Assembly: GCA_020848035.1 (NCBI GenBank)
Contig: JADLAX010000026.1
Coordinates: 256,180-320,179, forward strand
Direction of reading: 5' to 3'
Length of the DNA stretch: 64,000 nucleotides
From: Anaerolineae bacterium
Lineage (GTDB): Bacteria > Chloroflexota > Anaerolineae > Promineifilales > Promineifilaceae
The notes beneath the pieces are model-generated. The model was not told where the DNA came from. It was given only the letters and a program-made list of their open reading frames with translations, and did no database searches. Shown piece by piece: positions 1 to 64,000 of this stretch. The translations under genes were made by a program, and so were the position numbers. How positions within the stretch are numbered: position 1 is the stretch's first letter; the number at the start of each line of letters is the position of its first letter.

Positions 1-2106
1 GGTAATGTCGATCGGCCCCAGGTTCAGCGTAGCGTTGCCCGTTTCCAGGAACGTTAAATCGAGCGAAGCCGATTGGCCCACCTGTACGCCGCCAAAATCC
101 AGCGGCCCCGGCGCAGCCGGCTGCGAAGCAAAACCAGGCACCGGCAGCGCCTGCACGTTACAGAGGAGGTTGTAGGTCACGGATGGGTGTGCCGGGTCAT
201 TGGTGCTTAAGGTCAACGTAGCCGTGCGGCTGCCCACCGCATTGGCATTGCAGCGCAGCTCCACGTCCTGGCTGCCGCTGGCGATGTTCAGCGGGAAGGC
301 CGTCAGCACCGAAAACTCACCCGGATTGGCCCCGCCAATCGTCGGATTGCTCACCGTCAGCGTGGTGTTGCCCGTTTCAAAAATGGTAAAGATGGTGTTA
401 ATCGGCACGCCGACGCTAGTGTTGCCCAGATTGATTGGCCCCGGCTGAACCGGCGTGGAGCCGTACCCGGCCACCGCCGGATCAGCTTCAAACGCGCCGA
501 TGTCGCAAGCCAGCCCTTTGGGGCGCGGATCGCCGCGCTGGTCTTCGCCATCAACCGGGCTGTCGGCGCAGGCGACATTATCGCCCGCGTCACGCGCCGG
601 GCTGCCGCTGCCCAGGGCCATCGTCAGCAGCGAGGCAATCGCCCCGCCGTTAAACGAAGGCGGCTCCAGCAGCGGATCGGCGCTGGAGATGCCAGCGCCA
701 CAGGCCGTGCCCGGATATTGCAGATTACTGCCGAGGTTTAACGGCAGCTCGGCGGCGCAGGTGCCACCGCTGCCGCTGCTGCCCTCGGCCACGATACTGT
801 TCACCAGCTTAACCTGGTGCAGGTGGTTGTTGTCATCGTTGAGGTTGTAAATCGCCCCGCCGGAGCTGGCAATGTTGCCCGAAATCGTCACGTTTTCTAG
901 CGTGGTGATGGTATCACGCGGATCGTCGTTGCTGTACAGTGCGCCCCCCAAACCGTCATCGGCGATGTTGGCAAAAAAGGAGCTGTTGGCCAGCTCAATG
1001 GTGCTGCCCAGGTTGAAGATCGCCCCACCATTACCCGCATTGGTAAAGTCACTGGAAGCGATGTTGGCGTTGAAGGCCGTTTTAGACAGGTTGAGCGTGG
1101 CGGTGTAGGCATAGATGGCCCCGCCACGGCCGTTTTTCACCCCGCCCGAAATGTTGCCGTTAAACGAGCTGTTGCTCACGTTGACCGGAATATCCCCGGT
1201 GAGATACAGCGCCCCACCCTGGCCGCCGGGCGTCAGGTTGCCGTTAAAGGCGGTGCGCTCGATGTTGACGCTGTTATCTTCGTAGTTGTTCTCGACAAAG
1301 ATGGCCCCACCGCCATGCCCCGTTTGTGTACCTTGGGCAATGTTGCCGGAGAAAACGCTGTCGGTAATGTTCATCGGCGACGTGGTGATGAGGGCAATTG
1401 CCCCGCCCTTTTGCTCGGCAATGTTGCCCGCAAAGTTGGTCCCGGCAATGTTGAGCGACTCTTTGGCACCGCCCTGGAAGTAAATGGCCCCACCCGCCTG
1501 CGCCGCCTTATTGCCTGCAAAATTGCTGCCCAAAATGTTCAGCTCCGCGCTGGTCAAAATTGCGCCGCCGCTCACGGTGGATTCATTGCCAATGAAGGAA
1601 GTACCCACCACATTAATTTTGCCGTCGCCATTGCCCTGAATGGCCCCGGCGAAGCCGCTTTTGCCATTTTGCAGGGTCAGGTTCATCACGGTAAAACGGC
1701 CGCTGCTGGACACAATAAAAAAGTTAGTCGCCTGGTTGCCATCCAGGATGATGGGGCCAGAAATCGTTATCTCCGAATTGATGTACATCGGCTCGACAAA
1801 CGTAATCGCCCCGGACACGCTGAACGTGATCGTGTCTGCGCCGTTCCCGGCGGGGCAGTCCGCCCCGTTGTTGAGGCTGACGGCCGCATTGTTGTTGGCC
1901 GCCTCCACCGCTTCGCGCAGCGAACATTGGCCGTCGTCAATGGAAGGATCATCAATTGGTTTGTCGGTCAGGGTATTAACGGTGAGGGAACCAGCCTGTA
2001 CCGGCTGGTCAGTGAACAAAAAGAGGACGGTTAAGAGGAGAACGGCCGTTCTCACCCCCCATTTCCCCCAAAAAGGCACAACAGCACGAACGTCTTGCCA
2101 ATACAT
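1..2106 (-). CDS. Secreted CSLREA-domain / right-handed beta-helix (GGAI-repeat) protein; C-terminal part runs off the window
   Basis: Not in the ORF track because it is open to position 1. I checked every plus-strand triplet in frame 1 from 1 to 2106 and found no TTA/CTA/TCA, so 702 codons are open on the minus strand. ATG at 2106..2104 with AAGGAG 7 nt upstream. Translation: MYWQDVRAVVPFWGKWGVRTAVLLLTVLFLF, DGQCSLREAVEAANNN, then GGAIYFQ/GGAIALI/GGAIFVE/GGALYLT/GGAIYAY/GGAIFNL/GGALYSN/GGAIYNL turns and Ig-like modules. Confidence 0.8.
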   Translation of the reverse strand, partial: MYWQDVRAVVPFWGKWGVRTAVLLLTVLFLFTDQPVQAGSLTVNTLTDKPIDDPSIDDGQCSLREAVEAANNNAAVSLNNGADCPAGNGADTITFSVSGAITFVEPMYINSEITISGPIILDGNQATNFFIVSSSGRFTVMNLTLQNGKSGFAGAIQGNGDGKINVVGTSFIGNESTVSGGAILTSAELNILGSNFAGNKAAQAGGAIYFQGGAKESLNIAGTNFAGNIAEQKGGAIALITTSPMNITDSVFSGNIAQGTQTGHGGGAIFVENNYEDNSVNIERTAFNGNLTPGGQGGALYLTGDIPVNVSNSSFNGNISGGVKNGRGGAIYAYTATLNLSKTAFNANIASSDFTNAGNGGAIFNLGSTIELANSSFFANIADDGLGGALYSNDDPRDTITTLENVTISGNIASSGGAIYNLNDDNNHLHQVKLVNSIVAEGSSGSGGTCAAELPLNLGSNLQYPGTACGAGISSADPLLEPPSFNGGAIASLLTMALGSGSPARDAGDNVACADSPVDGEDQRGDPRPKGLACDIGAFEADPAVAGYGSTPVQPGPINLGNTSVGVPINTIFTIFETGNTTLTVSNPTIGGANPGEFSVLTAFPLNIASGSQDVELRCNANAVGSRTATLTLSTNDPAHPSVTYNLLCNVQALPVPGFASQPAAPGPLDFGGVQVGQSASLDLTFLETGNATLNLGPIDIT

Positions 2107-2138
2107 ACAGTCGCTCCTTGGAATATTCAGGATTAAAA

Positions 2139-2171
2139 AGATTGGCCCAATCTGGCAGATTGGGCCAATCT
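2139..2171. repeat. Two adjacent copies of the 15-bp palindrome AGATTGG-N-CCAATCT
   Basis: AGATTGGCCCAATCT (2139..2153) and AGATTGGGCCAATCT (2157..2171), 33-65 nt upstream of the CSLREA gene start. Confidence 0.85.
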
Positions 2172-2226
2172 GAGAGAGTGGTTGAGGTGCAACACCTTAC
2201 AAAAGTGCGTCGCACCAGGCAGAAAT

Positions 2227-2255
2227 GAGGGTGGAGACGCACCTTCTCCACCCTC
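2227..2255 (-). terminator. Terminator-like hairpin after the lipoprotein gene
   Basis: GAGGGTGGAGA / TCTCCACCCTC 11-bp stem with a 7-nt loop. Only a weak T-tract on the minus strand. Confidence 0.4.
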
Positions 2256-2271
2256 TGGCTCCAGAGGTGGT

Positions 2272-2745
2272 TTAGTTGGTTGCCAGCGACATAATCAGCA
2301 GGAAGTCGCCGTCAGACGTGGCATCCTCCGCCACGCGAATCAGGGTCAGGGTCTGCTTACCCTGCGACCAGATGGCCGTCTGGAATAAATCGTTACCCTC
2401 GTTCACTGAGCTCATCACATCCCCGGCAATGTCCCCGGCAATGCCGCCCAGGCCGCTTTCCCAGCCCTCGCCGCCCAGTTTGTCGTTGTAGAAGCTCTCG
2501 ACATCGTCCCAGCTGGCACCATCCGGCAGGCGGTAGGCCATCTGCTCAATCTGGCCGCCCACGCCGGCGCTGTTGCGAATCTGCGCATCTTGCACCATGT
2601 TGTTTACCAGCGTATCGGCCACTGGATCTGAACCCGGTTCCAAAGCAGTGGCGTCTGGGTACGCCGGGATGTCACCAATGGCAACTTCACTGCTGCAAGC
2701 CACCAAAAAGACGAGAATAACCAATAAAAATGCTAACTTTTTCAT
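2272..2745 (-). CDS. Small lipoprotein of unknown function
   Basis: MKKLAFLLVILVFLVAC: signal peptide plus lipobox Cys. 157 aa. No recognisable catalytic motif. Confidence 0.7.
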   Translation of the reverse strand: MKKLAFLLVILVFLVACSSEVAIGDIPAYPDATALEPGSDPVADTLVNNMVQDAQIRNSAGVGGQIEQMAYRLPDGASWDDVESFYNDKLGGEGWESGLGGIAGDIAGDVMSSVNEGNDLFQTAIWSQGKQTLTLIRVAEDATSDGDFLLIMSLATN

Positions 2746-2885
2746 GTTTTACTCCTATAACTCACTAAAGGTTGTTAAGCGCTTTGTCGGTTGACAGTGT
2801 AGGAGAGTAAAAAGGGGCAGTCAGTGTCAGTAACTGTTACCATTTTCGACACAATTCTGGGCGGCAACTGCTATAATGCGGGGCG

Positions 2886-5321
2886 ATGTCAACGCCGAAC
2901 ACCTTCCCCACCTGGCTCAAACGTCGCCGCAAAGCGCTGGACCTCACCCGTGAGGAGTTGGCCCGGCAGGCGCACTGTTCGGTCAGCACGATTCGCCGCC
3001 TGGAAGCGGGTGATTTACGCCCCTCCACCCAGCTTGTGGGTTTACTGGCCACCGCCCTCCATCTAGCGCCCAACGAAACAGAAGCGTTTGCCCTCTTTGC
3101 TCGCGGTTTTAGCCAGACACCGCCCACCCCAGACCTTTATTCACCAACGGGCAGCACGGCCGTTTCCCCCGCCAGGCCCGCCCCTGAACCCACCCAGGGC
3201 GACCTGCCCGCCCCGCTCACCAGCTTTGTCGGGCGCAAACAGGAATTAACGGCCGTTTGCGATCTACTCCACGAGCCCGATGTGCGCCTGCTTACCCTCA
3301 CCGGACCGCCCGGCACCGGTAAAACCCGGCTCAGCCTGGCCGCCGCCAATCAGCTGGCCACCGACCTGCCCCACGGCGCATTTTTTATCCCCCTCGCCCC
3401 CATCACCGACCCCGAGCTGGTGCTGGTCACCATCGGCCAGGTGCTGGGCGTCACCGAACCAACACGCGCCGGGGATGGCCTGGCCCCCTTGCAGCAGGCA
3501 CTCAAAGAGTTTTTGCGACCGCGCCGTCTGCTGCTGGTATTAGACAACTTCGAACAAGTTACCAGTGCCGCCGCCGTCGTCACCGACCTGCTGGCGGCCG
3601 CCCCTGGCCTGAAAATCCTGGTCACCAGCCGCGAACGGCTGCGCGTCTACGGCGAGCATGAATTCCCTGTGCCGCCGCTGCCCCTGCCCGACGTCAACCA
3701 TTTACCGGCCGGTACGGCCGTTACCTACCTTTCCCGCTACCCCTCCATTCGCCTTTTCCAGGAACGCGCCCGCGCCATCCGGCCCGATTTTCGCCTGACC
3801 GACGACAACATCGCCGACGTGGCCCGCATTTGCGCCTGGCTCGATGGCCTGCCGCTGGCCATCGAAATGGCCGCCGCCCAGGTAAAATGGCTTAGCCCCG
3901 CCCAGGTTTTTGCCCAGCTCAAAACCCGGCTCATTGCCCTCACTGGCGGCCCACGCGACCTGACGCCGCGTCAGCAGTCGCTCAGCGGGGCCATCGCCTG
4001 GAGCTACCACCTGCTGAGCGAACACGAACGCCTCCTCTTTGCCACAATGGGTGTTTTTGTCGGGGGCTGTGACGCCGCCGCCGCCAGCGCCGTCTGGCAG
4101 CAGGCCGCCGCCAGCCTGAACCACCCTACCAGCACGTTAAACGCCGCACCCAGCTTGCAGCTGCTGGCCGAAAAAAGCCTGCTTACGCACCACCCCCAGC
4201 CCGACGGCCAGCCGCGCTACGTCATGCTGGAGACGGTGCGCGAATATGCCCTGGAACAACTCAAAACCGATGGCTGGGAAACGGCCGTACGCCAGGCCCA
4301 CGCCACCTACTTTGCCAGCCAGACGGAAACCGTTTACCGCCACTTCCTGGCCACCAACAACCCGGTTACCTGGCTCAGCCTGCTGGATCGGGAATACCAC
4401 AACCTGCGCGCCGCCATTACCTGGGCCATGGAAACGGCCGTACAAACCCCCACCCCCACCACCATCCACTTTGCCCAGGATCTGGTGGAAAACGTGCAGC
4501 ACTTCTGGTACCTGCGCGGCCAGTTCCACGAAGCACGCCACTGGCTGGCTGAGGCGCTGGCCATCAGCCAGGAAACCAACATCATGCACGCCCTCCTGCT
4601 TAACCGCGTCGGCAAGTTTGCCCGGCTTCAGGGTGATCTGGCGCTGGTGCAAAGCTGTCACGAGCAGGCCCTGGCCATCCAGGAACACCTCGGTGACGAG
4701 CTGGGGCAGTGCCGCTCGCTGGAAAACCTGGCCATTCTGGCCGGAACCCAGGGCGATTACGGCCGTGCCCGCGTCCTGCTCGAACAAACCCTGGCAATTG
4801 ACCGGCGCAGCAACGGAGCCCGCCCCGTTGTCTCCACCCTCAACAACCTGGCCATTGTCCTGCGCCGCCTGGGTGATCCAGACGGCGCGGAGCGGCTGTA
4901 CCTGGAGGGTACCCAGCTGTGCCGCGAAACCAACAACCTCACCTCCCTCAGCTACACGCTGCACGGCCTGGGCGAAGTCAGTCTTGATCGCAGTCAGCCG
5001 GAGGCGGCCCTCACCTACCTGCGGGAGAGCATCACGTTGCGCCATCAATTGAGCGATCGGCCAGAGCTGGCCATTTCTTTGCGGACAATCGGCTTGGCCC
5101 ACATGCAGTTAGGCAATCCGGCCCTGGCAGCCCGTCTTTTTGCCGCTGGTGAACGGCTGCACCAGGAGCTGGGCATGAACCCGGCCGCCACCTACCGTGC
5201 CGAAACGGCCGTAAAAATCAACGAGATTTCTAACCTGCTGGGGGAAGCAGCATTTGCCCGCCTCTGGCAGGAAGGGGGCGAGCTATCACTGGACCAGGCC
5301 GTCAATCTGGCCCTGACATAA
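2886..5321 (+). CDS. STAND-type NTPase regulator: N-terminal XRE-type HTH + NB-ARC/AAA ATPase + C-terminal TPR array
   Basis: HTH LTREELARQAHCSVSTIRRLEAG. Walker A LTGPPGTGKTRL. Walker B LLLVLDNFEQV. C-terminal TPR-like repeats (GDLALVQSCHEQALAI, GDYGRARVLLEQTLAI, GDPDGAERLYLEG). Confidence 0.85.
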   Translation: MSTPNTFPTWLKRRRKALDLTREELARQAHCSVSTIRRLEAGDLRPSTQLVGLLATALHLAPNETEAFALFARGFSQTPPTPDLYSPTGSTAVSPARPAPEPTQGDLPAPLTSFVGRKQELTAVCDLLHEPDVRLLTLTGPPGTGKTRLSLAAANQLATDLPHGAFFIPLAPITDPELVLVTIGQVLGVTEPTRAGDGLAPLQQALKEFLRPRRLLLVLDNFEQVTSAAAVVTDLLAAAPGLKILVTSRERLRVYGEHEFPVPPLPLPDVNHLPAGTAVTYLSRYPSIRLFQERARAIRPDFRLTDDNIADVARICAWLDGLPLAIEMAAAQVKWLSPAQVFAQLKTRLIALTGGPRDLTPRQQSLSGAIAWSYHLLSEHERLLFATMGVFVGGCDAAAASAVWQQAAASLNHPTSTLNAAPSLQLLAEKSLLTHHPQPDGQPRYVMLETVREYALEQLKTDGWETAVRQAHATYFASQTETVYRHFLATNNPVTWLSLLDREYHNLRAAITWAMETAVQTPTPTTIHFAQDLVENVQHFWYLRGQFHEARHWLAEALAISQETNIMHALLLNRVGKFARLQGDLALVQSCHEQALAIQEHLGDELGQCRSLENLAILAGTQGDYGRARVLLEQTLAIDRRSNGARPVVSTLNNLAIVLRRLGDPDGAERLYLEGTQLCRETNNLTSLSYTLHGLGEVSLDRSQPEAALTYLRESITLRHQLSDRPELAISLRTIGLAHMQLGNPALAARLFAAGERLHQELGMNPAATYRAETAVKINEISNLLGEAAFARLWQEGGELSLDQAVNLALT

Positions 5322-5332
5322 AAGGAGCTTTT

Positions 5333-6574
5333 ATGAAGTTACGCGTGAAGTTGTCTGTACTGCTTTGGGGAACGGCCGTTTCCCTCCTCACCCTCGTTAT
5401 TTTCTACCACGCCCACTCCACCCCCGTTTTAGCCGAACAAACCAGTGTCGATACCCTGCTTCCCTACGGCTGTGGCCAGTGGTTTTTCTCTGGCGTCAAC
5501 ATCCCCTGGCAAAATGGCGGCTTTGGCGCCGACTTTGGCACCGTGGAAGAGTGGGGCCAGCACACCTACAGCGCCGGCGCCACCGAAACAATGTTTGCCG
5601 AGCTGTCCAGCGCCGGTGTCAACTCCGTGCGCTGGTGGCTGTTTACCGACGGCCGTGGCGCACCCGAATTTAGCGCCAACAGCGGCGGCAGCGTCACCGG
5701 GCTGGATGCCAACTTCCTGCCCAGCATGGCCAGCGCCATCCAACTGGCCCAGGAATACGATCTCTACCTGGTTTTTACCCTGTGGGATTTCTCCATGGTG
5801 TTTGCCGACAGCACAGCCTTCGGCAGTGGTGAACACTCCGGCTTCCACGGCAATCTCATCACCAACAGCACCGACCGCCAATCGTTTATCAACAACGCCC
5901 TGCTGCCCATGCTGGATTATCCGGTGGGCGGTTACACCATCGGCACCCACCCCAACGTGCTGGCCTGGGAAATCATCAACGAGCCGGAATGGATCATCAC
6001 CAACTTAAACGCGCTAGACGGCCGTGCTGTCCAGCCCGTCACCCTGGCTCAAATGCACCGTTTTGTGGCCGAGCTTTCGTCTGCCATTCACCAAAACAGC
6101 AACCAGATGGTCACCGTCGGCAGCGCCTCGCTCAAGTGGAACAGCGACACAGCTCTCGGTGCCGACGGCAACTTCTGGTCCGATGCCGATCTATCACCCT
6201 ACGCCGCCGATGGCACGCTGGACTTTTACCAGATTCATTACTACGGCTGGATGAACGGCGATGGCGTCAATTGGTCTTACTCGCCGCTGTTTAACAGTGT
6301 CAGCGCGGCCAGCCTGGACAAACCCACCATCGTGGGCGAATTTCCGGCCAACGCCAGCGACACCGGCACCAATCTCAGCGGGCTGCTGAATGGCATCTAC
6401 AACAATGGCTACGCCGGTGCCTGGACCTGGAGCTACGACGGCGTCGATGGCAACGGCAGCTGGAGCAACAGCGCAGCGGCCATGACATCGTTTAACCAGG
6501 CGCACCAGGGGCAAACGGCCGTTACCTTCGCCACGTGCAGCAACCATGTTTACCTCCCCTCCATCGTCAAATAA
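5333..6574 (+). CDS. Secreted glycoside hydrolase family 5 (mannanase/cellulase-like)
   Basis: AAGGAG RBS, signal peptide. Clan GH-A motifs LAWEIINEPEW (acid/base) and TIVGEFP (nucleophile). Confidence 0.8.
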   Translation: MKLRVKLSVLLWGTAVSLLTLVIFYHAHSTPVLAEQTSVDTLLPYGCGQWFFSGVNIPWQNGGFGADFGTVEEWGQHTYSAGATETMFAELSSAGVNSVRWWLFTDGRGAPEFSANSGGSVTGLDANFLPSMASAIQLAQEYDLYLVFTLWDFSMVFADSTAFGSGEHSGFHGNLITNSTDRQSFINNALLPMLDYPVGGYTIGTHPNVLAWEIINEPEWIITNLNALDGRAVQPVTLAQMHRFVAELSSAIHQNSNQMVTVGSASLKWNSDTALGADGNFWSDADLSPYAADGTLDFYQIHYYGWMNGDGVNWSYSPLFNSVSAASLDKPTIVGEFPANASDTGTNLSGLLNGIYNNGYAGAWTWSYDGVDGNGSWSNSAAAMTSFNQAHQGQTAVTFATCSNHVYLPSIVK

Positions 6575-6588
6575 ATAGTACTATGAAA

Positions 6589-6623
6589 AAGCACGGCCGC
6601 TGGTCTTGACAACGGCCGTGCTT
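6589..6623 (+). terminator. Hairpin after GH5, built from two ACGGCCG half-palindromes
   Basis: AAGCACGGCCG (6589..6599) pairs with CGGCCGTGCTT (6613..6623). No T-tract. The loop contains the putative marR -35 box. Confidence 0.4.
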
Positions 6624-6634
6624 CCTGTTATCCT
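6606..6634 (+). promoter_or_regulatory. Putative sigma70-type promoter of marR
   Basis: TTGACA (6606..6611), 17-nt spacer, TATCCT (6629..6634). Confidence 0.5.
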
Positions 6635-6643
6635 GTCAACCAG

Positions 6644-6663
6644 TTTGTTGACTAGTCAACAAA
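6644..6663. promoter_or_regulatory. Putative MarR operator (perfect 9-2-9 palindrome)
   Basis: TTTGTTGAC-TA-GTCAACAAA between the promoter and the marR start. An extra GTCAAC half-site lies at 6635..6640. Confidence 0.55.
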
Positions 6664-6682
6664 CCTCCCTGAGTAGACCAAC

Positions 6683-7171
6683 ATGAGTGATCGTTCACTG
6701 GATGAAACCCTGTATCGTCAATTTCTGACTGTTTTTGTATTGCTCGATGACGGCGACCGGCAGACGTTCAAACAAATCGATCTGACTACCACGCAGTACA
6801 ACTTTCTTCGCACTTTAGCCAATGGCACCCTTGCTAATGGCACGTTGGCGGATGCCGCAGTCAACAACCTTACCGTAACAGAACTGGCAGACAAACTGCT
6901 CTGCACCCGAGGCAACGTCACCCGGCTGGTGCAGCGGTTGAGCAGCAGCGGCCTGATTCAGGTTGGCAGCGACGAACGCGACCAGCGGCTGGTACGCATC
7001 TCGCTCACCGCCGCGGGGCAGGCCAAACTGGCGCAGGCCAGGCAGCTCCACGAAGCATCGATCCAGCGTCGCCTGGCCGGACTCACCCCCGACCAGCGGC
7101 AGCAGCTGATTGAATTGACGGGCGTAGCCGTCCAGCTTTTGCAAACGGACCTGTCTGCCCAATCTTCATAG
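6683..7171 (+). CDS. MarR family transcriptional regulator
   Basis: Winged-helix region VTELADKLLCTRGNVTRLVQRL..DERDQRLVRISLTAAGQ. Contains a 15-nt tandem duplication (LANGT-LANGT, 6815..6844). Confidence 0.85.
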   Translation: MSDRSLDETLYRQFLTVFVLLDDGDRQTFKQIDLTTTQYNFLRTLANGTLANGTLADAAVNNLTVTELADKLLCTRGNVTRLVQRLSSSGLIQVGSDERDQRLVRISLTAAGQAKLAQARQLHEASIQRRLAGLTPDQRQQLIELTGVAVQLLQTDLSAQSS

Positions 7172-7324
7172 CACACAATCAACCTTCTTCGTCGTTTATC
7201 AACCTGGCTGCGAACCTGTTTTCCTGGCGCTTCATTTGGTGCGGGAAAACGGCCGTTCCCGGCCCAACAGCCTGCCTTTTGCGCAGGCCACCCACCCACT
7301 TTCACAACTTGGAGGACTTTCCTG

Positions 7325-9775
7325 ATGCATTTTGCACGCAAACTGTTCGGTTCCGTGGCGTTTCGCGCCCTGTTTGTTCTGGCCCTCGTCAGCCTGATCT
7401 GGCAGACAAGATCGGCCGCCGCCGCTGCCGCCTTCGTTGACCACGGCGGCAATATCGTCCCCTCCGCCCCCACCAGCAGTACGGCCGTCGACTTCTGGGT
7501 ACAGGTCGGCTACCAGGGCTGGGTCACCGACACCCGGCTCTACCTCACCACCGATGGCAGTGAGCCGTCCATCAATCCCACTACCCACGCGGCTCAAGGC
7601 AGCACCCAGGCCATCACCATGAATTACAGCCACACGGAAAATAACATCCTGTGGTACAAAGCCACCGCCGGCCCGTGGGCCAACGGCACCGTCGTGCGCT
7701 ACAAAATCGCCTCCTGGCACAGCGGCGGCGGCGACACCAAGTACGCCGACAGCACCACCGATTGGCCTGTCACTGACCCCACCAAGGCACGTATCTTTGG
7801 CTTCCGCGTCGGTGAAAACCAGCTGCCCTCCTGGATTGGCGGCGCGGTCATCTACAACGTCTTTGTCGACCGCTTTTTTGACGGCGACACGGGCAACAAC
7901 AACTACTGCGCCGAATCCGCCAGCGGCTACTGCAACCACAACCATGCCGTGCATGGTGCCCTGCCCGCCCATCCGCAAGACGATTACCGCTTCACCTACA
8001 ACGGCGGTGACCTGGATGGTGTGGTCGCGCGGCTGGACTATCTGCAAGATTTAGGCATCAACGTGCTCTGGCTCTCGCCCGTATTCGATAACCCCAACTT
8101 CTACACCGACACCAGCTACAACAGCAATGGCAACATCTACTTTACCTACCACGGCTACCACCCCAGCAACCCGCTGGCTGTAGAAGAAGTCTTTGGCACC
8201 CAAGGCGACCTGCAAACCCTGGTCACCCAGGCCACCAACCGCAACATTCGTGTCATCCTGGACTTTGTGCCCAACCACACATCCAGCCAGCACAGCAACT
8301 TCATCAACGCCAGCACCACCTGTGCCGGACCGTTCAGCGCCTGGTACACCTTCAGCTCGTGCAGCACGGCGGCCGACCCCAGCTTTAATGTGACTTTCCC
8401 GGCCGGTTTCAACACCAGCTCGGCCAACTACACCGTTTACGGCTCCAACGACACCAACAAGAGCTTCTTTGGTGTGCTGGAACTGCCGCAAATCAACAAC
8501 GATAACGCCTCAGCCCGCAATTGGGTCATCAACAGCCAGGCCGTTTACTGGCTGAACACCCTGGGCCACGCGGGCTACCGCCTCGACTACGCCCCTGGCC
8601 CCAGCACCGACTTCTGGCGTGAATTCAACAGCACGGTGGGCAACAGCGAAACGTTCACCATTGCCGAAATCTGGCTGGACAACGGCCCGGAAATGATTCG
8701 CCGCCAGCAGGGTCGTATTGATTCGGCGATGGACTTTGAAGCCAATGCAGCCATGGTTGGCTTTTTCACCGGCGGCAGCAGCGTGGATTCGTTGGACAGC
8801 AGCCTGCGCGACCGGGCCAGCTTCTACTACCAGGGCGGCATCTCCCCCAGCGAATTTGTGCGCGGCTGCTTCATCGACAACCACGACATGGATCGCTTCT
8901 CGCACCGCGTTAGCTACAACCTGGCCGACATGAAACAGGGTGCCCTGCTCATGTTCACCCAGCCCTGTGTGCCGGTGATGTACTACGGCAACGAAATTGG
9001 CCTGGGGCAAGAGTTTGGTATGTACCAGTTTGGCGGCGGCCGTCCCGAATACGCCCGCGAGCGCATGGCCTGGGGCTTTTACGACGGCTCGGCCCCGGCT
9101 GAGTGGTACGGCAGCGCCAACACCACCCTGTGGGACTTCTACGAGTCGCTCATTGACGTGCGCAAAAACACGCCAGCGCTGCAAACCTTCAGCCCGGCCG
9201 ACTACATCGCCCTCTACCGCCATAATGCGGACCGCACCTACGCCTACCAGCGTGGCCAGGGCAGCAGCGCCGTCCTGGTAGCCCTCAACGACAGCGGTGG
9301 CAGCCGCACGCTGAACATCCCGAACATCGGCGGCACGTCCCTGCCCTACGCCAACGGCACGGTGTTGGTTGATCTGCTGGGCAGCGGCAAAACCTGTACC
9401 GTGAGCGCCGGAAAATGTGCGGTGACGCTGGATAACAACACCCCCGGTGTGGTCATGGCTCCGCAAAGCGGCGGCAGCAGTGTCACGGTGAATTTCACCA
9501 TTAACGGCTACACCACGCAGTGGGGCCAAAATATGTATGTGGTGGGCAACGTGCCGGAACTGGGCAACTGGAACGTGGCCAATGCCGTGCCGTTGAACTG
9601 GGTAGACAGCGATACCTGGAGCGGCCCAGCCACGTTTACCACCAGCGCCGGGCAGTCGATCCAGTTTAAGTTTATCGTACGCCAGGGCGGTACCACCATC
9701 TGGGAGGGCGGCAGCAACCGGACCTACTCGGTGCCGTCGAGCGGCTCGGGCAGCTACACGGGGTGGTGGCAGTAA
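7325..9775 (+). CDS. Secreted GH13 alpha-amylase-family enzyme with C-terminal CBM20 starch-binding domain
   Basis: GH13 regions DFVPNHTS, GYRLDYAP, AEIWLD, FIDNHDMDRF. CBM20-like tail VTVNFTINGYTTQWGQNMYVVGNVPELGNWN. Signal peptide present. Confidence 0.9.
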   Translation: MHFARKLFGSVAFRALFVLALVSLIWQTRSAAAAAAFVDHGGNIVPSAPTSSTAVDFWVQVGYQGWVTDTRLYLTTDGSEPSINPTTHAAQGSTQAITMNYSHTENNILWYKATAGPWANGTVVRYKIASWHSGGGDTKYADSTTDWPVTDPTKARIFGFRVGENQLPSWIGGAVIYNVFVDRFFDGDTGNNNYCAESASGYCNHNHAVHGALPAHPQDDYRFTYNGGDLDGVVARLDYLQDLGINVLWLSPVFDNPNFYTDTSYNSNGNIYFTYHGYHPSNPLAVEEVFGTQGDLQTLVTQATNRNIRVILDFVPNHTSSQHSNFINASTTCAGPFSAWYTFSSCSTAADPSFNVTFPAGFNTSSANYTVYGSNDTNKSFFGVLELPQINNDNASARNWVINSQAVYWLNTLGHAGYRLDYAPGPSTDFWREFNSTVGNSETFTIAEIWLDNGPEMIRRQQGRIDSAMDFEANAAMVGFFTGGSSVDSLDSSLRDRASFYYQGGISPSEFVRGCFIDNHDMDRFSHRVSYNLADMKQGALLMFTQPCVPVMYYGNEIGLGQEFGMYQFGGGRPEYARERMAWGFYDGSAPAEWYGSANTTLWDFYESLIDVRKNTPALQTFSPADYIALYRHNADRTYAYQRGQGSSAVLVALNDSGGSRTLNIPNIGGTSLPYANGTVLVDLLGSGKTCTVSAGKCAVTLDNNTPGVVMAPQSGGSSVTVNFTINGYTTQWGQNMYVVGNVPELGNWNVANAVPLNWVDSDTWSGPATFTTSAGQSIQFKFIVRQGGTTIWEGGSNRTYSVPSSGSGSYTGWWQ

Positions 9776-9785
9776 GTTAAACACC

Positions 9786-9823
9786 AGGTGACAGTCACTT
9801 TTGCAAGTGGCTGTCACCTTTTC
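9786..9823. terminator. Hairpin terminator between convergent amylase and hydrolase genes
   Basis: 15-bp stem AGGTGACAGTCACTT / AAGTGGCTGTCACCT (one G-T pair), loop TTGC, then TTTT on the plus strand. Confidence 0.7.
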
Positions 9824-9828
9824 CCATC

Positions 9829-10632
9829 TCAAGCAAGAACGGGGGGAGCCGTTTTTGCTGTGGTTTGTTGCAGGGCGGAAGGCAACGGCCGTTCCCCCAC
9901 CCAGCGCTCTACCATTTCTGTAAACAGCTCAGGAAATTCCCCGTTCCAGCCGTGATGGGCATTGGGGACGACGGCCGTTACGGCCGTCTCCACCACATGA
10001 AAGTCCGGCAAACTGTCCAAAACCAGCTTCGCTTCTTTTTCACCGGCCACCGCCAACAAGCGGGGCCGATGCCCTAACAGCGCCGCAGGCAGGCTGAAGG
10101 TCAGCACCTCGTCATAGGTGCGCAAAATCGTTGCCCGGCGCAGATTTTTGCTGTCGCGCCGGTAGAGCGGTTGGGCTTCGGGCGGCAGCTGCATCACCCG
10201 GCTCATCAGGGCAATGGTGAGGTTCCAGCCCATGGCCCGGCTCATCAGTTTGGGCATCAGTTTGTAGGCAAAGTTGTCGGGAAACGGCCGTATCGTCACC
10301 CCACTCACCAGGGTCGAGAGCACCCGCTCGGGATGGTTGGCCAGCAGCGTCAGCGCCGTGTAGCCGCCCAGCGACAGCCCCACCACGTGCGCCTGCCCAT
10401 TGGTGGCCCGGTCGCGAATGATGTGGGCGAGGGTAACGGCCGTTGCCGCAAACGACAGCCACTCCGCCCGGTAACTTTCCCCATTGCCCGGCAAATCCAC
10501 CGCCAGCACATGATACCGATCGTGCAGCGCTTCAACCTGCTCCTGCCACATCCAGCTGCTGACACCCAAACCGTGCAAAAACAAAATGGTGGGCTGACCT
10601 ACCTTACCGTATTCAAAAATTTTCAGATTCAT
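9829..10632 (-). CDS. Alpha/beta hydrolase
   Basis: ILFLHGLGVSS oxyanion region and nucleophile elbow HVVGLSLGG. The stop of the upstream regulator is 1 nt from its start. Confidence 0.85.
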   Translation of the reverse strand: MNLKIFEYGKVGQPTILFLHGLGVSSWMWQEQVEALHDRYHVLAVDLPGNGESYRAEWLSFAATAVTLAHIIRDRATNGQAHVVGLSLGGYTALTLLANHPERVLSTLVSGVTIRPFPDNFAYKLMPKLMSRAMGWNLTIALMSRVMQLPPEAQPLYRRDSKNLRRATILRTYDEVLTFSLPAALLGHRPRLLAVAGEKEAKLVLDSLPDFHVVETAVTAVVPNAHHGWNGEFPELFTEMVERWVGERPLPSALQQTTAKTAPPVLA

Positions 10633-10633
10633 G

Positions 10634-11173
10634 TCAATGGCTCCTTTCTTCAGGGATGGTGACGGAGGCCAGCGTGTACCGCTTGCGCTCCGTCGTAGGC
10701 TGGTTGGTCATCACCTGGCCCACCAGCTGGATAATTTGCGCCTGGAACGCCTCCCGCTCGGCGTCGCTCAGGTAAATGACGGCACGGTTGTAGCTCAGCC
10801 CATCATCAACCAATCTGGCGGGGTCTGCCTGCTGCACGTAACGGGTAAACGTGTCAATCAGCACGGCGGCAAAGGTGGAAAAGTAGCGCACATGCTGATC
10901 CGGGGTGATCGCCTGCCGCTCGTCCAGCGACAGCCGGTCGCCACCGCCCACCACGGCAACCGTTCGCTCCGTTGCCCCATTCACCACCTGCTCGGCCACC
11001 ACCTCAAACACGCCGCCTTCCAGCAGCCGGTTGATTTGCCGGTACAGCGTGGCCTGGGGCACGTCGGGCAGCGCCGCCGCCAGTTGGCCGGGGGTCATCT
11101 GCCGCCCCGCCAGCTCGGTGACCAGCCGCATCCGCACCGGATGCAGCAGTAAATCGCTTTTTGTTTGTGCCAT
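10634..11173 (-). CDS. ArsR-like winged-helix transcriptional regulator with C-terminal extension
   Basis: LLLHPVRMRLVTELAGRQMTPGQLAAALPDVPQATLYRQINRLLEGG. The ORF track starts at TTG 11260. I prefer ATG 11173 (MAQTKSDLL). The start is uncertain. Confidence 0.75.
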   Translation of the reverse strand: MAQTKSDLLLHPVRMRLVTELAGRQMTPGQLAAALPDVPQATLYRQINRLLEGGVFEVVAEQVVNGATERTVAVVGGGDRLSLDERQAITPDQHVRYFSTFAAVLIDTFTRYVQQADPARLVDDGLSYNRAVIYLSDAEREAFQAQIIQLVGQVMTNQPTTERKRYTLASVTIPEERSH

Positions 11174-11283
11174 AAGCCCTTTTGCTTTAGGTGCGTCGCA
11201 CCTTACATCCATTATCGCTATTGATAATAGTATTGTATTCTCAAAAGTGATAATAGTCAAGCCCTGTTCCTTAAACGGTGCAC

Positions 11284-11352
11284 GGTGAACGGTAATCGGT
11301 AAACGCCACCAATTACCAATTACCGATTACGGATAACGGATTACCGTTTACC
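11284..11352. repeat. GGTAATC/GATTACC heptamer repeat block in both orientations
   Basis: GGTGAACGGTAATCGGTAAACG ... AATTACCAATTACCGATTACGGATAACGGATTACCGTTTACC. The outer arms pair at 13 of 14 positions. Lies between the divergent regulator genes. Confidence 0.8.
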
Positions 11353-11388
11353 AACAATGGTTTGCCCACTGGGTACCTGCTGGCTACA

Positions 11389-14300
11389 ATGCACCACATG
11401 TACCAGCAAAACATCATTGTGCGTACCAAGCTTGTCGCGCCCCGCCCGCCCCGGCAGACCCTGCCGCGGCCGCGCATTACGCAGCGCCTGCTCGATGCAC
11501 AAAACCACCGTCTGACCATCCTGCAGGCGGGCACGGGCTACGGTAAAAGCACCGCTTTGGCCAGCCTGGCCTCGCAGCCAGGGGAACCGCCGCTCCGTTT
11601 TGTCTGGTACCGGCTGGAGGCAGAAGATGGCGATGCCCAGCCGTTTTTGCTGCACCTGCTGCACGGCTTTGGCATTGCTCTGCCCAATTTATCGCATGCG
11701 CCGCTGGCGGCGCTGGAGGCGTGGGGCCAGCAGCGCCAGCCGCAAGAGCTGCCGGTGTGGACGGCCGTTACCGACAGCCTCATCAACGAGCTGGCCAATG
11801 AACTGGACCAGCCCACCTTTTTGGTGCTGGACGACGTGCACCTGATCAGCGACAGCAGCGAACCAATCCGCATTCTCGACCGCCTCATCGGCCTGGCCCC
11901 CCATAATTTGCACATCATTTTGTCCAGCCGCTACCCACTCACCCTGCCGTCCCTGGTGACCTGGCGCGTCAAGGGGCAGGTGCTGGAAATTGGTCAGGAG
12001 GAACTGGCCTTCACCCCTGCCGAAATTGACGCCCTCTTCCGCAATTATTACGGCCACGCCCTGTCGCTGGAGCAGGCCACGATGGTGATCAATCGCATCG
12101 AGGGCTGGCCGATTGCCCTGCACCTCATCTGGCAGCGCTTGCAGCGGGACGGCGGTGCGTCGCTGGCCCAGGCGCTGACGCAGCTGTCGGGCACGGCCAG
12201 CGATCTGTTCCAATTCCTGGCGCAGGAGGTGCTGAACCAGCAGCCAGAGGACATCCAGGCATTTTTGCGGGAAACGGCCGTTCTTCGTGAAATGACCACC
12301 CCGCTCTGCAACCAGCTGCGCCGCCGCCAGGACAGCCAGCAGCTGCTGCGCTATCTGCTGGAAAAAGGGCTGTTTGTGGTCAACCTGGGCAACGGCTACG
12401 TGCGCTATCATCACCTCTTTCGCGACCTGCTGCTGAGCCAGCTCGCGCCCGACGAGGCGCAAAATTTGCACGAGCAGGCCGCCACCATCTACCAGCAGCA
12501 GGGGGAAGACGAGGAAGCGATTTTTCATTTGCTGGCGGCGGAGGCGTTTGAGCGAACGGCCGTCCTGCTCACCACCCTCGGCCGTCGGCTGGTGCGCGTG
12601 GGTCGGTTGGACACGCTGGCAGGCTGGATCGGCCGACTGCCGCCCGACATTTTGGCCCACTACCCCGCCCTGCTCGGCTACCTGGGCGACATCGCCCGAC
12701 TGCACTCCCGCTTCGACGAGGCGCTGGGCTGGTACCAGCAGGCCGAACAGCGCAGCCGCACCAAAGGCGACCGCCGCGGCATCGGCCAGGCGCTGCGCGG
12801 CCAGGCGCGGGTTTACCTGGACACGGTGAACCCGACCAAAGGCGAGGAGCTGCTGCAAGAAGCGCTGCGCCTCTCCGACGGGCAGGAAGATCGCGAAAGC
12901 CAGGCGCGGCTGCTGGAGCTGTTGGCCGAAAATCTGCTGAACCAGGGACGGCTGGGTGAGGCAGAAAATTACCAGGCTAAAGCCCGCGCCCTGCGCGAAC
13001 AGGGGCATGGCCCGGCCGAACTGCCGGTGCGGATGCTGCTGCGCACGGGACGGCTGGCCGAAGCGCGAGAAATCTTGGAAGCCCAGGCGCAGCAGGAAGA
13101 GCAGGCCCCCGTCTTGCGCCCCCGGGCCCACCGCGAAACGCTGCTGCTGCTGTCGCTCATTTTGGCCTACCAGGGGGAAGCGGATATGGCCCTGGCCACG
13201 GCCGTTTCCGGTACGCAGCGCGGTCGGGCCTTAAACTCGGAATTTATTACGGCCGTTGGCTACTGCCGCCAGGGGCACGCCTGGATGCTGCACAAAAACG
13301 AACCTGGCTACGAGCAAGCCCGCCAATCGTTCCAGCAAGGCATCGCCATGAGCGACCAGATGGAGGTGCCGCGCCTCAAGATCGAGGCATTTTGGGGGCT
13401 GTGCCAGGCATACGGCTTCCCCGGCGACCACGAGACGGCGCTAACCTACGCGCGCGAGGGCATCACCCTGGCCCGGCTGCACGGCGATGAGTGGGTAGAG
13501 ATGAGCATTCGCCTGACGATGGGTGCCACCTACACGCTGCTGGGCATGGTGCAGGAGGCCAACGAATGGCTGGCCCAGGCGGTTACCGGCTTCCGCGATT
13601 GCAGCGATATTTTTGGCGAAACGGCCGCACGCCTCTGGCGCTGCCTGCTGTGGCACAAAACCGATGACAACACCCGCCTCAAGCGCGATCTGGACGATCT
13701 GCTGCCGCTGATCAGCCGCCATCAGTACGAATTTTTGTTCCAGCGGCGCACCCTGCTGGGGCCGCCTGATCCACGCGCCCTGGTGCCCCTGCTGCTTTTT
13801 GCCCGCGAGCAAAACATTCATGCCGCCACCGCCGAGGCGATCCTGGCCCAGCTGGGCTTGGCCCAGGTGGAGCTGCATCCTGGCTTCCAGCTGCGCATCC
13901 AGACGCTGGGGCCGTTTCGCATCTGGCAGGGCAGCGAGGAGCTGCCCAGCCGGGCGTGGCGGCGCAAGAAGGCGCGCCAGCTGCTCCAGCTGCTGGTCAC
14001 CTATCGCGGCACGCTGCTGCACCGCGACCAGATTGCCGAGATGCTCTGGCCGGAGCTGGACCCAGACGGCGCGGTGCGCGACTTTAAGATAGCGTTCAGC
14101 GCCATGTGTTCGGTGCTGGAGCCGGACCGCAAGCGCAATGCGCCGTCGGCGTTTGTGGTGCGCGACGGCAGCCGCTACGGCCTGCGCGACGAGGCGGACA
14201 TCTGGCTGGACGCGGCCGAATTTGAGAAGCTGCTTGACCAGGGGGATCATCTTTACCAGAAGGATGTGGTGCGGGCGGTAGGGGGGTATGAAACGGCCGT

Positions 14301-14643
14301 TACCCTCTACGAAGGCGACTACCTGCAAGCCTACCCCTACGAAACCTGGTCTCACGAGGAGCGTGAACGGCTGCGCGCCCGCTTTTTGCACGCCGCCGAT
14401 CGGCTGGCCCAATGGCTGGCGGACCAGGCCGCCTGGGAGCGGGTTGTCACGCTCAGCCAGACCATTTTGCAGCAGGACGACTGCTGGGAAAACGCCTACC
14501 GCCTGCTGATGCTGGCCCACATCCAGCTGGGCAACCGGGTCCAGGCGCTGCGCACCTACCAGCGGTGCGAAACCATCCTGCAAGCCGGTCTGGGCGTAAC
14601 GCCCGCGCCCGCCACCGTCCAGCTCTACGAAACCATCCGCTAA
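11389..14643 (+). CDS. MalT-like STAND ATPase fused to a SARP-type winged-helix + BTAD transcriptional activator domain
   Basis: Walker A LQAGTGYGKSTAL. Walker B FLVLDDVHLI. TPR-like middle region. C-terminus LGPFRIWQGSEELP..RRKKARQLLQLL (OmpR/SARP wHTH), then BTAD (YEGDYLQAYPYETWSHEERERLRARF..ALRTYQRCETIL). Start ambiguous: TTG 11362, ATG 11389 or ATG 11398. Confidence 0.85.
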   Translation: MHHMYQQNIIVRTKLVAPRPPRQTLPRPRITQRLLDAQNHRLTILQAGTGYGKSTALASLASQPGEPPLRFVWYRLEAEDGDAQPFLLHLLHGFGIALPNLSHAPLAALEAWGQQRQPQELPVWTAVTDSLINELANELDQPTFLVLDDVHLISDSSEPIRILDRLIGLAPHNLHIILSSRYPLTLPSLVTWRVKGQVLEIGQEELAFTPAEIDALFRNYYGHALSLEQATMVINRIEGWPIALHLIWQRLQRDGGASLAQALTQLSGTASDLFQFLAQEVLNQQPEDIQAFLRETAVLREMTTPLCNQLRRRQDSQQLLRYLLEKGLFVVNLGNGYVRYHHLFRDLLLSQLAPDEAQNLHEQAATIYQQQGEDEEAIFHLLAAEAFERTAVLLTTLGRRLVRVGRLDTLAGWIGRLPPDILAHYPALLGYLGDIARLHSRFDEALGWYQQAEQRSRTKGDRRGIGQALRGQARVYLDTVNPTKGEELLQEALRLSDGQEDRESQARLLELLAENLLNQGRLGEAENYQAKARALREQGHGPAELPVRMLLRTGRLAEAREILEAQAQQEEQAPVLRPRAHRETLLLLSLILAYQGEADMALATAVSGTQRGRALNSEFITAVGYCRQGHAWMLHKNEPGYEQARQSFQQGIAMSDQMEVPRLKIEAFWGLCQAYGFPGDHETALTYAREGITLARLHGDEWVEMSIRLTMGATYTLLGMVQEANEWLAQAVTGFRDCSDIFGETAARLWRCLLWHKTDDNTRLKRDLDDLLPLISRHQYEFLFQRRTLLGPPDPRALVPLLLFAREQNIHAATAEAILAQLGLAQVELHPGFQLRIQTLGPFRIWQGSEELPSRAWRRKKARQLLQLLVTYRGTLLHRDQIAEMLWPELDPDGAVRDFKIAFSAMCSVLEPDRKRNAPSAFVVRDGSRYGLRDEADIWLDAAEFEKLLDQGDHLYQKDVVRAVGGYETAVTLYEGDYLQAYPYETWSHEERERLRARFLHAADRLAQWLADQAAWERVVTLSQTILQQDDCWENAYRLLMLAHIQLGNRVQALRTYQRCETILQAGLGVTPAPATVQLYETIR

Positions 14644-14646
14644 ACC

Positions 14647-14746
14647 CTCGTTCCACGCTCTGCGTGGAATGCCGTTGGCGACGCTCCGCGTCGCAAGGGA
14701 CGCAGAGCGTCCTGCCTTCATTCCCACGCGGAGCGTAGGAACGAGC
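14647..14746. repeat. MITE-like element made of four consecutive mini-hairpins closed by an outer stem
   Basis: TTCCACGC-TCT-GCGTGGAA, GCGACGC-TCC-GCGTCGC, GGACGC-AGA-GCGTCC, TTCCCACGC-GGA-GCGTAGGAA. Outer arms CTCGTTCC (14648..) / GGAACGAG (..14745). Confidence 0.8.
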
Positions 14747-14771
14747 AGAATGGGATGCCCAGCAGATAGGT

Positions 14772-14838
14772 GTCATACCCGCGCAGGCGGGTATCCATCT
14801 TCTTAACCCGGATGGATTCCCGCTTTCGCGGGAATGAC
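14772..14838. repeat. Second structured palindromic element (GTCAT..ATGAC type)
   Basis: GTCAT-ACCCGC-GCAG-GCGGGT-ATCCAT..ATGGAT-TCCCGC-TTTC-GCGGGA-ATGAC. Confidence 0.75.
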
Positions 14839-14882
14839 AATGAAAATTGTGGTCTTGCCCCTCTAAAGTTATAATCACCGCC

Positions 14883-15860
14883 ATGAATGTGAAATATCCC
14901 GAAAGAAAGCTCCTGGCCCACCTGCCCACACCTCTGGAAAAACTGGAACGCCTCAGTCGTCACCTGGGCGGACCGGATATTTACATGAAACGCGACGACC
15001 AGACCGGACTGGCGACCGGCGGCAACAAAACCCGCAAGCTGGAGTTCCTGGTGGCCGATGCGCTGGCCCAGGGCTGCGACCATCTGGTTACCACCGGTGC
15101 CCCCCAAAGCAACCACTGCCGACAAACGGCCGCTGCCGCCGCCCATTTTGGTCTGGGCTGCAGCCTGGTGTTACGCGGCAAGGCACCCTCTCAGCTGCAA
15201 GGCAATCTCCTGCTAGACAAACTGCTAGGAGCACACCTCTACTGGACCGGCGACAATCCTCGTCATGAAGTCATGGCCGAAGTGGCCAATGAGCAGCGGG
15301 TGATGGGGCACAGGCCCTACATCATCCCGTTGGGCGGCTCTAACGTCATGGGGGCCACCAGCTATGTCATGGCCATGCAAGAACTGATGGCCCAACTGGC
15401 CGCCACCAGTGTCAACATTGACTTTATCGTCTTTGCCAGCAGCAGCGGCGGCACCCAGGCGGGCATCGTGCTGGGGGCCGAGGTGTACGGCTTTCGTGGG
15501 CACGTGCTGGGCATCAGCGTGGACCATCCCGCCGAGGATTTGCAGATGCAGGTGTCGGCGCTGGCCACGGCCACGGCGACGCACCTGGGCATCAGCAACG
15601 TTTCCATTGCCAACCGGGTGGAGGTGAACGACGACTACCTGGGCGATGGCTACGCGATGGTGGGCGAGACGGAGCGGGAAGCGATTCAGATGGTAGCCCA
15701 GCTGGAGGGCATTTTGCTCGATCCCGTGTACACCGGGCGGGCCATGGGCGGCCTGATTGATTTGATTCGCTGGGGGGCGTTTACCCGGGGGCAAAGCGTG
15801 CTGTTCTGGCACACTGGCGGGGCAGCGGCGCTGCCTGCGTTTGTAGATAAGCTTCTCTAA
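14883..15860 (+). CDS. PLP-dependent D-cysteine desulfhydrase / ACC deaminase family protein
   Basis: Family hallmark TGGNKTRKLEFLVADA. The ORF track start 14847 lies inside a repeat element, so I prefer ATG 14883 (MNVKYPER). Confidence 0.85.
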   Translation: MNVKYPERKLLAHLPTPLEKLERLSRHLGGPDIYMKRDDQTGLATGGNKTRKLEFLVADALAQGCDHLVTTGAPQSNHCRQTAAAAAHFGLGCSLVLRGKAPSQLQGNLLLDKLLGAHLYWTGDNPRHEVMAEVANEQRVMGHRPYIIPLGGSNVMGATSYVMAMQELMAQLAATSVNIDFIVFASSSGGTQAGIVLGAEVYGFRGHVLGISVDHPAEDLQMQVSALATATATHLGISNVSIANRVEVNDDYLGDGYAMVGETEREAIQMVAQLEGILLDPVYTGRAMGGLIDLIRWGAFTRGQSVLFWHTGGAAALPAFVDKLL

Positions 15861-15907
15861 TCTTTCAACGCAGACGAGATGAAAAATTTCATCTCCCGAG
15901 GTTAAAA

Positions 15908-17272
15908 TTGAAATCTAGCACCGTGGGCAGCCAAGAAATTTCGGAGCTTGAAGCTCAACTAGAAGAGGCCACTGATCCGCAAACCAAAATTGATCTTCTC
16001 CACGAACTCGCCTGGCATTTAACGCTGCGAGATGCCCCAAAAGCTTACCGGTTGGCGAGGCAAGCGTATGAATTATCTTCGAGTGGTGAATTTGAAAAAA
16101 CGCATTATTTACCAGGCATGGCTGGCAGTTTGCGCAGCTTCATAGCGATCAACACCGATGCGGGCAACTACGATCAGGCCCTCACTTACTCCTTACAAGC
16201 TGTTGACATCCTAGATAAAATCCCAGACGAACAAACAGAAATCAACCTGATTAAAGTAGCCGTACTGGGCACCGTCAGCTGGACTTACCGTTGTCTTGGC
16301 GAGTATGCCATCTCGGCGGAATATGCTCTGCGAGGGTTAAAACTTGCGCAAGCAACGGGGGTGCGGCAGTATGAGGGTGGTGTCCTCAACATTCTTAGCG
16401 TGATTTATGCTGAATCCAACGACCTGCCAGCCGCTCGCCAGATGGGCCAAAAGGTTGTGGAATATTGTCGTGAAGCGGGTAATTTTCGGGGGGAAAGCAT
16501 CGCTCTAAATAATCTGGCAATGACCTACCTGGAGATGGGGGATGGCCAACAAGCCTTGGCCACTTGTAAAGAAAGCTTACGGCTGGCTCAAGATCATGGC
16601 ATTGAGAAGGTGGTCATTACTGCCTTAAGTACCCTGGGGGAAATTTATCTGGGGCTGAAAGATCTGGTTAACGCAGAACAGTACCTGTTGCAAACTTTGC
16701 AGCTAGCTCGCGATAAAAAAGCGGGATCAGATGAACTGCAATGCCTGCTCCATCTGGGTAAAGTTTACCAGCTGGAGCAAAAGGAGCAGGCAGCACTGGC
16801 TGCTTTTCAGGAAGCGCTTTTGCTCAGCCAGGCAGCTAACGATCGCCGCAGCCAGTTTCAATGCCACGAATTGCTAGCGGCGCTTTTTGAGCAACAAGGG
16901 GATTTGGGCAGTGCGCTGCACCATTTTAAGCAGTACCATCTCCTCAAAGAACAGGTGTTTAACGAAACGGCCGATCACAAACTCCGCAATTTGCGCATCA
17001 GCCACGAGGTAGAAACGCTGAAGCATGAAAGTGAAATTCACCGGCTTAAAAATATCGATTTGGAGGTGGCCCTGGCGCAGGTAAAGCAACTGTCCGGGCT
17101 GCTGCCCATCTGTGCCAGCTGCAAAAAGATTCGGGATGATGCCGGGTACTGGCATGATGTCGCGGTGTACATCCGCGATCATTCCGAAGCCGAGTTCAGC
17201 CACGGCATGTGCCCAGACTGTGTGAGGGATCTGTATTCAGAGCTAGAAGAAAAACGCAAAAGTAAGAATTGA
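15908..17272 (+). CDS. TPR-repeat protein with a coiled coil and a C-terminal four-cysteine (CxxC..CxxC) domain
   Basis: TTG start. Multiple TPR-like repeats. C-terminus LSGLLPICASCKKIRDDAGYWHDVAVYIRDHSEAEFSHGMCPDCVRDLY. Confidence 0.8.
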   Translation: MKSSTVGSQEISELEAQLEEATDPQTKIDLLHELAWHLTLRDAPKAYRLARQAYELSSSGEFEKTHYLPGMAGSLRSFIAINTDAGNYDQALTYSLQAVDILDKIPDEQTEINLIKVAVLGTVSWTYRCLGEYAISAEYALRGLKLAQATGVRQYEGGVLNILSVIYAESNDLPAARQMGQKVVEYCREAGNFRGESIALNNLAMTYLEMGDGQQALATCKESLRLAQDHGIEKVVITALSTLGEIYLGLKDLVNAEQYLLQTLQLARDKKAGSDELQCLLHLGKVYQLEQKEQAALAAFQEALLLSQAANDRRSQFQCHELLAALFEQQGDLGSALHHFKQYHLLKEQVFNETADHKLRNLRISHEVETLKHESEIHRLKNIDLEVALAQVKQLSGLLPICASCKKIRDDAGYWHDVAVYIRDHSEAEFSHGMCPDCVRDLYSELEEKRKSKN

Positions 17273-17405
17273 GCAACGATACGGAAGATGGGCGTTGAGG
17301 AGATATTTCCCCCAGGGTAAAGTACTCCCTTCTGGCTTACCTGTGGTGCTGCCTGCGTTTGTTGATGAGCTGCCGCCTGCAGGCCGTGTCCATAAATCAA
17401 ACCTT

Positions 17406-17888
17406 ATGGGATGGGAATTATTTGTAAGCGAATATTCAGTAGTGATTCTGGCTGCCGTAGTAGTGAGCTGGGCAATTTGGGTTTCATCCAAAATTTACAG
17501 CTTCAAACGTCAGACAACGCTTCAAAAAGCCATTAGCAAGCCGCAACTGCGCCAATTGCGTATTCGGCTATTTAAAGGGACGTTAGTCGCTTTTACAGGA
17601 ACCATCTTGGTTTTTTGGCTCCCCACCTTGCTCCTTACTGAGCAAGATTTCCAGGTTGTGCTCTATTCTCCTCTCGTTTGCCTCCTTCCAATGATTCTCT
17701 ATACATTTGGTTATCTGCAAAGTGAAATCCAGTTTCTCCGTTTCTACAGCTACCCTTTCACCGACCAGATGGATGTTCCGATACCAGGAACACCAAATCC
17801 ACCACCCCACGCAGAAAAAAGTTTTGAAGATTTGTTGGTAGAGCTAGAAAAAGCTTTGGAAAAGTTAGAGGAAAAAGAGAGAGATTAA
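17406..17888 (+). CDS. Small membrane protein (3-4 predicted TM segments), unknown function
   Basis: MGWELFVSEYSVVILAAVVVSWAIWV.. hydrophobic segments with an acidic coiled tail. The ORF track start 17295 has an implausible N-extension. Confidence 0.5.
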   Translation: MGWELFVSEYSVVILAAVVVSWAIWVSSKIYSFKRQTTLQKAISKPQLRQLRIRLFKGTLVAFTGTILVFWLPTLLLTEQDFQVVLYSPLVCLLPMILYTFGYLQSEIQFLRFYSYPFTDQMDVPIPGTPNPPPHAEKSFEDLLVELEKALEKLEEKERD

Positions 17889-18007
17889 TCTTTGTGGTAT
17901 CAGGTTTTGAATTCGGCTTTGACAGCGCCCCAATTTCTGCGTTTTTCTTGTCTAAACCTGCACCTCGCTTGGTACGTCTATGCTTGAGCAAGAGGAGAAA
18001 TCAACAG

Positions 18008-19000
18008 ATGACTTCCAATCACCCCAAACGGCAAGCTTTCGAACCAAATCAGTCGGTCATCGACTGGCTGCTCGACGCAGACCCGGCCATGCGCTGGCAG
18101 GTGATGGCTGAACTGACCGACACACCGGCTGAGGCAGTGGCCGCGGAGCGGGCGCGGGTGGCCACCGAGGGCTGGGGAGCGGCACTGCTGGCGCTTCAGG
18201 GAGGAGACGGCCGTTGGGCCAACACCGCCTGGAATCGAGGCTGGGACTCCACGATGCATGTCCTGATGCTGCTGCACTACTTTGGCCTTGATCCGGCCAG
18301 CGAGCCAGCGCAGCGGGCGCTGCGGCTGGTGCGCGAGAAAGTCACCTGGCGCGGTAGCGGACCACCCGAGTGTGACGACAATCCCTTCTTCGCCGGTGAG
18401 CTTGAGCCGTGCATCAATGGCCAGGTGGGTGCAGCAGGCGCGTATTTCGGCCAGGACGTGCGCGGCATCGTGGCTCGGCTGCTGGGCGAGCAGCTGGCCG
18501 ACGGCGGCTGGAACTGCGAGGCCGAAAACGGCGCAACGCGCGCGTCGTTTAACACGACGATTTGCGTGCTGGAAGCGCTGCTGGAACATGAGCTCAGTGC
18601 GGGCAGCCGCCCCGAAGTGACCACGGCGCGCCAGCGTGGGGAGGCGTACCTGTTAGAGCGCCACCTCTTCTTCCGCAAATCCACCGGCGAGCCGATCTTG
18701 CGCGACCGCAAGGGCAGTGCCGCGTGGACCGAGTTTGCCTTCCCCACCTGGTGGCACTACGACGTGCTGCGCGGGCTGGAATACCTGCGCCGCGCCGGGG
18801 TGGTCCCCGACGCGCGGCTGACGGAGGCCATCGACCTGGTGTTGTCTAAGCGGGATAGTAACGGCCGTTGGCCCCTTGAAGCTCACTACCCTGGCACCAT
18901 GCCCATCGAGCTGGGTGAGACTGTGGGACAGCCCAGCCGCTGGATCACCCTACGCGCCCTGCGGGTGTTGGCCTGGTATGCCAATCGATTTGCGGAATAG
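18008..19000 (+). CDS. Prenyltransferase / terpene-cyclase-like alpha-alpha toroid repeat protein
   Basis: AGGAG RBS before ATG 18008. Repeated QGGDGRWAN, LADGGWNCE and RDSNGRWPLE motifs typical of squalene-cyclase/prenyltransferase beta-type repeats. Confidence 0.6.
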   Translation: MTSNHPKRQAFEPNQSVIDWLLDADPAMRWQVMAELTDTPAEAVAAERARVATEGWGAALLALQGGDGRWANTAWNRGWDSTMHVLMLLHYFGLDPASEPAQRALRLVREKVTWRGSGPPECDDNPFFAGELEPCINGQVGAAGAYFGQDVRGIVARLLGEQLADGGWNCEAENGATRASFNTTICVLEALLEHELSAGSRPEVTTARQRGEAYLLERHLFFRKSTGEPILRDRKGSAAWTEFAFPTWWHYDVLRGLEYLRRAGVVPDARLTEAIDLVLSKRDSNGRWPLEAHYPGTMPIELGETVGQPSRWITLRALRVLAWYANRFAE

Positions 19001-19266
19001 TTACGGCAGTTTTCCCTTTGTCCATTTTCACCACCAACTCTATAATTTTGGTGAGAGGAAATCACGATCATTTTGGACATGATGTTAACCAACCATTTCA
19101 CCTGAGGCAGGCACGTAGGCGTCGGGCGACGCCTTTGGCCAAACCACGTCGGTTGCCCCCGGTTACCTTTGCCTTCCTGACTTCCCTCTGGATGCCATTT
19201 GCGACCGCTGTCAGCTGATGTTGGCAGCGGTTTTTTGTTGTCTGCCTCCAACCCAAAGGAGGCTGA

Positions 19267-19671
19267 ATGGAAATCCATTCACTGCGATTACACCCCCATC
19301 AAGATCTAAAAGTTGAGCTGGACAACTGGGCCACCGCCCACGCCGTAGAAGCGGCTTGCGTGCTGACCTGCGTCGGCAGCCTGCGGCGGGCGGTGCTGCG
19401 CTACGCCAACCAGCCCGAAGGCACCGAGCTGGACGGCAAGTTTGAGATTGTGGCCCTCACCGGCACGCTGTCGCGGCATGGTTCGCATTACCATGTGGCG
19501 CTGTCGGATGGAAACGGCCGTACCATCGGCGGCCATCTGCTGGAAGGGTGCCACATCTACACCACCGCCGAAATTGTCCTCGGCGTGCTGCCAGACGTGC
19601 GCTTCCTGCGCCTGCCAGACGCCGCCACCGGCTACGACGAGCTGTACATTGCAGCGGACAAAACCGTTTAA
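19267..19671 (+). CDS. PPC (DUF296) domain protein
   Basis: AAGGAGG RBS. SLRRAVLRY..FEIVALTGTLS..HYHVALSDGNGRTIGGHLLEG matches the PPC/DUF296 pattern. Confidence 0.75.
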   Translation: MEIHSLRLHPHQDLKVELDNWATAHAVEAACVLTCVGSLRRAVLRYANQPEGTELDGKFEIVALTGTLSRHGSHYHVALSDGNGRTIGGHLLEGCHIYTTAEIVLGVLPDVRFLRLPDAATGYDELYIAADKTV

Positions 19672-19697
19672 GCTTTTTGGGATTTCATGTGGGGCAA

Positions 19698-19753
19698 CGT
19701 GATGCGTGATGCGTGATACGTGACCAGAGGTGCATCACGCATCACGCATCACG
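19698..19753. repeat. Simple-repeat hairpin, (GTGATGC)n arms
   Basis: CGTGATGCGTGATGCGTGAT (19698..19717) pairs with ATCACGCATCACGCATCACG (19734..19753). 20-bp perfect stem. Confidence 0.9.
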
Positions 19754-19810
19754 CGCTCACTTCCATGAATACCTGAAGCCTTAAAAATTTTTCGACAACA
19801 GGAGAAAAAA

Positions 19811-20410
19811 ATGAACTTCAAAGACCGTTTACAACAAGATTTTTCCACGATGACGCTGGTGCTCATCCCCGTGGCGATTGTGCTAAACATCGTTGTGGGG
19901 CAAATTGCTAGCTCGCTCAGCCTGCCCATTTTCCTCGATTCCATCGGCACGGTGCTGATTGCCCTGCTGGCGGGTCCATGGGTGGGGGCGCTCACCGGGC
20001 TGCTCACCAACCTGATCTGGGGGCTGATTAGCGACCCAATCACTGCCGCGTTTGCTCCGGTGGCGATGGTGATTGGTCTGGTGGCCGGGCTGCTGGCCCG
20101 CGCCGGGCTGTTCCGCCAATGGTGGCAGGCGCTCATCAGCGGGGCGATTATTGCCATTGCCCTGTCGTTTGTGGCCGTGCCGATTCGGGTGTACATGTTT
20201 GGCGGCGTCACCGGCAGCGGGGCCGATTTTGTGACGGCTTACCTGCTGGCCGTCGGGCGCGATCTGTTCAGCTCGGTGATTATCACGGTGATCACGTCTA
20301 ATTTGTTGGACAAGGTGGTAACGGCCGTTCTCGCCTGGGCCATCGTGAAAGCATTGTCCAAACGGTTTGTGGCGCGGTTTCCCCGGGCAACGGCCGTTGT
20401 CGGCAATTAG
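19811..20410 (+). CDS. ECF transporter S (substrate-capture) component, substrate unknown
   Basis: About 6 TM segments, 199 aa, immediately upstream of ecfT-ecfA-ecfA'. AGGAGA RBS. Confidence 0.7.
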   Translation: MNFKDRLQQDFSTMTLVLIPVAIVLNIVVGQIASSLSLPIFLDSIGTVLIALLAGPWVGALTGLLTNLIWGLISDPITAAFAPVAMVIGLVAGLLARAGLFRQWWQALISGAIIAIALSFVAVPIRVYMFGGVTGSGADFVTAYLLAVGRDLFSSVIITVITSNLLDKVVTAVLAWAIVKALSKRFVARFPRATAVVGN

Positions 20411-20424
20411 CAAAGTGTGGTTGT

Positions 20425-20457
20425 AGATTGGACCATTTTTGCAAAATGGTCCAATCT
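20425..20457. repeat. Extended AGATTGGACC..GGTCCAATCT hairpin
   Basis: AGATTGGACCATTTT-TGC-AAAATGGTCCAATCT, 15-bp perfect stem between ecfS and ecfT. Confidence 0.85.
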
Positions 20458-20467
20458 TACTGCTGTC

Positions 20468-21238
20468 ATGACCCTTTATCTAGCTACCAACGGGCCGCTG
20501 CACCGGCTGCACCCGCTCACCAAGCTGACCGGGCTGTTCACGGTGCTGACGGCTGCCCTGCTGGGGCCAAACGTCTGGCTGCCGCTGGGGCTGTTTTTTG
20601 TTGAATGGCTGCTGGCGGTGTGGGGTGGCGTGGGGCGCAGTTGGCTGGGGCGGAACGGCCGTATCCTGCTCCCCCTCATCGTCATGCTGTTTGTGATCCA
20701 CGGCTTCTTCAACCCCAACGGCCAAACGCCATTGCTCACCCTCTGGCGGCTGACGCTGACGCAGGAGGGCGTGGCCTACGCCCTGTTGCTCAGCAGCCGC
20801 CTGGCGGCAATCGTGGGGGCGGCGCTGCTGCTGCTGCTCACCACCCACCCCGGCGATCTGCTGACGGCGCTCACCCAGCGCGGCCTGCCCCCGGCGCTGG
20901 CCTACATCATCAGCAGCACGCTGTACATCTTGCCGCAGATGCAAAGCAAGGCGACGGCCATCATGCAGGCGCAGCAGGCGCGCGGGCTGGAGACGGAAGG
21001 GTCGCTGTGGCGACGGGCGCGGGCGCTGCTGCCGCTGCTGGCTCCGCTGGTGCTCGGCGCGTTGGTCGATAGCGAAGAGCGGGCAATTGCCCTGGAATCG
21101 CGCGGTTTTCGCGTGCGCGGCCCCAAAAGCTCGCTGGTGGAACTGCCCGATTCCCCTGGCCAGCGCTGGCTGCGCAGGGGGCTGCTGTTAGGCATTCTTT
21201 TGCTCATAGGATGGCGAATATGGCGCTTGTTCACATAA
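20468..21238 (+). CDS. ecfT: ECF transporter transmembrane component EcfT (CbiQ family)
   Basis: Coupling motifs QQARGLE and ALESRGF. The ORF track start 20417 overlaps a hairpin repeat, so I prefer ATG 20468. Confidence 0.85.
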   Translation: MTLYLATNGPLHRLHPLTKLTGLFTVLTAALLGPNVWLPLGLFFVEWLLAVWGGVGRSWLGRNGRILLPLIVMLFVIHGFFNPNGQTPLLTLWRLTLTQEGVAYALLLSSRLAAIVGAALLLLLTTHPGDLLTALTQRGLPPALAYIISSTLYILPQMQSKATAIMQAQQARGLETEGSLWRRARALLPLLAPLVLGALVDSEERAIALESRGFRVRGPKSSLVELPDSPGQRWLRRGLLLGILLLIGWRIWRLFT

Positions 21239-22065
21239 CGGATCTCACTTACCGGTATCCGCAAACGGCCGTTCCTGCCCTACAAACCATCAGCTTCAGC
21301 GTGGCGCCGGGGGAGTTTGTGGCCATTATCGGGGCCAACGATGCGGGCAAATCGACCCTGTGTTACGCGCTGACTGGCTACGTGCCCCACTTTTTTCAGG
21401 GGCAGATGGACGGCAGCGTGCAGGTGGCGGGGTTGGAGACGAGGGAACGGCCGTTACCAGAACTGGTGACCCAAGCTGGACTCGTCTTCCAAAACCCAAC
21501 CACGCAAATGTCCGGCGTGCGCGACACGGTGCGCGGCGAGGTGGGCTTTGGCCTGGAAAACCTGGGCGTGCCCCGCGCCGAGATGCACACCCGCATCGCC
21601 GAGGCGCTGGAAATTACCGGCACCACCGATTTGGCGGAGCGCCACCCCCGCGAACTTTCTGGCGGGCAGCAGCAGCGCGTGGCCCTTGCGGCGATGCTGG
21701 CGATGCGCCCCCAGCTGCTGGTGCTGGACGAGCCCACGGCGCAGCTGGACCCGGTGGGCAGTCGAGAACTGTTTGCCGCCCTGCAGCGGCTCAGCCGCAC
21801 CGGGCTGACGCTGGTGCTGGCCACGCACAAGCTGGAATGGGCCGCCGCCTACGCCGACCGTCTGCTGCTGCTGCACAAAGGTCGGTTGGTGCAGCAAGGT
21901 ACGCCGCAGGAGCTGCTCACCCAGCCAAACTTGGTCGAATGGGGCATTGCGCCGCTGCCGTTTACGGAAGCCGCCCGGCAGGCGCGGGACGAGGGGTTGT
22001 GGGATCGGGAACGGCCGTTGCCTATCACCCTGGCCGACGCCATTGCCGGGTTTTTAGAAATGTGA
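21211..22065 (+). CDS. ecfA: ECF transporter ATPase component A
   Basis: Walker A GANDAGKST, signature LSGGQQQRV, Walker B LLVLDEPT. Overlaps the ecfT stop. Confidence 0.9.
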   Translation: MANMALVHITDLTYRYPQTAVPALQTISFSVAPGEFVAIIGANDAGKSTLCYALTGYVPHFFQGQMDGSVQVAGLETRERPLPELVTQAGLVFQNPTTQMSGVRDTVRGEVGFGLENLGVPRAEMHTRIAEALEITGTTDLAERHPRELSGGQQQRVALAAMLAMRPQLLVLDEPTAQLDPVGSRELFAALQRLSRTGLTLVLATHKLEWAAAYADRLLLLHKGRLVQQGTPQELLTQPNLVEWGIAPLPFTEAARQARDEGLWDRERPLPITLADAIAGFLEM

Positions 22066-22133
22066 GGAGATTGGAGATTAGAGATTGGAGATTAGGGAGC
22101 GGCCCAATCTCCAATCTCTAATCTCCAATCTCC
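22066..22133. repeat. Simple-repeat hairpin, (GGAGATT)n arms
   Basis: Left arm 22066..22093 GGAGATTGGAGATTAGAGATTGGAGATT. Right arm 22106..22133 is its exact reverse complement. 12-nt loop. Starts 1 nt after the ecfA stop. Confidence 0.9.
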
Positions 22134-22165
22134 CGTAAAAATGCCTAAACCGTGAGTAAATTGTT

Positions 22166-22993
22166 ATGGACATTGTGATTGACCAAATCCAGTATCGCTA
22201 CCCCAATGGCGTCACCGCCCTGGCAGATGTGTCGCTGCGGGTGGCGGCGGGGGAGCAGGTGGCCATCGTCGGGCAGAACGGGTCGGGCAAGACGACGTTG
22301 GCGAAGCAGTTGAACGGGCTGTTACGGCCGTCTTCCGGCCAGGTGCAGATTGGCGATTGGCAAACGTACGGGCACAGCGTGGCCCAGCTGGCGCGGCGGG
22401 TCGGCTACCTGTTCCAGCACCCCGACGAGCAGCTTTTCCAGCGCACCGTGGCCGCCGAGCTGGCCTTTGGCCCGCGCAATCTGGGCTTCGACGCCACGCG
22501 CACCGCCGCACTGGTGACGGAAGCGCTGCACAGTTTGGCGTTAACGGCCGTTGCTCAGGAAAACCCCTATGATCTCAGCCTGGCCTGGCGCAAGCGGGTG
22601 GCCCTGGCCGCCGTCCTGGCGATGGACACGCCCATCCTGGTGCTGGACGAACCGACGACGGGGCAGGATGCCCGCTTCCAGGCGCTGCTGGCTGGCCTGC
22701 TGGTCCGCTGGCGGCAGGCGGGCAAAACAGTCATCGCCATCAGCCATGACATGGAATTTGTGGCGGCAAACTTTACCCGGCTGGTGGTGCTGCACGCGGG
22801 GCGAGTGCTGCGCGATGGCTTGACGGCAGAGGTGGTAGGGGAAACGGCCGTTCTCCAGCAAACTCAGGTTGAACCCCCGGCAATCACCCGGCTCGCCCAG
22901 GGGCTGAATCTGCCGCAAACCGTCTGGACCATCCCTGATTTTTTAGAGGTGTGGCGGGGAAACGGCCGTGCCCCAAAAGTGGATGGTGGTTAG
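22166..22993 (+). CDS. ecfA: ECF transporter ATPase component A'
   Basis: Walker A GQNGSGKTT, Walker B ILVLDEPT, degenerate signature LSLAWRKRV. Confidence 0.85.
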   Translation: MDIVIDQIQYRYPNGVTALADVSLRVAAGEQVAIVGQNGSGKTTLAKQLNGLLRPSSGQVQIGDWQTYGHSVAQLARRVGYLFQHPDEQLFQRTVAAELAFGPRNLGFDATRTAALVTEALHSLALTAVAQENPYDLSLAWRKRVALAAVLAMDTPILVLDEPTTGQDARFQALLAGLLVRWRQAGKTVIAISHDMEFVAANFTRLVVLHAGRVLRDGLTAEVVGETAVLQQTQVEPPAITRLAQGLNLPQTVWTIPDFLEVWRGNGRAPKVDGG

Positions 22994-23022
22994 TGGCTGT
23001 CTTGCCAGCCACCAGCCACTAA
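22990..23022. repeat. Hairpin overlapping the ecfA' stop
   Basis: TTAGTGGCTG (22990..22999) pairs with CAGCCACTAA (23013..23022). Confidence 0.6.
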
Positions 23023-23034
23023 CAATTATCAGGA

Positions 23035-23091
23035 ATTTCCCCGGAAACCGCCTGCAAGTGAAATGTTCTGGTGAACAGTTTCCGGGGAAAT
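23035..23091. repeat. ATTTCCCCGGAAAC inverted repeat
   Basis: ATTTCCCCGGAAAC (23035..23048) pairs with GTTTCCGGGGAAAT (23078..23091), between convergent ecfA' and gabD. Confidence 0.8.
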
Positions 23092-23094
23092 GGG

Positions 23095-24543
23095 CTAAAT
23101 CCCCCCCATACACAAATATTTCACTTCCAGGTACTCCTCAATGCCATACTTCGACCCCTCACGGCCGATACCCGACTCCTTGACGCCGCCAAACGGAGCC
23201 ACCGGCGTCGAAATGGTGCCGGTGTTGATACCCACCATGCCGTACTCCAGCGCCTCGGCCACGCGCCAGACGCGGCCAACGTCACGCGCGTAAAAGTAAG
23301 CGGCCAGGCCGTAGGGCGTATCGTTGGCCAGGGCAATCACTTCCTCATCGCTGTCGAAGCGGTAGAGGGGTGACACGGGGCCGAAGATTTCCTCATGGGC
23401 CATCTGCATGTGCCGCGTTGCCCCGGTGAGCACGGTGGGTTCGTAAAAGGTGCCGCCCAGCTCGTGGCGTGCGCCGCCCAGCGCCACCGTCGCCCCATTT
23501 TCGACCGCGTTGGCCACCAGCGACTCCACTTTTTCCAGGGCCGCCTGGTTGATCAGCGGGCCAACGTCCACGGCGCTCATGCCTGGCCCCACCTTCAGCC
23601 CGGCCACGGCGGCGCGGTATTTTTGGGCAAAGGTATCGTAAACGGCCGTTTGCACAAAAAAGCGGTTGGTGGCAATGCAGGTCTGGCCACCGTTGCGGTA
23701 TTTGGCGGCGATGGCTCCCTCGACGGCCGCGTCAATGTCGGCATCATCAAACACGATAAACGGCGCGTTGCCCCCCAGCTCAAACGACACCTTCTTCATC
23801 GTGTCGGCCGACTGGCGCATCAGCAGCTTGCCAATCTCGGTGGAGCCGGTGAATGACAGCTTGCGCACGGTTGGGTTGCTGGTGAGTTCATTGCCGACGG
23901 GGACGGGGTCAACGGCCGTAACCACGTTCAGCACCCCGGCGGGCAGTCCCGCCCGCGCCGCCAGTTCGGCCAGCGCCAGGGCGGAGAGCGGCGTATCTTC
24001 GGCGGGTTTGATGACCACGGTGCAGCCCGCCGCCAGCGCCGGGGCCACCTTGCGGGTGATCATCGCGTTGGGGAAATTCCAGGGGGTAATGGCCGCCACC
24101 ACGCCCACCGGCTGCTTGATGGCCAGGATGCGCTTGTCCGCCGCGTGGGCGGGGATGACATCGCCATACACCCGCTTCGCCTCCTCGGCAAACCATTCAA
24201 CAAACCCGGCCCCGTAGCGAATTTCGGCTTTGGCCTCGGCCAGGGGCTTGCCCATTTCGGTGGTCAGCAGCACCGCCAGGTCGTCAATTTCGGCCAGCAT
24301 CAAGTCATGCCAGCGGCGCAAAATGTTGGCCCGCTCCGACGCCAGCAGGCTGCGCCAGCCGGGCAGCGCCTGTCCAGCGGCGGCAATGGCGCGCCGCGTC
24401 TCGGCCGCCCCCATCGCAGGCACCTCGACGATGGTTTCACCCGTCGCCGGGTTGAGCACGGGGTACGTCTCGCCGCTGTCAGCTGCGGTCCACTGCCCAT
24501 TGATGTACGCTTCGGTTTTGAGTAAATTTTTGTTCGTCAGCAT
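23095..24543 (-). CDS. gabD: NAD(P)-dependent succinate-semialdehyde dehydrogenase (aldehyde dehydrogenase family)
   Basis: FTGSTEIGK, ELGGNAP, catalytic Cys in GGQTCIATNR. GGAG lies 8-9 nt before ATG 24543, and the track start 24555 abuts the brnA stop. Confidence 0.9.
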   Translation of the reverse strand: MLTNKNLLKTEAYINGQWTAADSGETYPVLNPATGETIVEVPAMGAAETRRAIAAAGQALPGWRSLLASERANILRRWHDLMLAEIDDLAVLLTTEMGKPLAEAKAEIRYGAGFVEWFAEEAKRVYGDVIPAHAADKRILAIKQPVGVVAAITPWNFPNAMITRKVAPALAAGCTVVIKPAEDTPLSALALAELAARAGLPAGVLNVVTAVDPVPVGNELTSNPTVRKLSFTGSTEIGKLLMRQSADTMKKVSFELGGNAPFIVFDDADIDAAVEGAIAAKYRNGGQTCIATNRFFVQTAVYDTFAQKYRAAVAGLKVGPGMSAVDVGPLINQAALEKVESLVANAVENGATVALGGARHELGGTFYEPTVLTGATRHMQMAHEEIFGPVSPLYRFDSDEEVIALANDTPYGLAAYFYARDVGRVWRVAEALEYGMVGINTGTISTPVAPFGGVKESGIGREGSKYGIEEYLEVKYLCMGGI

Positions 24544-24555
24544 TATTTTCTCCAT

Positions 24556-24861
24556 TCAGTCGTTGTCGGTACGGTATTCGGCTCTGGCCTCGGCAACGGC
24601 CGTTGCCAGCACCTCATCCTGTACTCCCTGCCGCCGCAAACTTTCCACCAATCGGGACAGCTCGGTCGCCTGATCCAGTCGCTCCAAGTCAGCCCGCAGC
24701 CCCTGCCCAATGTACGCCCGCACCAGCGGTTGGTACCCAGAAAAACCGAGCAGCGGCGCAACCCGCTTCAGCTCCTCAACCACATCTTCCGGCATCCGAA
24801 TACTCACCATCACTTTTTTGCGATTTGGCTGCAGCCTTGTCTTCAATTTATCCACGCTCAT
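24556..24861 (-). CDS. brnA: BrnA-like antitoxin
   Basis: 101 aa. Overlaps the upstream BrnT-like gene by 14 nt. MVSIRMPEDVVEELKRVA.. RHH-like segment. Confidence 0.7.
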   Translation of the reverse strand: MSVDKLKTRLQPNRKKVMVSIRMPEDVVEELKRVAPLLGFSGYQPLVRAYIGQGLRADLERLDQATELSRLVESLRRQGVQDEVLATAVAEARAEYRTDND

Positions 24862-25144
24862 ACCGTTTCCTCTCGCTGTTTGTTGCCAATCTTGCCGAGA
24901 TTAGGCGAATATTTTCGTCACGCCAGACGAAGGCAACAAATATAACCTGCCAGTTCTTAGTCATACCAAGCGCATGATGCCGCAGTTCACCCTCTTCGAG
25001 TTTGTCCTCTACTGCCATTAAAAAGGGATCGAAGAACAGTTCAACGGCCGTTCGAAAATCAAAGCCATGTTTTTTAGCATTAGCAAACGCTTTGTCAGCA
25101 TCCCATTCAAAGTTTATTCCTTGAGAATGAAATTTTACATCCAT
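24848..25144 (-). CDS. brnT: BrnT-like (DUF497) ribonuclease toxin
   Basis: FEWDADKAFANAKKHGFDFRTAVELFFDP..IRLISAR is the DUF497/BrnT pattern. Confidence 0.8.
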   Translation of the reverse strand: MDVKFHSQGINFEWDADKAFANAKKHGFDFRTAVELFFDPFLMAVEDKLEEGELRHHALGMTKNWQVIFVAFVWRDENIRLISARLATNSERKRYERG

Positions 25145-25182
25145 GACATTCTATGATTTCGTATTGACAATGTCAATACACT

Positions 25183-27222
25183 TTATTCTTCAACGATGAT
25201 AGTAGTCAATAAATAGGCATCCGTTGCGCCATCTGGGGTAGTAATGGGCAGGCGGTTGGTGGGGTTGGCCAGATCGTAGAGACCGAGCAGGAGGCGGTAG
25301 CTGCCGGGTGGCAAATCGCTGGGCAGGAGCAGGCCGTGATTATCCAGCACCACTGTGCCGGGCGGCCAGGTGGTGGTGAGGGCCAGGCCGCCGCCCGGTT
25401 CGCTGTCGCGCTGGCTGACCAGGTTACCATTTTCATCCAGCAGGTGCAGGAACACTTTGTAGCGGTTTTGGAGGGGTACGGCCGTTTCCCAAAACAGCGT
25501 CACCTCCACAATATCACCCGGTTGCAGGATTGTTTCACCCAAAGTGTAGCCATCTAGCACGATATTTTCGCCAAAGGGGAGGGAAACGGCCGTTGCCATC
25601 TCGGTGGCGGGCGCAGAGGGTACGGCGTAGGTGACAAAACGCACGTCGCCAACCCACTCGTCGGTGGCTTTGAAGGCGTGGGCGTCCAGCCAGCGCTCAA
25701 CCAGCCGTTCGGGATCGCGCTGCGCCTCGCCCCAGAAGATAGCGTAAATGCGGTTGTGCTGGGCGGCAATCTGGCTGAGGGCGGCGTCGATGTCGGCGGG
25801 ATTGGGGCGGCTGCGGCCCTCTGGCAGGGGAAAGACGTTGCCGTCGTCGGGGAAGTAGTAGGTGAACGCTTCCCACTGGTTGGCGGCGTTCAAAATGATA
25901 CCCGCATCGGGATGATCTTCGGCCAGAATGCGCTGGGCCATGGCGCGGTAATCGGCCCGGGCGTAGGCCGGATCGGCGTACATGTTTTGCAGCGATTGGA
26001 GCATGCCCCACGGCAGCACTAGCAGCAGCACGCCCGCCAGCAGGCGAAAGCCGCGCTGGTTGGTTTCCGTCAGCGCAGCCCCCAGCCAGATTGCCCAGAA
26101 CGGCACAGCGACCATCAAAAATTTGTAATATTCGCGGCCCGTCGTGCCGGTGGCATACATCATGACCAGCGGAATGAGCACGCCCAAAACGGGCAAGATG
26201 AGTTTAGACCGGGCGTACACCAACCCAATCCCCAACAAACCAGCCACCAGCCACAATAAACTCGCTTCTGGTTCAATTGTCTGGCCAAAGGTGAGGAAGT
26301 GGGCAACGGCCGTAACCAACTCCCCCACCCCCGGCCGGTTAATCGGATCACTGCCAAACTGGACCCAAAATGTGGGCAGCCAGGGCGCATAAAGCAGCAG
26401 CGTGGCCAGCATGAGGAAGGACCAATGCTTAATGGTTAATGGGAAATGGTTACTGGTTAATGGTTTGGGCAAGGATTGGATAATTTTGATGAGGACAAAC
26501 AGATTGTGGACGAGGAGGACGGCGGGGAAAAAGTAGTGCGTGTACAACCCCGCCGCCGCACACAGCACATACGCGCCACCCCACCACCATTGCCGATTAC
26601 CGCTCACCGATAACCGATTACCGATTACCGACCACCAGCGCAGCAGCAAAACCGTCGACAGCACCGCCCACAAACCCAGCAGCGCATACATTCGTGTTTC
26701 CTGGCTGTAATACACCAGCCCTGGATTGATAGCGACCAACCCCGCCGCCACCAAGCCCAATCTCTGTGCCCCTCTGTGCCGCCTCTGCGTAACTCTGTGT
26801 TCCGCTTTTTCCTGTTGCTGAAGCGGCCGTTTCGACACGCTCAACGCCCTTCCCAGTACAAACGTCAACGGCACCACCAACAACCCGGCAAACACGGACA
26901 GCGAACGCAGGCCAAATTCGCTGTCGCCCGCCAGCTTGCGCCACTGGTGCAGCAGCAGGTAGTAAAGCGGCGGATGAATGTCGCTGGCGGTGCCCTCGAT
27001 AATGAGCGGGATGGAGCGCTCGCTCAGCCGGGCGCTGTTCCCCTCATCATTCCAAAACGACTGCACTTCCAGATTATGCACCTGCAGTCCAAACGCCAGC
27101 AGCAAAATCGCCACCAGAAGATATTGCTTAGCCACAGAGGGCACAGAGAAATGAGAGATTTTGGGTTTTTTCTCTGCGATCTCCGCGTCCTCTGCGGTGA
27201 AATCTTTAGGCTTCAGGTTCAT
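25183..27222 (-). CDS. GT39/ArnT-like membrane glycosyltransferase with C-terminal soluble domain
   Basis: FWNDEGNSARLSER..DIHPPLYYLLLHQW and more than 10 TM segments. Carries in-frame simple-repeat insertions (see findings). Overlaps the upstream GH gene by 17 nt. Confidence 0.8.
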   Translation of the reverse strand: MNLKPKDFTAEDAEIAEKKPKISHFSVPSVAKQYLLVAILLLAFGLQVHNLEVQSFWNDEGNSARLSERSIPLIIEGTASDIHPPLYYLLLHQWRKLAGDSEFGLRSLSVFAGLLVVPLTFVLGRALSVSKRPLQQQEKAEHRVTQRRHRGAQRLGLVAAGLVAINPGLVYYSQETRMYALLGLWAVLSTVLLLRWWSVIGNRLSVSGNRQWWWGGAYVLCAAAGLYTHYFFPAVLLVHNLFVLIKIIQSLPKPLTSNHFPLTIKHWSFLMLATLLLYAPWLPTFWVQFGSDPINRPGVGELVTAVAHFLTFGQTIEPEASLLWLVAGLLGIGLVYARSKLILPVLGVLIPLVMMYATGTTGREYYKFLMVAVPFWAIWLGAALTETNQRGFRLLAGVLLLVLPWGMLQSLQNMYADPAYARADYRAMAQRILAEDHPDAGIILNAANQWEAFTYYFPDDGNVFPLPEGRSRPNPADIDAALSQIAAQHNRIYAIFWGEAQRDPERLVERWLDAHAFKATDEWVGDVRFVTYAVPSAPATEMATAVSLPFGENIVLDGYTLGETILQPGDIVEVTLFWETAVPLQNRYKVFLHLLDENGNLVSQRDSEPGGGLALTTTWPPGTVVLDNHGLLLPSDLPPGSYRLLLGLYDLANPTNRLPITTPDGATDAYLLTTIIVEE
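26424..26465. repeat. Six AATGGTT-type heptamers (42 nt) inside the GT39-like CDS
   Basis: AATGCTT AATGGTT AATGGGA AATGGTT ACTGGTT AATGGTT. Translated as ..LTSNHFPLTIKHW.. Confidence 0.85.
26594..26635. repeat. Six CGATTAC-type heptamers (42 nt) inside the GT39-like CDS
   Basis: CGATTAC CGCTCAC CGATAAC CGATTAC CGATTAC CGACCAC. Translated on the minus strand as ..SVIGNRLSVSGNR.. Confidence 0.85.
27133..27197. repeat. CACAGAG / CTCTGCG element forming the 5' end of the GT39-like ORF
   Basis: CACAGAGGGCACAGAGA ... TCTCTGCGATCTCCGCGTCCTCTGCGG. Related CTCTGTG decamers at 26761..26800, also inside the ORF. Confidence 0.7.
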
Positions 27223-28561
27223 GAGGGGTTAACCAGCGGAGGAGGGCGAAGAAGAGGCTGGCGAGGGCGGGAATGAAGAGATACGGCCGTATCTCCATCC
27301 AGTCATACACCCAACCAGCCTGGGGCACAGGTTTGGCCATCTGCGGCAGCGTTTCAGCCAGCGCATCGTACACGGGCTGGGGCGTAAAATCGGCATCGAG
27401 CAGGCGGAAGTAGTAAAACGATTGGTCCAGCTCCGTGTCATCTTTGCGCTTGAGGAACCAGGTGTTGATCACACCCACCCAGGGCCATTCCGCCTGCGCC
27501 CGCTCGTATGCCTCGACGGCAAAACGGGCCTGCTGCTCCGGCGTCACCCGGCCAAAGCGGGCGTCCATGCCTTCCGGCACCACATTCCAGCCCATCTCCG
27601 ATATCCAGATCGGCTTGTTGGCGTCGCCGTGGCGCACCATCACGTCACGCAAATACAAATTGTGCGGATAGTTGATCACGTTGGGCTTCAGCCGCTGGTC
27701 CAGCGCCCCGGACCACAGCCCGTACCCCTGCGCCGACATCACGTCGAAGCAGTCACCAGCCCCGGCGGCGTACATGCGCTCCAAAAAGATGAGATCGTTC
27801 AGGTTGCCGTCGTTGATGGCCACGGTGGGGGTGAGCGCCCCGGCCAACACCACAGCGTCGGGATTTACTTCCTTGATACGGCCGTACGCGTTACACAACA
27901 GCTCCGTATACTGCTCCGGGCTGACGGGCTGGTGGTTGCCCCACTCGCCGTTGCCGTTGGGCTCGTTCCACAGCTGGAAGTAGCGGATACGGCCGTTATA
28001 CCGTTCCGCCACCGCCGCCGCAAAATCGCCAAAATCGTCGTAGTTGTCCGGGGGGGCCAGCGTACCGGTCACCTCCACCGGCAGCGCACGGCTCCAGGCG
28101 GGCGGATTGCTCAGCCGGGCAATAATCTCAACATCGTACGACTCCGCCAAATCCACGATGTTGTCGTACTTCTCCCACGCCGAGCGGAACGGCTCGTGCC
28201 GCCGGTCCTCAAAATCCCCCTTGCCGTGAATCTCAATATCTTCCCAAACAAATTCCTGGCGGATGAACTGGAAGCCCGCCTGACGGGCCATTTGCAGACT
28301 CAGATCGCGCTTAACAATCTCGGCTTCCTGCTCCAAAAAGGTATTCACGCCAAACGGAGACACAGGCACAATAGTCCGTTGAGCAGAGTTTAGAGCGAGC
28401 TGGGGTTGGGGGCGTACGGCCGTATTCCACCAGTGCACCACCCCGCGCAGCTGGGCCAGCAGGGCATCTTCGCCCGTCAGTTCATACAACGAACCAACGG
28501 GCGGCCATAAAGAAATCACGAGCAACAAACCACTAGCCACTAAAATCAACTTCTTCCACAT
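27206..28561 (-). CDS. Clan GH-A glycoside hydrolase (GH5/GH39-like), membrane-anchored
   Basis: N-terminal anchor. YFQLWNEPNGNGEWG (acid/base NEP) and IWISEMGWN (nucleophile). Confidence 0.7.
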   Translation of the reverse strand: MWKKLILVASGLLLVISLWPPVGSLYELTGEDALLAQLRGVVHWWNTAVRPQPQLALNSAQRTIVPVSPFGVNTFLEQEAEIVKRDLSLQMARQAGFQFIRQEFVWEDIEIHGKGDFEDRRHEPFRSAWEKYDNIVDLAESYDVEIIARLSNPPAWSRALPVEVTGTLAPPDNYDDFGDFAAAVAERYNGRIRYFQLWNEPNGNGEWGNHQPVSPEQYTELLCNAYGRIKEVNPDAVVLAGALTPTVAINDGNLNDLIFLERMYAAGAGDCFDVMSAQGYGLWSGALDQRLKPNVINYPHNLYLRDVMVRHGDANKPIWISEMGWNVVPEGMDARFGRVTPEQQARFAVEAYERAQAEWPWVGVINTWFLKRKDDTELDQSFYYFRLLDADFTPQPVYDALAETLPQMAKPVPQAGWVYDWMEIRPYLFIPALASLFFALLRWLTPHEPEA

Positions 28562-28737
28562 AGCGCCAAATTATAACCCAAATCGCCAATCGCACATTCC
28601 ATGATGCACTGCGTCAATAGATCGTGTAGAATAATGGCAACTTTGCGGGGGAAACGGCCGTATGATAGACTTTCGCCCCATACTCGATCCCACTTCGAGT
28701 TGGCGGCTTTCCAATAAAATAAACAAGAGGGACACGC

Positions 28738-30756
28738 ATGTTATCACCAATCGAAAAGATCCTGTTTGCCTTTTTGGCGCTCATCTGCATCGTGGCGACA
28801 ATCAACACCTTTGGCCAGATGTACAAAATCGTCATGCGCGGCCCAGGCAAGCTAAAGCTCAATGATCTGCCGCGCCGCATCGTCACCGGACTGGTTGCCC
28901 TCATCTCCCAGGGGCGCATCATTCGCCACCGCAAACTCTCCTCCCTGTTCCACTACGGCGTCGCCTGGGGCTTCATCTTTTACTTCCTCGTCAACGCCAT
29001 CGACGTCGCCGAAGGGCTCATCACCGGCTTCGAATTCTTGCCAGATAACATCATTGGTGACGTTTACCGCTTCGCCGCCGACATTTTTGGCGCGCTGGTG
29101 CTCATTGGCGTGGTTTACTTCATTTTGCGCCGCTTTGCCTGGGGTGATCCCGCCCTCACCATTCGCGACAACGTGAAGCTGCTGCCCCAGGTCCGCAGCG
29201 GCGGCGTCAGCAAAGATTCCTTTGTTGTCGGCCTCTTCATCCTGTGTCACGTCGGCTTCCGCATGATGGCCGCCGCCTTTCACATTGCCCAACACGGTGC
29301 CGATCCCGGCCAGCCAGTGGCCAACCTCATTGCCCAAACCTTCCTGGTGGGCGGCAGCGAAACCGCCCTCAACTTTGGCTGGCACTTTAGCTGGTGGGTT
29401 GCCGTCGGCCTGGTTTTGATGTTCCTGCCCTACTTCCCCTACACCAAACACGCCCACCTCTTCATGGGCCCGTTTAACTTCATGACCAGCCCCGACCGCA
29501 CCTACCTGGGCCAGATGTTCACCCTGGACTTCGAAGATGAGTCGATTGAACAATTTGGCGCGGCCACACTGTTTGATTTGGAGCAAACCAAGCTGGTTGA
29601 CGCTTTTGCCTGCATCATGTGCAACCGCTGCCAGGAAGTGTGCCCCGCCTACCGCACCGGCAAGGAATTGTCGCCAGCGGCCGTTGAAATCAACAAACGC
29701 TACTACATTCGCGAAAATATGATTGAGTTTGCCAACGGCGGCGAAGCAACCATACCCCTGCTCGATTTTGCCATCAGCGAGAGCGCCCTGTGGGCCTGCA
29801 CCGCCTGCGGTCACTGCATCGAAGTTTGCCCGGTGGGCAACACCCCCATGCTAGACATCATGGATATGCGCCGCGACCAGGTGCTGATGGCCTCCGCCTT
29901 CCCACAGGAGCTGAAGGGCGCGTTTGTCGGCATGGAGCGCATGGGCAACCCATGGCAATCCACCGACGACCGCATGGCCTGGGCCGCCCCACTCGAATTT
30001 GACGTGCCCACCGTGGAAGAAAACCCCGATTACGAGTATTTGCTCTGGGTGGGCTGTGCCGGGGCCTTCAACCCAGACGCCCAAGCAACCGTACGCGCCG
30101 TGGCCACCATTATGCATCACGCGGGCGTCAGCTTTGCCGTGCTGGGTGATGCCGAAAGCTGCACCGGCGACTCTGCCCGCCGCGCTGGCAACGAATATCT
30201 CTATTACGAAATGGCCCAGGGCAACATCGAAACGCTCAACGCGGCCGGGGCGGACAAAAAGCGCATCGTTACCAGCTGTCCGCACTGCTTCACCACCATC
30301 GGCAAAGAGTACGGCGAGTTGGGCGGCCATTACCACGTTTTCCACCACACCCAGCTTATTGCCGACCTGGTGGGCCGGGGCAAGCTGCGGCTCAACGGCA
30401 GCAAGCTGGAAAGCGTCACCTACCACGATCCGTGTTACCTGGGTCGGCACAATGGCATTCTTACCGAGCCGCGCACGGCGCTGGCTAAAGCCGGTGCCAG
30501 GCTGCTGGAAATGGAGCGCAGCGGCAAAGATTCGTTCTGCTGCGGCGCTGGCGGGGCGCAATATTGGAAGGAAGAGGAGCACGGCACGGAAGCCGTCAAC
30601 GCCAACCGTTTTGCCGAGGCACAAGGCACCGGCGCTACTACGCTGGCCGTCGGCTGCCCCTTCTGCGCCACCATGATGATCGATGCCAACCGCGAAAAGG
30701 GTGAACCGATGCAGGTGAAAGATGTCGCCCAGGTTGTGCTGGAAGCAATGAGCTAA
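28738..30756 (+). CDS. Membrane-anchored HdrD/GlpC-like Fe-S oxidoreductase (NarI/DsrM-like TM domain fused to 2x[4Fe-4S] + CCG domains)
   Basis: N-terminal TM helices. CIMCNRCQEVCP and CTACGHCIEVCP ferredoxin motifs. Cys-rich CCG-type segments including DSFCCGAGG. Confidence 0.8.
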   Translation: MLSPIEKILFAFLALICIVATINTFGQMYKIVMRGPGKLKLNDLPRRIVTGLVALISQGRIIRHRKLSSLFHYGVAWGFIFYFLVNAIDVAEGLITGFEFLPDNIIGDVYRFAADIFGALVLIGVVYFILRRFAWGDPALTIRDNVKLLPQVRSGGVSKDSFVVGLFILCHVGFRMMAAAFHIAQHGADPGQPVANLIAQTFLVGGSETALNFGWHFSWWVAVGLVLMFLPYFPYTKHAHLFMGPFNFMTSPDRTYLGQMFTLDFEDESIEQFGAATLFDLEQTKLVDAFACIMCNRCQEVCPAYRTGKELSPAAVEINKRYYIRENMIEFANGGEATIPLLDFAISESALWACTACGHCIEVCPVGNTPMLDIMDMRRDQVLMASAFPQELKGAFVGMERMGNPWQSTDDRMAWAAPLEFDVPTVEENPDYEYLLWVGCAGAFNPDAQATVRAVATIMHHAGVSFAVLGDAESCTGDSARRAGNEYLYYEMAQGNIETLNAAGADKKRIVTSCPHCFTTIGKEYGELGGHYHVFHHTQLIADLVGRGKLRLNGSKLESVTYHDPCYLGRHNGILTEPRTALAKAGARLLEMERSGKDSFCCGAGGAQYWKEEEHGTEAVNANRFAEAQGTGATTLAVGCPFCATMMIDANREKGEPMQVKDVAQVVLEAMS

Positions 30757-30808
30757 CAACTGCCCTAACCAATGAGGCACAATTGCCGTCAATCCATAAT
30801 CATGTAAA

Positions 30809-31030
30809 ATGCTTGGCGTTATGGCAGAGTTAGATTTATCTTCCCTTTCTATCGACAAAACGGTTTTTTCCGTCAGGCACAACTTTGATGAAACAGAGGA
30901 TAAACGGTACTGGCTGGCCAAGTCGCCCGAGGAAAGGTTGCGACATATCGAGTATTTAAGACAGATAAATTATGGACATCGCGCTACCGCCAGACTTCAA
31001 AGAGTTCTTGAAATTACTCAGGGAGAATGA
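30809..31030 (+). CDS. Small conserved protein (putative antitoxin-like partner of the downstream gene)
   Basis: 73 aa. ..ETEDKRYWLAKSPEERLRHIEYLRQINYGH..TARLQRVLEI resembles small proteins I have seen paired with the downstream family. Overlaps the next ORF by 59 nt. Confidence 0.45.
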   Translation: MLGVMAELDLSSLSIDKTVFSVRHNFDETEDKRYWLAKSPEERLRHIEYLRQINYGHRATARLQRVLEITQGE

Positions 31031-31418
31031 AGTTGAGTACTTGCTAATCGGTGGTTATGCCATTGGCTATCATGGATACCCGCGTGCTACCAATGATTTA
31101 GATGTCTGGGTGGCTATTGACCCCAAAAATGCTCAGAAAATTGTTACAGCTCTCCAGCAATTTGGCTTTCAAACTTCTGATCTGACCGATGAACTCTTTT
31201 TGCAGGAAAAAAGTATTGTGCGCATGGGTGTTCCACCCATGCGTATTGAAATCTTGACAACCATTTCCGGTGTCGACTTTGAAGAGTCTTTTCAAGCCCG
31301 AATCGAAACGATTCTCGATGGCGTTGAAGTTAATTTAATCAGTCTCTCCCATCTCAAACAAAACAAAAAAGCCAGCGGCCGTTATAAAGATTTAGACGAT
31401 TTGGAACATTTGCCCTAA
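30972..31418 (+). CDS. Nucleotidyltransferase-fold-like protein (uncharacterised family)
   Basis: LPPDFKEFLKLLRENEVEYLLIGGYAIGYHGYPRATNDLDVWV..KASGRYKDLDDLEHL. Confidence 0.6.
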   Translation: MDIALPPDFKEFLKLLRENEVEYLLIGGYAIGYHGYPRATNDLDVWVAIDPKNAQKIVTALQQFGFQTSDLTDELFLQEKSIVRMGVPPMRIEILTTISGVDFEESFQARIETILDGVEVNLISLSHLKQNKKASGRYKDLDDLEHLP

Positions 31419-31458
31419 AGCAGCAGGCAAACATAGTTTTCGGAGAAAGCAGGCAAAT

Positions 31459-32097
31459 ATGCAACTAAAATTGGCAAAGTTATTTGTTTTTCTGGGGGTT
31501 ACGGCCGTTTTCATCACCGCCTGTAACACCGCAGAAACGTACAGCGAAACCTTCGACGAAACCGGCAGCTGGCGCGTGGAAAACAGCAGTGACGTGGTGG
31601 GCGAAGTCCGCGACGGCATTTTTGACTTCACCGTCGTGGCCGATGAGCTGACCAGCTGGACCACCGCTGGGGCAAACTTTAGCGACGGCATCTACTCCGT
31701 CGAGGCAACCCAGGTGGCTGGGCCAGACAACAACGCCTACGGCATGTTGTTCCGCGTCGATGACGAGAACGACAATTTTTACTCCTTCCAGATTTCTGGG
31801 GATGGTTTTGTGTGGATCGGCCGTTACCGCGATGGCGGCGCGGCCGAAGCCGAACCGATCGTGAATGATTGGTGGTTTGAGTCGCCAGTGATCAACCAGG
31901 GCAACGCCACCAACAAGCTGTCGGTGCAGGCCGAAGGGCAAAATCTCATCTTTTTTGTGAATGATCAAGAGGTTGGCCGCGTCACCGACGACGCCTTCAG
32001 CAGCGGCGACATTGGCCTGATGGTGCGTACGCTGGGCGTTGGCGGCGTGCAGGTGCAGTTTGATAACTTCACGGTTGAGCCGCTGCCCGAAAGTTAG
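31459..32097 (+). CDS. Lipoprotein with concanavalin/LamG-like (DUF1080-type) domain
   Basis: Lipobox LGVTAVFITAC. AYGMLFRVDDENDNFYSFQISGDG..IGLMVRTLG..VQFDNFTV. Confidence 0.65.
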   Translation: MQLKLAKLFVFLGVTAVFITACNTAETYSETFDETGSWRVENSSDVVGEVRDGIFDFTVVADELTSWTTAGANFSDGIYSVEATQVAGPDNNAYGMLFRVDDENDNFYSFQISGDGFVWIGRYRDGGAAEAEPIVNDWWFESPVINQGNATNKLSVQAEGQNLIFFVNDQEVGRVTDDAFSSGDIGLMVRTLGVGGVQVQFDNFTVEPLPES

Positions 32098-32163
32098 AAT
32101 AACTTGAGATTCAGTAAGCTATGACGCTATAATAAGCGCGACACTTGCATCTGGAAGCCAAAC

Positions 32164-32400
32164 ATGAACAGCACAAAAATTGTTTCTGATCCCAAAATCA
32201 TGATGGGCAAGCCAATAATCGAGGGTACCCGGATCACTGTTGAGCTGATCCTGGAAAAATTAGCTGCTGGAGAAACCGTGGAACAACTTCTGGCGGCTCA
32301 CCCCAGGTTAACACAGTCCGGGATTCAGGCCGCATTGGCTTATGCAGCGCAGACCATGCGCTCTGACCTTATTTACCCGACAACCCTCGCCGCCGCATGA
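32164..32400 (+). CDS. DUF433 antitoxin-like protein
   Basis: MGKPIIEGTRITVELILEKLAAGETVEQLLAAHPRLTQSGIQAALAYA. 4-nt overlap with the next gene. Confidence 0.85.
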   Translation: MNSTKIVSDPKIMMGKPIIEGTRITVELILEKLAAGETVEQLLAAHPRLTQSGIQAALAYAAQTMRSDLIYPTTLAAA

Positions 32401-32753
32401 ATTTTCTGGCTGATGAAGGTGTTGACGCTCCCATTGTGGCTGAACTTCGCCAGGCGGGTTTTCAAGTGGCCTACGTGGCAGAACTTTCACCGAGCATAGA
32501 CGATAGCACTGTCCTATCTATGGCAAATCAGCAAGAGGCGGTTCTGATTACTCAAGACAAAGACTTTGGGAATCTGGTTTTCCAACAAAGATTGATTTCA
32601 CATGGTGTCATCTTGCTGCGCCTCCATGGCATTGATCCGCGCTTAAAGGCACATTTGCTTTTGAAAAGCATTCGAGATCATCAAGACCAGCTAGAGGACT
32701 CATTTACTGTAATTACGCAGGACAGAATTCGAATACGTCCGCGTCTGAATTAA
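32397..32753 (+). CDS. DUF5615 (PIN-like / Mut7-C RNase) toxin-like protein
   Basis: MNFLADEGVDAPIVAELRQAGFQV..VLITQDKDFGNLVF. Confidence 0.85.
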   Translation: MNFLADEGVDAPIVAELRQAGFQVAYVAELSPSIDDSTVLSMANQQEAVLITQDKDFGNLVFQQRLISHGVILLRLHGIDPRLKAHLLLKSIRDHQDQLEDSFTVITQDRIRIRPRLN

Positions 32754-32871
32754 CTTTACAAGCACGGCCGTTTCCCTCACCATCCCACCAGGCATACGGC
32801 CGTTTCTTAACCAACAACGAAACCTGAACAAGTTACGCTAAATACACACCCACTAATTCGACCGACGTGGT

Positions 32872-32895
32872 GGTAGGAAACGGCCGTTTCCTACC
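32872..32895. repeat. Perfect 24-bp palindrome centred on ACGGCCGT
   Basis: GGTAGGAAACGG|CCGTTTCCTACC, 33 nt upstream of the E1 start codon. Confidence 0.9.
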
Positions 32896-32927
32896 CAACA
32901 ATTCGCACAAGGAGCTCCCACAATCCT

Positions 32928-35372
32928 ATGCTTGAGACAGAACAAGAGATTCAAACACGTTTAGCCAGTGACACACCGGCAGAACCACTGTACATCAGCA
33001 CCGCCGAAATTTTAAGAGATTACACCCTGGCCAACGAAAGCCGCCACGCCAGCCTGATTGGGCGACGTGAAGTGCTCAGCGGCAAGGCCAAGTTTGGCAT
33101 CTTTGGCGATGGCAAAGAGGTAGCCCAACTGGCCATGGCCAAAGCGTTCAAAAAAGGCGACTTCCGCTCTGGCTACTACCGCGACCAGACCTTTATGTTT
33201 GCCACCGGGGCCGCCACCATCAAACAATTTTTTGCCCAGCTGTACGCCATCGCCGATGTCTCGCTGGAGCCACATTCGGCCGGGCGGCAGATGAATGCTC
33301 ATTTTGCATCGCGCAGTTTGGATGAAAACGGCCGTTGGCGTGACCTCACCCAGCAAATCAACACTTCCGCCGACGTTTCCCCCACCGGCAGCCAGATGCC
33401 CCGTTTGGTCGGCCTGGGCTATGCCTCTCGCCTCTACCGCGAGCTGGATGAGCTGAAACAGTTCACCCAATTTTCCCGCAATGGCAACGAGATTGCTTTT
33501 GGTACGATTGGCAACGCCAGCTGTGCCGAGGGCATGTTTTGGGAAGCGATCAACGCCATCGGCGTGCTGCAAGCACCCGTGGTGCTCTCCATTTGGGACG
33601 ATGGCTACGGCATCTCCGTGCCCAACGAATACCAGCACACCAAGGAAAATTTGAGCGACCTGCTGCAAGGTTTCCAGCGCGAGCCCAACAGCAAACGCGG
33701 CTTCGATATCTACACCGTGCGCGGCTGGGATTACATGGCCCTGATGGAGACGTACCAAAAAGCCACCCACATCGCCCGGCGTGACCACGTGCCCGCTATC
33801 ATCCACGTCATCGAGATGACCCAGCCGCAGGGGCATTCCACCTCCGGCAGCCACGAGCGCTACAAGTCCGAAGCGCGGCTGGCGTTTGAGGAGGAGTTCG
33901 ACTGCATCCGCAAAATGCGCGAATGGATCATCGAGCAGCGTATTGCCACGGCAGGCGAACTGGACCAGATTGAGCGTAATGCGCACAAGTCGGTGGAAAA
34001 CATTCGCACCAAGTTGTGGAAAACGTTCTCCCTGCCCATCTACAAAGAACGGCAAGAAGTGGCCAACATCATCGAAGAAATTGAGGCCACTTCACCCCGG
34101 CAGGCCGAACTGGCCAGGCTGCGGCGCAAGCTCATGGAAATCAAATCGCCCTTCCGCCGCGACAACATGGAAGCAATTCGCGAGGCGCTGCTGCTGGTGC
34201 GCGGTGAGCAGTCACCGGCCATGCAAAAGCTGGCGCAGTGGCGCACCAACCAGATCGCCATCAGCAAAGAACGGTACGGTTCACACCTCTACAGCCAGTC
34301 CAGCGAGACATACCGCAACGTGCGCGAGGTCAAGCCGGTTTACTCGGCCCAATCTGAAAGCCTGAAAGGGTTTGAAGTGCTGAACCGCACCTTCGACGCG
34401 ATGCTGGCTCGCGAGCCGCGTTTTGTTGCCTTTGGCGAGGACGTCGGCCAGTTGGGCGGCGTCAATCAATCAATGGCGGGTATGCAGGCCAAATACGGCA
34501 AGCTGCGCGTGTCGGACACCGGTATTCGCGAGGTGACGATTTTGGGCCAGGCGATTGGCCTGGCACTGCGAGGGTTACGGCCGTTAGCCGAAATCCAATA
34601 CCTCGACTACCTGCCCTACGCCCTGCAAATCATGTCCGATGACCTGGCCACGACCCAGTGGCGCACCCGGGGCGGCCAAAAAGCGCCGGTGATTGTGCGC
34701 ACGCGCGGCCACCGCCTGGAAGGCGTCTGGCACGGCGGTTCGCCAATGGGGGCAATTGTGCATCTGCTGCGCGGCATGCACGTGCTGGTGCCACGCAACA
34801 TGGTCCAGGCGGCCGGTTTTTACAACACGCTGCTGCAAATTGACGAGCCGGCGCTGATTGTGGAAGTGCTCAACGGCTACCGGCTTAAGGAGCGCGTGCC
34901 GGACAATCTGACCGAGTACACCATTCCCCTGGGCGTGCCCGAAGTGGTGCGTGAGGGTGACGATATCACTGTGGTTACCTACGGCGCGATGGTGGGCGTG
35001 GCTGAACGCGCCGCAGAGCTGCTGGCCCGCACGGGCATCGCCGTGGAGCTGATTGATGTACGGACGCTGCTGCCGTTTGATGTGAACGGCCGTATCGTTG
35101 AATCGCTCAAAAAGACCAGCCGCATCCTGTTTGTGGACGAGGATGTGCCCGGCGGAGCCACCGCCTACATGATGCAGCAGGTGATCGAACAGCAGCAGGG
35201 CTTTTACTGGCTGGACAGCGAACCGGCCACCCTGGCCGCCGCCGAACACCGCCCGGCCTACGGCTCCGACGGCAACTATTTCTCCAAACCCAACGCCGAA
35301 GACATCTTCGAAGTCGTCTACAACATCATGAACGAAGCCGAACCGGCGCGATATCCAATTTTTTACCGGTAA
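32928..35372 (+). CDS. Fused alpha/beta E1 component of a 2-oxoacid (branched-chain-type) dehydrogenase, TPP-dependent
   Basis: 814 aa. TPP region GNASCAEGMFWEAIN in the alpha part. The beta part has transketolase-like Pyr and C-terminal domains (ITVVTYGAMV..ELIDVRTLLPFD). Confidence 0.9.
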   Translation: MLETEQEIQTRLASDTPAEPLYISTAEILRDYTLANESRHASLIGRREVLSGKAKFGIFGDGKEVAQLAMAKAFKKGDFRSGYYRDQTFMFATGAATIKQFFAQLYAIADVSLEPHSAGRQMNAHFASRSLDENGRWRDLTQQINTSADVSPTGSQMPRLVGLGYASRLYRELDELKQFTQFSRNGNEIAFGTIGNASCAEGMFWEAINAIGVLQAPVVLSIWDDGYGISVPNEYQHTKENLSDLLQGFQREPNSKRGFDIYTVRGWDYMALMETYQKATHIARRDHVPAIIHVIEMTQPQGHSTSGSHERYKSEARLAFEEEFDCIRKMREWIIEQRIATAGELDQIERNAHKSVENIRTKLWKTFSLPIYKERQEVANIIEEIEATSPRQAELARLRRKLMEIKSPFRRDNMEAIREALLLVRGEQSPAMQKLAQWRTNQIAISKERYGSHLYSQSSETYRNVREVKPVYSAQSESLKGFEVLNRTFDAMLAREPRFVAFGEDVGQLGGVNQSMAGMQAKYGKLRVSDTGIREVTILGQAIGLALRGLRPLAEIQYLDYLPYALQIMSDDLATTQWRTRGGQKAPVIVRTRGHRLEGVWHGGSPMGAIVHLLRGMHVLVPRNMVQAAGFYNTLLQIDEPALIVEVLNGYRLKERVPDNLTEYTIPLGVPEVVREGDDITVVTYGAMVGVAERAAELLARTGIAVELIDVRTLLPFDVNGRIVESLKKTSRILFVDEDVPGGATAYMMQQVIEQQQGFYWLDSEPATLAAAEHRPAYGSDGNYFSKPNAEDIFEVVYNIMNEAEPARYPIFYR

Positions 35373-35420
35373 GGCATTGAATTACGAATCTGCAAACGTA
35401 AGATTTTTATCAAAGATTTC

Positions 35421-35463
35421 GCAGATTACGCAGATAAAAATCTTTTCAATCTGCGTAATCTGC
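35421..35463. repeat. Hairpin of the ATCAAAGATTTCGCAGATT family
   Basis: GCAGATTACGCAGAT pairs with ATCTGCGTAATCTGC (15-bp perfect stem), preceded by ATCAAAGATTTC, between E1 and E2. Confidence 0.85.
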
Positions 35464-35521
35464 TGATTTAACTCTCTCAATTTTGTATTTTGGCAAATAA
35501 GGGAGTGCAGTTGAGGAGCAC

Positions 35522-36808
35522 ATGGCAATACAAGTCGTCATGCCCGAGATGGGCGAAGGTGTGGTTGAAGGAACCATTTCCCGCTGGCTGAAGCAGGTGG
35601 GCGAGCAGGTGGACCAATACGAGCCGCTGCTGGAAATTGAAACGGACAAGGTAACCACCGAAGCCACCGCCGAAGAGGCGGGCACCGTGCTGGAAATCCT
35701 GGTGCCGGAGGGCGAGACGGTGGACGTGGGCACCGTGCTGGCAGTCATTGGCCAGCCAGGCGAGTCGCCCCAGAAAAACGGCAAGGCCCCGGCCCAAGAA
35801 ACAACGGCCAAAGCAGAACCTGCGCCGCCGCCGACTGCACCAAAAGCACAGGCAACGGCCGTTGCCCACCACCAACCCACCGAGCGCTACACCGGCCGCA
35901 TCAGCCCCGTCGTCGGCCGCATCGCCGCCGAGCACGAGGTAGACCTGAACCAGATCCACGGCACGGGCCGCGACGGCCGTATCACCAAAACCGACATCCT
36001 CGCCCACCTCGACCAACGCCAAACCAACCCACAACCCCTCACCCCCTCACCCGTTCACCCCATCACCCCGTCACCCCTTCACCCCGTCACCCGGTCACCC
36101 CGTCACCCGGTCACCTTGTCACCTGAACTCGCCACAGGCGAGGTTGTCCCCCTCACCCCCATGCGCCGGGCCATCGCCGAGCACATGGTACGCAGCGTGC
36201 AGACCAGCCCGCACGTCACCACCGTGTTTGAGTTTGACTTTACGGCCGTTGCCCACCACCGCACTGCCCACAAGGATCAATTTGCCCGAGATGGGGCCAA
36301 CCTCACCTTCACCGCCTACATCGTCGCCGCCACGGTGGCAGCGCTGAAGCAGCACCCGATGGCCAACAGCACCTGGACCGACGAGGGGATCGCGCTGAAG
36401 CGACAAATCAACATCGGCATGGCCGCCGCCATCGACGACGGCCTGATTGTGCCGGTGATCAAGGGGGCCGATGGCATGAACCTGCTTGGCCTGGCCCGCA
36501 CCATCAACGACCTCACCGAGCGAGCGCGGCGTAAGCAGCTCCAGCCCGGCGACGTGCAGGGCGGCACCTTCTCCATCACCAACCACGGCACCTCGGGCAG
36601 CCTCTTTGCCACGCCAATCATCAACCAGCCGCAGTGCGGCATTTTGGGCGTGGGCAAAATCGAGAAGCGGGTGAAGGTGATCAACGATGCGATTGCGATA
36701 CGGCCGCTCGCCTACGTTAGCTTCACCTTCGACCACCGCATCCTGGATGGGAAAACGGCCGATGATTTTGTCAGCACCATCAAGCAGGTGATTGAAAACT
36801 GGCAGTAA
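35522..36808 (+). CDS. Dihydrolipoamide acyltransferase (E2)
   Basis: Lipoyl motif LEIETDKVTTEA. E1/E3-binding domain SPVVGRIAAEHEVDLNQIHGTGRDGRITKTDIL. Catalytic SFTFDHRILDG. GAGGAG RBS. Confidence 0.9.
   Translation: MAIQVVMPEMGEGVVEGTISRWLKQVGEQVDQYEPLLEIETDKVTTEATAEEAGTVLEILVPEGETVDVGTVLAVIGQPGESPQKNGKAPAQETTAKAEPAPPPTAPKAQATAVAHHQPTERYTGRISPVVGRIAAEHEVDLNQIHGTGRDGRITKTDILAHLDQRQTNPQPLTPSPVHPITPSPLHPVTRSPRHPVTLSPELATGEVVPLTPMRRAIAEHMVRSVQTSPHVTTVFEFDFTAVAHHRTAHKDQFARDGANLTFTAYIVAATVAALKQHPMANSTWTDEGIALKRQINIGMAAAIDDGLIVPVIKGADGMNLLGLARTINDLTERARRKQLQPGDVQGGTFSITNHGTSGSLFATPIINQPQCGILGVGKIEKRVKVINDAIAIRPLAYVSFTFDHRILDGKTADDFVSTIKQVIENWQ
36039..36126. repeat. Eleven TCACCNNN octamers inside the E2 coding sequence
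   Basis: TCAC at 36039 and every 8 nt up to 36119. Translated as PLTPSPVHPITPSPLHPVTRSPRHPVTLSP (8-aa periodicity equals 3 octamers). Confidence 0.9.
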
Positions 36809-36834
36809 ACCGACTATTGGTAGTTGGGTAGCTG

Positions 36835-36868
36835 AGCCACTCGTGAATTTCATGAGTGGCTTTTTTTT
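36835..36868 (+). terminator. Intrinsic terminator after E2
   Basis: AGCCACTC (36835..36842) pairs with GAGTGGCT (36854..36861), followed by T8. Confidence 0.85.
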
Positions 36869-36943
36869 ACGGCCGTTACCCCCTTGTGCTCAACCACCCT
36901 CGCAAAAATCTTCCTGATTACGTTATGATTTCTAATAGGATTC

Positions 36944-36972
36944 TTGACATTTCTTATCTGAATCATTATTAT
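36944..36972 (+). promoter_or_regulatory. Putative promoter of the MFS gene
   Basis: TTGACA (36944..36949), 17-nt spacer, TATTAT (36967..36972), in an AT-rich spacer. Confidence 0.5.
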
Positions 36973-37049
36973 TCTTGTCATTCACCTAAATATTTTTAAC
37001 TTGTAGATCAATTTCTTTCCTAAACAAACCACCTGGCTAACAACGGTCT

Positions 37050-37076
37050 CAATTACCCAATTACTTAATTACTCAA
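37050..37076. repeat. Single-arm copy of the same family (AATTACNN octamers)
   Basis: CAATTACCCAATTACTTAATTACTCA immediately upstream of the MFS start. Confidence 0.7.
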
Positions 37077-37081
37077 AAGCC

Positions 37082-38467
37082 ATGACTACACCTACCCCCA
37101 ACCGACCCGCCGGGATGACCGGCTTTACCATCGTCTGGATTGGCCAGCTCGTTTCCCTGCTGGGCACCAGCATGACCAACTTCGCCCTCACCATCTGGGC
37201 CTTCGAGCAAACCGGCCGGGCCACCGACCTGGCCTTGATCGGCTTCTTTTTCCTGGTGCCGCTGCTCATCGTCAGCCCCATGGCCGGGGCGATTGTGGAC
37301 CGCCACGACCGCAAATTGATGATGATGGTCAGCGATCTGGCTTCCGGCGTAGTCACTATCATCGTGCTGATTTTGTATGCCACCGGCCTGCTGGAAGTGT
37401 GGCATCTGTACATCACCGCCGCCATTTCCGGCACCTTCCAGACGTTCCAATGGCCCGCTTACTCCGCCGCCATCAGCACCATGCTGCCCAAGACGCAGTA
37501 CGCCCGGGCCAACGGCATGATCTCCCTGGCTGAATCCGGCTCCGGCATTTTTGCCCCAGTGCTGGCGGGGGCGCTGCTGAGCTATTTTGGCCTGAACGCC
37601 GTATTTGCCATCGACATTATCTCCTTCGTCATCGCCATTGGGGCGCTGCTGGTGGTGAACATTCCCAACCCCAAACGCACCGAAGCGGGTGCGGAAAGCC
37701 AGGGCAGCATCTGGAAAGAGTCGGCCTACGGCTTTCGCTACATTTTGGCCCGGCCCAGCCTGCTCGGTTTGCAGCTGCTCTTTTTTGGGGCCAACTTTAT
37801 GGCGGCGCTGGGCGGTACCGTCTTTGCGCCCATGCTGCTGGCCCGGACGGGCAACAATGAACTCATTTTTGGCTCTGTGCAATCAGCCGGGGCCATTGGC
37901 GGGGTGATTGGCGGCCTGGTGATGAGTGCCTGGGGCGGGCCGAAACGACTGGTTCATGGCGTGGTCTTTGGCTGGATCATTTCGGGTCTTACCCAATCCG
38001 TTTTTGGCGCCGGGCAAATCTTGCCAGTCTGGCTGGTGACCAGCTTTATCATGTCGGCCCTGATACCGCTCATCAATGGCTCTAACCAGGCCATCTGGCA
38101 GGCCAAAGTGGCCCCCGACGTACAGGGGCGCGTTTTTGCCATTCGCCGCCTCATCGCCTGGGTCTCGACGCCGCTGGCGCAGCTCATCGCCGGGCCGCTG
38201 GCCGATTACGTGATGGAACCAGCCATGCAAGAAGGGGGTGCGCTGGCGGGCGCGTTTGGCGGACTGGTGGGCACCGGCAATGGCGCAGGCATGGGACTGA
38301 TGCTTTTCGTCTCGGGCATCCTGTCTAGCCTGGTGGCCCTGGCGGCTTATTCCACCAACGCCGTGCGCCACGCCGAAGATCTGCTGCCGGACCACGAGCA
38401 AACAGCCGCGGAAGAAGAGCATAACCCGGCGGCTGTCGCCGAACCGACACAGTTGGAAGGAGCGTAA
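37082..38467 (+). CDS. MFS transporter (EntS/MFS_3-like)
   Basis: 12 predicted TM segments. GAIVDRHDRKLMMM loop typical of this MFS subgroup. Confidence 0.85.
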   Translation: MTTPTPNRPAGMTGFTIVWIGQLVSLLGTSMTNFALTIWAFEQTGRATDLALIGFFFLVPLLIVSPMAGAIVDRHDRKLMMMVSDLASGVVTIIVLILYATGLLEVWHLYITAAISGTFQTFQWPAYSAAISTMLPKTQYARANGMISLAESGSGIFAPVLAGALLSYFGLNAVFAIDIISFVIAIGALLVVNIPNPKRTEAGAESQGSIWKESAYGFRYILARPSLLGLQLLFFGANFMAALGGTVFAPMLLARTGNNELIFGSVQSAGAIGGVIGGLVMSAWGGPKRLVHGVVFGWIISGLTQSVFGAGQILPVWLVTSFIMSALIPLINGSNQAIWQAKVAPDVQGRVFAIRRLIAWVSTPLAQLIAGPLADYVMEPAMQEGGALAGAFGGLVGTGNGAGMGLMLFVSGILSSLVALAAYSTNAVRHAEDLLPDHEQTAAEEEHNPAAVAEPTQLEGA

Positions 38468-38468
38468 C

Positions 38469-39647
38469 ATGCAGCAGTACGAAGGATATTTTAGTTTAGA
38501 CACGTTTTTGCTTGAAGTTCGGCTGAGGGACGGGCGGCTTACGGCCGTTTCCCCAGGTGTGCCGGAAGGGTACGAAGTGATTTTGCAGCCTACGGCCGTT
38601 CCCCACACTTTTACCCTGCTCCGTGGACCGCTGGCAGGGGTTACGGCCGTCTTCCACCACTCCCCCGACGGCAAACCCACCGGCCTGACCATCGGCGGCG
38701 AGTTTGAGCTGACTTACAGCCCCACCGCGCCGCCAACGCCGGACATCCCCACCGGGCAAGGGCTGCTGCCGCCAGAGCTGGTGCTGGACGCCGGCAAGGA
38801 AGCCGATTTTGCCGAACTGCTGGATGCGGTGCTGGGCGGCGACGGCGGGTTGTTAGACTACACCCTGCCCTACCCCAAACATGAATTTCTGCGCTACCTG
38901 GCCGCGCAAGACCGGTTCATTTTCCACGGCTCGCCCAAAGCCGACATTGAGGAATTTAGCACCCGCCGCACCTCGATGGAGCTGAATGACAAAAACGGCC
39001 GTGGCAACGTGCAGGGCATCTACGGCACCCACGACGGCCTCTGGCCCCTCTTTTTTGCCGTGGTAGACCGCGACAAGATCACCGGCTCCATCCGCAACGG
39101 GGTGCAGTTTTACCAAAACGACGACGGCGACGAGGTGGGTGTGTATCACTTCTCGGTGAACCAGGAGTGGCTGGACCAAAATCCGTGGCGCAGCGGCACG
39201 CTCTACGTGCTGCCGCGCCAAACCTTCCGACAAATGCCCATGACGGCCAGCGGCGGCCTGTCCAACGAGTGGGTCAGCGAACTGTCGGTCAGGCCGCTGG
39301 TGCGCCTGGCCGTCGCGCCGGAGGACTTTCCCTTCCTGGCCCAGGTGGGCGGCCATGATGATTCCGAGCTGATCAACCTGGGCACCCTGGGCGAGCAAAT
39401 CACCCAGGCCACCACCGCCGCCGATTTTGGCGCAGACTGTCTCAATTGGAAGCTCAGCTACTCGCCCGAATTGGGCGAAACGATTCTCAAGTACATTCCC
39501 CTGGCACAGAAGTTCATTCCGACGGCCCGGTTTGTGCTGCGTTTTGAGCCGGAAACGGCCGTCTGGCTGGAAATGTCTGGTCCACCGGCCGTCATGCAGG
39601 TGATGCGCGACCGGGTGGAAAGGCACCTGGCGGAGCGTGAAAAGTGA
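38469..39647 (+). CDS. Hypothetical protein, apparently translationally coupled to the MFS gene
   Basis: 392-aa ORF. Its ATG is 1 nt after the MFS stop. Native-looking codon usage with HIP copies read as TAV. I recognise no family. Confidence 0.6.
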   Translation: MQQYEGYFSLDTFLLEVRLRDGRLTAVSPGVPEGYEVILQPTAVPHTFTLLRGPLAGVTAVFHHSPDGKPTGLTIGGEFELTYSPTAPPTPDIPTGQGLLPPELVLDAGKEADFAELLDAVLGGDGGLLDYTLPYPKHEFLRYLAAQDRFIFHGSPKADIEEFSTRRTSMELNDKNGRGNVQGIYGTHDGLWPLFFAVVDRDKITGSIRNGVQFYQNDDGDEVGVYHFSVNQEWLDQNPWRSGTLYVLPRQTFRQMPMTASGGLSNEWVSELSVRPLVRLAVAPEDFPFLAQVGGHDDSELINLGTLGEQITQATTAADFGADCLNWKLSYSPELGETILKYIPLAQKFIPTARFVLRFEPETAVWLEMSGPPAVMQVMRDRVERHLAEREK

Positions 39648-39690
39648 AACGTGAAACGTGATTGATTCGTCATCACGTTTCACGCTTCAC
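39644..39690. repeat. Simple-repeat hairpin, (GTGAAAC)n arms
   Basis: GTGAAACGTGAAACGTGAT pairs with ATCACGTTTCACGCTTCAC (19 bp, 1 mismatch). The stop codon of the 392-aa ORF lies in the left arm. Confidence 0.85.
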
Positions 39691-39819
39691 GCCTCTTCTT
39701 CTCAAAACGGCGTCCCTATCATCCCCGGTAGGGGCGCTGTTTTTTTGCCAAACATCGAATCTGCCATATAATCCCGTCTATCTATTCACACTCTGAATAT
39801 TCTGTTTCTGAATAACATT

Positions 39820-40365
39820 ATGGCCCCATCTTCACTTTCTCTCGAACTGGCCCTGCTGGGCTTTGTGCGGCAGCAGCCCAATCATGGCTACGCCATTCAC
39901 CAGGCGCTAACCGACCCCGCCGGGTTGGGTCCGGTGTGGCAAATTAAGCTGAGCCAGCTCTATGCCCTGCTGGCCAAGCTGGAAGAAGCGGGTTACCTGA
40001 CCACCAGCACCGAACTGCAAGACAACAAACCACCGCGCAAGCTGTTCCACCTGACCCCATCGGGGGAGACAGTTTTTTTGGAGTGGGTACAGACACCGGT
40101 GGGCAACGGCCGTTCCCTCCGCCTGGACTTTTTGGTGAAGCTCTATTTTGCCCGGCTGGAAAGCAATGAAATCGCCGCCCGGCTGCTGGCCAGCCAACGC
40201 AGCCAATGCCACGATTGGCTGGCGGCGGAGCAGGAGATTGCCACGGAAGAGTTTGAAAATGGCCGGGTGTACGGCCGGTTGGTTCATCAATTTCGCGCCG
40301 GTCAAATTCAAGCGATGTTGACCTGGCTCGATCAATGTGAGGAGGAACTTTCTGGTGAAAATTAA
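39820..40365 (+). CDS. PadR family transcriptional regulator
   Basis: LELALLGFVRQQPNHGYAIHQAL..LSQLYALLAKLEEAGYL. Confidence 0.85.
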   Translation: MAPSSLSLELALLGFVRQQPNHGYAIHQALTDPAGLGPVWQIKLSQLYALLAKLEEAGYLTTSTELQDNKPPRKLFHLTPSGETVFLEWVQTPVGNGRSLRLDFLVKLYFARLESNEIAARLLASQRSQCHDWLAAEQEIATEEFENGRVYGRLVHQFRAGQIQAMLTWLDQCEEELSGEN

Positions 40366-41149
40366 ATGGTTGCTTTTATTGTTTGCGCTCTTTTTTGTGG
40401 TGGGCTGTGGCGCTGACGCCGCCGAAGAAGAAGCGGCCGAACCGCAAGAAATCACCGTTTTTGCGGCATCATCACTCACCGATGCCTTTAACGAAATGGC
40501 CGAAGCGTTTAAAGCCCAAAATGAAGGCGTCGCGGTGGTGCTTAACTATGCTGGATCGACCCAGCTGGCCGCCCAACTCAGCGAAGGGGCAGCCGCCGAC
40601 GTGTTTGCCTCGGCCAACAGCACCCAAATGCAGGTCGCAGTAGATGCCGGGCGCATTACCGCAGGCAGCGAAAAGCTGTTTGTCTCCAACCGCCTGACCG
40701 TCATTGTGCCCGCCGATAATCCGGCGGGCATCACCGCGCTGGAAGATTTAGCCCAGCCGGGCGTACAGATGATCCTGGCGGTGACCGGCGTGCCGGTACG
40801 CCAATACACGGACGAAATCGTGGCCACCTTCCCGGCCGATTTTCAGACAAATTTCTACGCCAACATGGTGTCTGAAGAAGAAAATGTGCGCCAGGTGTCG
40901 GCCAAAGTGGCCCTGGGTGAAGCCGATGCAGGCATCGTCTACACCTCAGACGTGACGCCAGACATTGCCGACCAGGTGCTGCAAATTGACATTCCAGACG
41001 ATCAAAACGTAATCGCCACCTACCCCATCGCCCGGCTGGCCGACGCCCCCGCGCCCACCCTGGCGCAAAGCTTCGTTGACTTTGTGCTGAGCGAAGACGG
41101 ACAGGCCATCCTGGCAAAATGGGGCTTTGGCCCGCCGCCGACAAATTAG
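40355..41149 (+). CDS. modA: Molybdate ABC transporter substrate-binding lipoprotein
   Basis: Lipobox FFVVGCG. VFAASSLTDAFNEMAEAF..VVLNYAGSTQLAAQLSEGAAADVFASAN. GTG 40355 follows GAGGAGGA, and the track start 40337 is also GTG. Confidence 0.85.
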   Translation: MKIKWLLLLFALFFVVGCGADAAEEEAAEPQEITVFAASSLTDAFNEMAEAFKAQNEGVAVVLNYAGSTQLAAQLSEGAAADVFASANSTQMQVAVDAGRITAGSEKLFVSNRLTVIVPADNPAGITALEDLAQPGVQMILAVTGVPVRQYTDEIVATFPADFQTNFYANMVSEEENVRQVSAKVALGEADAGIVYTSDVTPDIADQVLQIDIPDDQNVIATYPIARLADAPAPTLAQSFVDFVLSEDGQAILAKWGFGPPPTN

Positions 41150-41158
41150 GCATGTCAT

Positions 41159-41223
41159 TGAGTAATTGGGTAATTGAGTAATTGGCAGTTCCAGGGTTAC
41201 CCAATTACCTGATTACCCACTCA
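41159..41223. repeat. Imperfect hairpin of the GAGTAATTGGGTAATT family
   Basis: TGAGTAATTGGGTAATTGAGTAATTGG ... GTTACCCAATTACCTGATTACCCACTCA, between modA and modB. Confidence 0.75.
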
Positions 41224-41238
41224 CCCACGCACTTCTTC

Positions 41239-42075
41239 ATGAAACTCACCCTCCCCCGCAGCCGCCCGCCGTCGTCACCAACGTGGGCGGAGCGGCTGCC
41301 GGGGCTTTTAGCCTCTTTACTGGCCCTGATCATGGGGCTGTTTATCATTCTGCCGTTTGTGGCGCTCATCTGGCGCGCTGTTACGCTGGAGGGCGATCTC
41401 CGGGCGACGGACCTTTCGATTGGTTCGGCCATTTGGCTAAGTTTGGGCACAACGGCCGTTACCGTCCTCCTCATCATTCTTTTTGGCACCCCGCTGGCCT
41501 ACTTTCTGGCCCGGCACAACTTTCCCCTCAAGCGGCTCCTCTCCATCTTCATCGAGATTCCCATCGTCATGCCGCCGGTGGTGGCCGGGCTGGCGCTGCT
41601 CTCTGCCTTTGGGCGACGCGGCCTCATTGGCCAATCGCTGGCTGAGCTGGACATCACGGTGACGTTTACCTTAACGGCCGTTGCCCTGGCCCAGCTGTTT
41701 GTCGCCGCTCCTTTCTACATTCGCGCCGCGCAAAGCCGCTTTGAAACCCTGCCCCGCGAGTATGAAGATGCCGCCGCCGTGGACGGCGCCAATCGGTGGG
41801 TCACCTTCTGGCTGGTCATCTTGCCGCAAAGCACGCGAGCGCTGCTGGCAGGCCTCATCCTCAGCTGGGCGCGGGCGCTGGGCGAATTTGGCGCAACGAT
41901 CCTTTTTGCCGGGAATTTGCAGGGACGCACCCAAACGATGCCGCTGCTGGTCTACGGCGCGCTGGAGCGCGACCTGCGCGTGACGTTTGTCACGGCGCTG
42001 CTGCTGCTGGGTCTGGCGGTGCTGGCCTTCAGCCTTACCCGCTGGCTGGGCCGCCTGGACCTCGACGAAAATTGA
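41239..42075 (+). CDS. modB: Molybdate ABC transporter permease
   Basis: Permease with EAA-type loop EDAAAVDGANRWVTFWLVILP. The track start 41182 lies in a repeat element, so I prefer ATG 41239. Confidence 0.85.
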   Translation: MKLTLPRSRPPSSPTWAERLPGLLASLLALIMGLFIILPFVALIWRAVTLEGDLRATDLSIGSAIWLSLGTTAVTVLLIILFGTPLAYFLARHNFPLKRLLSIFIEIPIVMPPVVAGLALLSAFGRRGLIGQSLAELDITVTFTLTAVALAQLFVAAPFYIRAAQSRFETLPREYEDAAAVDGANRWVTFWLVILPQSTRALLAGLILSWARALGEFGATILFAGNLQGRTQTMPLLVYGALERDLRVTFVTALLLLGLAVLAFSLTRWLGRLDLDEN

Positions 42076-42164
42076 GCCACTTTCTGGTCAAGTTAGGCAA
42101 CCTGGCTTACGATTAACCCGATTGAATGATTCAACACGCCATTCACACAGGCAACCGTAAGTTT

Positions 42165-43019
42165 ATGTCAACCAACAAGCTAAACGCCGCGCTGGCGGCC
42201 GAAGTTTTATCGTTTTTGAACGTCCCGGCCGCTGCGCCCACCTTACCGGTGCTGGAGGCGCTGCTGACGGCCTACTACCGTCGTGTGCCCTGGGAAAGTG
42301 TCTTCCGCATCGTGCGCCGGGCGGAAAACCCCACGCCGCGCTGGCCCGACTTATTCTGGCGCGACGCCATTTCCCACGGCGGCGGTGGCACCTGCTTCGA
42401 GAGCAATTACGCCTTTTTCGCCCTGCTGCAAACCCTCGGCTACGACGGCTACCTGACCATCAACAACATGGGCGAGTCGATTGGCTGCCACACGGCGATT
42501 GTGGTAGTGCAGGACGGGCAAAAGTGGCTGGTAGATGTGGGGCTGCCGCTCTACGCCCTGCTGCCCATCAGCAACCGGGGCGTGATGCACCGCAGTTCGC
42601 CTTTTTTGCACTATGCGGTGCGGCCAAACGGCCGTTCCACTTACCAGATCGAGCGCTGGCCCCACCCCAAACGCACCGCCTTCACCCTCGTCGACGAGCC
42701 GGTAGACGACACCACCTATCGCGCCGCCACCGCCAACGATTACGGCGAATTTGGCCTTTTCCTCGAATTTGTCATCATCAACAAAGTCGTTGACGGCGAG
42801 CCGTGGCGCTTTAACATGGCCGAACGGCCGTGGGCGCTCGACCGCTTTGAATGGGGCCAAAAGATGGATACACTTCTGGAAGGCGATGCGGCCGTCGCCG
42901 TGGCGGAACATTTTGGGCTGGAAACGGCCGTTGTGCAACGCGCCTTTGCCCTCACCCAACACAATTATCCCAACCAGGAACTCACCGCGGAGGACGCAGA
43001 AAACGCGGCGGAATTTTAG
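42165..43019 (+). CDS. Arylamine N-acetyltransferase (NAT) family protein
   Basis: Catalytic-Cys region GGGGTCFESNYAF, then HTAIVV. The last ~10 codons lie in a repeat element. Confidence 0.7.
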   Translation: MSTNKLNAALAAEVLSFLNVPAAAPTLPVLEALLTAYYRRVPWESVFRIVRRAENPTPRWPDLFWRDAISHGGGGTCFESNYAFFALLQTLGYDGYLTINNMGESIGCHTAIVVVQDGQKWLVDVGLPLYALLPISNRGVMHRSSPFLHYAVRPNGRSTYQIERWPHPKRTAFTLVDEPVDDTTYRAATANDYGEFGLFLEFVIINKVVDGEPWRFNMAERPWALDRFEWGQKMDTLLEGDAAVAVAEHFGLETAVVQRAFALTQHNYPNQELTAEDAENAAEF

Positions 43020-43040
43020 AAAACTCTGCGCACTCCGCGG
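42985..43040. repeat. CCGCGGAG..CTCTGCG-type inverted repeat spanning the NAT stop codon
   Basis: CCGCGGAGGACGCAGA (42985..43000) pairs with TCTGCGCACTCCGCGG (43025..43040), 14 of 16 positions. Confidence 0.7.
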
Positions 43041-43059
43041 ACTCAGCGGTTAAAAAAAT

Positions 43060-43665
43060 ATGCGAAAACCAAAACCATACCAACCCAAACCCAAAAAGAA
43101 AGTCACGCCGCGCCAGCGCAGCGGCGATTACCGCATCTTTGTCGGGGCATTCCCCGAAGGCGAAAAAATCGGCCAGATTCAGCAGCTGCGCCAGGCAGTT
43201 GACCCGGAAACGGCCGTCATTACCCCACCGCACGTTACCCTGGCAGGCACCTACTGGCGCAGCGGCCAGCCCAACGCCAGCAGCGAAAGCGTGCTCATCG
43301 ACAAGCTTACCGGCCTGGCAGCCTACCTCAAGCCGCTGACGCTGCACCTGGGTGGCATCTACACCTTTGGCGAGCGGGTCATCTATCTCGGCGTGCTGCC
43401 CACGGACGAGATGCTGGCTATCCGAAATTCCCTTATGGCGGTGATGGGCAAAGACAAACATCGCCAGTTCCGCCCCCACCTGACGCTGGCGATGCGATTA
43501 AAAGACGAGGCATTTGCTGCAGCGCTGGCAGAACTGGAACAATCTGAGTGGGCCGACGGCCGTTTTACCACCCCCATCCACGATCTGCGCCTGATGCAGC
43601 GCGGCCCCAACGACCCCGCCTGGCGCACCATCCACACGATTCCCCTGCTGGCAGCAGATAAATAA
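43060..43665 (+). CDS. 2H phosphoesterase (LigT / 2'-5' RNA ligase-like)
   Basis: Two HxT motifs: PPHVTLAGTY and RPHLTLAMRL. Confidence 0.8.
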   Translation: MRKPKPYQPKPKKKVTPRQRSGDYRIFVGAFPEGEKIGQIQQLRQAVDPETAVITPPHVTLAGTYWRSGQPNASSESVLIDKLTGLAAYLKPLTLHLGGIYTFGERVIYLGVLPTDEMLAIRNSLMAVMGKDKHRQFRPHLTLAMRLKDEAFAAALAELEQSEWADGRFTTPIHDLRLMQRGPNDPAWRTIHTIPLLAADK

Positions 43666-43725
43666 ATCAAAGATTTCGCAGATTGAAAAGATTAAAAAAT
43701 CTGGTTAATCTGCGAAATCTTTGAT
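43666..43725. repeat. Hairpin of the ATCAAAGATTTCGCAGATT family
   Basis: ATCAAAGATTTCGCAGATT (43666..43684) pairs with AATCTGCGAAATCTTTGAT (43707..43725). 19-bp perfect stem directly after the LigT-like stop. Confidence 0.9.
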
Positions 43726-43780
43726 AAATGCCATCTTTAAGCACGCTTCTTATTTGAGGAGTCTTATTTTTAACTTGCAA

Positions 43781-44596
43781 ATGATTGATTTTTTGTTAAA
43801 CGGAGAACGGTATCACCTGCGCTGCAGCGACGATCTGACAAAGCCGCCGCTGCTGCTGCTGCACGGCTTCACCGGCAGCAGCGCCAATTGGGATCCTCTG
43901 CTGCCGCTGTTGGGTGCGCGGCATTCGGTCATCGGGGTAGATATTTTGGGACACGGCCGTTCCGCCAGCCCACTCGATCCCCAGCGCTACACCATGCTTC
44001 AGGTCGCCGCCGACCTCATCGCCCTGCTGGATGAATGGCACATTGAGCAAACGGCCGTTCTCGGCTACTCGATGGGCGGGCGACTGGCATTGTACCTGGC
44101 CTGTACCTACCCGGAACGATTTAGCCAGCTCATCCTGGAAAGCAGCTCCTCCGGTTTGGCCACCGAGGCGGAACGCGCCGCCCGCCGCCAAAGCGACGAG
44201 GCGCTGGCCAACTGGATTGAAGCCAACGGCATCGAAGCCTTTGTCGACCGCTGGGAGACACTGCCGCTGTGGGCCAGCCAGGAGCAGCTTTCAGAAGAAG
44301 TTCGGGCGCGATTGCGGCAGCAGCGACTGCAAAACAGTCCGCTGGGTCTGGCCAATTCGCTGCGCGGCATGGGCACCGGGGCACAGCCCTCGCTGTGGGA
44401 AAAATTGCCTGCGCTAACCCTGCCCACGCTGCTCATCGCTGGCGAGCTGGACGAGAAATTTGTGGCCATTAACCAAAAGATGGTGGAACGATTGCCCAAC
44501 GGCCGTCTCCACCGCATCCTCCACGCCGGACACACCACCCATCTGGAACGGCCGTCTGCATTTGCCACGGCCGTGTTAACCTTCATGGGAAACTGA
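43781..44596 (+). CDS. Alpha/beta hydrolase, MenH (SHCHC synthase)-like
   Basis: LLLLHGFTGS, nucleophile elbow LGYSMGGRLAL, lid region RRQSDEALANWIEANGIEAFVDRWETLPLW. No other men genes in the window. Confidence 0.7.
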   Translation: MIDFLLNGERYHLRCSDDLTKPPLLLLHGFTGSSANWDPLLPLLGARHSVIGVDILGHGRSASPLDPQRYTMLQVAADLIALLDEWHIEQTAVLGYSMGGRLALYLACTYPERFSQLILESSSSGLATEAERAARRQSDEALANWIEANGIEAFVDRWETLPLWASQEQLSEEVRARLRQQRLQNSPLGLANSLRGMGTGAQPSLWEKLPALTLPTLLIAGELDEKFVAINQKMVERLPNGRLHRILHAGHTTHLERPSAFATAVLTFMGN

Positions 44597-44636
44597 GTAA
44601 TTGGGTAATTCAGGCAGACAATTACCCAATTACTCA
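44594..44636. repeat. Hairpin of the GAGTAATTGGGTAATT family
   Basis: TGAGTAATTGGGTAATT (44594..44610, includes the menH-like stop) pairs with AATTACCCAATTACTCA (44620..44636). 17-bp perfect stem. Confidence 0.9.
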
Positions 44637-44650
44637 ATTACAATAGCCAG

Positions 44651-45049
44651 ATGAACAAACAACTTCCGCTCCTTATTTATGATGGCGACTGCGGCTTTTG
44701 AGAAAAGTCCGCACGGCTCGTCGAGTCGTGGACCAACGGCCGAATCGCCCTACAACCGTGGCAAAACATCCCAGAAACCATGACCGCGTTGGGCCTGACG
44801 GACGACGACGGCATGGCCCAGGCGTGGTTTGTGGCTGAAAACGGCCGTCTCACCGGTGGCGCAGAGGCGATTAACCAATCGCTGCGTTACTGTTGGTGGT
44901 TACGGCCGTTCACGTACCTCTATCCCCTGCCCGGCATACGCCAGCTGCAAGATTGGGTCTACCGCTGGGTGGCAGAAAACCGGTACCGCCTGCCCGGCAG
45001 CACCCCGCAGTGCGCCATTCCCACCAAAAATGATCAATCCGCTCTCTAA
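44651..45049 (+). CDS. DCC-family (DUF393) thiol-disulfide oxidoreductase with in-frame TGA at 44699..44701 (candidate selenocysteine; otherwise a pseudogene)
   Basis: ATG 44651: MNKQLPLLIYDGDCGF-TGA-EKSARLVESW.., continuing in frame into track ORF 44780..45049 (..AINQSLRYCWWLRPF..WVYRWVAENRYRLPG). The TGA sits where the family has the second Cys of DGxCxxC. Confidence 0.55.
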
Positions 45050-45788
45050 AAATGATTGCCGCCGCCTGGCGCAACATTTGCCAGACGGCCCCCAAACCGT
45101 CATCTCGCGGGCGCATTTGCTGTGGGGCACGGCGCGGGCGTATGCCATTGGGCTGACGGCGGGGGGATTGGACACGGCCGTCGTCGAAGACCCCGGCTGT
45201 CCTGGCGAACCGATGATCTTTGGCCATAACGCCCGGCAAATCGCCGATCTGATGCCGCAAATCCCCGACTGGTTCTGCGTTAACGTCGCCACTGACCTGG
45301 CCGATGAGCTGGAACCGCTGCTGGCGGCCCAAATGGGCTGCGCCCTGCGGCGGCAAGGGGATGTGTACCACACGCTTACCCAAGCACCACCAGCGGCGCT
45401 GCTCACTCACCCCGCCGTGCGCCTGCTCACCCCTGACGATCTGCCCCTGCTGCAAGCCGCCCCAGCCGAGCTGCGCGGTCACAATCCGGAACAGTTGTTG
45501 CAGAGAACGGCCGCTGCCGGGGCCATCATTCAAGGCCAACTGGTAGCCATCGCCCAAAATTACGCCCTCAGCGAAGGTTTTGGCGACATTGGCGTCTTCA
45601 CCCGGCCCGAGTGGCGCGATCATGGCTTGGCCGCCGCTGCCGCGGCGCTGGTGGCGGAGTGGCTGTGGCGCAACGGCCGTATCCCCGTCTGGAGCTGCGG
45701 CGAGCAAAACCACCCCAGTTTACGCGTGGCGAAGAAAGTGGGTTTTGTAGAAAACGGCCGTCGTGTCTACCTCATCCTGGACGAATAA
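45030..45788 (+). CDS. GNAT family N-acetyltransferase
   Basis: C-terminal GQLVAIAQNY..IGVFTRPEWRDHGLAAAAAALVAEW..GEQNHPSLRVAKKVGF. I prefer ATG 45030 (MINPLSKND) over the long track extension from 44829. Confidence 0.7.
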   Translation: MINPLSKNDCRRLAQHLPDGPQTVISRAHLLWGTARAYAIGLTAGGLDTAVVEDPGCPGEPMIFGHNARQIADLMPQIPDWFCVNVATDLADELEPLLAAQMGCALRRQGDVYHTLTQAPPAALLTHPAVRLLTPDDLPLLQAAPAELRGHNPEQLLQRTAAAGAIIQGQLVAIAQNYALSEGFGDIGVFTRPEWRDHGLAAAAAALVAEWLWRNGRIPVWSCGEQNHPSLRVAKKVGFVENGRRVYLILDE

Positions 45789-45975
45789 CTCGCCAAACAG
45801 CCTCTCTACCTCGCAAATGACAAAAATCACCAAACTCCAGGGTCGTTTGACCGTTCCTTTACGGCCGCTTTTTGCGTAAAATGGCACTGTTCTTGCCGGG
45901 CAGCTTGCCCCATTTGTTGCGTTCTTGCCGCGACCCGTAATGTGAGTCAATCAAATACAGCCAACGGAGGATCCC

Positions 45976-48900
45976 ATGTCTCGTCAATTTTCCACTTTCG
46001 CCCGATTTCTGCTTCTGGTTTTGGCGGTAACGACCGTTCTCACCCTCACCGTGCACGCCAGCCCCACCAGCCAGGACACACCACGCCCGCGCTTCGGTCT
46101 GGAAGATATTCCCTACCAGGCAGGTGCGGAAAACAGTGCACCAAACGAGTCGGCCTTGAGCGTGACCGCACCAAACGTCTTGCTGCCCTGGAGCAAAGTG
46201 GCGTTTCAATCGCTGCGCAACGGCAGTTGGGACATTTTTGTGGGCAATGATGACGGGACGGGGCAAACGGCCGTTGTCGGCAGTGGCAACGCTGAGATTC
46301 AACCCCACCTCAACCGGGGCAATACCAAAATTGTCTACGCCTCCAACAGCGGCGGCGACTATGAGATTTACACCGCCAACTTCAATGGTTCCGGCCAGAC
46401 CGCCCTCACCAGCAACACCACCAGCGACGGCAATCCATCCTGGTCGCCTGACGGCAGCAAAATCGTTTTCGAAGCGTACCGCAATGGCGAAGCCGACATC
46501 TACGTGATGAACGCCAACGGCACCAATCAGGTCCGCCTCACCACCCACTCGGACTTCGACGGCATGCCCAGTTGGTCGCCCGACGGCAGCAAAATTGCCT
46601 TCGTCAGCCGACGCACTGGTGGCTACCGCATTTACGTGATGAACGCCGACGGCTCCAGCCAGACGCAGCTCTCCAACCAGCCCTACAGCCTTCGCCCGCA
46701 GTGGTCGCCCGACGGCACCCAGATCGCCTACGATGCCGACGGCGATGGCGACGGCTGGCAAGACCTCTGGCGCATGAACGCCGATGGCAGCAGCCAGACC
46801 CTTGTCGTCAACCCCGGCGGCCAGACCGATGCCTGGACCTCTAGCTGGTCCCCAGACGGCAGCCGCATTGTTTACACGCTCATCTCCTTTGTCTACTACC
46901 AGGGCAACTGGTACTGGACCACCGCCTACCCTGATGCCTGGAGTCCCAACTTGGGCACCACCCGCCTCAGCAGCAACGGCACCGACTGGGATGCCACCTG
47001 GCAAACCAGCGATAGTTCATCCCCTGCGCTGACGCTCAACTCGATCCCGCAATACTCGCGTAATCCATTAACCGTAAGCTGGGTGGGCACAGATGTGGGC
47101 AGCGCCGGAATCAAAAGTTACGATGTTCAATACCGCTTAGCTGGGGCCACGAACTGGAGCAGTTTGTCCGCAGGAACGACGGCAACTACGGCCAATTTCA
47201 ACGGCTCCGTAGGCCAAACCTACCAATTCAGGGTCCGGGCCACAGACAAAGCTTTCAACCGCAGTAACTGGCAGTACAACTTTCAAACAACCCTGTATAG
47301 TTGGCTGATTAGCGGTAACATCACCGACAATCGCGGAAACCCGATCACCAATGCCACAGTTGCAACTACACCTGCAGCTTTCAAAACATCATCAAGCGAT
47401 TTCCATGGCTTCTTCCAAAACTTTGTAGGAGGAACACCAAACAATTATTCTGCAAGCTTGTTCAAAAGCGGTTATAGTGCCTTGCCTGCCACAGCCTACA
47501 TGTCAAGTGAGGATGCTGTTGTAAGAATGGTCCTCCCTCCCCTCGACAATATCTTAATAAACTGGGGATTTGAGGATGGTCCCTTTGGTCCATCCAACTG
47601 GCAAAGCTTAGGGCTGTTAACTGAGCGCATCACTGCAGAAAAACATACTGGCTCTTATTCTGCTTTTATGGGTGAGGCAACCACACCACAACCAGTTAAT
47701 GTATCGACTACCTCAGGGGCCTCGTTTTCGCCCAACATTACCAGTACAGAAGACGGCAAAATACATATAATTTGGCTTGAAGATGACCTTACTGGAATTT
47801 GCCGGGTAATGTATCGGAATTTAGACACGAATGGCTCTGTTTCAGCAGTCGTAGTTGTTTCTGGTTCCGGAGATCAGTGTTACTACAATTCCATAATTGC
47901 AGATGCAAATGGAGTTGTACACGTTTCATGGTTACAGTTAATTGGGGGTAATTATCACGTTTATTACAGACAACGTGATGGTATCGGCAATTGGAGCTCT
48001 ATTGAAGATGTTTCTTTGGTTAACTTTGGAGCTGCGCAGCCCCATTTAAAAATTCGTGATACAGGAGAAGTTTATTTGGTTTGGAATGATAAACAAAATA
48101 ATGAAGAGATGTTATTTTTTTCAGAGAGAGAGGGAGTATCTAATTGGAGTACCCCACTGAACATCTCTCCCGGTTTATCTTCATCGAAGACTTTTGATAT
48201 AGACATAGATCATCTCGGAGGCATCCATGTGCTGTGGAGAGAGTTCGATTATTTGCATTATTACGAAGCTTCAATATTAGCTACCTATCGCTCAAGCGAT
48301 GGTACCTGGTCTGCTCCAACAATCGTGGCTGGACCAGATGGGCATAAAAGCGTGCCCGATTTTACTATTGATAGTACAGGCAAAGTTCACGCAGTCTGGT
48401 CAAATATCGATCCTGCTTCAGAGTACCAGATCTATTATTCATCTCGAAATTTAGATGGGACTTGGACAGCGCCTGCACAACTTTCAAACGATGGGTTCGG
48501 CAATGGGATGGCTTTAATTACGGTAAATATTGACGGGAAACTTTACGTGCTGTGGCAAGGAGATAGTGGATTCCGTTATATTATAAGAAGCAGCACCGGA
48601 ACGTGGGGAACAATTCAAACAATACCTTCAATAAACAACCCACCCGTAATTTTCGAAGTCGATCAAACAGGCACACTTCATTTAGCCTGGAGGGATCAAG
48701 ATAGTAATATGGGAAACCTTATTTACGCATTTCAAAGTAGTGATAATATCTGGTCAACACCATTGAATATTTCCGGTGTTGACTCCGAAGTAGGCGTTAC
48801 TAGTTCCTTCCTTGCCTCTGATGGTTCGATAAGTTTTGCCTGGTCTAAGTCCAGTGAAGAATTGGATTACATTGGAGAAATATTCTCGGTTCGGGCTAAA

Positions 48901-49635
48901 CCGGGCACCTACACTCTTTCTCAAACTGTAAATATACCAGGCACAATGATAAACCCAACATTGTCATTATTTGCCAAACCTGCAGCTAGTGGAAGCGAAA
49001 ATGATCCGATCCTCAGTGTAAATATCGATAACGGAACTTCGAACCAAAGCTTTTTATTAATGAATGTTAACGATCCGAATTGGTCACACTACTGGATTGA
49101 TCTTTCACCGTGGCTGGGTGAATCCATTCAAATTAACGTCTCTTATGAAGTAGCGTCTACAGCACCATTTGAAGCAACAAGCTCAACACCGTTAAATGGA
49201 TTTTACTTAGATGAAATTACATTGGGCTCCTCATTTACCGACGTTTGGATTCAAATTGATGGTTCTAACGAAGCACTGCGTGGGGAAGAAGTTACTTACA
49301 CGATTTCCTATGGAAATAGAAGCAGTATAGATGCTGATGATGTTTCTATTACGGCCGTTCTCCCCCCACAGTTAACTTTCTTAAGCGCCAGTTTGCCACC
49401 TTCCAGCCAATCGCCAGGCTTGACCTGGAACATTGGTGACTTACCTGCCAACAGCGGCCCGATTTCTTTCACGATTACCGCCAGGGTGAAAAATACCGCT
49501 CAAGGGTTGAGTAATGCCACGTCCACTGTTAATATCACCACATCGTCTACAGAGTTAGAGGTGTTTAACAATGTGGGCCAAAGCGACCTGTTAATTGGCA
49601 CCAGATTGTACACACCCTTGATTATTAAGAATTAG
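45976..49635 (+). CDS. Large secreted multidomain protein: TolB-like PD40 beta-propeller repeats + FN3/Ig-like modules + BNR/sialidase-like repeat region + C-terminal DUF11 domain
   Basis: GGAGGA RBS, signal peptide. PD40 repeats (PSWSPDGSKIVF, PSWSPDGSKIAF, PQWSPDGTQIAY, SSWSPDGSRIVY). Recurring G.hHhhW strands (VHVSWLQ, VYLVWND, IHVLWRE, VHAVWSN, LYVLWQG, LHLAWRD). DUF11-like VTYTISYGN..ITAVLPPQLTF..TWNIGDL. Confidence 0.85.
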   Translation: MSRQFSTFARFLLLVLAVTTVLTLTVHASPTSQDTPRPRFGLEDIPYQAGAENSAPNESALSVTAPNVLLPWSKVAFQSLRNGSWDIFVGNDDGTGQTAVVGSGNAEIQPHLNRGNTKIVYASNSGGDYEIYTANFNGSGQTALTSNTTSDGNPSWSPDGSKIVFEAYRNGEADIYVMNANGTNQVRLTTHSDFDGMPSWSPDGSKIAFVSRRTGGYRIYVMNADGSSQTQLSNQPYSLRPQWSPDGTQIAYDADGDGDGWQDLWRMNADGSSQTLVVNPGGQTDAWTSSWSPDGSRIVYTLISFVYYQGNWYWTTAYPDAWSPNLGTTRLSSNGTDWDATWQTSDSSSPALTLNSIPQYSRNPLTVSWVGTDVGSAGIKSYDVQYRLAGATNWSSLSAGTTATTANFNGSVGQTYQFRVRATDKAFNRSNWQYNFQTTLYSWLISGNITDNRGNPITNATVATTPAAFKTSSSDFHGFFQNFVGGTPNNYSASLFKSGYSALPATAYMSSEDAVVRMVLPPLDNILINWGFEDGPFGPSNWQSLGLLTERITAEKHTGSYSAFMGEATTPQPVNVSTTSGASFSPNITSTEDGKIHIIWLEDDLTGICRVMYRNLDTNGSVSAVVVVSGSGDQCYYNSIIADANGVVHVSWLQLIGGNYHVYYRQRDGIGNWSSIEDVSLVNFGAAQPHLKIRDTGEVYLVWNDKQNNEEMLFFSEREGVSNWSTPLNISPGLSSSKTFDIDIDHLGGIHVLWREFDYLHYYEASILATYRSSDGTWSAPTIVAGPDGHKSVPDFTIDSTGKVHAVWSNIDPASEYQIYYSSRNLDGTWTAPAQLSNDGFGNGMALITVNIDGKLYVLWQGDSGFRYIIRSSTGTWGTIQTIPSINNPPVIFEVDQTGTLHLAWRDQDSNMGNLIYAFQSSDNIWSTPLNISGVDSEVGVTSSFLASDGSISFAWSKSSEELDYIGEIFSVRAKPGTYTLSQTVNIPGTMINPTLSLFAKPAASGSENDPILSVNIDNGTSNQSFLLMNVNDPNWSHYWIDLSPWLGESIQINVSYEVASTAPFEATSSTPLNGFYLDEITLGSSFTDVWIQIDGSNEALRGEEVTYTISYGNRSSIDADDVSITAVLPPQLTFLSASLPPSSQSPGLTWNIGDLPANSGPISFTITARVKNTAQGLSNATSTVNITTSSTELEVFNNVGQSDLLIGTRLYTPLIIKN

Positions 49636-49644
49636 GGCAAATTT

Positions 49645-50139
49645 ATGACCACCTTCATCCAATTCTGCGCCGGGGCCAAGCTGCGCCACGACTTCAGCGA
49701 CCAGATCCAGGTGCGCTACCTGCACCCTAGCGGGGAAAACTTCGACACCTGGATCAGCGGCGAAGAAGTGCTGAGCCGCCTCAAAACAATGTCGCGCGAG
49801 CAGCTCATCCACAGCTTCAGCCGGATGAACTGGACCGAGGCCAAAGCCGCCCTTCAGCATGAATTGGATGAAGGCCAGCAAAACGCCAGGCGCAGCCTGA
49901 AGGAGCGCCTGGCCGGCCTGGTCGAAGACAACATCGGCGGCAATATTTTTGGCGATACGCTGGCCAACAACATTCGTGGCGTAGACAGCCATGCCGACCC
50001 CCGTGAGCAGGAAAAGGCGCTCTGGCAGGAGCGCCTGCGCCACGACGCCTTCCGCGCCGTCGCCCTGGAACTGGCCTGGATCAATCTGGAGGGCACCTTT
50101 CCCGCCGAAGCCACGGTCGAACCAGATGATTGGCTCTGA
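49645..50139 (+). CDS. Hypothetical protein
   Basis: 164-aa ORF with native G+C content, followed by a terminator-like hairpin. I recognise no family. Confidence 0.55.
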   Translation: MTTFIQFCAGAKLRHDFSDQIQVRYLHPSGENFDTWISGEEVLSRLKTMSREQLIHSFSRMNWTEAKAALQHELDEGQQNARRSLKERLAGLVEDNIGGNIFGDTLANNIRGVDSHADPREQEKALWQERLRHDAFRAVALELAWINLEGTFPAEATVEPDDWL

Positions 50140-50145
50140 CCGCCG

Positions 50146-50176
50146 AACCTGCCAGACTGAAACCTGGCAGGTTTTA
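50146..50176 (+). terminator. Terminator-like hairpin after the 164-aa ORF
   Basis: AACCTGCCAG (50146..50155) pairs with CTGGCAGGTT (50164..50173), running into TTTT. Confidence 0.55.
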
Positions 50177-50386
50177 GATTCCCCCATTCCTAGATAAAAT
50201 CCCGGTTATGCCTCGAAATTGGTCTTGGCTGGTCAACGGCCTGCTGATCTTGCAGTACGTGTGGGCGCTAGGGGAAGCAACGGCCGTTTCCGCCACAAAA
50301 AACCCCTCACCTTTGTCACCAGCCCGACGGGCAGCGGGTGGAAGTCCAATGAAAATCCACAGACTTGTGGTGAGCGCAGCCAAATC

Positions 50387-50436
50387 ATTTCGCAGATTCA
50401 ACAGATTTTTTCTCTGCGACTCCGCATCTCTGCGTT
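50387..50436. repeat. Degenerate member combining CGCAGAT and CTCTGCG units
   Basis: ATTTCGCAGATTCAACAGATTTTTTCTCTGCGACTCCGCATCTCTGCG upstream of the ATL gene. Confidence 0.6.
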
Positions 50437-50460
50437 AAATTATTCTCGAAGGAGACAGCC

Positions 50461-50844
50461 GTGAATCAACCAACCCTCACCAACCCAGACGCATTTTATG
50501 AGCAGGTGTGGCAGCTGGCCCGCCAGATTCCGCGTGGGCGAGTGGCCACCTACGGCCAGCTGGCCCAGCTCATTGCCTGCCCCACCGGCGTTACCCCAGA
50601 TGAGTACCACGCCTTTGGCGCACGCTGGGTGGGCAGCGCCATGGCCGCCTGCCCCGCCGATGTGCCCTGGCAGCGGGTGATCAATTCCCAGGGCAAAATC
50701 AGCCAGCGACCAGGTGCCGAAAGGCAGCGCCAGCTGCTGGAACATGAAGGCATCGTGTTTGCCAGGGAGCGCATTGACCTGAAGGCTTACCATTGGCGCG
50801 GCCCTGGCGAGCCAGAGCCGCCGCAGCAAGCCAGGCTATTTTAA
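50461..50844 (+). CDS. Alkyltransferase-like (ATL) protein, MGMT DNA-binding domain without the acceptor Cys
   Basis: GTG start 6 nt after AAGGAGA. IPRGRVATYGQLA.. and PWQRVINSQGKIS, where true Ogt/Ada proteins have PCHRV. Confidence 0.8.
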   Translation: MNQPTLTNPDAFYEQVWQLARQIPRGRVATYGQLAQLIACPTGVTPDEYHAFGARWVGSAMAACPADVPWQRVINSQGKISQRPGAERQRQLLEHEGIVFARERIDLKAYHWRGPGEPEPPQQARLF

Positions 50845-50925
50845 GCCAAGCCGTCACATGCATGAATTTAGAACAGATTTTCTATTTGACCTTGACACAT
50901 TCCCATATCGGAATATAATACACGT

Positions 50926-51264
50926 ATGGCTCGCACATCCACCACACATGACCCGTTTAATGCCATAGCTGAACCCAAAAGACGTGAACTGCTGGACCTG
51001 CTGGGAACACAGGAACTCTCTGTCAACGAAATTGTGGCGCGGCTTGGCTGGACCCAACCAATGGTGTCTAAACACCTGGGTGTGTTAAAGCAGGTTGGCT
51101 TAGTGAGCGAAAGGCGAGACGGCCGTCAGCGATTCTATCGCACCAACGCGGAGCAGCTAAAACCCATCTACGACTGGGTAGCCCCGTTCGAGCGCTATTG
51201 GAGCGAGAGATTCAACCGCCTGGATGAGGTTTTGGAACAACTTAAAAAAGTAAACAAGGAGTAA
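50926..51264 (+). CDS. ArsR/SmtB family transcriptional regulator
   Basis: ELSVNEIVARLGWTQPMVSKHLGVLKQVGLVSERRDGRQRFYR. Confidence 0.9.
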   Translation: MARTSTTHDPFNAIAEPKRRELLDLLGTQELSVNEIVARLGWTQPMVSKHLGVLKQVGLVSERRDGRQRFYRTNAEQLKPIYDWVAPFERYWSERFNRLDEVLEQLKKVNKE

Positions 51265-51268
51265 CACC

Positions 51269-51751
51269 ATGTCGAAAAACAAAACAATCATTACCGCTGA
51301 ACCCGGTAAACAGGAACTGTTCATCACCCGAGAGTTTGATGCGCCGCGTGAACTAGTTTACCGGGCGCACACGGACCCAGAGATTTTTGCCCAATGGCTT
51401 GGCCCCCAAGATTTATCGGTCGATTTTGAAGTTTTTGAACCGGTGTCGGGCGGCCGCTGGCGTTTTCTGAACGTCGATCAGGATGGCAACAAATATGCAT
51501 TTCACGGTACGTTCCATGAGGTCACGCCGGAACGCATTATCCAAACGTTTGAATTTGATGGTTTGCCAGAAACCGGGCACGTGTCGCTGGAAACTTTGAC
51601 GCTGGAGGAGCTGCCAAACGGCCGTACCAAATTAATCACCCACGCCGTCTACCAAACCGTGGCCGACCGGGACGGCATGATCCAGTCTGGCATGGAATCC
51701 GGCGTAAACGACGGGTACAACAAGCTCGATGAGCTGCTAGAGACGATGTAA
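51269..51751 (+). CDS. SRPBCC superfamily protein (AHSA1 / activator of Hsp90 ATPase homolog-like)
   Basis: ITREFDAPRELVYRAHTDPEIFAQWLGP..FHGTFHEV. The ArsR-AHSA1 pairing is typical. Confidence 0.85.
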   Translation: MSKNKTIITAEPGKQELFITREFDAPRELVYRAHTDPEIFAQWLGPQDLSVDFEVFEPVSGGRWRFLNVDQDGNKYAFHGTFHEVTPERIIQTFEFDGLPETGHVSLETLTLEELPNGRTKLITHAVYQTVADRDGMIQSGMESGVNDGYNKLDELLETM

Positions 51752-51876
51752 GACAAGAACTCCGAAGTTTTGCTGGCAGCCCAGATCGTGAAAAAGCCAA
51801 CCGGGCACTGCAAGCCATGCTAAAAATGCAAAAGATCGTTATCGCCGACCTGCACAAAGCTTTTCACGGTGCCTGA
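51751..51876 (+). pseudogene. Possible 3' remnant of a PhnB-like/VOC-family gene
   Basis: Start-less frame reads ..RQELRSFAGSPDREKANRALQAMLKMQKIVIADLHKAFHGA-stop. It resembles the C-terminal tail I recall for PhnB-like VOC proteins, which often co-occur with ArsR-AHSA1 pairs. This rests on memory only. Confidence 0.3.
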
Positions 51877-51885
51877 GCGTCGTTT

Positions 51886-51920
51886 TTTCCCGGAAACTTT
51901 GGCGGAAGTTTCCGGGGAAA
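51886..51920. repeat. Second copy of the TTTCCC(C)GGAAAC hairpin family
   Basis: TTTCCCGGAAACTT pairs with AAGTTTCCGGGGAAA (one bulge). Confidence 0.75.
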
Positions 51921-52044
51921 TTCTGTCTTAGTCACTATTGGCACAAACTTGCCAAACGCTCATAAACGGTGCGCCACTTTTGGCAAACGGCCGTGTTCAT
52001 CTCCATAATCCTTTCATGCAACTGGAGGCAGGGCAAACTGTCCT

Positions 52045-53130
52045 ATGAACATTCTTCTCTTTTTGGGTGGGCTGGCGTTTTTGATTGTGGGAGCTGAAGC
52101 GTTGGTGAGAGGCGCTTCCCGGTTAGCGGCCGTTTTTGGCGTGTCGCCGCTGGTGATTGGCTTAACTGTGGTGGCCTTCGGCACCAGCTCGCCTGAAATT
52201 GCTGTCAGCGTCAACGCGGCACTCGCTGGCCAGGCCAGCCTGGTTTTAGGCAACGTGGTGGGCAGCAATATTTTCAACATCCTTTTCATTTTAGGCCTGT
52301 CGGCCGTCATCGTTCCACTCCTCGTCTCCCAGCAGCTCATTCGCCTGGAGCTGCCGCTCATGATCGGGCTCTCGCTCTTCATTCTACTGCTGGCTCTAGA
52401 CAGCACCCTGAGCCGACTCGATGGATTGGTTTTATTGGTGGGTCTGGTAGGGTACATTCTGCTTTCGTTGCGAGCGAGCCGCAACGAAAAGCGCGAAGTT
52501 CAGGAAGAGTACGCCAAAGAGTTTGGCCAAAAAACTGTGCCGCCCCACAACAACCTGGTCAACGTTATTCTGGTTGTTGTAGGGTTGGGCTTACTCATTT
52601 TGGGGTCCCGGTGGCTGGTTCAAAGCGCCGTCGCCTTTGCCCAATTTTTAGGACTGAGCGAACTGATCATTGGCTTAACTATCATCGCCGCAGGCACCTC
52701 TCTGCCGGAAGTGGTCACCTCTATCATTGCCGCCCTGCGCGGCGAACGAGACATCGCCGTTGGTAACGTAGTAGGCAGCAACATTTTTAATCTGCTGGGT
52801 GTGTTGGGGGTGTCCAGTGTGCTCGCACCAGCTGGAATTGCCGTATCCGAAGCTGTTGTCGGTTTTGATCTGCCAGTGATGATTGCAGTGGCGCTGGCCA
52901 GCTTCCCTATCTTCTTTACCGGTGGCTACATCAGTCGGTGGGAAGGTGGTTTTCTGCTCATTTACTACGTGGCCTATACACTTTATCTGGTTTTATCAGC
53001 TACTGCGCACGATGCCCTGCCCCGCTTCAACCTGGTCATGCTCTATTTTGTCATCCCCCTCAGCGTGGTAACACTGGCCGTAACGTTTACCCAAGAAATG
53101 CGTCGACGACAAGCTCGCCAGGTAGCTTAA
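52045..53130 (+). CDS. CaCA family sodium/calcium exchanger (YrbG-like)
   Basis: Two alpha-repeats, GNVVGSNIFNILF and GNVVGSNIFNLLG. About 10 TM segments. Confidence 0.9.
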   Translation: MNILLFLGGLAFLIVGAEALVRGASRLAAVFGVSPLVIGLTVVAFGTSSPEIAVSVNAALAGQASLVLGNVVGSNIFNILFILGLSAVIVPLLVSQQLIRLELPLMIGLSLFILLLALDSTLSRLDGLVLLVGLVGYILLSLRASRNEKREVQEEYAKEFGQKTVPPHNNLVNVILVVVGLGLLILGSRWLVQSAVAFAQFLGLSELIIGLTIIAAGTSLPEVVTSIIAALRGERDIAVGNVVGSNIFNLLGVLGVSSVLAPAGIAVSEAVVGFDLPVMIAVALASFPIFFTGGYISRWEGGFLLIYYVAYTLYLVLSATAHDALPRFNLVMLYFVIPLSVVTLAVTFTQEMRRRQARQVA

Positions 53131-53243
53131 CGCTGTTTGTGGCACGTTTAACAGCTTCGCCTGGCAAGAAAAATGAGAAGGGTGCCAGTGTGGCAACTAG
53201 CAAGGGCAAATCCGCCACCAGCACACTTTTCACGTTTTACGAC

Positions 53244-54209
53244 TCACGCCCACGCCGTCGTCTCATCTAAGGCCGCTTTTTCCTCTGGTGTCAGCGAAAC
53301 GGCCGCTCCGCCCACGGTATCTTCCAACTGGGCAATGGAGTTTGCCCCAATGATAGCCGCGCTAACGGCCGTATTCGCCAGCACCCAGGCAATGGCCGTT
53401 TGGGCAATGGTGGCATTGTGGATTCGGCCAATGGCTTCCAGCTTGTCAACGGCCGTAAATCCCTGTTCGTTCATGTACCGCTGGCGTACCCCCTCGGCCC
53501 GCGCCGACTCTGGCAGCGGCGTGTCGCGGCGGTATTTGCCGGTGAGGAAACCCGCCGCCAGCGGGCTGTACGGAATGACGCCAATGCCCTGATCCAGGCA
53601 CAGGGGCTGGAGCTCCCGCTCAAATTCAGCCCGGTGCACCAGGCTGTAGTGCGGCTGGAGGCTGTCAAATCGGGCCAGCTGGCGTACATCACTCACCCAG
53701 AGCGATTTGGCCAGCAACCACGCCGGGTAGTTGGAGCAGCCGATGTAGCGCACTTTGCCCGCCCGCACCAGATCGGTGAGGGTCGCCAGCGTTTCTTCCA
53801 GCGGGGTTTCCTCGTCGGGCCAGTGCACCTGGTACAGGTCCAGGTAATCGGTTTGCAGGCGGCGCAGACTGTTTTCAACGGCCGTCATCATGTGCCCGCG
53901 CGACAAACCCTGATCGTTAGGTCCGCTGCCCATCTCGCCGCGCACCTTGGTCGCCAATACAATGCGCTCGCGGCGCACGCTGCCGCTAGCCAGCCACCGG
54001 CCAATGATTTGCTCGCTCACGCCACCCGCGTTGCCCTCGGCCCAACGGGAATAAATATCGGCCGTATCGATGAAGTTACAGCCCAGCTCCACCGCCCGGT
54101 TCAGGATGTCGTGGCTGGTCGCCTCGTCAGCCGACCAGCCAAACTGCATCGTGCCCAGGCAAATCGTCGAAACTTTCAGGCCCGTCCGGCCCAAGCGTCG
54201 ATATTCCAT
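53244..54209 (-). CDS. Aldo/keto reductase
   Basis: MEYRRLGRTGLKVSTICLGTMQFG..FIDTADIY..LDLYQVHWPD. Confidence 0.9.
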   Translation of the reverse strand: MEYRRLGRTGLKVSTICLGTMQFGWSADEATSHDILNRAVELGCNFIDTADIYSRWAEGNAGGVSEQIIGRWLASGSVRRERIVLATKVRGEMGSGPNDQGLSRGHMMTAVENSLRRLQTDYLDLYQVHWPDEETPLEETLATLTDLVRAGKVRYIGCSNYPAWLLAKSLWVSDVRQLARFDSLQPHYSLVHRAEFERELQPLCLDQGIGVIPYSPLAAGFLTGKYRRDTPLPESARAEGVRQRYMNEQGFTAVDKLEAIGRIHNATIAQTAIAWVLANTAVSAAIIGANSIAQLEDTVGGAAVSLTPEEKAALDETTAWA

Positions 54210-54359
54210 GGTGTTCTCCTCTTTTTGGGTAACCGTTCAGTTCTCTGTAGAGCATGGGCAGCGCCCACGTGCGGGATACCAACTGAACGGTTACCTTTTG
54301 GGCCACAGAGATCGCCCAGGATTTAAAGTTGAGACCGTGTCTGGGCCATCTGTAGCTGT

Positions 54360-55127
54360 TTATTTTTTTGCGGCCAGAACCAGCAGGCGGTCGCTTTCTT
54401 CGTCGTAGGGGGATTTGTCGTAGCCGCCCCAGAGGTGCAGCAGCTTAAAACCGGCTTCTTGCAGCAGCAGTTCCAGCTGGTGCGGATAGCGGTAGTGGTA
54501 GGTGCCGTGGGCTACCGTGCGATGCACTGGACCGCCGTTGGCGGCAGAGACGTCGTAGATCCAGGTGATGTGCAGGGTTTGTTCGGCCGTATCCAGCCGG
54601 TTGCTGGCCAGGTGCACAATCAATTCGCCGGTTTCGGGATCGGTGAGCACATTTTCCAGGCTCAGCAGGGCATCTTCCGGCGTGTTGGCGATGTCTACGG
54701 GATTGTCGAGATCAATGAAAAGACGGCCGTTTTCCCCCAAATACCCCCTCACCTGCCGCAGCGCCGCCAGCGCCTGAGTGGTGTCCAGGTGCAGCAGCGT
54801 GTTGTACGGAATCACCGCCAGGCCAAAAGTAGGTGCACCGGGCAGGGTAAACCGGGTCATGTCGGCCTGGTGCAGACTGATAAGCTGCTGAACAGCCGCG
54901 GCTTCCTGCGCCAGCCGCACCCGCGCCCGATCCAACATCACCCCAGACAAATCAAGGCCCGTAACTCCATGTCCGGCCCGCGCCAGCGGCAGCAGCAGCC
55001 GCCCGCTGCCACAGCCCAATTCCAGGATGGGTCCGCCGGTTTGCTGGGCCAACTGCACCACAAAGGGCAAATCGGCCGTCAGGCTGGCGTGGGTCAGGTC
55101 GTAGAAGCGGGCAATTTGATCGTACAT
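54360..55127 (-). CDS. Class I SAM-dependent methyltransferase
   Basis: Motif I ILELGCGSGRLLLPLA. Confidence 0.85.
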   Translation of the reverse strand: MYDQIARFYDLTHASLTADLPFVVQLAQQTGGPILELGCGSGRLLLPLARAGHGVTGLDLSGVMLDRARVRLAQEAAAVQQLISLHQADMTRFTLPGAPTFGLAVIPYNTLLHLDTTQALAALRQVRGYLGENGRLFIDLDNPVDIANTPEDALLSLENVLTDPETGELIVHLASNRLDTAEQTLHITWIYDVSAANGGPVHRTVAHGTYHYRYPHQLELLLQEAGFKLLHLWGGYDKSPYDEESDRLLVLAAKK

Positions 55128-55175
55128 AGGGCCGATTTTACCGCAGGAGAGGGTAATGTGGTAAAGAGGAGAAGG

Positions 55176-55246
55176 GGTGAGCGGGTGAAGGGGTGAAGGG
55201 GTGACAAGGTGACCGATAACCGTTTACCGTTTACCGAATACCGGTT
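55176..55246. repeat. Five GGTGANNN octamers followed by five ACCGNNN heptamers
   Basis: GGTGA at 55176, 55184, 55192, 55200 and 55208, then ACCGATA ACCGTTT ACCGTTT ACCGAAT ACCGGTT (55212..55246). The crotonase stop lies in the heptamers. Confidence 0.85.
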
Positions 55247-56009
55247 TTCGCTTTTCGCGGAAGGCGGCGAGAGCTTCCAGGTGATCGGGCTGGGACCACA
55301 AATCAACAAAGAGGCTGGTTTCTTGCGCGTTGGTGGCGGCGACAGCAGGCTGGCTGGCGGCATAGACGAGCTGTTTGCTGGCGGCCAGGGCATGTTGGGG
55401 CAGTTGGATGAGTGAGTGAGCCAGGGCAGTAACGGCCGTTTCTAACCCCGCCGCCTCGTCTACCACCTGCTGCACCAGCCCCATCTGCTGCGCCTCTTCC
55501 GCCGAAAATATACGCGCCGTCAGCAGCAGGTCGAGCGCCCGCGCCTGACCCAGCAGGTTGACCAGTCGTCCTGTACCGCCCCAGCCCGTGCACAGCGCAT
55601 TGCGTACCTGAGCAAAACAAAAGCGGGCATGACGGGTCGCCACACGCAGGTCGCAGGCGGTCAAAATCTCGCAGCCGCCGCCAAACGCATCCCCATTTAC
55701 AGCGGCAATAACGGGAATGGGCAGCCGGGTCAGCTGCCCCAGCGCCTCCCGCATCACCCGGTTCAACCGTTCGCCCGCCTCCCGTTCTGGATGCTGGCTC
55801 AGCTCCTTCAAGTCGCCGCCAGAAACAAACGCTTTATCGCCCGTACCGCTGATGATAAGAACGCGAACGGCCGAATCCGCCGCCACTTGCGCCACCGCCT
55901 CAGCAAACGCCGCCTGCGCCGTCCAATTCAACGCATTACGCGCCTCCGGTCGGTTCACTCGCAGCGTGGCAATTCCTTCTTGTTGTGTCAGAATGATTTC
56001 TTGGTTCAT
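55224..56009 (-). CDS. Enoyl-CoA hydratase/isomerase (crotonase) family protein
   Basis: MNQEIILTQQEGIATLRVNRPEARNALN..ISGTGDKAFVSGGDLKE. The track start 56117 adds an N-extension encoded by simple repeats. The stop codon lies inside a heptamer array. Confidence 0.85.
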   Translation of the reverse strand: MNQEIILTQQEGIATLRVNRPEARNALNWTAQAAFAEAVAQVAADSAVRVLIISGTGDKAFVSGGDLKELSQHPEREAGERLNRVMREALGQLTRLPIPVIAAVNGDAFGGGCEILTACDLRVATRHARFCFAQVRNALCTGWGGTGRLVNLLGQARALDLLLTARIFSAEEAQQMGLVQQVVDEAAGLETAVTALAHSLIQLPQHALAASKQLVYAASQPAVAATNAQETSLFVDLWSQPDHLEALAAFREKRKPVFGKR

Positions 56010-56133
56010 GGGGTAAGTGTACGAGGATGGGGGGGAAGTGGAAAGTAAAAAGTGGGAAGTGAGCAGGTGGCAGGTTTGCAAGTAGCAGGTGGCAAGTGGC
56101 ACGAGGCAGGATTGCAAAGCATCTAACGAAACT

Positions 56134-56186
56134 TCACCTTGTCACCTTGTCACCCCCTCACCCTGTCACCCCATCACCCCATCACC
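56134..56186. repeat. Seven TCACCNNN octamers (inverse orientation of the 55176 array)
   Basis: TCACC at 56134, 56142, 56150, 56158, 56166, 56174 and 56182. The LacI stop codon lies in the array. Confidence 0.85.
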
Positions 56187-57196
56187 GAACTCTCGCGCAC
56201 AATCAGCTTGGGCTGCAAAACAACAGAGGGGGATTCCAGGTTTTCTTCGTCGTCGAGCAGGGTGAGCAGCTGCTTTACACCCTGCCGGCCCATTTCGGCC
56301 ACGTCCTGGCGCACGGTGGTGAGCGAGGGTGAGAAATAGGGCGATTCAGGAATGTCGTCAAAACCGACAATGGCCAAATCTTGGGGAATTTGCCGGCCCA
56401 TTTGCCGGGCCACCTTCATCGCGCCCAGGGCCATCTGATCGTTACAAATAAACACGGCATCCATCTCCGGATGCCACTCCAGCAGCATGCGAATGCAGCG
56501 CTCGCCGCTGCTAGGTGTCCAATCGCCGTTAGCAATAAAACTTTCATCAACAAGACGGCCGTTTGCCGCCACCTCCTCACGCCAGCCCTGTTCACGCTGT
56601 CGGGCTTCCCACCAATTCATCGGCCCGGTGATCAGGCCAATGTTTTGCCGCCCTTGGGCAATGAGATGCTGCGTGGCAATACGGCCACCATGTTTATTGT
56701 CGATGACGGCCGTTACCAAATTCGGCCGTGGCTGAGCGTTTAAAAACACAATCGGCACCGTCAGGTTGGGCAGCGCCTGCTGGATCAAATCCCGATTTTG
56801 CCCAATTTCCGGCACCGCCCACAAAATGCCATCAACGTGATAAGACAAAATCTCACGCAGCACCTGGTTGGCATCAAACACCTCCGCATTGGGCAAAATG
56901 TTCAACATCAACGAGTAATCCTCTTCAACGGCCGCTTCCTGAATCCCTTGCAGCAGCAGCGACGGCCCGTACAGGCCAATGCTCGAACTCACCACCCCTA
57001 AAGAATAACTGCGGCCACGAATCAGGCTGCGGGCAATCTTGCTGGGCTGGTAGCCCAAATCATCAATGACCTGCTGCACATGTTCTCGGGTATCTGAGGC
57101 GACATCAGGACGGTCGTTTACCACCCGTGACACGGTCTGAGTTGAAACCCCAGCCGCCGCTGCAACCTCTTTAATCGTGACCCGTTTGAAATTCAT
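56174..57196 (-). CDS. LacI family transcriptional regulator (probable regulator of the adjacent sugar-utilisation genes)
   Basis: [25 protein letters not shown] plus a periplasmic-binding-protein-like core. Divergent from the sugar ABC operon. Confidence 0.9.
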
Positions 57197-57278
57197 TCTT
57201 GCTACCTGCTACCCTGATTATCGGACAGATTTGATTTTTCACCACAAAACACCGGAAAATCCCGGTCGTGGGCGGATT

Positions 57279-57290
57279 GTTATCGTTAAC
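57279..57290. promoter_or_regulatory. Putative LacI-family operator O2
   Basis: GTTATCGTTAAC (10 of 12 palindromic, same consensus as O1), on the lacI side of the divergent region. Confidence 0.4.
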
Positions 57291-57448
57291 GAAACGCAGT
57301 GTAACATAGCAGCCAAATAGTGTCAATTTGTAAAAAACCTGACCAAATCGACTCATTTTCGCCGGATATTTAGAAAACGCCCACCAAAATCGAGTCAAGT
57401 TACACCAGTCAAGCGCCGAAAAACTGCACAACTTGCCCAAAAACAGGC

Positions 57449-57476
57449 TTGACGCCGCCGAAATGTATGATAATAT
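57449..57476 (+). promoter_or_regulatory. Putative promoter of the sugar ABC operon
   Basis: TTGACG (57449..57454), 16-nt spacer, TAATAT (57471..57476). Confidence 0.5.
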
Positions 57477-57488
57477 GTTAACGTTAAC
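57477..57488. promoter_or_regulatory. Putative LacI-family operator O1 (perfect palindrome)
   Basis: GTTAACGTTAAC abuts the -10 box. A related half-site CGATAAC follows at about 57494. Confidence 0.5.
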
Positions 57489-57748
57489 GGGAACGATAAC
57501 ATCGTTTCATGGATGCAAGTGCAGGCTTAAAAATTACGGCATTCATCGGTCGCCCGGCCCTCTTTGGCGGGCACATTGGCCGATGAGGGTTTACCGAGGA
57601 GAGTGTTTATGGGGTGAACAGGACAACCGCTGGCGAATGCGGTTATTGGGTGTCACACATCATCTTACTTGGGGCGGGAAACGGCCGTAACCATTTTATC
57701 GAGGCAGCAACGCCTTGTTAGCTGTCAAAACCAAAAAAGGAAGAGAAA

Positions 57749-58891
57749 ATGAAAAATTCCAAACTATTTCTTGTCTTGCTTGCCCTTTTAGCCGCCATGT
57801 TGTTCACTGCTTGCGGCTCTGGCTCTACCGAAGAAGCCACCGACACCAGCAGCGATACCGCGGCCGACACCAGCAGCGAAGAAGTAAGCGAAACCTCCGA
57901 GGAAGCTCCCCTGGTTGGTATCTCCATGCCCACCAAATCCTCCGCCCGCTGGATTTCCGACGGCGAAAGCATGGTCCAGGTCTTCACCGAACTGGGTTAC
58001 AGAACAGAGCTGCAATTCGCCGAAGATGATATTCCCAACCAGTTAGCCCAAATCGAAAACATGGTAACCCAGGGCGCTAAAGTTCTGATCATCGCCGCGA
58101 TTGATGGCTCCACCCTGTCCGACATCCTGCAGAAAGCGCACGACCAGGGCGTCCTGGTTATCGCCTACGACCGTCTGATCACCAAAACCGAAAACGTGGA
58201 CTACTACGTCACCTTCGACAACTTCCAGGTTGGCGTGCTCCAGGCCAGCCAGATCGAAACCGCGCTGGGTCTGAAAGATGGCAATGGCCCGTTCAACATC
58301 GAACTGTTTGGTGGTTCCCCCGACGACACCAACGCCTTCTACTTCTATGATGGTGCGATGTCTATCCTGCAGCCCTACATTGACAACGGCCAGCTCGTTG
58401 TGCAGTCCGGCCAGATGGGCATGGACAAAGTTTCCACCCTCCGTTGGGACGGTGCCGTGGCCCAGGCTCGTATGGACAACCTGCTCAGCGCCTTCTACAC
58501 CGACAAACGGGTTGACGCCGTTCTGGCTCCCTACGATGGTCTCAGCCGTGGTATCATCTCCTCCCTCAAGGGTGTGGGTTATGGCACCGAAGATCAGCCC
58601 TGGCCAGTTATCACCGGTCAGGATGCCGAAGTGGCTTCCATCAAACAAATGATCGCCGGCGAGCAGATGTTCACCGTCTTCAAAGATACCCGTGAGCTGG
58701 CCAAACAGGCCGCCACAATGGTCGATGCCGCTCTGAAAGGTGAAGAAGTACCGATCAACGACACGTCCACCTACAACAACGAAGTGAAAGTTGTGCCGTC
58801 TTTCCTGTTGATTCCCTACAGTGTAGACATCAACAATTACTTCGAAATTTTGGTCACCAGCGGTTACTACACCGAAGATCAACTGAAGTAA
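57749..58891 (+). CDS. Sugar ABC transporter substrate-binding lipoprotein (ChvE / multiple-sugar-binding type)
   Basis: Lipobox LFTACGS with a Ser/Thr/Glu-rich linker. [32 protein letters not shown]. Confidence 0.85.
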
Positions 58892-59160
58892 GAGCAGATT
58901 TTTTGAGCGGGTGAGAACTTACTCTTGAACCAGGAGTAGTCTCACCCGCTTATTTTTTATAGGTAAAGGGCAACTTTGACGTCAATCTTTTCTCAATGAT
59001 TTTCCGCCCACTACCCAAATAATTGGCAGAATACACACTACTTTGTTTTGAAAAACTCTCTGCCAATTACACCAACTAAGATAAAATTCCCGTGTAATTA
59101 GAATTTCTGCCAATAACTCAACTTGCCACTTTATTGATTCCGCGAACAAGGAATAGCGAT

Positions 59161-60702
59161 ATGACAGAAATTATTCTGGAAATGCGAAATATCACAAAAA
59201 CGTTTCCTGGCGTAAAAGCGCTGGACAATGTGAGTTTTCGCGTCAAGCAGGGTGAAATTCATGCCCTGGTGGGGGAAAACGGGGCCGGAAAATCGACCCT
59301 GATGAAGGTGTTGAGCGGTGTTTATCCCCACGGCTCGTACACGGGTGACATTTATTTCCAGGGCAAAGAGTGCCGCTTTAAGGACATTAACCACAGCGAA
59401 GCGGTGGGGATTGTCATTATTCATCAAGAGTTGGCGCTGATTCCCAACCTGTCCATTGCGGAAAACCTTTTTCTGGGCAACGAGCGCCAAAAGAACGGCG
59501 TGATTAGCTGGGTTGAAACCTTTTCAAAAACGCAGGAGCTGCTGCAAAAAGTGGGCCTGCGCGAGTCGCCCAAAACGCTCATTACCGACATTGGCGTAGG
59601 CAAACAGCAGCTGGTGGAGATTGCCAAAGCGCTGGCCAAAGAAGTACAGCTGCTCATTTTGGATGAGCCTACCGCCAGCCTTAATGAAAACGACAGCGAG
59701 GCGCTGCTTAAGCTGCTGCTCCAGTTTAAGGAACACGGCATTTCTTCGATTTTGATTTCGCACAAGTTGAGCGAAGTATCTAAAGTTGCCGATTCGATTA
59801 CCATTTTGCGCGATGGGGCGACGATTGAAACCCTGGACTGCCAGACTGACGTTATCACCGAAGACCGCATTATTCGCGGCATGGTGGGGCGTGATCTGGT
59901 GCACCGCTTCCCGCCACGTGAATCGAAGATTGGCGAGACGATTTTTGAAGTGCGTGAGTGGAACGTATACCACCCCCAGCACGAAAATCGCAAGGTGAGC
60001 AGCAACATCAACCTGCACGTGAAGCGGGGTGAGGTGGTAGGCATTGCCGGGCTGATGGGTTCAGGGCGCACTGAGCTGGCGATGAGTATTTTTGGACGGG
60101 CATACGGCCGTCACATCACCGGCCAGGCCTACAAAAACGGCCGTGAAGTAGATTTGAGCACGATTGACAAAGCAATTGCCAACGGGGTTGCCTACGCCAC
60201 CGAAGACCGCAAGACGTATGGCCTCATCCTCATTGAAGACATCAAAGAAAACATCACTCTGGCAAACCTGGACGCCATTACCGATGGCATTGTCATCAAC
60301 GAGCCTAAAGAGCTGACCGTTACCCGGGAGTACCGCGACAAGCTGAACATTAAATGCTCCAGCATTTTGCAGAAGACCGTCAATCTCTCCGGGGGAAACC
60401 AGCAAAAGGTTGTGTTAAGCAAATGGCTCTTTGCCAAGCCAGACATTCTGATTTTAGACGAGCCGACACGCGGGATTGACGTGGGGGCCAAGTATGAAAT
60501 TTATACCATCATCAACCAGCTGGCGGACGAAGGCAAAGGCATTATCTTGATTTCCTCGGAATTACCGGAAATCCTGGGGGTGTGCGACCGGATCTATGTG
60601 ATGAGCGATGGGAAAATTGTGGGCGAAATGCCAGCCAGGGAAGCTACACAAGAAAAAATTATGAAAGCCATTATGCGACAGGAAGAGGTAACAACTTCAT
60701 GA
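59161..60702 (+). CDS. Sugar ABC transporter ATP-binding protein (two fused ABC domains, GguA/XylG/MglA type)
   Basis: Walker [10 protein letters not shown] and [10 protein letters not shown], signature LSGGNQQKV, Walker [10 protein letters not shown] prefer ATG 59161 ([11 protein letters not shown]). Confidence 0.9.
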
Positions 60703-61865
60703 AAACATTAATGACCCTTGTTAGAAACAACATCCGCGAATATGGCATGTTGATCGCCTTAATCGTCATCATGTTGTTCTTCCAGATTCAAACCGATGGG
60801 ACGTTGATGCGTCCGGTGAACCTCACCAACCTGATTTTGCAGAACAGCTACATTGTCATTATGGCTTTGGGGATGCTGTTGATTATCGTGGCTGGGCATA
60901 TTGATCTTTCGGTTGGGTCGATTGCCGGGTTTGTTGGGGCAGTAGCGGCCGTTTTGCTGGTTCGCTACGATGTCAATGTCTGGTTAACCATCCTGATCAG
61001 CTTGCTCGTCGGGGCCTTGATTGGGGCGTGGCAAGGGTACTGGGTGGCCTACGTCAAAATTCCAGCGTTTATTGTGACCCTGGGTGGTATGTTGATTTTC
61101 CGTGGCCTGACCCTGGCGCTGCTGGCGGGTGAATCGGTGGGGCCATTCCAGGAAACGTTCCAAAAGCTAAGTTCCGGGTTTATTCCCGATGTTTTTGGCA
61201 ACGAAGGTTTCCACATCACCACGATAGTGATCGGCGTGCTGCTTTCCGTATTGCTGATCTACATGGACATTCGCTCACGCAAAAACCAGCAAAAGTACAA
61301 CTTTGAAGTAACGCCCTTCCCGCTCTTTGTGCTGAAAAATGTGCTCATTTCTGGCGCTATCCTCGGCCTGTGCTACCTGATGGCTTCGTACAAAGGGCTG
61401 CCCAACGTGCTCATCGTGCTGATGGTGTTGGTGGTGCTCTACACCTTCCTGACCACACAAACCGTTATTGGGCGGCGCATTTATGCCCTGGGTGGCAACG
61501 AAAAAGCGGCGAAATTGTCGGGGGTCAACACCACCCGGCTCCTCTTTACCACTTTTGTGAATATGGGTTTGCTAAGCGCCCTGGCCGGGATGGTTTTTGC
61601 GGCGCGGTTAAACTCGGCCACGCCGAAGGCGGGTAATGGGTTTGAACTGGACGTGATTGCGGCCGTTTTCATCGGTGGTGCGTCGGCCAGCGGCGGTATC
61701 GGTACGGTGATCGGGGCCATCATCGGCGCGTTTGTGATGGGTGTGATGAACAACGGCATGTCCATCCTCGGTGTGAACATCGACTGGCAGCAGGTTATTA
61801 AAGGGTTGGTGCTTCTTGCGGCCGTTTTCTTCGATGTCTACAACAAAAACAAAAGTGGTTCTTAA
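60699..61865 (+). CDS. Sugar ABC transporter permease (GguB/XylH type)
   Basis: ATGA start/stop overlap with the ATPase gene. About 10 TM segments. [13 protein letters not shown] motif. Confidence 0.9.
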
Positions 61866-61917
61866 TCGTAATCGGCCCTGAAGCTGTCGTTGAGACTTCA
61901 AGTCATGGGAGATAAAG

Positions 61918-63516
61918 ATGAATCAAAATGATGTTCCCCACGTCATCGGGAGCGGTAGAACCGCGCTTGGTATTGAATTTGGCTCCACCCGCATCAAAGC
62001 AGTATTAATTGGCCCGGATCATGCGCCCCTCGCCTCGGGCAGCTACGACTGGGAAAACCGGTACGAAAATGGCGTCTGGACCTACAGCCTGGACGACGTG
62101 TGGACGGGCCTGCAAGCCAGTTACCGCAATCTGCGCCAGGACGTGCAAACACGGTACGGCACCCCGCTGCAAACGATTGGGGCCATTGGTTTTAGCGGCA
62201 TGATGCACGGGTACATGGTGTTTGCGGAAGACGGCCGTCTCCTCACCCCCTTCCGTACCTGGCGCAACACCATTACCGGGCAGGCCGCCGCCGAACTGAC
62301 CGGGCTGTTCCAGTTCAACATTCCCCAGCGCTGGAGCATCGCCCACCTGTACCAGGCCATTTTGAACCAGGAGCCACACATCAACGACATCACCTTCCTG
62401 ACCACCCTGGCCGGGTACGTGCACTGGCAGCTAACCGGCACAAAAGTGCTGGGCATTGGCGAAGCGTCCGGCGTCTTTCCCATCAACAGCCAAACCAACG
62501 ATTATGATGCAGGCATGATTGCCCAATTTAACCAGGCGCTGGCGGCCGATATTCCGTGGCAGCTTCAAGACATTTTGCCCACCGTTTTGCTGGCCGGGCA
62601 GCCCGCAGGCAGCCTCACCGAAGCTGGTGCCAGACTGCTGGACCCGTCGGGTGAACTGCAAGCGGGCATTCCCTTCTGCCCGCCGGAAGGGGACGCCGGT
62701 ACCGGCATGGTGGCTACCAACAGCGTGGCCCCGCGCACCGGCAACGTCTCCGCCGGCACTTCTGTTTTTGCCATGATTGTTCTGGAAAAAGCGCTCTCCC
62801 AGCTGTACCCCGAAATTGACATGGTGACAACCCCCACGGGCAAGCCGGTGGCCATGGTGCACAGCAACAACTGCACCTCGGACCTCAATGCCTGGGTGGG
62901 CCTGTTCCGCGAATTTACCGACGCGCTGGGCGTGGCCGTTGACCAGGCCCAGCTGTTTGAAATGCTGTACCAGAAAGCGCTCACCGGGGATGCCGATGGC
63001 GGCGGACTGCTGGTGTATAACTATTTTTCCGGCGAACACATTACCCATCTGGCGGAAGGACGGCCGTTATTTGTGCGCACTCCCGAAAGCAAATTTACCC
63101 TGGCCAACTTCATGCGCGTGCACCTGTTTTCGGCGCTGGGCGCGCTGAAGATTGGGCTGGACATCTTGTTTGAGCAGGAAAAGGTGCAGATTGACCAGGT
63201 GTTGGGGCATGGCGGCTTCTTCAAAACGAAGGGCGTGGGTCAAAAAATGATGGCCGCCGCCATGAACGTCCCGGTGTCGGTGATGGACACGGCGGGTGAA
63301 GGTGGTGCCTGGGGCATCGCCCTGCTGGCCGCCTACCGGCTCAATCGGACCAACAATGAACTGCTGGAAACGTACCTGGCCAACAACGTCTTTGCCGGGG
63401 AAAGCGGCTCCACCGTCGCGCCAGACCCCGCCGATGTGGCCGGTTTTGCCACGTTTATGGAACGGTACAAAAAAGGGCTGGTGATTGAAGAAACGGCCGT
63501 TGCCGCCCTACACTAA
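61918..63516 (+). CDS. FGGY-family carbohydrate kinase (ribulokinase/xylulokinase-like)
   Basis: GGAG RBS. N-terminal [14 protein letters not shown]-terminal GHGGFFKT. Adjacent to araD. Confidence 0.85.
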
Positions 63517-63520
63517 CGGA

Positions 63521-63535
63521 AGATTGGACCAATCT
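63521..63535. repeat. Fourth copy of AGATTGG-N-CCAATCT
   Basis: AGATTGGACCAATCT between the FGGY kinase gene and araD. Confidence 0.8.
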
Positions 63536-63553
63536 GGAGAGCGAGAGAAACCC

Positions 63554-64000
63554 ATGCTAGAAAAACTGCGCCAAATCGTCTGCGAACTGCATGCCGAACT
63601 GCCCCACAACAACCTGGTCGCCTGGACCAGCGGCAACATCAGCGCCCGCGACCCGGATTCCAACCTGGTGGTGATCAAACCCAGCGGCATTAAATTCCCG
63701 GACCTGCGGCCAGAAAACATGGTGGTGGTCAACATTGATGGCCAAATCGTGGAAGGCAGCTACAAAGCCTCTTCCGACACAGCCTCACACTGCTACATTT
63801 ACCGCCACATGCCCAACGTGAACGGCATCGTGCATACCCACTCACGCTTTGCCACGGCATTTGCCACACACGGCCGTTCCATTCCCTGCATCACCACCGC
63901 CATGGGCGACGAATTTGGCGGCGACATTCCCTGCGGCGGTTTTGCCCTGATTGGCGGCCAGGAAATTGGCCAGATTGTGGTGGAGACCCTGCAAGGCAGC
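63554..64000 (+). CDS. araD: L-ribulose-5-phosphate 4-epimerase, 3' end outside the window
   Basis: Not in the track (open to the window end). My translation: MLEKLRQIVCELHAELPHNNLVAWTSGNISARDPDSNLVVIKPSGIKF..SSDTASHCYIYRHMPNVNGIVHTHSRFATAFA.. Confidence 0.85.
   Translation, partial: MLEKLRQIVCELHAELPHNNLVAWTSGNISARDPDSNLVVIKPSGIKFPDLRPENMVVVNIDGQIVEGSYKASSDTASHCYIYRHMPNVNGIVHTHSRFATAFATHGRSIPCITTAMGDEFGGDIPCGGFALIGGQEIGQIVVETLQGS

What the first reader, a model, noticed from the sequence alone, without database searches (positions are those of the whole stretch)
36039..36126. Octamer tandem array (TCACCNNN x11) translated in frame inside the E2 acyltransferase linker
TCAC recurs exactly every 8 nt from 36039 to 36119. 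Because 3 x 8 = 24 nt, the array is read in all three phases cyclically. This produces an 8-residue periodic peptide (PSPVHPIT / PSPLHPVT / RSPRHPVT / LSP) between the subunit-binding and catalytic domains.

The same octamer family occurs in non-coding DNA at 55176..55215 and 56134..56186. The linker therefore looks like a simple-repeat element captured by, or inserted into, an essential gene at a position that tolerates Pro-rich spacers.
Basis: seen in the sequence. Interest (0 to 1): 0.65.

Follow-up and report, generated by a model that had tools for sequence, protein, structure and literature searches.

The report
Translated octamer repeat forming enzyme linker
A run of eleven 8-base DNA repeats really is read in all three codon phases to make the flexible tether of a 2-oxoacid dehydrogenase E2 enzyme. 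It is one case of a lineage-wide habit in these filamentous Chloroflexota of filling intergenic spacers and protein linkers with 7- and 8-base repeats.

Summary
TCACC recurs with exact 8-nt spacing 11 times (36039-36126). It lies in frame in the E2 gene (35522-36808) between the E3-binding and catalytic domains, and encodes L173-P201.

It is not a recent insertion. Related species carry the same array at the same place with 5, 8 or 11 units, always n = 2 mod 3. An intergenic octamer array 1 kb downstream differs between the same two strains by a single unit. Units change in concert within species (TCACCAAG x3; TCTCC x4), which points to turnover at the DNA level.

Other species of the family carry different heptamer or octamer arrays in the same E2 linkers (AATCGCC gives NRQSPIA; AATGAGC gives MSNEQLA). 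Across 964 kb from 80 species, periods 7 and 8 account for 115 of 148 tandem arrays. Distant E2 genes have linker repeats of 9, 18 or 21 nt instead.

Best reading: a genome-typical non-triplet simple sequence repeat serving as a flexible linker. It expands and contracts by slippage, and selection keeps only three-unit steps. This is a new variant of known kinds and of moderate interest. Phase variation, G-quadruplex function and a mobile origin are not excluded, but nothing here supports them.

The parts
36039..36126 (+). Octamer array, 11 units of TCACC-NNN. It is read in all three phases and encodes E2 residues 173-201(202).
35522..36808 (+). 2-oxoacid dehydrogenase E2 (dihydrolipoyl acyltransferase), 428 aa. 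The substrate class is unresolved: every NCBIfam equivalog match falls below its cut-off.
35531..35749 (+). Lipoyl domain (aa 4-76)
35750..35899 (+). Linker 1 (aa 77-126). It has no 7/8-nt array in this genome, but hosts octamer or heptamer arrays in L057, L037 and L027.
35900..36001 (+). E3/peripheral-subunit-binding domain (aa 127-160)
36002..36139 (+). Linker 2 (aa 161-206). 29 of its 46 residues are encoded by the array. The AF2 model gives pLDDT < 50 and no secondary structure for residues 169-202.
36140..36802 (+). Catalytic acyltransferase domain (aa 207-427), with the DHRxxDG motif intact
36124..36126 (+). TGA in the last unit (TCACCTGA), out of the E2 frame. By frame arithmetic on the stop-free frames, a 1-unit deletion would terminate here. 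It is conserved in window, L081, L124, L126 and L002.
   Evidence: frame arithmetic is inference
36028..36108 (-). G-quadruplex-type motif on the template strand (10 G-runs of >=3), the longest such motif in the window
32928..35372 (+). Fused E1 alpha/beta subunit, 814 aa, upstream in the same orientation
55160..55212 (-). Intergenic array of the same TCACC-NNN family (about 5-6 units) in the opposite orientation, 33 nt upstream of a methyltransferase start codon
56134..56186 (+). Array of the same family (about 6.5 units), intergenic. Its reverse complement supplies the last 4 codons and the stop of the LacI-family gene 56174..57196(-).
37048..37076 (+). Intergenic octamer array (CTCAATTA type) just upstream of the MFS gene start. 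It serves as an internal control: it differs from strain L081/L082 by exactly one 8-nt unit.

Best explanation
The block is a non-triplet simple sequence repeat: an octanucleotide 'long SSR', TCACC followed by three variable bases. It belongs to the class that litters this lineage's genomes. It sits in, and now largely constitutes, the flexible tether between the subunit-binding and catalytic domains of a 2-oxoacid dehydrogenase E2.

Why it can be coding. 3 x 8 = 24, so the ribosome reads the unit in all three phases, giving an 8-residue period (x-S-P-x-H-P-x-T). The sense orientation has no stop in any phase. The antisense orientation has TGA in every phase. Only this orientation can therefore be coding.

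How it evolves. The array gains and loses units by strand slippage or unequal exchange. A change that is not a multiple of three units shifts the frame and removes the catalytic domain, so selection leaves only alleles with n = 2 mod 3 (5, 8, 11). Continuous turnover homogenises units within a lineage (concerted evolution). This keeps the DNA core TCACC intact even at synonymous codon positions.

What the peptide does. It has no sequence-specific role. It serves as an extended, Pro/Ser/Thr-rich, unstructured spacer that lets the lipoyl and binding domains swing.

Shown: the anatomy; the in-frame position; copy-number steps of three in the gene against one in an intergenic array; concerted changes; the lineage-wide excess of periods 7 and 8; recurrent occupation of E2 linkers by unrelated 7/8-mers.

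Inferred: slippage as the mechanism; purifying selection against frame-shifted alleles; the spacer function; actual translation.
For: Array and position.

Unit counts. Window has 11; L081/L082 have 8 (94% aa identity); L124/L125 have 8; L126 has 8; L002, L004, L010, L013 and L001 have 5. The alignment shows clean 24-nt gaps.

Internal control. The intergenic octamer array upstream of the MFS gene differs by exactly 8 nt between the window and L081/L082.

Concerted evolution. L013 has TCACCAAG x3, and L001 has TCTCC in 4 units.

DNA-level conservation. The core TCACC is invariant in 59/59 units, while positions 6-8 vary freely and change amino acids. Four-fold degenerate sites in the folded domains differ by 14-46% between the same species.

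Decay without turnover. L005 keeps the 8-nt phasing but has lost the motif.

Lineage-wide regime. In 964 kb from 80 species plus the window there are 67 arrays of period 7 and 48 of period 8, against at most 6 for any other period. A Markov resample gives 1 array. In 120 kb around distant E2 genes there are none of period 7 or 8, but there are arrays of 9, 18 and 21 nt (AAP, AAASGD).

Linkers as hosts. 24 arrays lie in E2 genes; every array of 3 or more copies lies in linker 1 or linker 2. The twice-longer E1 genes hold 4. Unrelated motifs occupy the same linker: AATCGCC x11 (NRQSPIA), AATCGTC x4, AATGAGC x10 (MSNEQLA), CCACTCG x5, GGGGAGCA x4.5.

The linker is predicted unstructured, and the mRNA strand has no excess secondary structure (z = +0.8).
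Against: - No direct evidence of translation. No proteomics is available, and the RNA evidence is a few short contigs that do not span the array.
- Population data are assembled contigs only, which drop rare variants. Low-frequency frame-shifted alleles could not be seen. Orthologues were retrieved by protein similarity, which favours intact frames.
- The conservation statistic for the TCACC core is biased upward, because units were recognised by similarity to TCACC.
- Persistence of VTPSPRHPVT in many species could also reflect some selection on the peptide.
- The same motif at tens of loci is not what purely random in-situ slippage predicts.
Confidence: 0.8

Rival explanations
1. Mobile or templated origin. 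The TCACC octamer array is a module that is actively seeded at new sites by a sequence-directed process. The E2 linker received one such module, which was tolerated there.
For: - The same family occurs at three sites in the window and at tens to hundreds of contigs per metagenome. Several of these have the same depth as this genome.
- A few motif families recur across species (AATTACTC 9, AATTACCC 8, AATCTCC 7).
- The E1-E2 intergenic spacer of strain L081 is a hairpin of tandem AATTACCN octamers. The window and L124 have a completely different spacer at that place, despite 94% E2 identity.
Against: - No flanking foreign sequence, terminal repeats or target duplication appear in the alignment of alleles.
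- The E2 array is inherited, not newly inserted, and grows at one site in 24-nt steps.
- Motif diversity is very high: about 60 canonical motifs in 152 arrays.
- No candidate enzyme was identified.
Confidence: 0.15
2. Peptide-level function. The 8-residue motif (S-P-x-H-P-V-T) is selected as a protein feature, for example a binding or regulatory motif. The DNA repetition would be a by-product of repeated duplication of a useful peptide.
For: VTPSPRHPVT(L/P)S is present in most orthologues above about 80% identity and in some at 70%.
Against: - Synonymous positions of the TCACC core do not vary, although four-fold sites elsewhere in the gene differ by 14-46%.
- The amino acids encoded by the variable positions change freely.
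- L001 changed His to Leu in all units (TCTCC). L013 changed P/R to K/S/Q.
- Sister clades use unrelated peptides (NRQSPIA, MSNEQLA) or ordinary Pro/Ala linkers.
Confidence: 0.08
3. Contingency locus. The octamer array is a slippage switch that turns E2 off and on (phase variation) in a subpopulation.
For: - It is a non-triplet SSR of 11 units inside an ORF, the anatomy of classical phase-variable genes.
- A -1 unit change would stop at the TGA at the array's end, and a +1 unit change would stop 74 codons later. Both remove the catalytic domain (frames).
Against: - All alleles found are in frame: 5, 8 or 11 units.
- Contigs spanning the array in other studies show no 8- or 16-nt indel.
- The gene is a central-metabolism enzyme, not a surface or restriction-modification gene.
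- The array interior is imperfect (84% matches), which lowers slippage rates.
- Dozens of species keep such arrays in the same essential position.
Confidence: 0.04
4. DNA-structure function. The G-rich template strand (GGGGTGAN)n forms a G-quadruplex, or the C-rich strand an i-motif, and this modulates transcription or replication of the operon.
For: - 36028-36108(-) is the longest G4-type motif in the window, and three of the window's six motifs come from this octamer family.
- With quadruplex energies the minus strand folds at -44 kcal/mol, against -18.5 without.
- G4-forming heptamer SSR families are described in Xanthomonas and Nostoc (PMC4692102).
Against: - Other species fill the same linker with arrays that cannot form G4 (AATCGCC, AATGAGC).
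- L013 (TCACCAAG) and L001 (TCTCC) weaken the G-runs but keep the array.
- No experimental evidence exists.
- The orientation is already explained by stop codons.
Confidence: 0.06

Closest known systems
Long simple sequence repeats (unit 5-11 nt) of prokaryotic genomes (Mrazek and co-workers, 2007, as summarised in PMC4679880 and PMC4692102), including the cyanobacterial heptamer STRR families
   Same: Head-to-tail units of 7-8 nt, many loci per genome, mostly intergenic. Heptamers predominate. Slippage is proposed as the generator. Copy number differs between close relatives.
   Different: Here octamers are as common as heptamers in the closest relatives: 42 against 39. The cited surveys state that units that are multiples of three are the ones found in coding regions. 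Here non-triplet units are stably coding in a core enzyme across many species.
TAACTGA heptamer repeats of marine Beggiatoaceae, cyanobacteria and Bacteroidetes (MacGregor 2015, PMC4679880)
   Same: An abundant intergenic heptamer family in large filamentous bacteria. One orientation has stops in all frames and the other can be translated. A few copies lie inside ORFs at variable or peripheral positions, for example LSVINYQLS in an RNA polymerase beta-prime surface loop.
   Different: Those coding cases have 2-3 units and are single-genome observations. Here there are up to 11 units, the array is orthologous across species, copy number moves in three-unit steps, and the array makes up most of a functional inter-domain linker.
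G-quadruplex-forming heptamer SSRs GGGAATC (Xanthomonas) and GGGGA(C/T)T (Nostoc) (Rehm et al. 2015, PMC4692102)
   Same: A G-run plus a short spacer repeated four or more times. Located close to gene ends. Under-represented with the G-rich strand as the coding strand.
   Different: The unit here is 8 nt (GGGGTGAN). Quadruplex formation is untested. This copy is inside a gene with the G-rich strand as template.
Ala/Pro-rich inter-domain linkers of 2-oxoacid dehydrogenase E2 chains (established knowledge of the family)
   Same: Same position, similar length (about 40-55 residues), Pro-rich, variable, predicted unstructured. Linker-coding DNA is often tandemly repetitive. Distant E2 genes fetched here have 9-, 18- and 21-nt repeats giving AAP and AAASGD.
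   Different: The period is not a multiple of three, so one DNA unit yields three different peptide readings. The composition is P/S/T/H/V rather than A/P.
Phase-variable contingency loci (tetra- to heptanucleotide SSRs in ORFs of Haemophilus, Neisseria and Helicobacter)
   Same: A non-triplet SSR inside an ORF. A single-unit change would shift the frame.
   Different: No out-of-frame alleles were seen. The gene is a housekeeping metabolic gene. The array is mid-gene in a linker rather than near the 5' end, and it is conserved in frame over long evolutionary distances.

Membership tests
2-oxoacid dehydrogenase E2 inter-domain linker | Lies between the peripheral-subunit-binding domain and the catalytic acyltransferase domain of an E2 chain | tested here: met
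   Pfam E3_binding at 127-160 and 2-oxoacid_dh at 207-427; the array encodes residues 173-201
2-oxoacid dehydrogenase E2 inter-domain linker | Low-complexity, Pro-rich, variable in sequence and length among orthologues | tested here: met
   9 Pro in 29 residues. Linker length is 37-66 aa and unalignable across 80 species, while the flanking domains are highly conserved.
2-oxoacid dehydrogenase E2 inter-domain linker | Structurally disordered or extended | tested here: inconclusive
   The AF2 model gives pLDDT < 50 and coil for residues 169-202, but the whole model is poor (mean pLDDT 57.5).
Prokaryotic long simple sequence repeat (unit 5-11 nt) | Three or more head-to-tail copies of a 5-11 nt unit without spacers | tested here: met
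   11.4 copies, period 8, exact phasing
Prokaryotic long simple sequence repeat (unit 5-11 nt) | Copy-number polymorphism between close relatives | tested here: met
   11, 8 and 5 units in relatives; one-unit difference in the neighbouring intergenic array
Prokaryotic long simple sequence repeat (unit 5-11 nt) | Genome-wide over-representation of the class | tested here: met
   115 arrays of period 7 or 8 in 964 kb, against 1 array of any period in a Markov resample. Only the window and 13-kb loci were surveyed, not whole genomes.
Phase-variable contingency locus | Alleles or reads differing by non-multiples of three nucleotides that switch the ORF on and off | tested here: not met
   All alleles are in frame and spanning contigs show no 8- or 16-nt indels. 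Caveat: these are assembled contigs only, and no raw or long reads were available.
Phase-variable contingency locus | Gene class under fluctuating selection (surface structure, restriction-modification, adhesin) | tested here: not met
   The gene is a 2-oxoacid dehydrogenase E2 next to its E1.
G-quadruplex-forming SSR | Four or more G-runs of >=3 separated by loops of 1-7 nt | tested here: met
   10 G-runs on the minus strand, motif 36028-36108
G-quadruplex-forming SSR | Quadruplex formation shown in vitro or in vivo | not testable with these tools
   Only an energy-model prediction is available.
Mobile element or MITE-like insertion | Discrete boundaries with terminal repeats or target-site duplication, and empty versus filled orthologous sites | tested here: not met
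   The allele alignment shows only gain and loss of whole 24-nt blocks inside the array plus an unrelated 45-nt indel of unique linker sequence. No foreign flanks appear. No dedicated search for terminal repeats was run.

The most novel reading that the evidence does not exclude
These filamentous Chloroflexota (Promineifilaceae / Ardenticatenaceae) may possess an active, possibly sequence-directed process that seeds and expands 7-8 nt arrays, often as inverted pairs that form perfect hairpins. Such a process would continually rewrite intergenic spacers and, where tolerated, protein linkers and loops. The E2 array would then be a domesticated product of an unrecognised spacer-generating system, rather than of passive slippage alone.
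Probability: 0.15. Interest if true: 0.75.

Novelty: new variant of a known kind. Interest (0 to 1): 0.45.

Why it matters
Non-triplet simple repeats inside genes are usually read as on/off switches or as errors. Here one is a stable building material for a protein linker in a core metabolic enzyme. It is kept in frame over long evolutionary distances by three-unit steps.

The locus offers a natural, orthologous series (5, 8 and 11 units, plus unrelated heptamer versions). This series could be used to measure slippage and selection on coding SSRs, and to ask how much the E2 swinging-arm linker cares about sequence as opposed to length.

It also flags a strong lineage-specific 7/8-nt repeat regime in abundant wastewater Chloroflexota. 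That regime fragments short-read assemblies at these sites and produces spurious small ORFs. Annotators and binners should know about it.

Tried and rejected
- Metagenome scan for strain-level alleles with the E2 protein. It returned one relative at 78% and otherwise distant E2 genes. These were useless for copy-number polymorphism, though they served as a contrast set.
- Peptide search with (SPRHPVTP)n against 5.8 billion proteins. It gave only 11 short 'hypothetical' ORFs of 54-78 aa in unrelated phyla, probably intergenic arrays called as genes. It did not reveal other host proteins.
- Search for Nanopore runs: none found. All runs are served as contigs, so within-population length heterogeneity could not be measured.
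- RNA runs: only a few short near-identical contigs, none across the array.
- AF2 model: too poor for anything beyond 'linker not confidently structured'.
- Rfam: no family anywhere in the window.
- Canonical RNA folding of the array on either strand: no better than shuffles.
- Pfam on the 679-aa ORF that holds two heptamer arrays: no significant hit. There is only a sub-threshold NCBIfam match to an Agl23-like membrane protein.
- Assembly artefact: considered and rejected, because independent studies carry the same alleles.
- CRISPR-like or other spacer-containing repeat: considered and rejected, because there are no spacers and the period is 8.
Full report
**1. The observation**

The window's highest-scoring tandem repeat is at 36034..36123: period 8, 11.4 copies, 84% matches, score 110. 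Reading the sequence shows eleven units TCACC-NNN with exact 8-nt spacing from 36039 to 36126. The pattern TCACCN3TCACCN3TCACC (<=1 mismatch) occurs 18 times, against 0.01 expected from dinucleotide shuffles. It occurs only at three places: 36039-36123 (+), 55168-55212 (-) and 56134-56186 (+).

The array lies in ORF 35522..36808 (+), 428 aa. Pfam places Biotin_lipoyl at residues 4-76, E3_binding at 127-160 and 2-oxoacid_dh at 207-427. A fused E1 alpha/beta gene of 814 aa lies just upstream. NCBIfam does not resolve which 2-oxoacid the complex uses, because every equivalog match is below its cut-off.

The two other arrays are real and essentially intergenic. One is in reverse orientation. The other supplies the last four codons and the stop of a LacI-family gene.

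**2. Whose genome this is, and whether the array is an insertion**

The E2 protein's relatives are MAGs of Chloroflexota labelled Ardenticatenaceae, Anaerolineae, Candidatus Leptofilum and Promineifilaceae, mostly from wastewater. The best hit has 94% identity.

In the protein alignment the motif VTPSPRHPVT(L/P)S recurs in most orthologues down to about 70% identity. (TCACCCCG)x3 translates to SPRHPVTP, so I fetched orthologue DNA to check. The same octamer array sits at the same place:

| Locus | Units |
|---|---|
| window | 11 |
| L081/L082 (protein P0001, two independent samples) | 8 |
| L124/L125 | 8 |
| L126 | 8 |
| L002, L004, L010, L013 | 5 |
| L001 (core changed to TCTCC) | 5 |

A DNA alignment shows clean 24-nt gaps and an identical 3' end, TCACCTTGTCACCTGAA. 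L005 keeps the 8-nt phasing but has lost the motif through point changes.

The block is therefore old and inherited, not a recent 88-nt insertion. This lineage has expanded it. It also lost 45 nt of unique linker sequence that L124 and L126 still have.

**3. Frame constraint and turnover**

Every uninterrupted allele has n = 2 mod 3. An internal control sits 1 kb downstream: the intergenic octamer array just before the MFS gene start (37048-37076) differs between the window and L081/L082 by exactly one 8-nt unit. The coding array of the same two genomes differs by three units.

From the stop-free frames, losing one unit would terminate at the TGA inside the last unit (36124-36126). Gaining one would terminate 74 codons later. 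Both would remove the catalytic domain. This step is arithmetic inference.

Units evolve in concert. L013 has TCACCAAG three times, and L001 has TCTCC in four units. Across 59 units from nine lineages the core TCACC is invariant, while positions 6-8 vary and change amino acids. Four-fold degenerate sites in the folded domains of the same genes differ by 14-46%.

Each core base is a third codon position in one of the three phases. The conservation is therefore at the DNA level, as expected from continual duplication and loss of units, and not from selection on the peptide. One caveat applies: units were recognised by similarity to TCACC, which inflates this statistic.

**4. A general phenomenon in this lineage**

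I ran Tandem Repeats Finder on the window plus 80 species loci (964 kb). For arrays with at least 3 copies and score at least 40:

| Sequence set | Period 7 | Period 8 | Other periods |
|---|---|---|---|
| Window + 80 species loci (964 kb) | 67 | 48 | at most 6 each |
| First-order Markov resample of the same | 0 | 0 | 1 array in total |
| 120 kb around distant E2 genes of other lineages | 0 | 0 | 9, 18 and 21 nt (AAP, AAASGD) |

Octamers are concentrated in the closer relatives, 42 against 39 heptamers. The more distant half has 6 against 28.

Within E2 genes, every 7/8-type array of three or more copies lies in linker 1 or linker 2. There are 24 arrays in 102 kb of E2, against 4 in 171 kb of E1.

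The motifs are unrelated between clades:

- AATCGCC x11.4 gives NRQSPIA x4 in L028, and its sister L019 has AATCGTC x4.3.
- AATGAGC/AATTAGC x10 gives MSNEQLA x3 in L024, which also keeps two TCACC units.
- CCACTCG x5 occurs in L037.
- A 14-mer occurs in each of L015 and L061.
- GGGGAGCA octamers giving GEQGSRGA occur in linker 1 of L057, L037 and L027.

A rough neighbour-joining tree puts these in separate clades, so there were several independent acquisitions.

In the window itself, a 679-aa membrane-protein ORF, 25183..27222(-), reads through two heptamer arrays: SVIGNRLSVSGNR and KPLTSNHFPLTIKH. A sub-threshold Agl23-like match spans both.

**5. Dispersal of the TCACC family**

In eight metagenomes the contig depth over 36051-36131 is 30-200 times that of the flanks. 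Between 55 and 370 contigs per run match only the array and then continue into unrelated sequence. In the best-matching run, several of these contigs have the same depth (10.9-11.8) as the E2 flanks (10.6-11.5), so they are probably from the same genome. Short-read contigs break at the array. Contigs that do span it show 11 units and no 8- or 16-nt indel (X5, X6 and X13).

**6. Physical properties**

The mRNA strand has no excess secondary structure (z = +0.8).

The template strand is (GGGGTGAN)n. It has 10 G-runs and forms the longest G-quadruplex-type motif in the window. Three of the window's six such motifs belong to this family.

The antisense orientation carries TGA in every phase, which by itself explains why only the C-rich orientation is coding.

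The AF2 model is poor overall, but residues 169-202 have pLDDT < 50 and no secondary structure.

**7. Interpretation**

The best-supported account is a genome-typical non-triplet SSR that constitutes most of a flexible E2 linker. It turns over by slippage, with selection allowing only three-unit changes. Its peptide serves as a spacer rather than a specific motif. My confidence is about 0.8.

The rivals are:

- A mobile or templated origin of the arrays. This is suggested by dispersal of the motif, and by replacement of the E1-E2 spacer in L081 with a hairpin of tandem AATTACCN octamers.
- Selection on the peptide.
- Phase variation.
- G-quadruplex function.

None has positive support beyond anatomy. 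Phase variation is disfavoured by the in-frame allele series, although only assembled contigs were available.

**8. Comparison with known systems**

Long SSRs of 5-11 nt, dominated by heptamers, are known in prokaryotes. Surveys report that units which are multiples of three are the ones found in coding regions (summaries in PMC4679880 and PMC4692102).

MacGregor (PMC4679880) described TAACTGA heptamers in filamentous Beggiatoaceae, with a few short translated copies at variable protein positions. Rehm et al. (PMC4692102) described G4-forming heptamer families near gene ends.

Full-text searches found nothing on such repeats in Promineifilaceae or Leptofilum, nor on octamer-encoded E2 linkers. 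I file this as a new variant of known kinds: an SSR plus an E2 linker. The new features are the stable three-phase translation of a long non-triplet array in a core enzyme, the 5/8/11 allele series, and the recurrent use of E2 linkers by unrelated 7/8-mers across a bacterial family.

**9. Verdict**

Interest is moderate at 0.45. It is a clean natural example for the evolution of coding SSRs and linkers and a useful annotation warning, but it is not a new kind of system on present evidence.

Noticed in passing
window 19698-19754; 22066-22133; 39636-39692: Pairs of heptamer arrays in inverted orientation (CGTGATG/GCATCAC; GGAGATT/CCAATCT; CGTGAAA/TCACGCT). They fold into near-perfect hairpins of -44, -55 and -32 kcal/mol (z = -7, -11, -6). 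Two sit at the 3' ends of ORFs, like terminators built from tandem repeats. How both arms come to be arrays of the same unit is unexplained.
   Followed up: partly
window 25183-27222 (-), arrays at 26593-26636 and 26424-26465: A 679-aa membrane-protein ORF reads through two heptamer arrays, (CGGTAAT)n giving SVIGNRLSVSGNR and (AACCATT)-like giving KPLTSNHFPLTIKH. It has a sub-threshold Agl23/PMT-like match and no Pfam hit. This is a second case of translated non-triplet repeats in the same window.
   Followed up: partly
window 56020-56190: The 170-nt spacer between the enoyl-CoA hydratase start and the LacI-family stop consists almost entirely of three or four different arrays: AAGTGGA x3.7, GCAGGTG x6.7 and TCACCCTG x6.
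   Followed up: no
L081 2912-3000 versus window 35373-35521: The E1-E2 intergenic spacer differs completely between strains whose E2 is 94% identical. L081 has AATTACCN x5 followed by its reverse complement, a -31 kcal/mol hairpin. The window and L124 share a spacer with inverted 9-mer arrays (AGATTACGC). This suggests wholesale replacement of spacers by repeat modules.
   Followed up: partly
window 36818-36835 and 37048-37076; L081 4273-4297 and 4520-4555: GTAATTGA-type units after the E2 stop and their reverse complement (CAATTACN) before the MFS start flank the whole intergenic region, which holds a terminator hairpin and a promoter-like TTGACA. The upstream set has decayed in the window and is intact in L081.
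   Followed up: partly
80 species loci (L001-L080): The period spectrum of tandem repeats is almost exclusively 7 and 8 nt. Octamers are common only in the closer relatives of the window. The commonest canonical motifs are AATTACTC, AATTACCC, AATCTCC and AGCAGGGG.
   Followed up: yes
L027 3308-3341 (E1 gene, about aa 390): An octamer array GCGGGGGA x4.2 (AGERGSRGAGEQ) lies inside the fused E1, roughly at the junction of its alpha-like and beta-like halves. This is another inter-domain position.
   Followed up: no
proteins P0121-P0131: Short 'hypothetical proteins' of 54-78 aa from Brachybacterium, Acidobacteria and cyanobacteria (Merismopedia, Crocosphaera) consist of the same SPRHPVTP-type peptide. 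TCACCCCG-like arrays therefore exist in unrelated phyla and are probably being mis-called as genes.
   Followed up: no
L099-L102, L106 and others (distant E2 genes): Linkers of distant E2 genes carry 9-, 18- and 21-nt tandem repeats (AAP, AAASGD). Tandem duplication in E2 linker DNA is common, but elsewhere it uses codon-multiple periods.
   Followed up: partly
L081 5967-6308 versus window 38467-38469: Strain L081 has an extra 113-aa thioredoxin gene between the MFS gene and the next ORF. The window lacks it.
   Followed up: no

Follow-up and report, generated by a model that had tools for sequence, protein, structure and literature searches.

The DNA analysed here, a stretch of 64,000 nucleotides referred to as the window, contained a short forward-strand gene of the DCC1-like (DUF393) family between an alpha/beta-hydrolase gene and a GNAT acetyltransferase gene (Table 1). 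The reading frame of the DCC gene opened at ATG 44651, read MNKQLPLLIYDGDCGF, met a TGA at 44699-44701, and stayed open in the same frame to TAA 45047-45049. The mechanically made list of open reading frames held only an 89-codon piece of the gene (44780..45049). The first-pass annotation had described an ORF from this ATG with one in-frame TGA that continued into the listed piece, and these statements about the sequence were confirmed. The GNAT gene followed both the selenocysteine (Sec) and the Cys forms of the DCC gene in related genomes, and it is probably co-transcribed with the DCC gene. A 20-nt inverted repeat was located at 44591-44639, between the stop of the hydrolase gene and the start of the DCC gene. 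Its arms (AACTGAGTAATTGGGTAATT and AATTACCCAATTACTCAATT) were 95% complementary, 9 nt apart, and AT-rich in a window of 58% GC, and a weak promoter-like match at 44615-44644 overlapped it. The repeat may serve as a terminator or in the binding of a regulator.

Table 1. Features of the DCC locus, with positions in the window.
Feature	Positions	Strand	Evidence
Alpha/beta-hydrolase gene, upstream conserved neighbour, with a normal TGA stop	43721..44596	+	Abhydrolase_1, model 1-245/245
DCC1-like (PF04134/DUF393) oxidoreductase coding sequence, 132 residues, one in-frame UGA (residue 17, predicted Sec)	44651..45049	+	Pfam; 26 other TGA sequences
Redox motif C14-G-F-U17 preceded by D11-G-D13; the family CxxC with predicted Sec as the second residue	44690..44701	+	Alignments
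UGA predicted to be read as Sec	44699..44701	+	TGA in the window and 26 other sequences; TGC/TGT in 137 other loci
SECIS-like hairpin within the coding sequence: upper stem 44712-44719/44723-44730, loop GUC 44720-44722, weaker lower stem 44707-44710/44730-44733	44707..44733	+	
GNAT acetyltransferase gene, downstream conserved neighbour, overlapping the DCC gene by 20 nt	45030..45788	+	Pfam

With Cys placed at the TGA, the product matched Pfam PF04134 at 65.5 bits (cut-off 27.8; E=1.3e-17). The curated cut-off was thus exceeded in an alignment of residues 8-116 to model positions 1-112 of 113, which covered the domain from end to end and therefore spanned the TGA. The earlier assignment to the DCC/DUF393 family was borne out by this match. 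Alignments placed the TGA at the column of the second Cys of the invariant DxDCxxC motif, in agreement with the earlier reading of C-G-F-U at the redox site. The motif here was D11-G-D-C14-G-F-U17, with the UGA at an otherwise invariant Cys column. An alignment with DCC homologues had been proposed as a check, and it gave Cys at this column in 137 of the 137 Cys-type loci fetched, encoded by TGC in 103 and by TGT in 34. Likewise, C12 and C15 of the Cys orthologue P0008 were invariant among 44 Cys homologues, all of which had Cys at the column of residue 17. An AlphaFold2 model of P0008 (pLDDT 86.9) showed a strand at residues 5-8, the CxxC at 12-15, and a helix at 13-26, so that the motif followed strand 1 and opened helix 1. 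The top PDB matches to this model in Foldseek were nearly all thioredoxin-fold proteins (ERp72, Mrx1, GSTs, and Trx3), none of them significant (best E=0.02), and a sequence search of the PDB found no solved relative.

A protein search yielded 179 relatives. About 70 of the 79 closest public protein clusters were N-terminally shortened gene calls that covered 52-83% of the query. These calls came from MAGs labelled Ardenticatenaceae, Anaerolineae, Promineifilaceae, or Chloroflexota, and they began with VESWT..., MESWT..., or MQTWT..., just past the position of the TGA. Starts of this kind are the mark usually left where gene callers have cut a selenoprotein gene. Inspection of the underlying DNA revealed TGA at the same column in 26 further sequences, and TAA or TAG in none. 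Twenty-four of these belonged to Chloroflexota of the Ardenticatenaceae/Promineifilaceae/Anaerolineae type, and two (L096 and L097) to a more distant, Roseilinea-like subgroup. The protein identity of the TGA forms to the window extended down to ~56% in the main group. The two distant forms were 44% identical to the window and lay near the Cys-type gene of Candidatus Roseilinea (L052). All 11 of the closest species-representative genomes (L001-L010 and L027; 61-86% protein identity) carried the TGA and read DGDCGF*EKSARL, where the asterisk marks the TGA; one of them, L001, was the complete chromosome of Candidatus Leptofilum (NZ_OZ244997.1). Thirteen metagenome loci, including all of L081-L092, also had TGA at this column. 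Two independent metagenome assemblies, L084 and L081, were 95.5% and 93.6% identical to the window in DNA and both contained the TGA, which excluded a read error. Cys occupied the same column in syntenic orthologues of 62-69% identity.

The coding sequence on both sides of the TGA was intact in these relatives, and no other stops or frameshifts were found in any TGA form. Among 22 distinct sequences, two to four codons were used for each residue of the YDGDCGF segment before the TGA, with one amino-acid change in all, and an ATG 13-22 codons upstream of the TGA was kept in every sequence. Because the upstream variation was practically confined to synonymous changes and the ATG was kept, the leader is evidently translated in frame and subject to purifying selection. 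The first-pass annotation had called for other TGA-containing orthologues, and the 26 sequences, with the 11 species-representative genomes and the distant subgroup among them, supplied these. It had also named decayed copies in close relatives as evidence against a selenoprotein; none were found, and the relatives had the same TGA flanked by intact, selected coding sequence.

A fold of positions 44696-44760 gave the stem-loop at 44707-44733 as the minimum-free-energy structure. The lower stem consisted of 4 bp, formed by GUCC (44707-44710) with GGAC (44730-44733), and was followed by a 2-nt bulge. The upper stem of 7-8 bp closed a 3-nt loop, GUC, which began 18 nt after the UGA. The calculated energy was -9.8 kcal/mol for the stem-loop alone and -13.1 kcal/mol with the lower stem. 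The position of the stem-loop, the 2-nt bulge, and the distance of about 18 nt from the UGA to the loop were all as described before; only the gap between the TGA and the stem, given as 6 nt, had to be corrected to 5 nt. The published bSECIS model requires a loop of 3-9 nt, an upper stem of 4-16 bp, a distance of 16-37 nt from the UGA, and an MFE of -7.5 kcal/mol or lower, with G in the first two loop positions, usually then G or U (PMC13188914, Fig. 2 legend). The DCC hairpin lay within all of these limits, with a loop of 3 nt (the lower limit), a stem of 7-8 bp, GU at the start of the loop, a spacing of 18 nt, and an energy below -7.5 kcal/mol. In a single sequence, the hairpin was not unusual: its z-score against dinucleotide shuffles was -0.22, and a SECIS-like hairpin at least as stable occurred at 56 of the 1847 TGA triplets (3%) on both strands of the window. 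The hairpin alone was thus within chance, and the case rests on comparison. The sequences of the relatives indicate that it is the conservation among them, and not the single hairpin, that exceeds chance. No Rfam family was found in the window at the gathering thresholds, and a search of 44640-44800 at permissive thresholds gave only noise.

For the analysis of covariation, 22 distinct sequences were aligned from the TGA onward. In the upper helix, formed by columns 15-21 with 25-31, 94.8% of the cells were paired. Pair 18-28 was UA in 13 sequences, CG in 3, GU in 3, UG in 2, and AU in 1, and was broken in none, and pair 21-25 was CG in 9, GC in 8, and UG in 1. Column 18 holds the third, synonymous position of Arg codons, and its partner, column 28, opens a Ser/Thr/Ala codon. 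Likewise, a Leu codon ends at column 21, and a Glu/Gln codon begins at column 25. No constraint at the protein level would explain either coupling. The observed covariation or percentage of pairing was reached by none of 500 column shuffles, and when the 3' partners were slid by 1-3 columns, pairing fell from 87.7% to 20-51%. RNAalifold proposed the same helix unprompted, at 8 bp with the added pair 14-32. The first two bases of the loop, G22 and U23, were invariant. The earlier claim that the geometry was compatible with a bacterial SECIS was upheld, as the hairpin both fitted the published model and covaried.

The two distant TGA forms had stems unrelated in sequence, CCGGCGC/GCGCUGG in L096 and AAACGU/ACGUUU in L097. 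Both kept GU at positions 22-23 after the UGA, inside the 6-nt loops CGUGUU and CGUGUC, respectively. The energies of the Sec forms ranged from -8.2 to -15.8 kcal/mol, whereas the Cys orthologues P0017 (L161) and P0008 (L163) reached only -4.0 and -6.3 kcal/mol in another register, and the Val codon in the loop of the Sec forms was replaced by an Ala codon in both loci. The compensatory changes, together with the lack of the hairpin in the syntenic Cys orthologues, indicate selection on the hairpin as an RNA. At the place that the SECIS takes in the Sec forms, the Cys-type Roseilinea gene (L052:3043-3102) had a fairly stable hairpin of -11.3 kcal/mol, which was either left over from a Sec form of the past or present beforehand as a structure that eased the conversion.

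The genes selA, selB, and selD and a tRNA-Sec were found neither in the 64-kb window nor in any fetched locus. ARAGORN detected no tRNA-Sec in the window or in 25 loci, and Pfam analysis of 47 window ORFs and the reconstructed DCC product revealed no gene of the Sec machinery and no known selenoprotein gene. Searches by tblastn with approximate E. coli SelD and SelA queries gave no match in 756 kb of window and fetched DNA. A six-frame scan for ORFs joined by an in-frame TGA yielded no second selenoprotein gene in the window; the candidates at 200-850 and 50219-50680 were rejected, since their translations were of low complexity and looked non-coding. Among cultured Chloroflexi, species including Anaerolinea thermophila, Caldilinea aerophila, and Sphaerobacter thermophilus have been reported to possess SelD, SelA, and SelB together with 3-9 known selenoproteins (Peng et al. 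2016, PMC5029168, Tables S1-S2), which lends support at the level of the phylum.

Several readings of the TGA other than Sec were weighed against these results. A nonsense mutation, or an error of sequencing or assembly, in a Cys-type DCC gene would need no more than a single-base change from TGC or TGT. The TGA, however, was shared by 26 sequences from independent genomes and metagenomes at identities down to ~56% and 44%, all free of other stops and frameshifts, and two assemblies 94-95% identical in DNA agreed with the window. Both a pseudogene and a sequencing error were refuted by these comparative data, and the chance that either accounts for the TGA is close to nil. That this organism uses a genetic code such as 4 or 25, with TGA as a sense codon, was suggested by nothing beyond the in-frame TGA itself. 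TGA was the stop of 14 of the 57 greedy ORF calls in the window, among them those ending at 22063-22065 and at 44594-44596, which the first-pass annotation had correctly cited as normal stops; the latter closes the Pfam-complete hydrolase gene directly upstream, and no other credible gene of the window contained an in-frame TGA. The normal TGA stops refuted a recoded code, which has a negligible probability.

It is also conceivable that the real gene is the shorter, annotated form that starts past the TGA, at ATG 44780 in the window or at a GTG within the hairpin loop in the relatives, and that the 16 upstream codons are an untranslated leader. All public gene calls for the relatives look so, and the shortened products still match PF04134. 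Against this, the upstream codons were kept at the protein level with nearly all changes synonymous, and the Pfam match ran from model position 1 across the TGA. By the P0008 model, the short product would have neither strand 1 nor any part of the CxxC and would keep little of helix 1. The loop codon of the window is GTC, which offers no GTG start, and the product would begin at residue 44. We therefore consider the short form extremely unlikely. Read-through of the UGA without selenium, with Cys or Trp supplied by a suppressor or near-cognate tRNA and the hairpin serving only to stimulate the process, would suit a position that needs a Cys-like residue and a window in which no Sec machinery was found. 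It would leave unexplained the features of the SelB type, namely the invariant GU that opens a small loop and the fixed 18-nt spacing, as well as the placement of GU at 22-23 on unrelated stems in L096 and L097. A single change from TGA to TGC or TGT would give Cys at full efficiency, yet the TGA has been kept over deep divergence, and Sec decoding is common in Chloroflexota. Selenium-free read-through was accordingly judged very unlikely. The comparative evidence thus supported the earlier interpretation of a DCC selenoprotein that has Sec in place of the second Cys of CxxC and a SECIS downstream. We hold with high confidence that the product of the gene is a selenoprotein of the DCC1-like (DUF393) family, an oxidoreductase of predicted thioredoxin fold.

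In the synthesis of this selenoprotein, translation would start at ATG 44651 and proceed to the UGA at 44699. SelB carrying Sec-tRNA(Sec) would bind the hairpin at 44707-44733, which would offer a G-U loop at a distance of 18 nt past the UGA. Sec would then be inserted in place of termination, and translation would continue to the TAA at 45047. The active site of the predicted product, C-G-F-U, would be located at the start of helix 1. There, the Cys-Sec pair may cycle between the selenol/thiol and the selenenylsulfide, like the CxxC of the Cys homologues.

The proposed mechanism is that of a standard bacterial selenoprotein, a homologue of thiol oxidoreductases that has CxxU and an in-frame SECIS, and not a new one. 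Similar to the CxxU selenoproteins of the thioredoxin fold (SelW-like PF10262, AhpD-like, and Trx7/PDZ; PMC13188914, Table 1), the product would be a small redox protein with Sec in place of one Cys in its CxxC-type motif. As in these proteins, there are many Cys homologues, Sec would be the C-terminal member of the pair, and an in-frame bSECIS hairpin follows right after the UGA; the difference lies in the family, which is PF04134 (DCC1-like/DUF393) for the DCC gene. Zhang et al. 2006 (PMC1794560) found that Cys-to-Sec conversion has mainly given rise to thiol oxidoreductase families of this sort. With the Cys-type DCC1-like/DUF393/YuxK proteins (PF04134), the product shared the domain from end to end, the DxDCxx(C/U) motif, and the C-terminal signature YRWVAxNRYRLPG, and the Cys-type orthologues likewise lay between an upstream alpha/beta-hydrolase gene and a downstream GNAT gene. 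In contrast to the Cys-type genes, the second Cys is encoded as UGA in the window. Residues 21-28 (ARLVESWT) of the window gene double as the SECIS hairpin, with the Val codon supplying the GU of the loop, whereas the closest Cys orthologues have Ala. The hairpin resembled the E. coli fdhF-type SECIS and the bSECISearch consensus (via PMC13188914) in that it lies in frame 3' of the UGA, that G and then U open a small loop, that the spacing falls within 16-37 nt, and that the energy is below -7.5 kcal/mol. It differed from the characterised SECIS elements in having no sequence similarity to them, no Rfam match, and a predicted loop of only 3 nt.

PF04134, DCC, and DUF393 were missing from a May 2026 review of prokaryotic selenoproteomes and from its Table 1 (PMC13188914), although the review gives domain identifiers for its families. 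No model in NCBIfam release 20 matched the protein at E<=1, so the NCBI pipeline cannot annotate a DCC selenoprotein. In the open-access text of the literature, no paper paired DUF393, DCC, or YuxK with selenocysteine, although supplements or subscription papers may differ. The DCC/DUF393 family therefore appears to be new to the selenoprotein catalogue. Its inclusion would add a protein family to the bacterial selenoproteome and extend selenium use to lineages of the Ardenticatenaceae and Promineifilaceae. It would also correct a systematic error in public databases, in which dozens of "DUF393 domain-containing proteins" are shortened at the N-terminus and left without the active site. Furthermore, Sec at the second position of the CxxC would support, on independent genetic grounds, the role of the DCC motif as a genuine redox center.

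A rough neighbor-joining tree, built on a short protein and without support values, united the main Sec forms in a clade that left out P0019 and P0053, both of the Cys type. The Cys forms P0008, P0009, P0017, and P0018 were nested inside this clade, and L096 was sister to the Cys-type L052. The topology suggests at least two Sec lineages, and P0008, P0009, P0017, and P0018 possibly arose by reversion from Sec to Cys. The same Roseilinea-like DCC gene was recovered from two different metagenomes, Ga0272446 and Ga0308414, with TGA and a hairpin in L096 and with TGC in L103 (1484-2561 in both). Identity between the two loci was 99.6% across the 3' part of the gene and the next ~700 nt, with one mismatch through the ~960 nt to the end of the locus. 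In contrast, they were only 72% identical over the first ~105 nt of the gene and unrelated upstream of position 1484, with the junction near locus position 1604. The 5' segment of L103 resembled L052 (82%). These patterns may reflect a recombination that swapped a module of CxxU plus SECIS, or an assembly chimera. If the former is true, L096 and L103 would be a snapshot of a switch from Cys to Sec by replacement of a cassette, and not by point mutation with stepwise evolution of a SECIS. The wider picture, in which DCC/DUF393 is an uncatalogued selenoprotein family that arose or was transferred at least twice in Chloroflexota and in which a CxxU-plus-SECIS module of ~100 nt may move between alleles by recombination, is tentative, and we regard it as possible and not as likely. 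Sec and Cys orthologues in one neighborhood, with a possible mosaic allele, would provide a compact system for studying the origin of a SECIS within a coding sequence.

Other features of the window were also recorded. The gene at 28738-30756, which contained no in-frame TGA, encoded an HdrD/GlpC-like Fe-S protein of 672 residues that had two CCG domains and one 4Fe-4S dicluster domain; Sec forms of the Fe-S oxidoreductase (GlpC) family are known in other bacteria (PMC1794560). ARAGORN placed an 82-nt tRNA-Gln(UUG) on the reverse strand at 12715-12796, inside an ORF of 1093 codons (11362-14643) with AAA, TPR, and BTAD domains by Pfam. This call was probably a false positive, as no Rfam tRNA was found there at the gathering score. 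Downstream of the DCC locus, an ORF of 1219 codons at 45976-49635 contained PD40 beta-propeller repeats, BNR-like repeats, and DUF11, and its GC3 was 0.51 compared with ~0.75 in its neighbors. The ORF was missing from that position in L001 and L083 and present in L164-L167, and it is a variable gene that was possibly acquired. In L164-L167, genes for a PMT glycosyltransferase (800 aa) and a DNA_binding_1 protein (PF01035, 127 aa) were situated between an ORF of 164 codons and an ArsR-type HTH gene (L164:15505-18329). At the corresponding place in the window (50140-50925), ~780 nt had no convincing ORF, which suggests that the PMT and DNA_binding_1 genes were deleted there.
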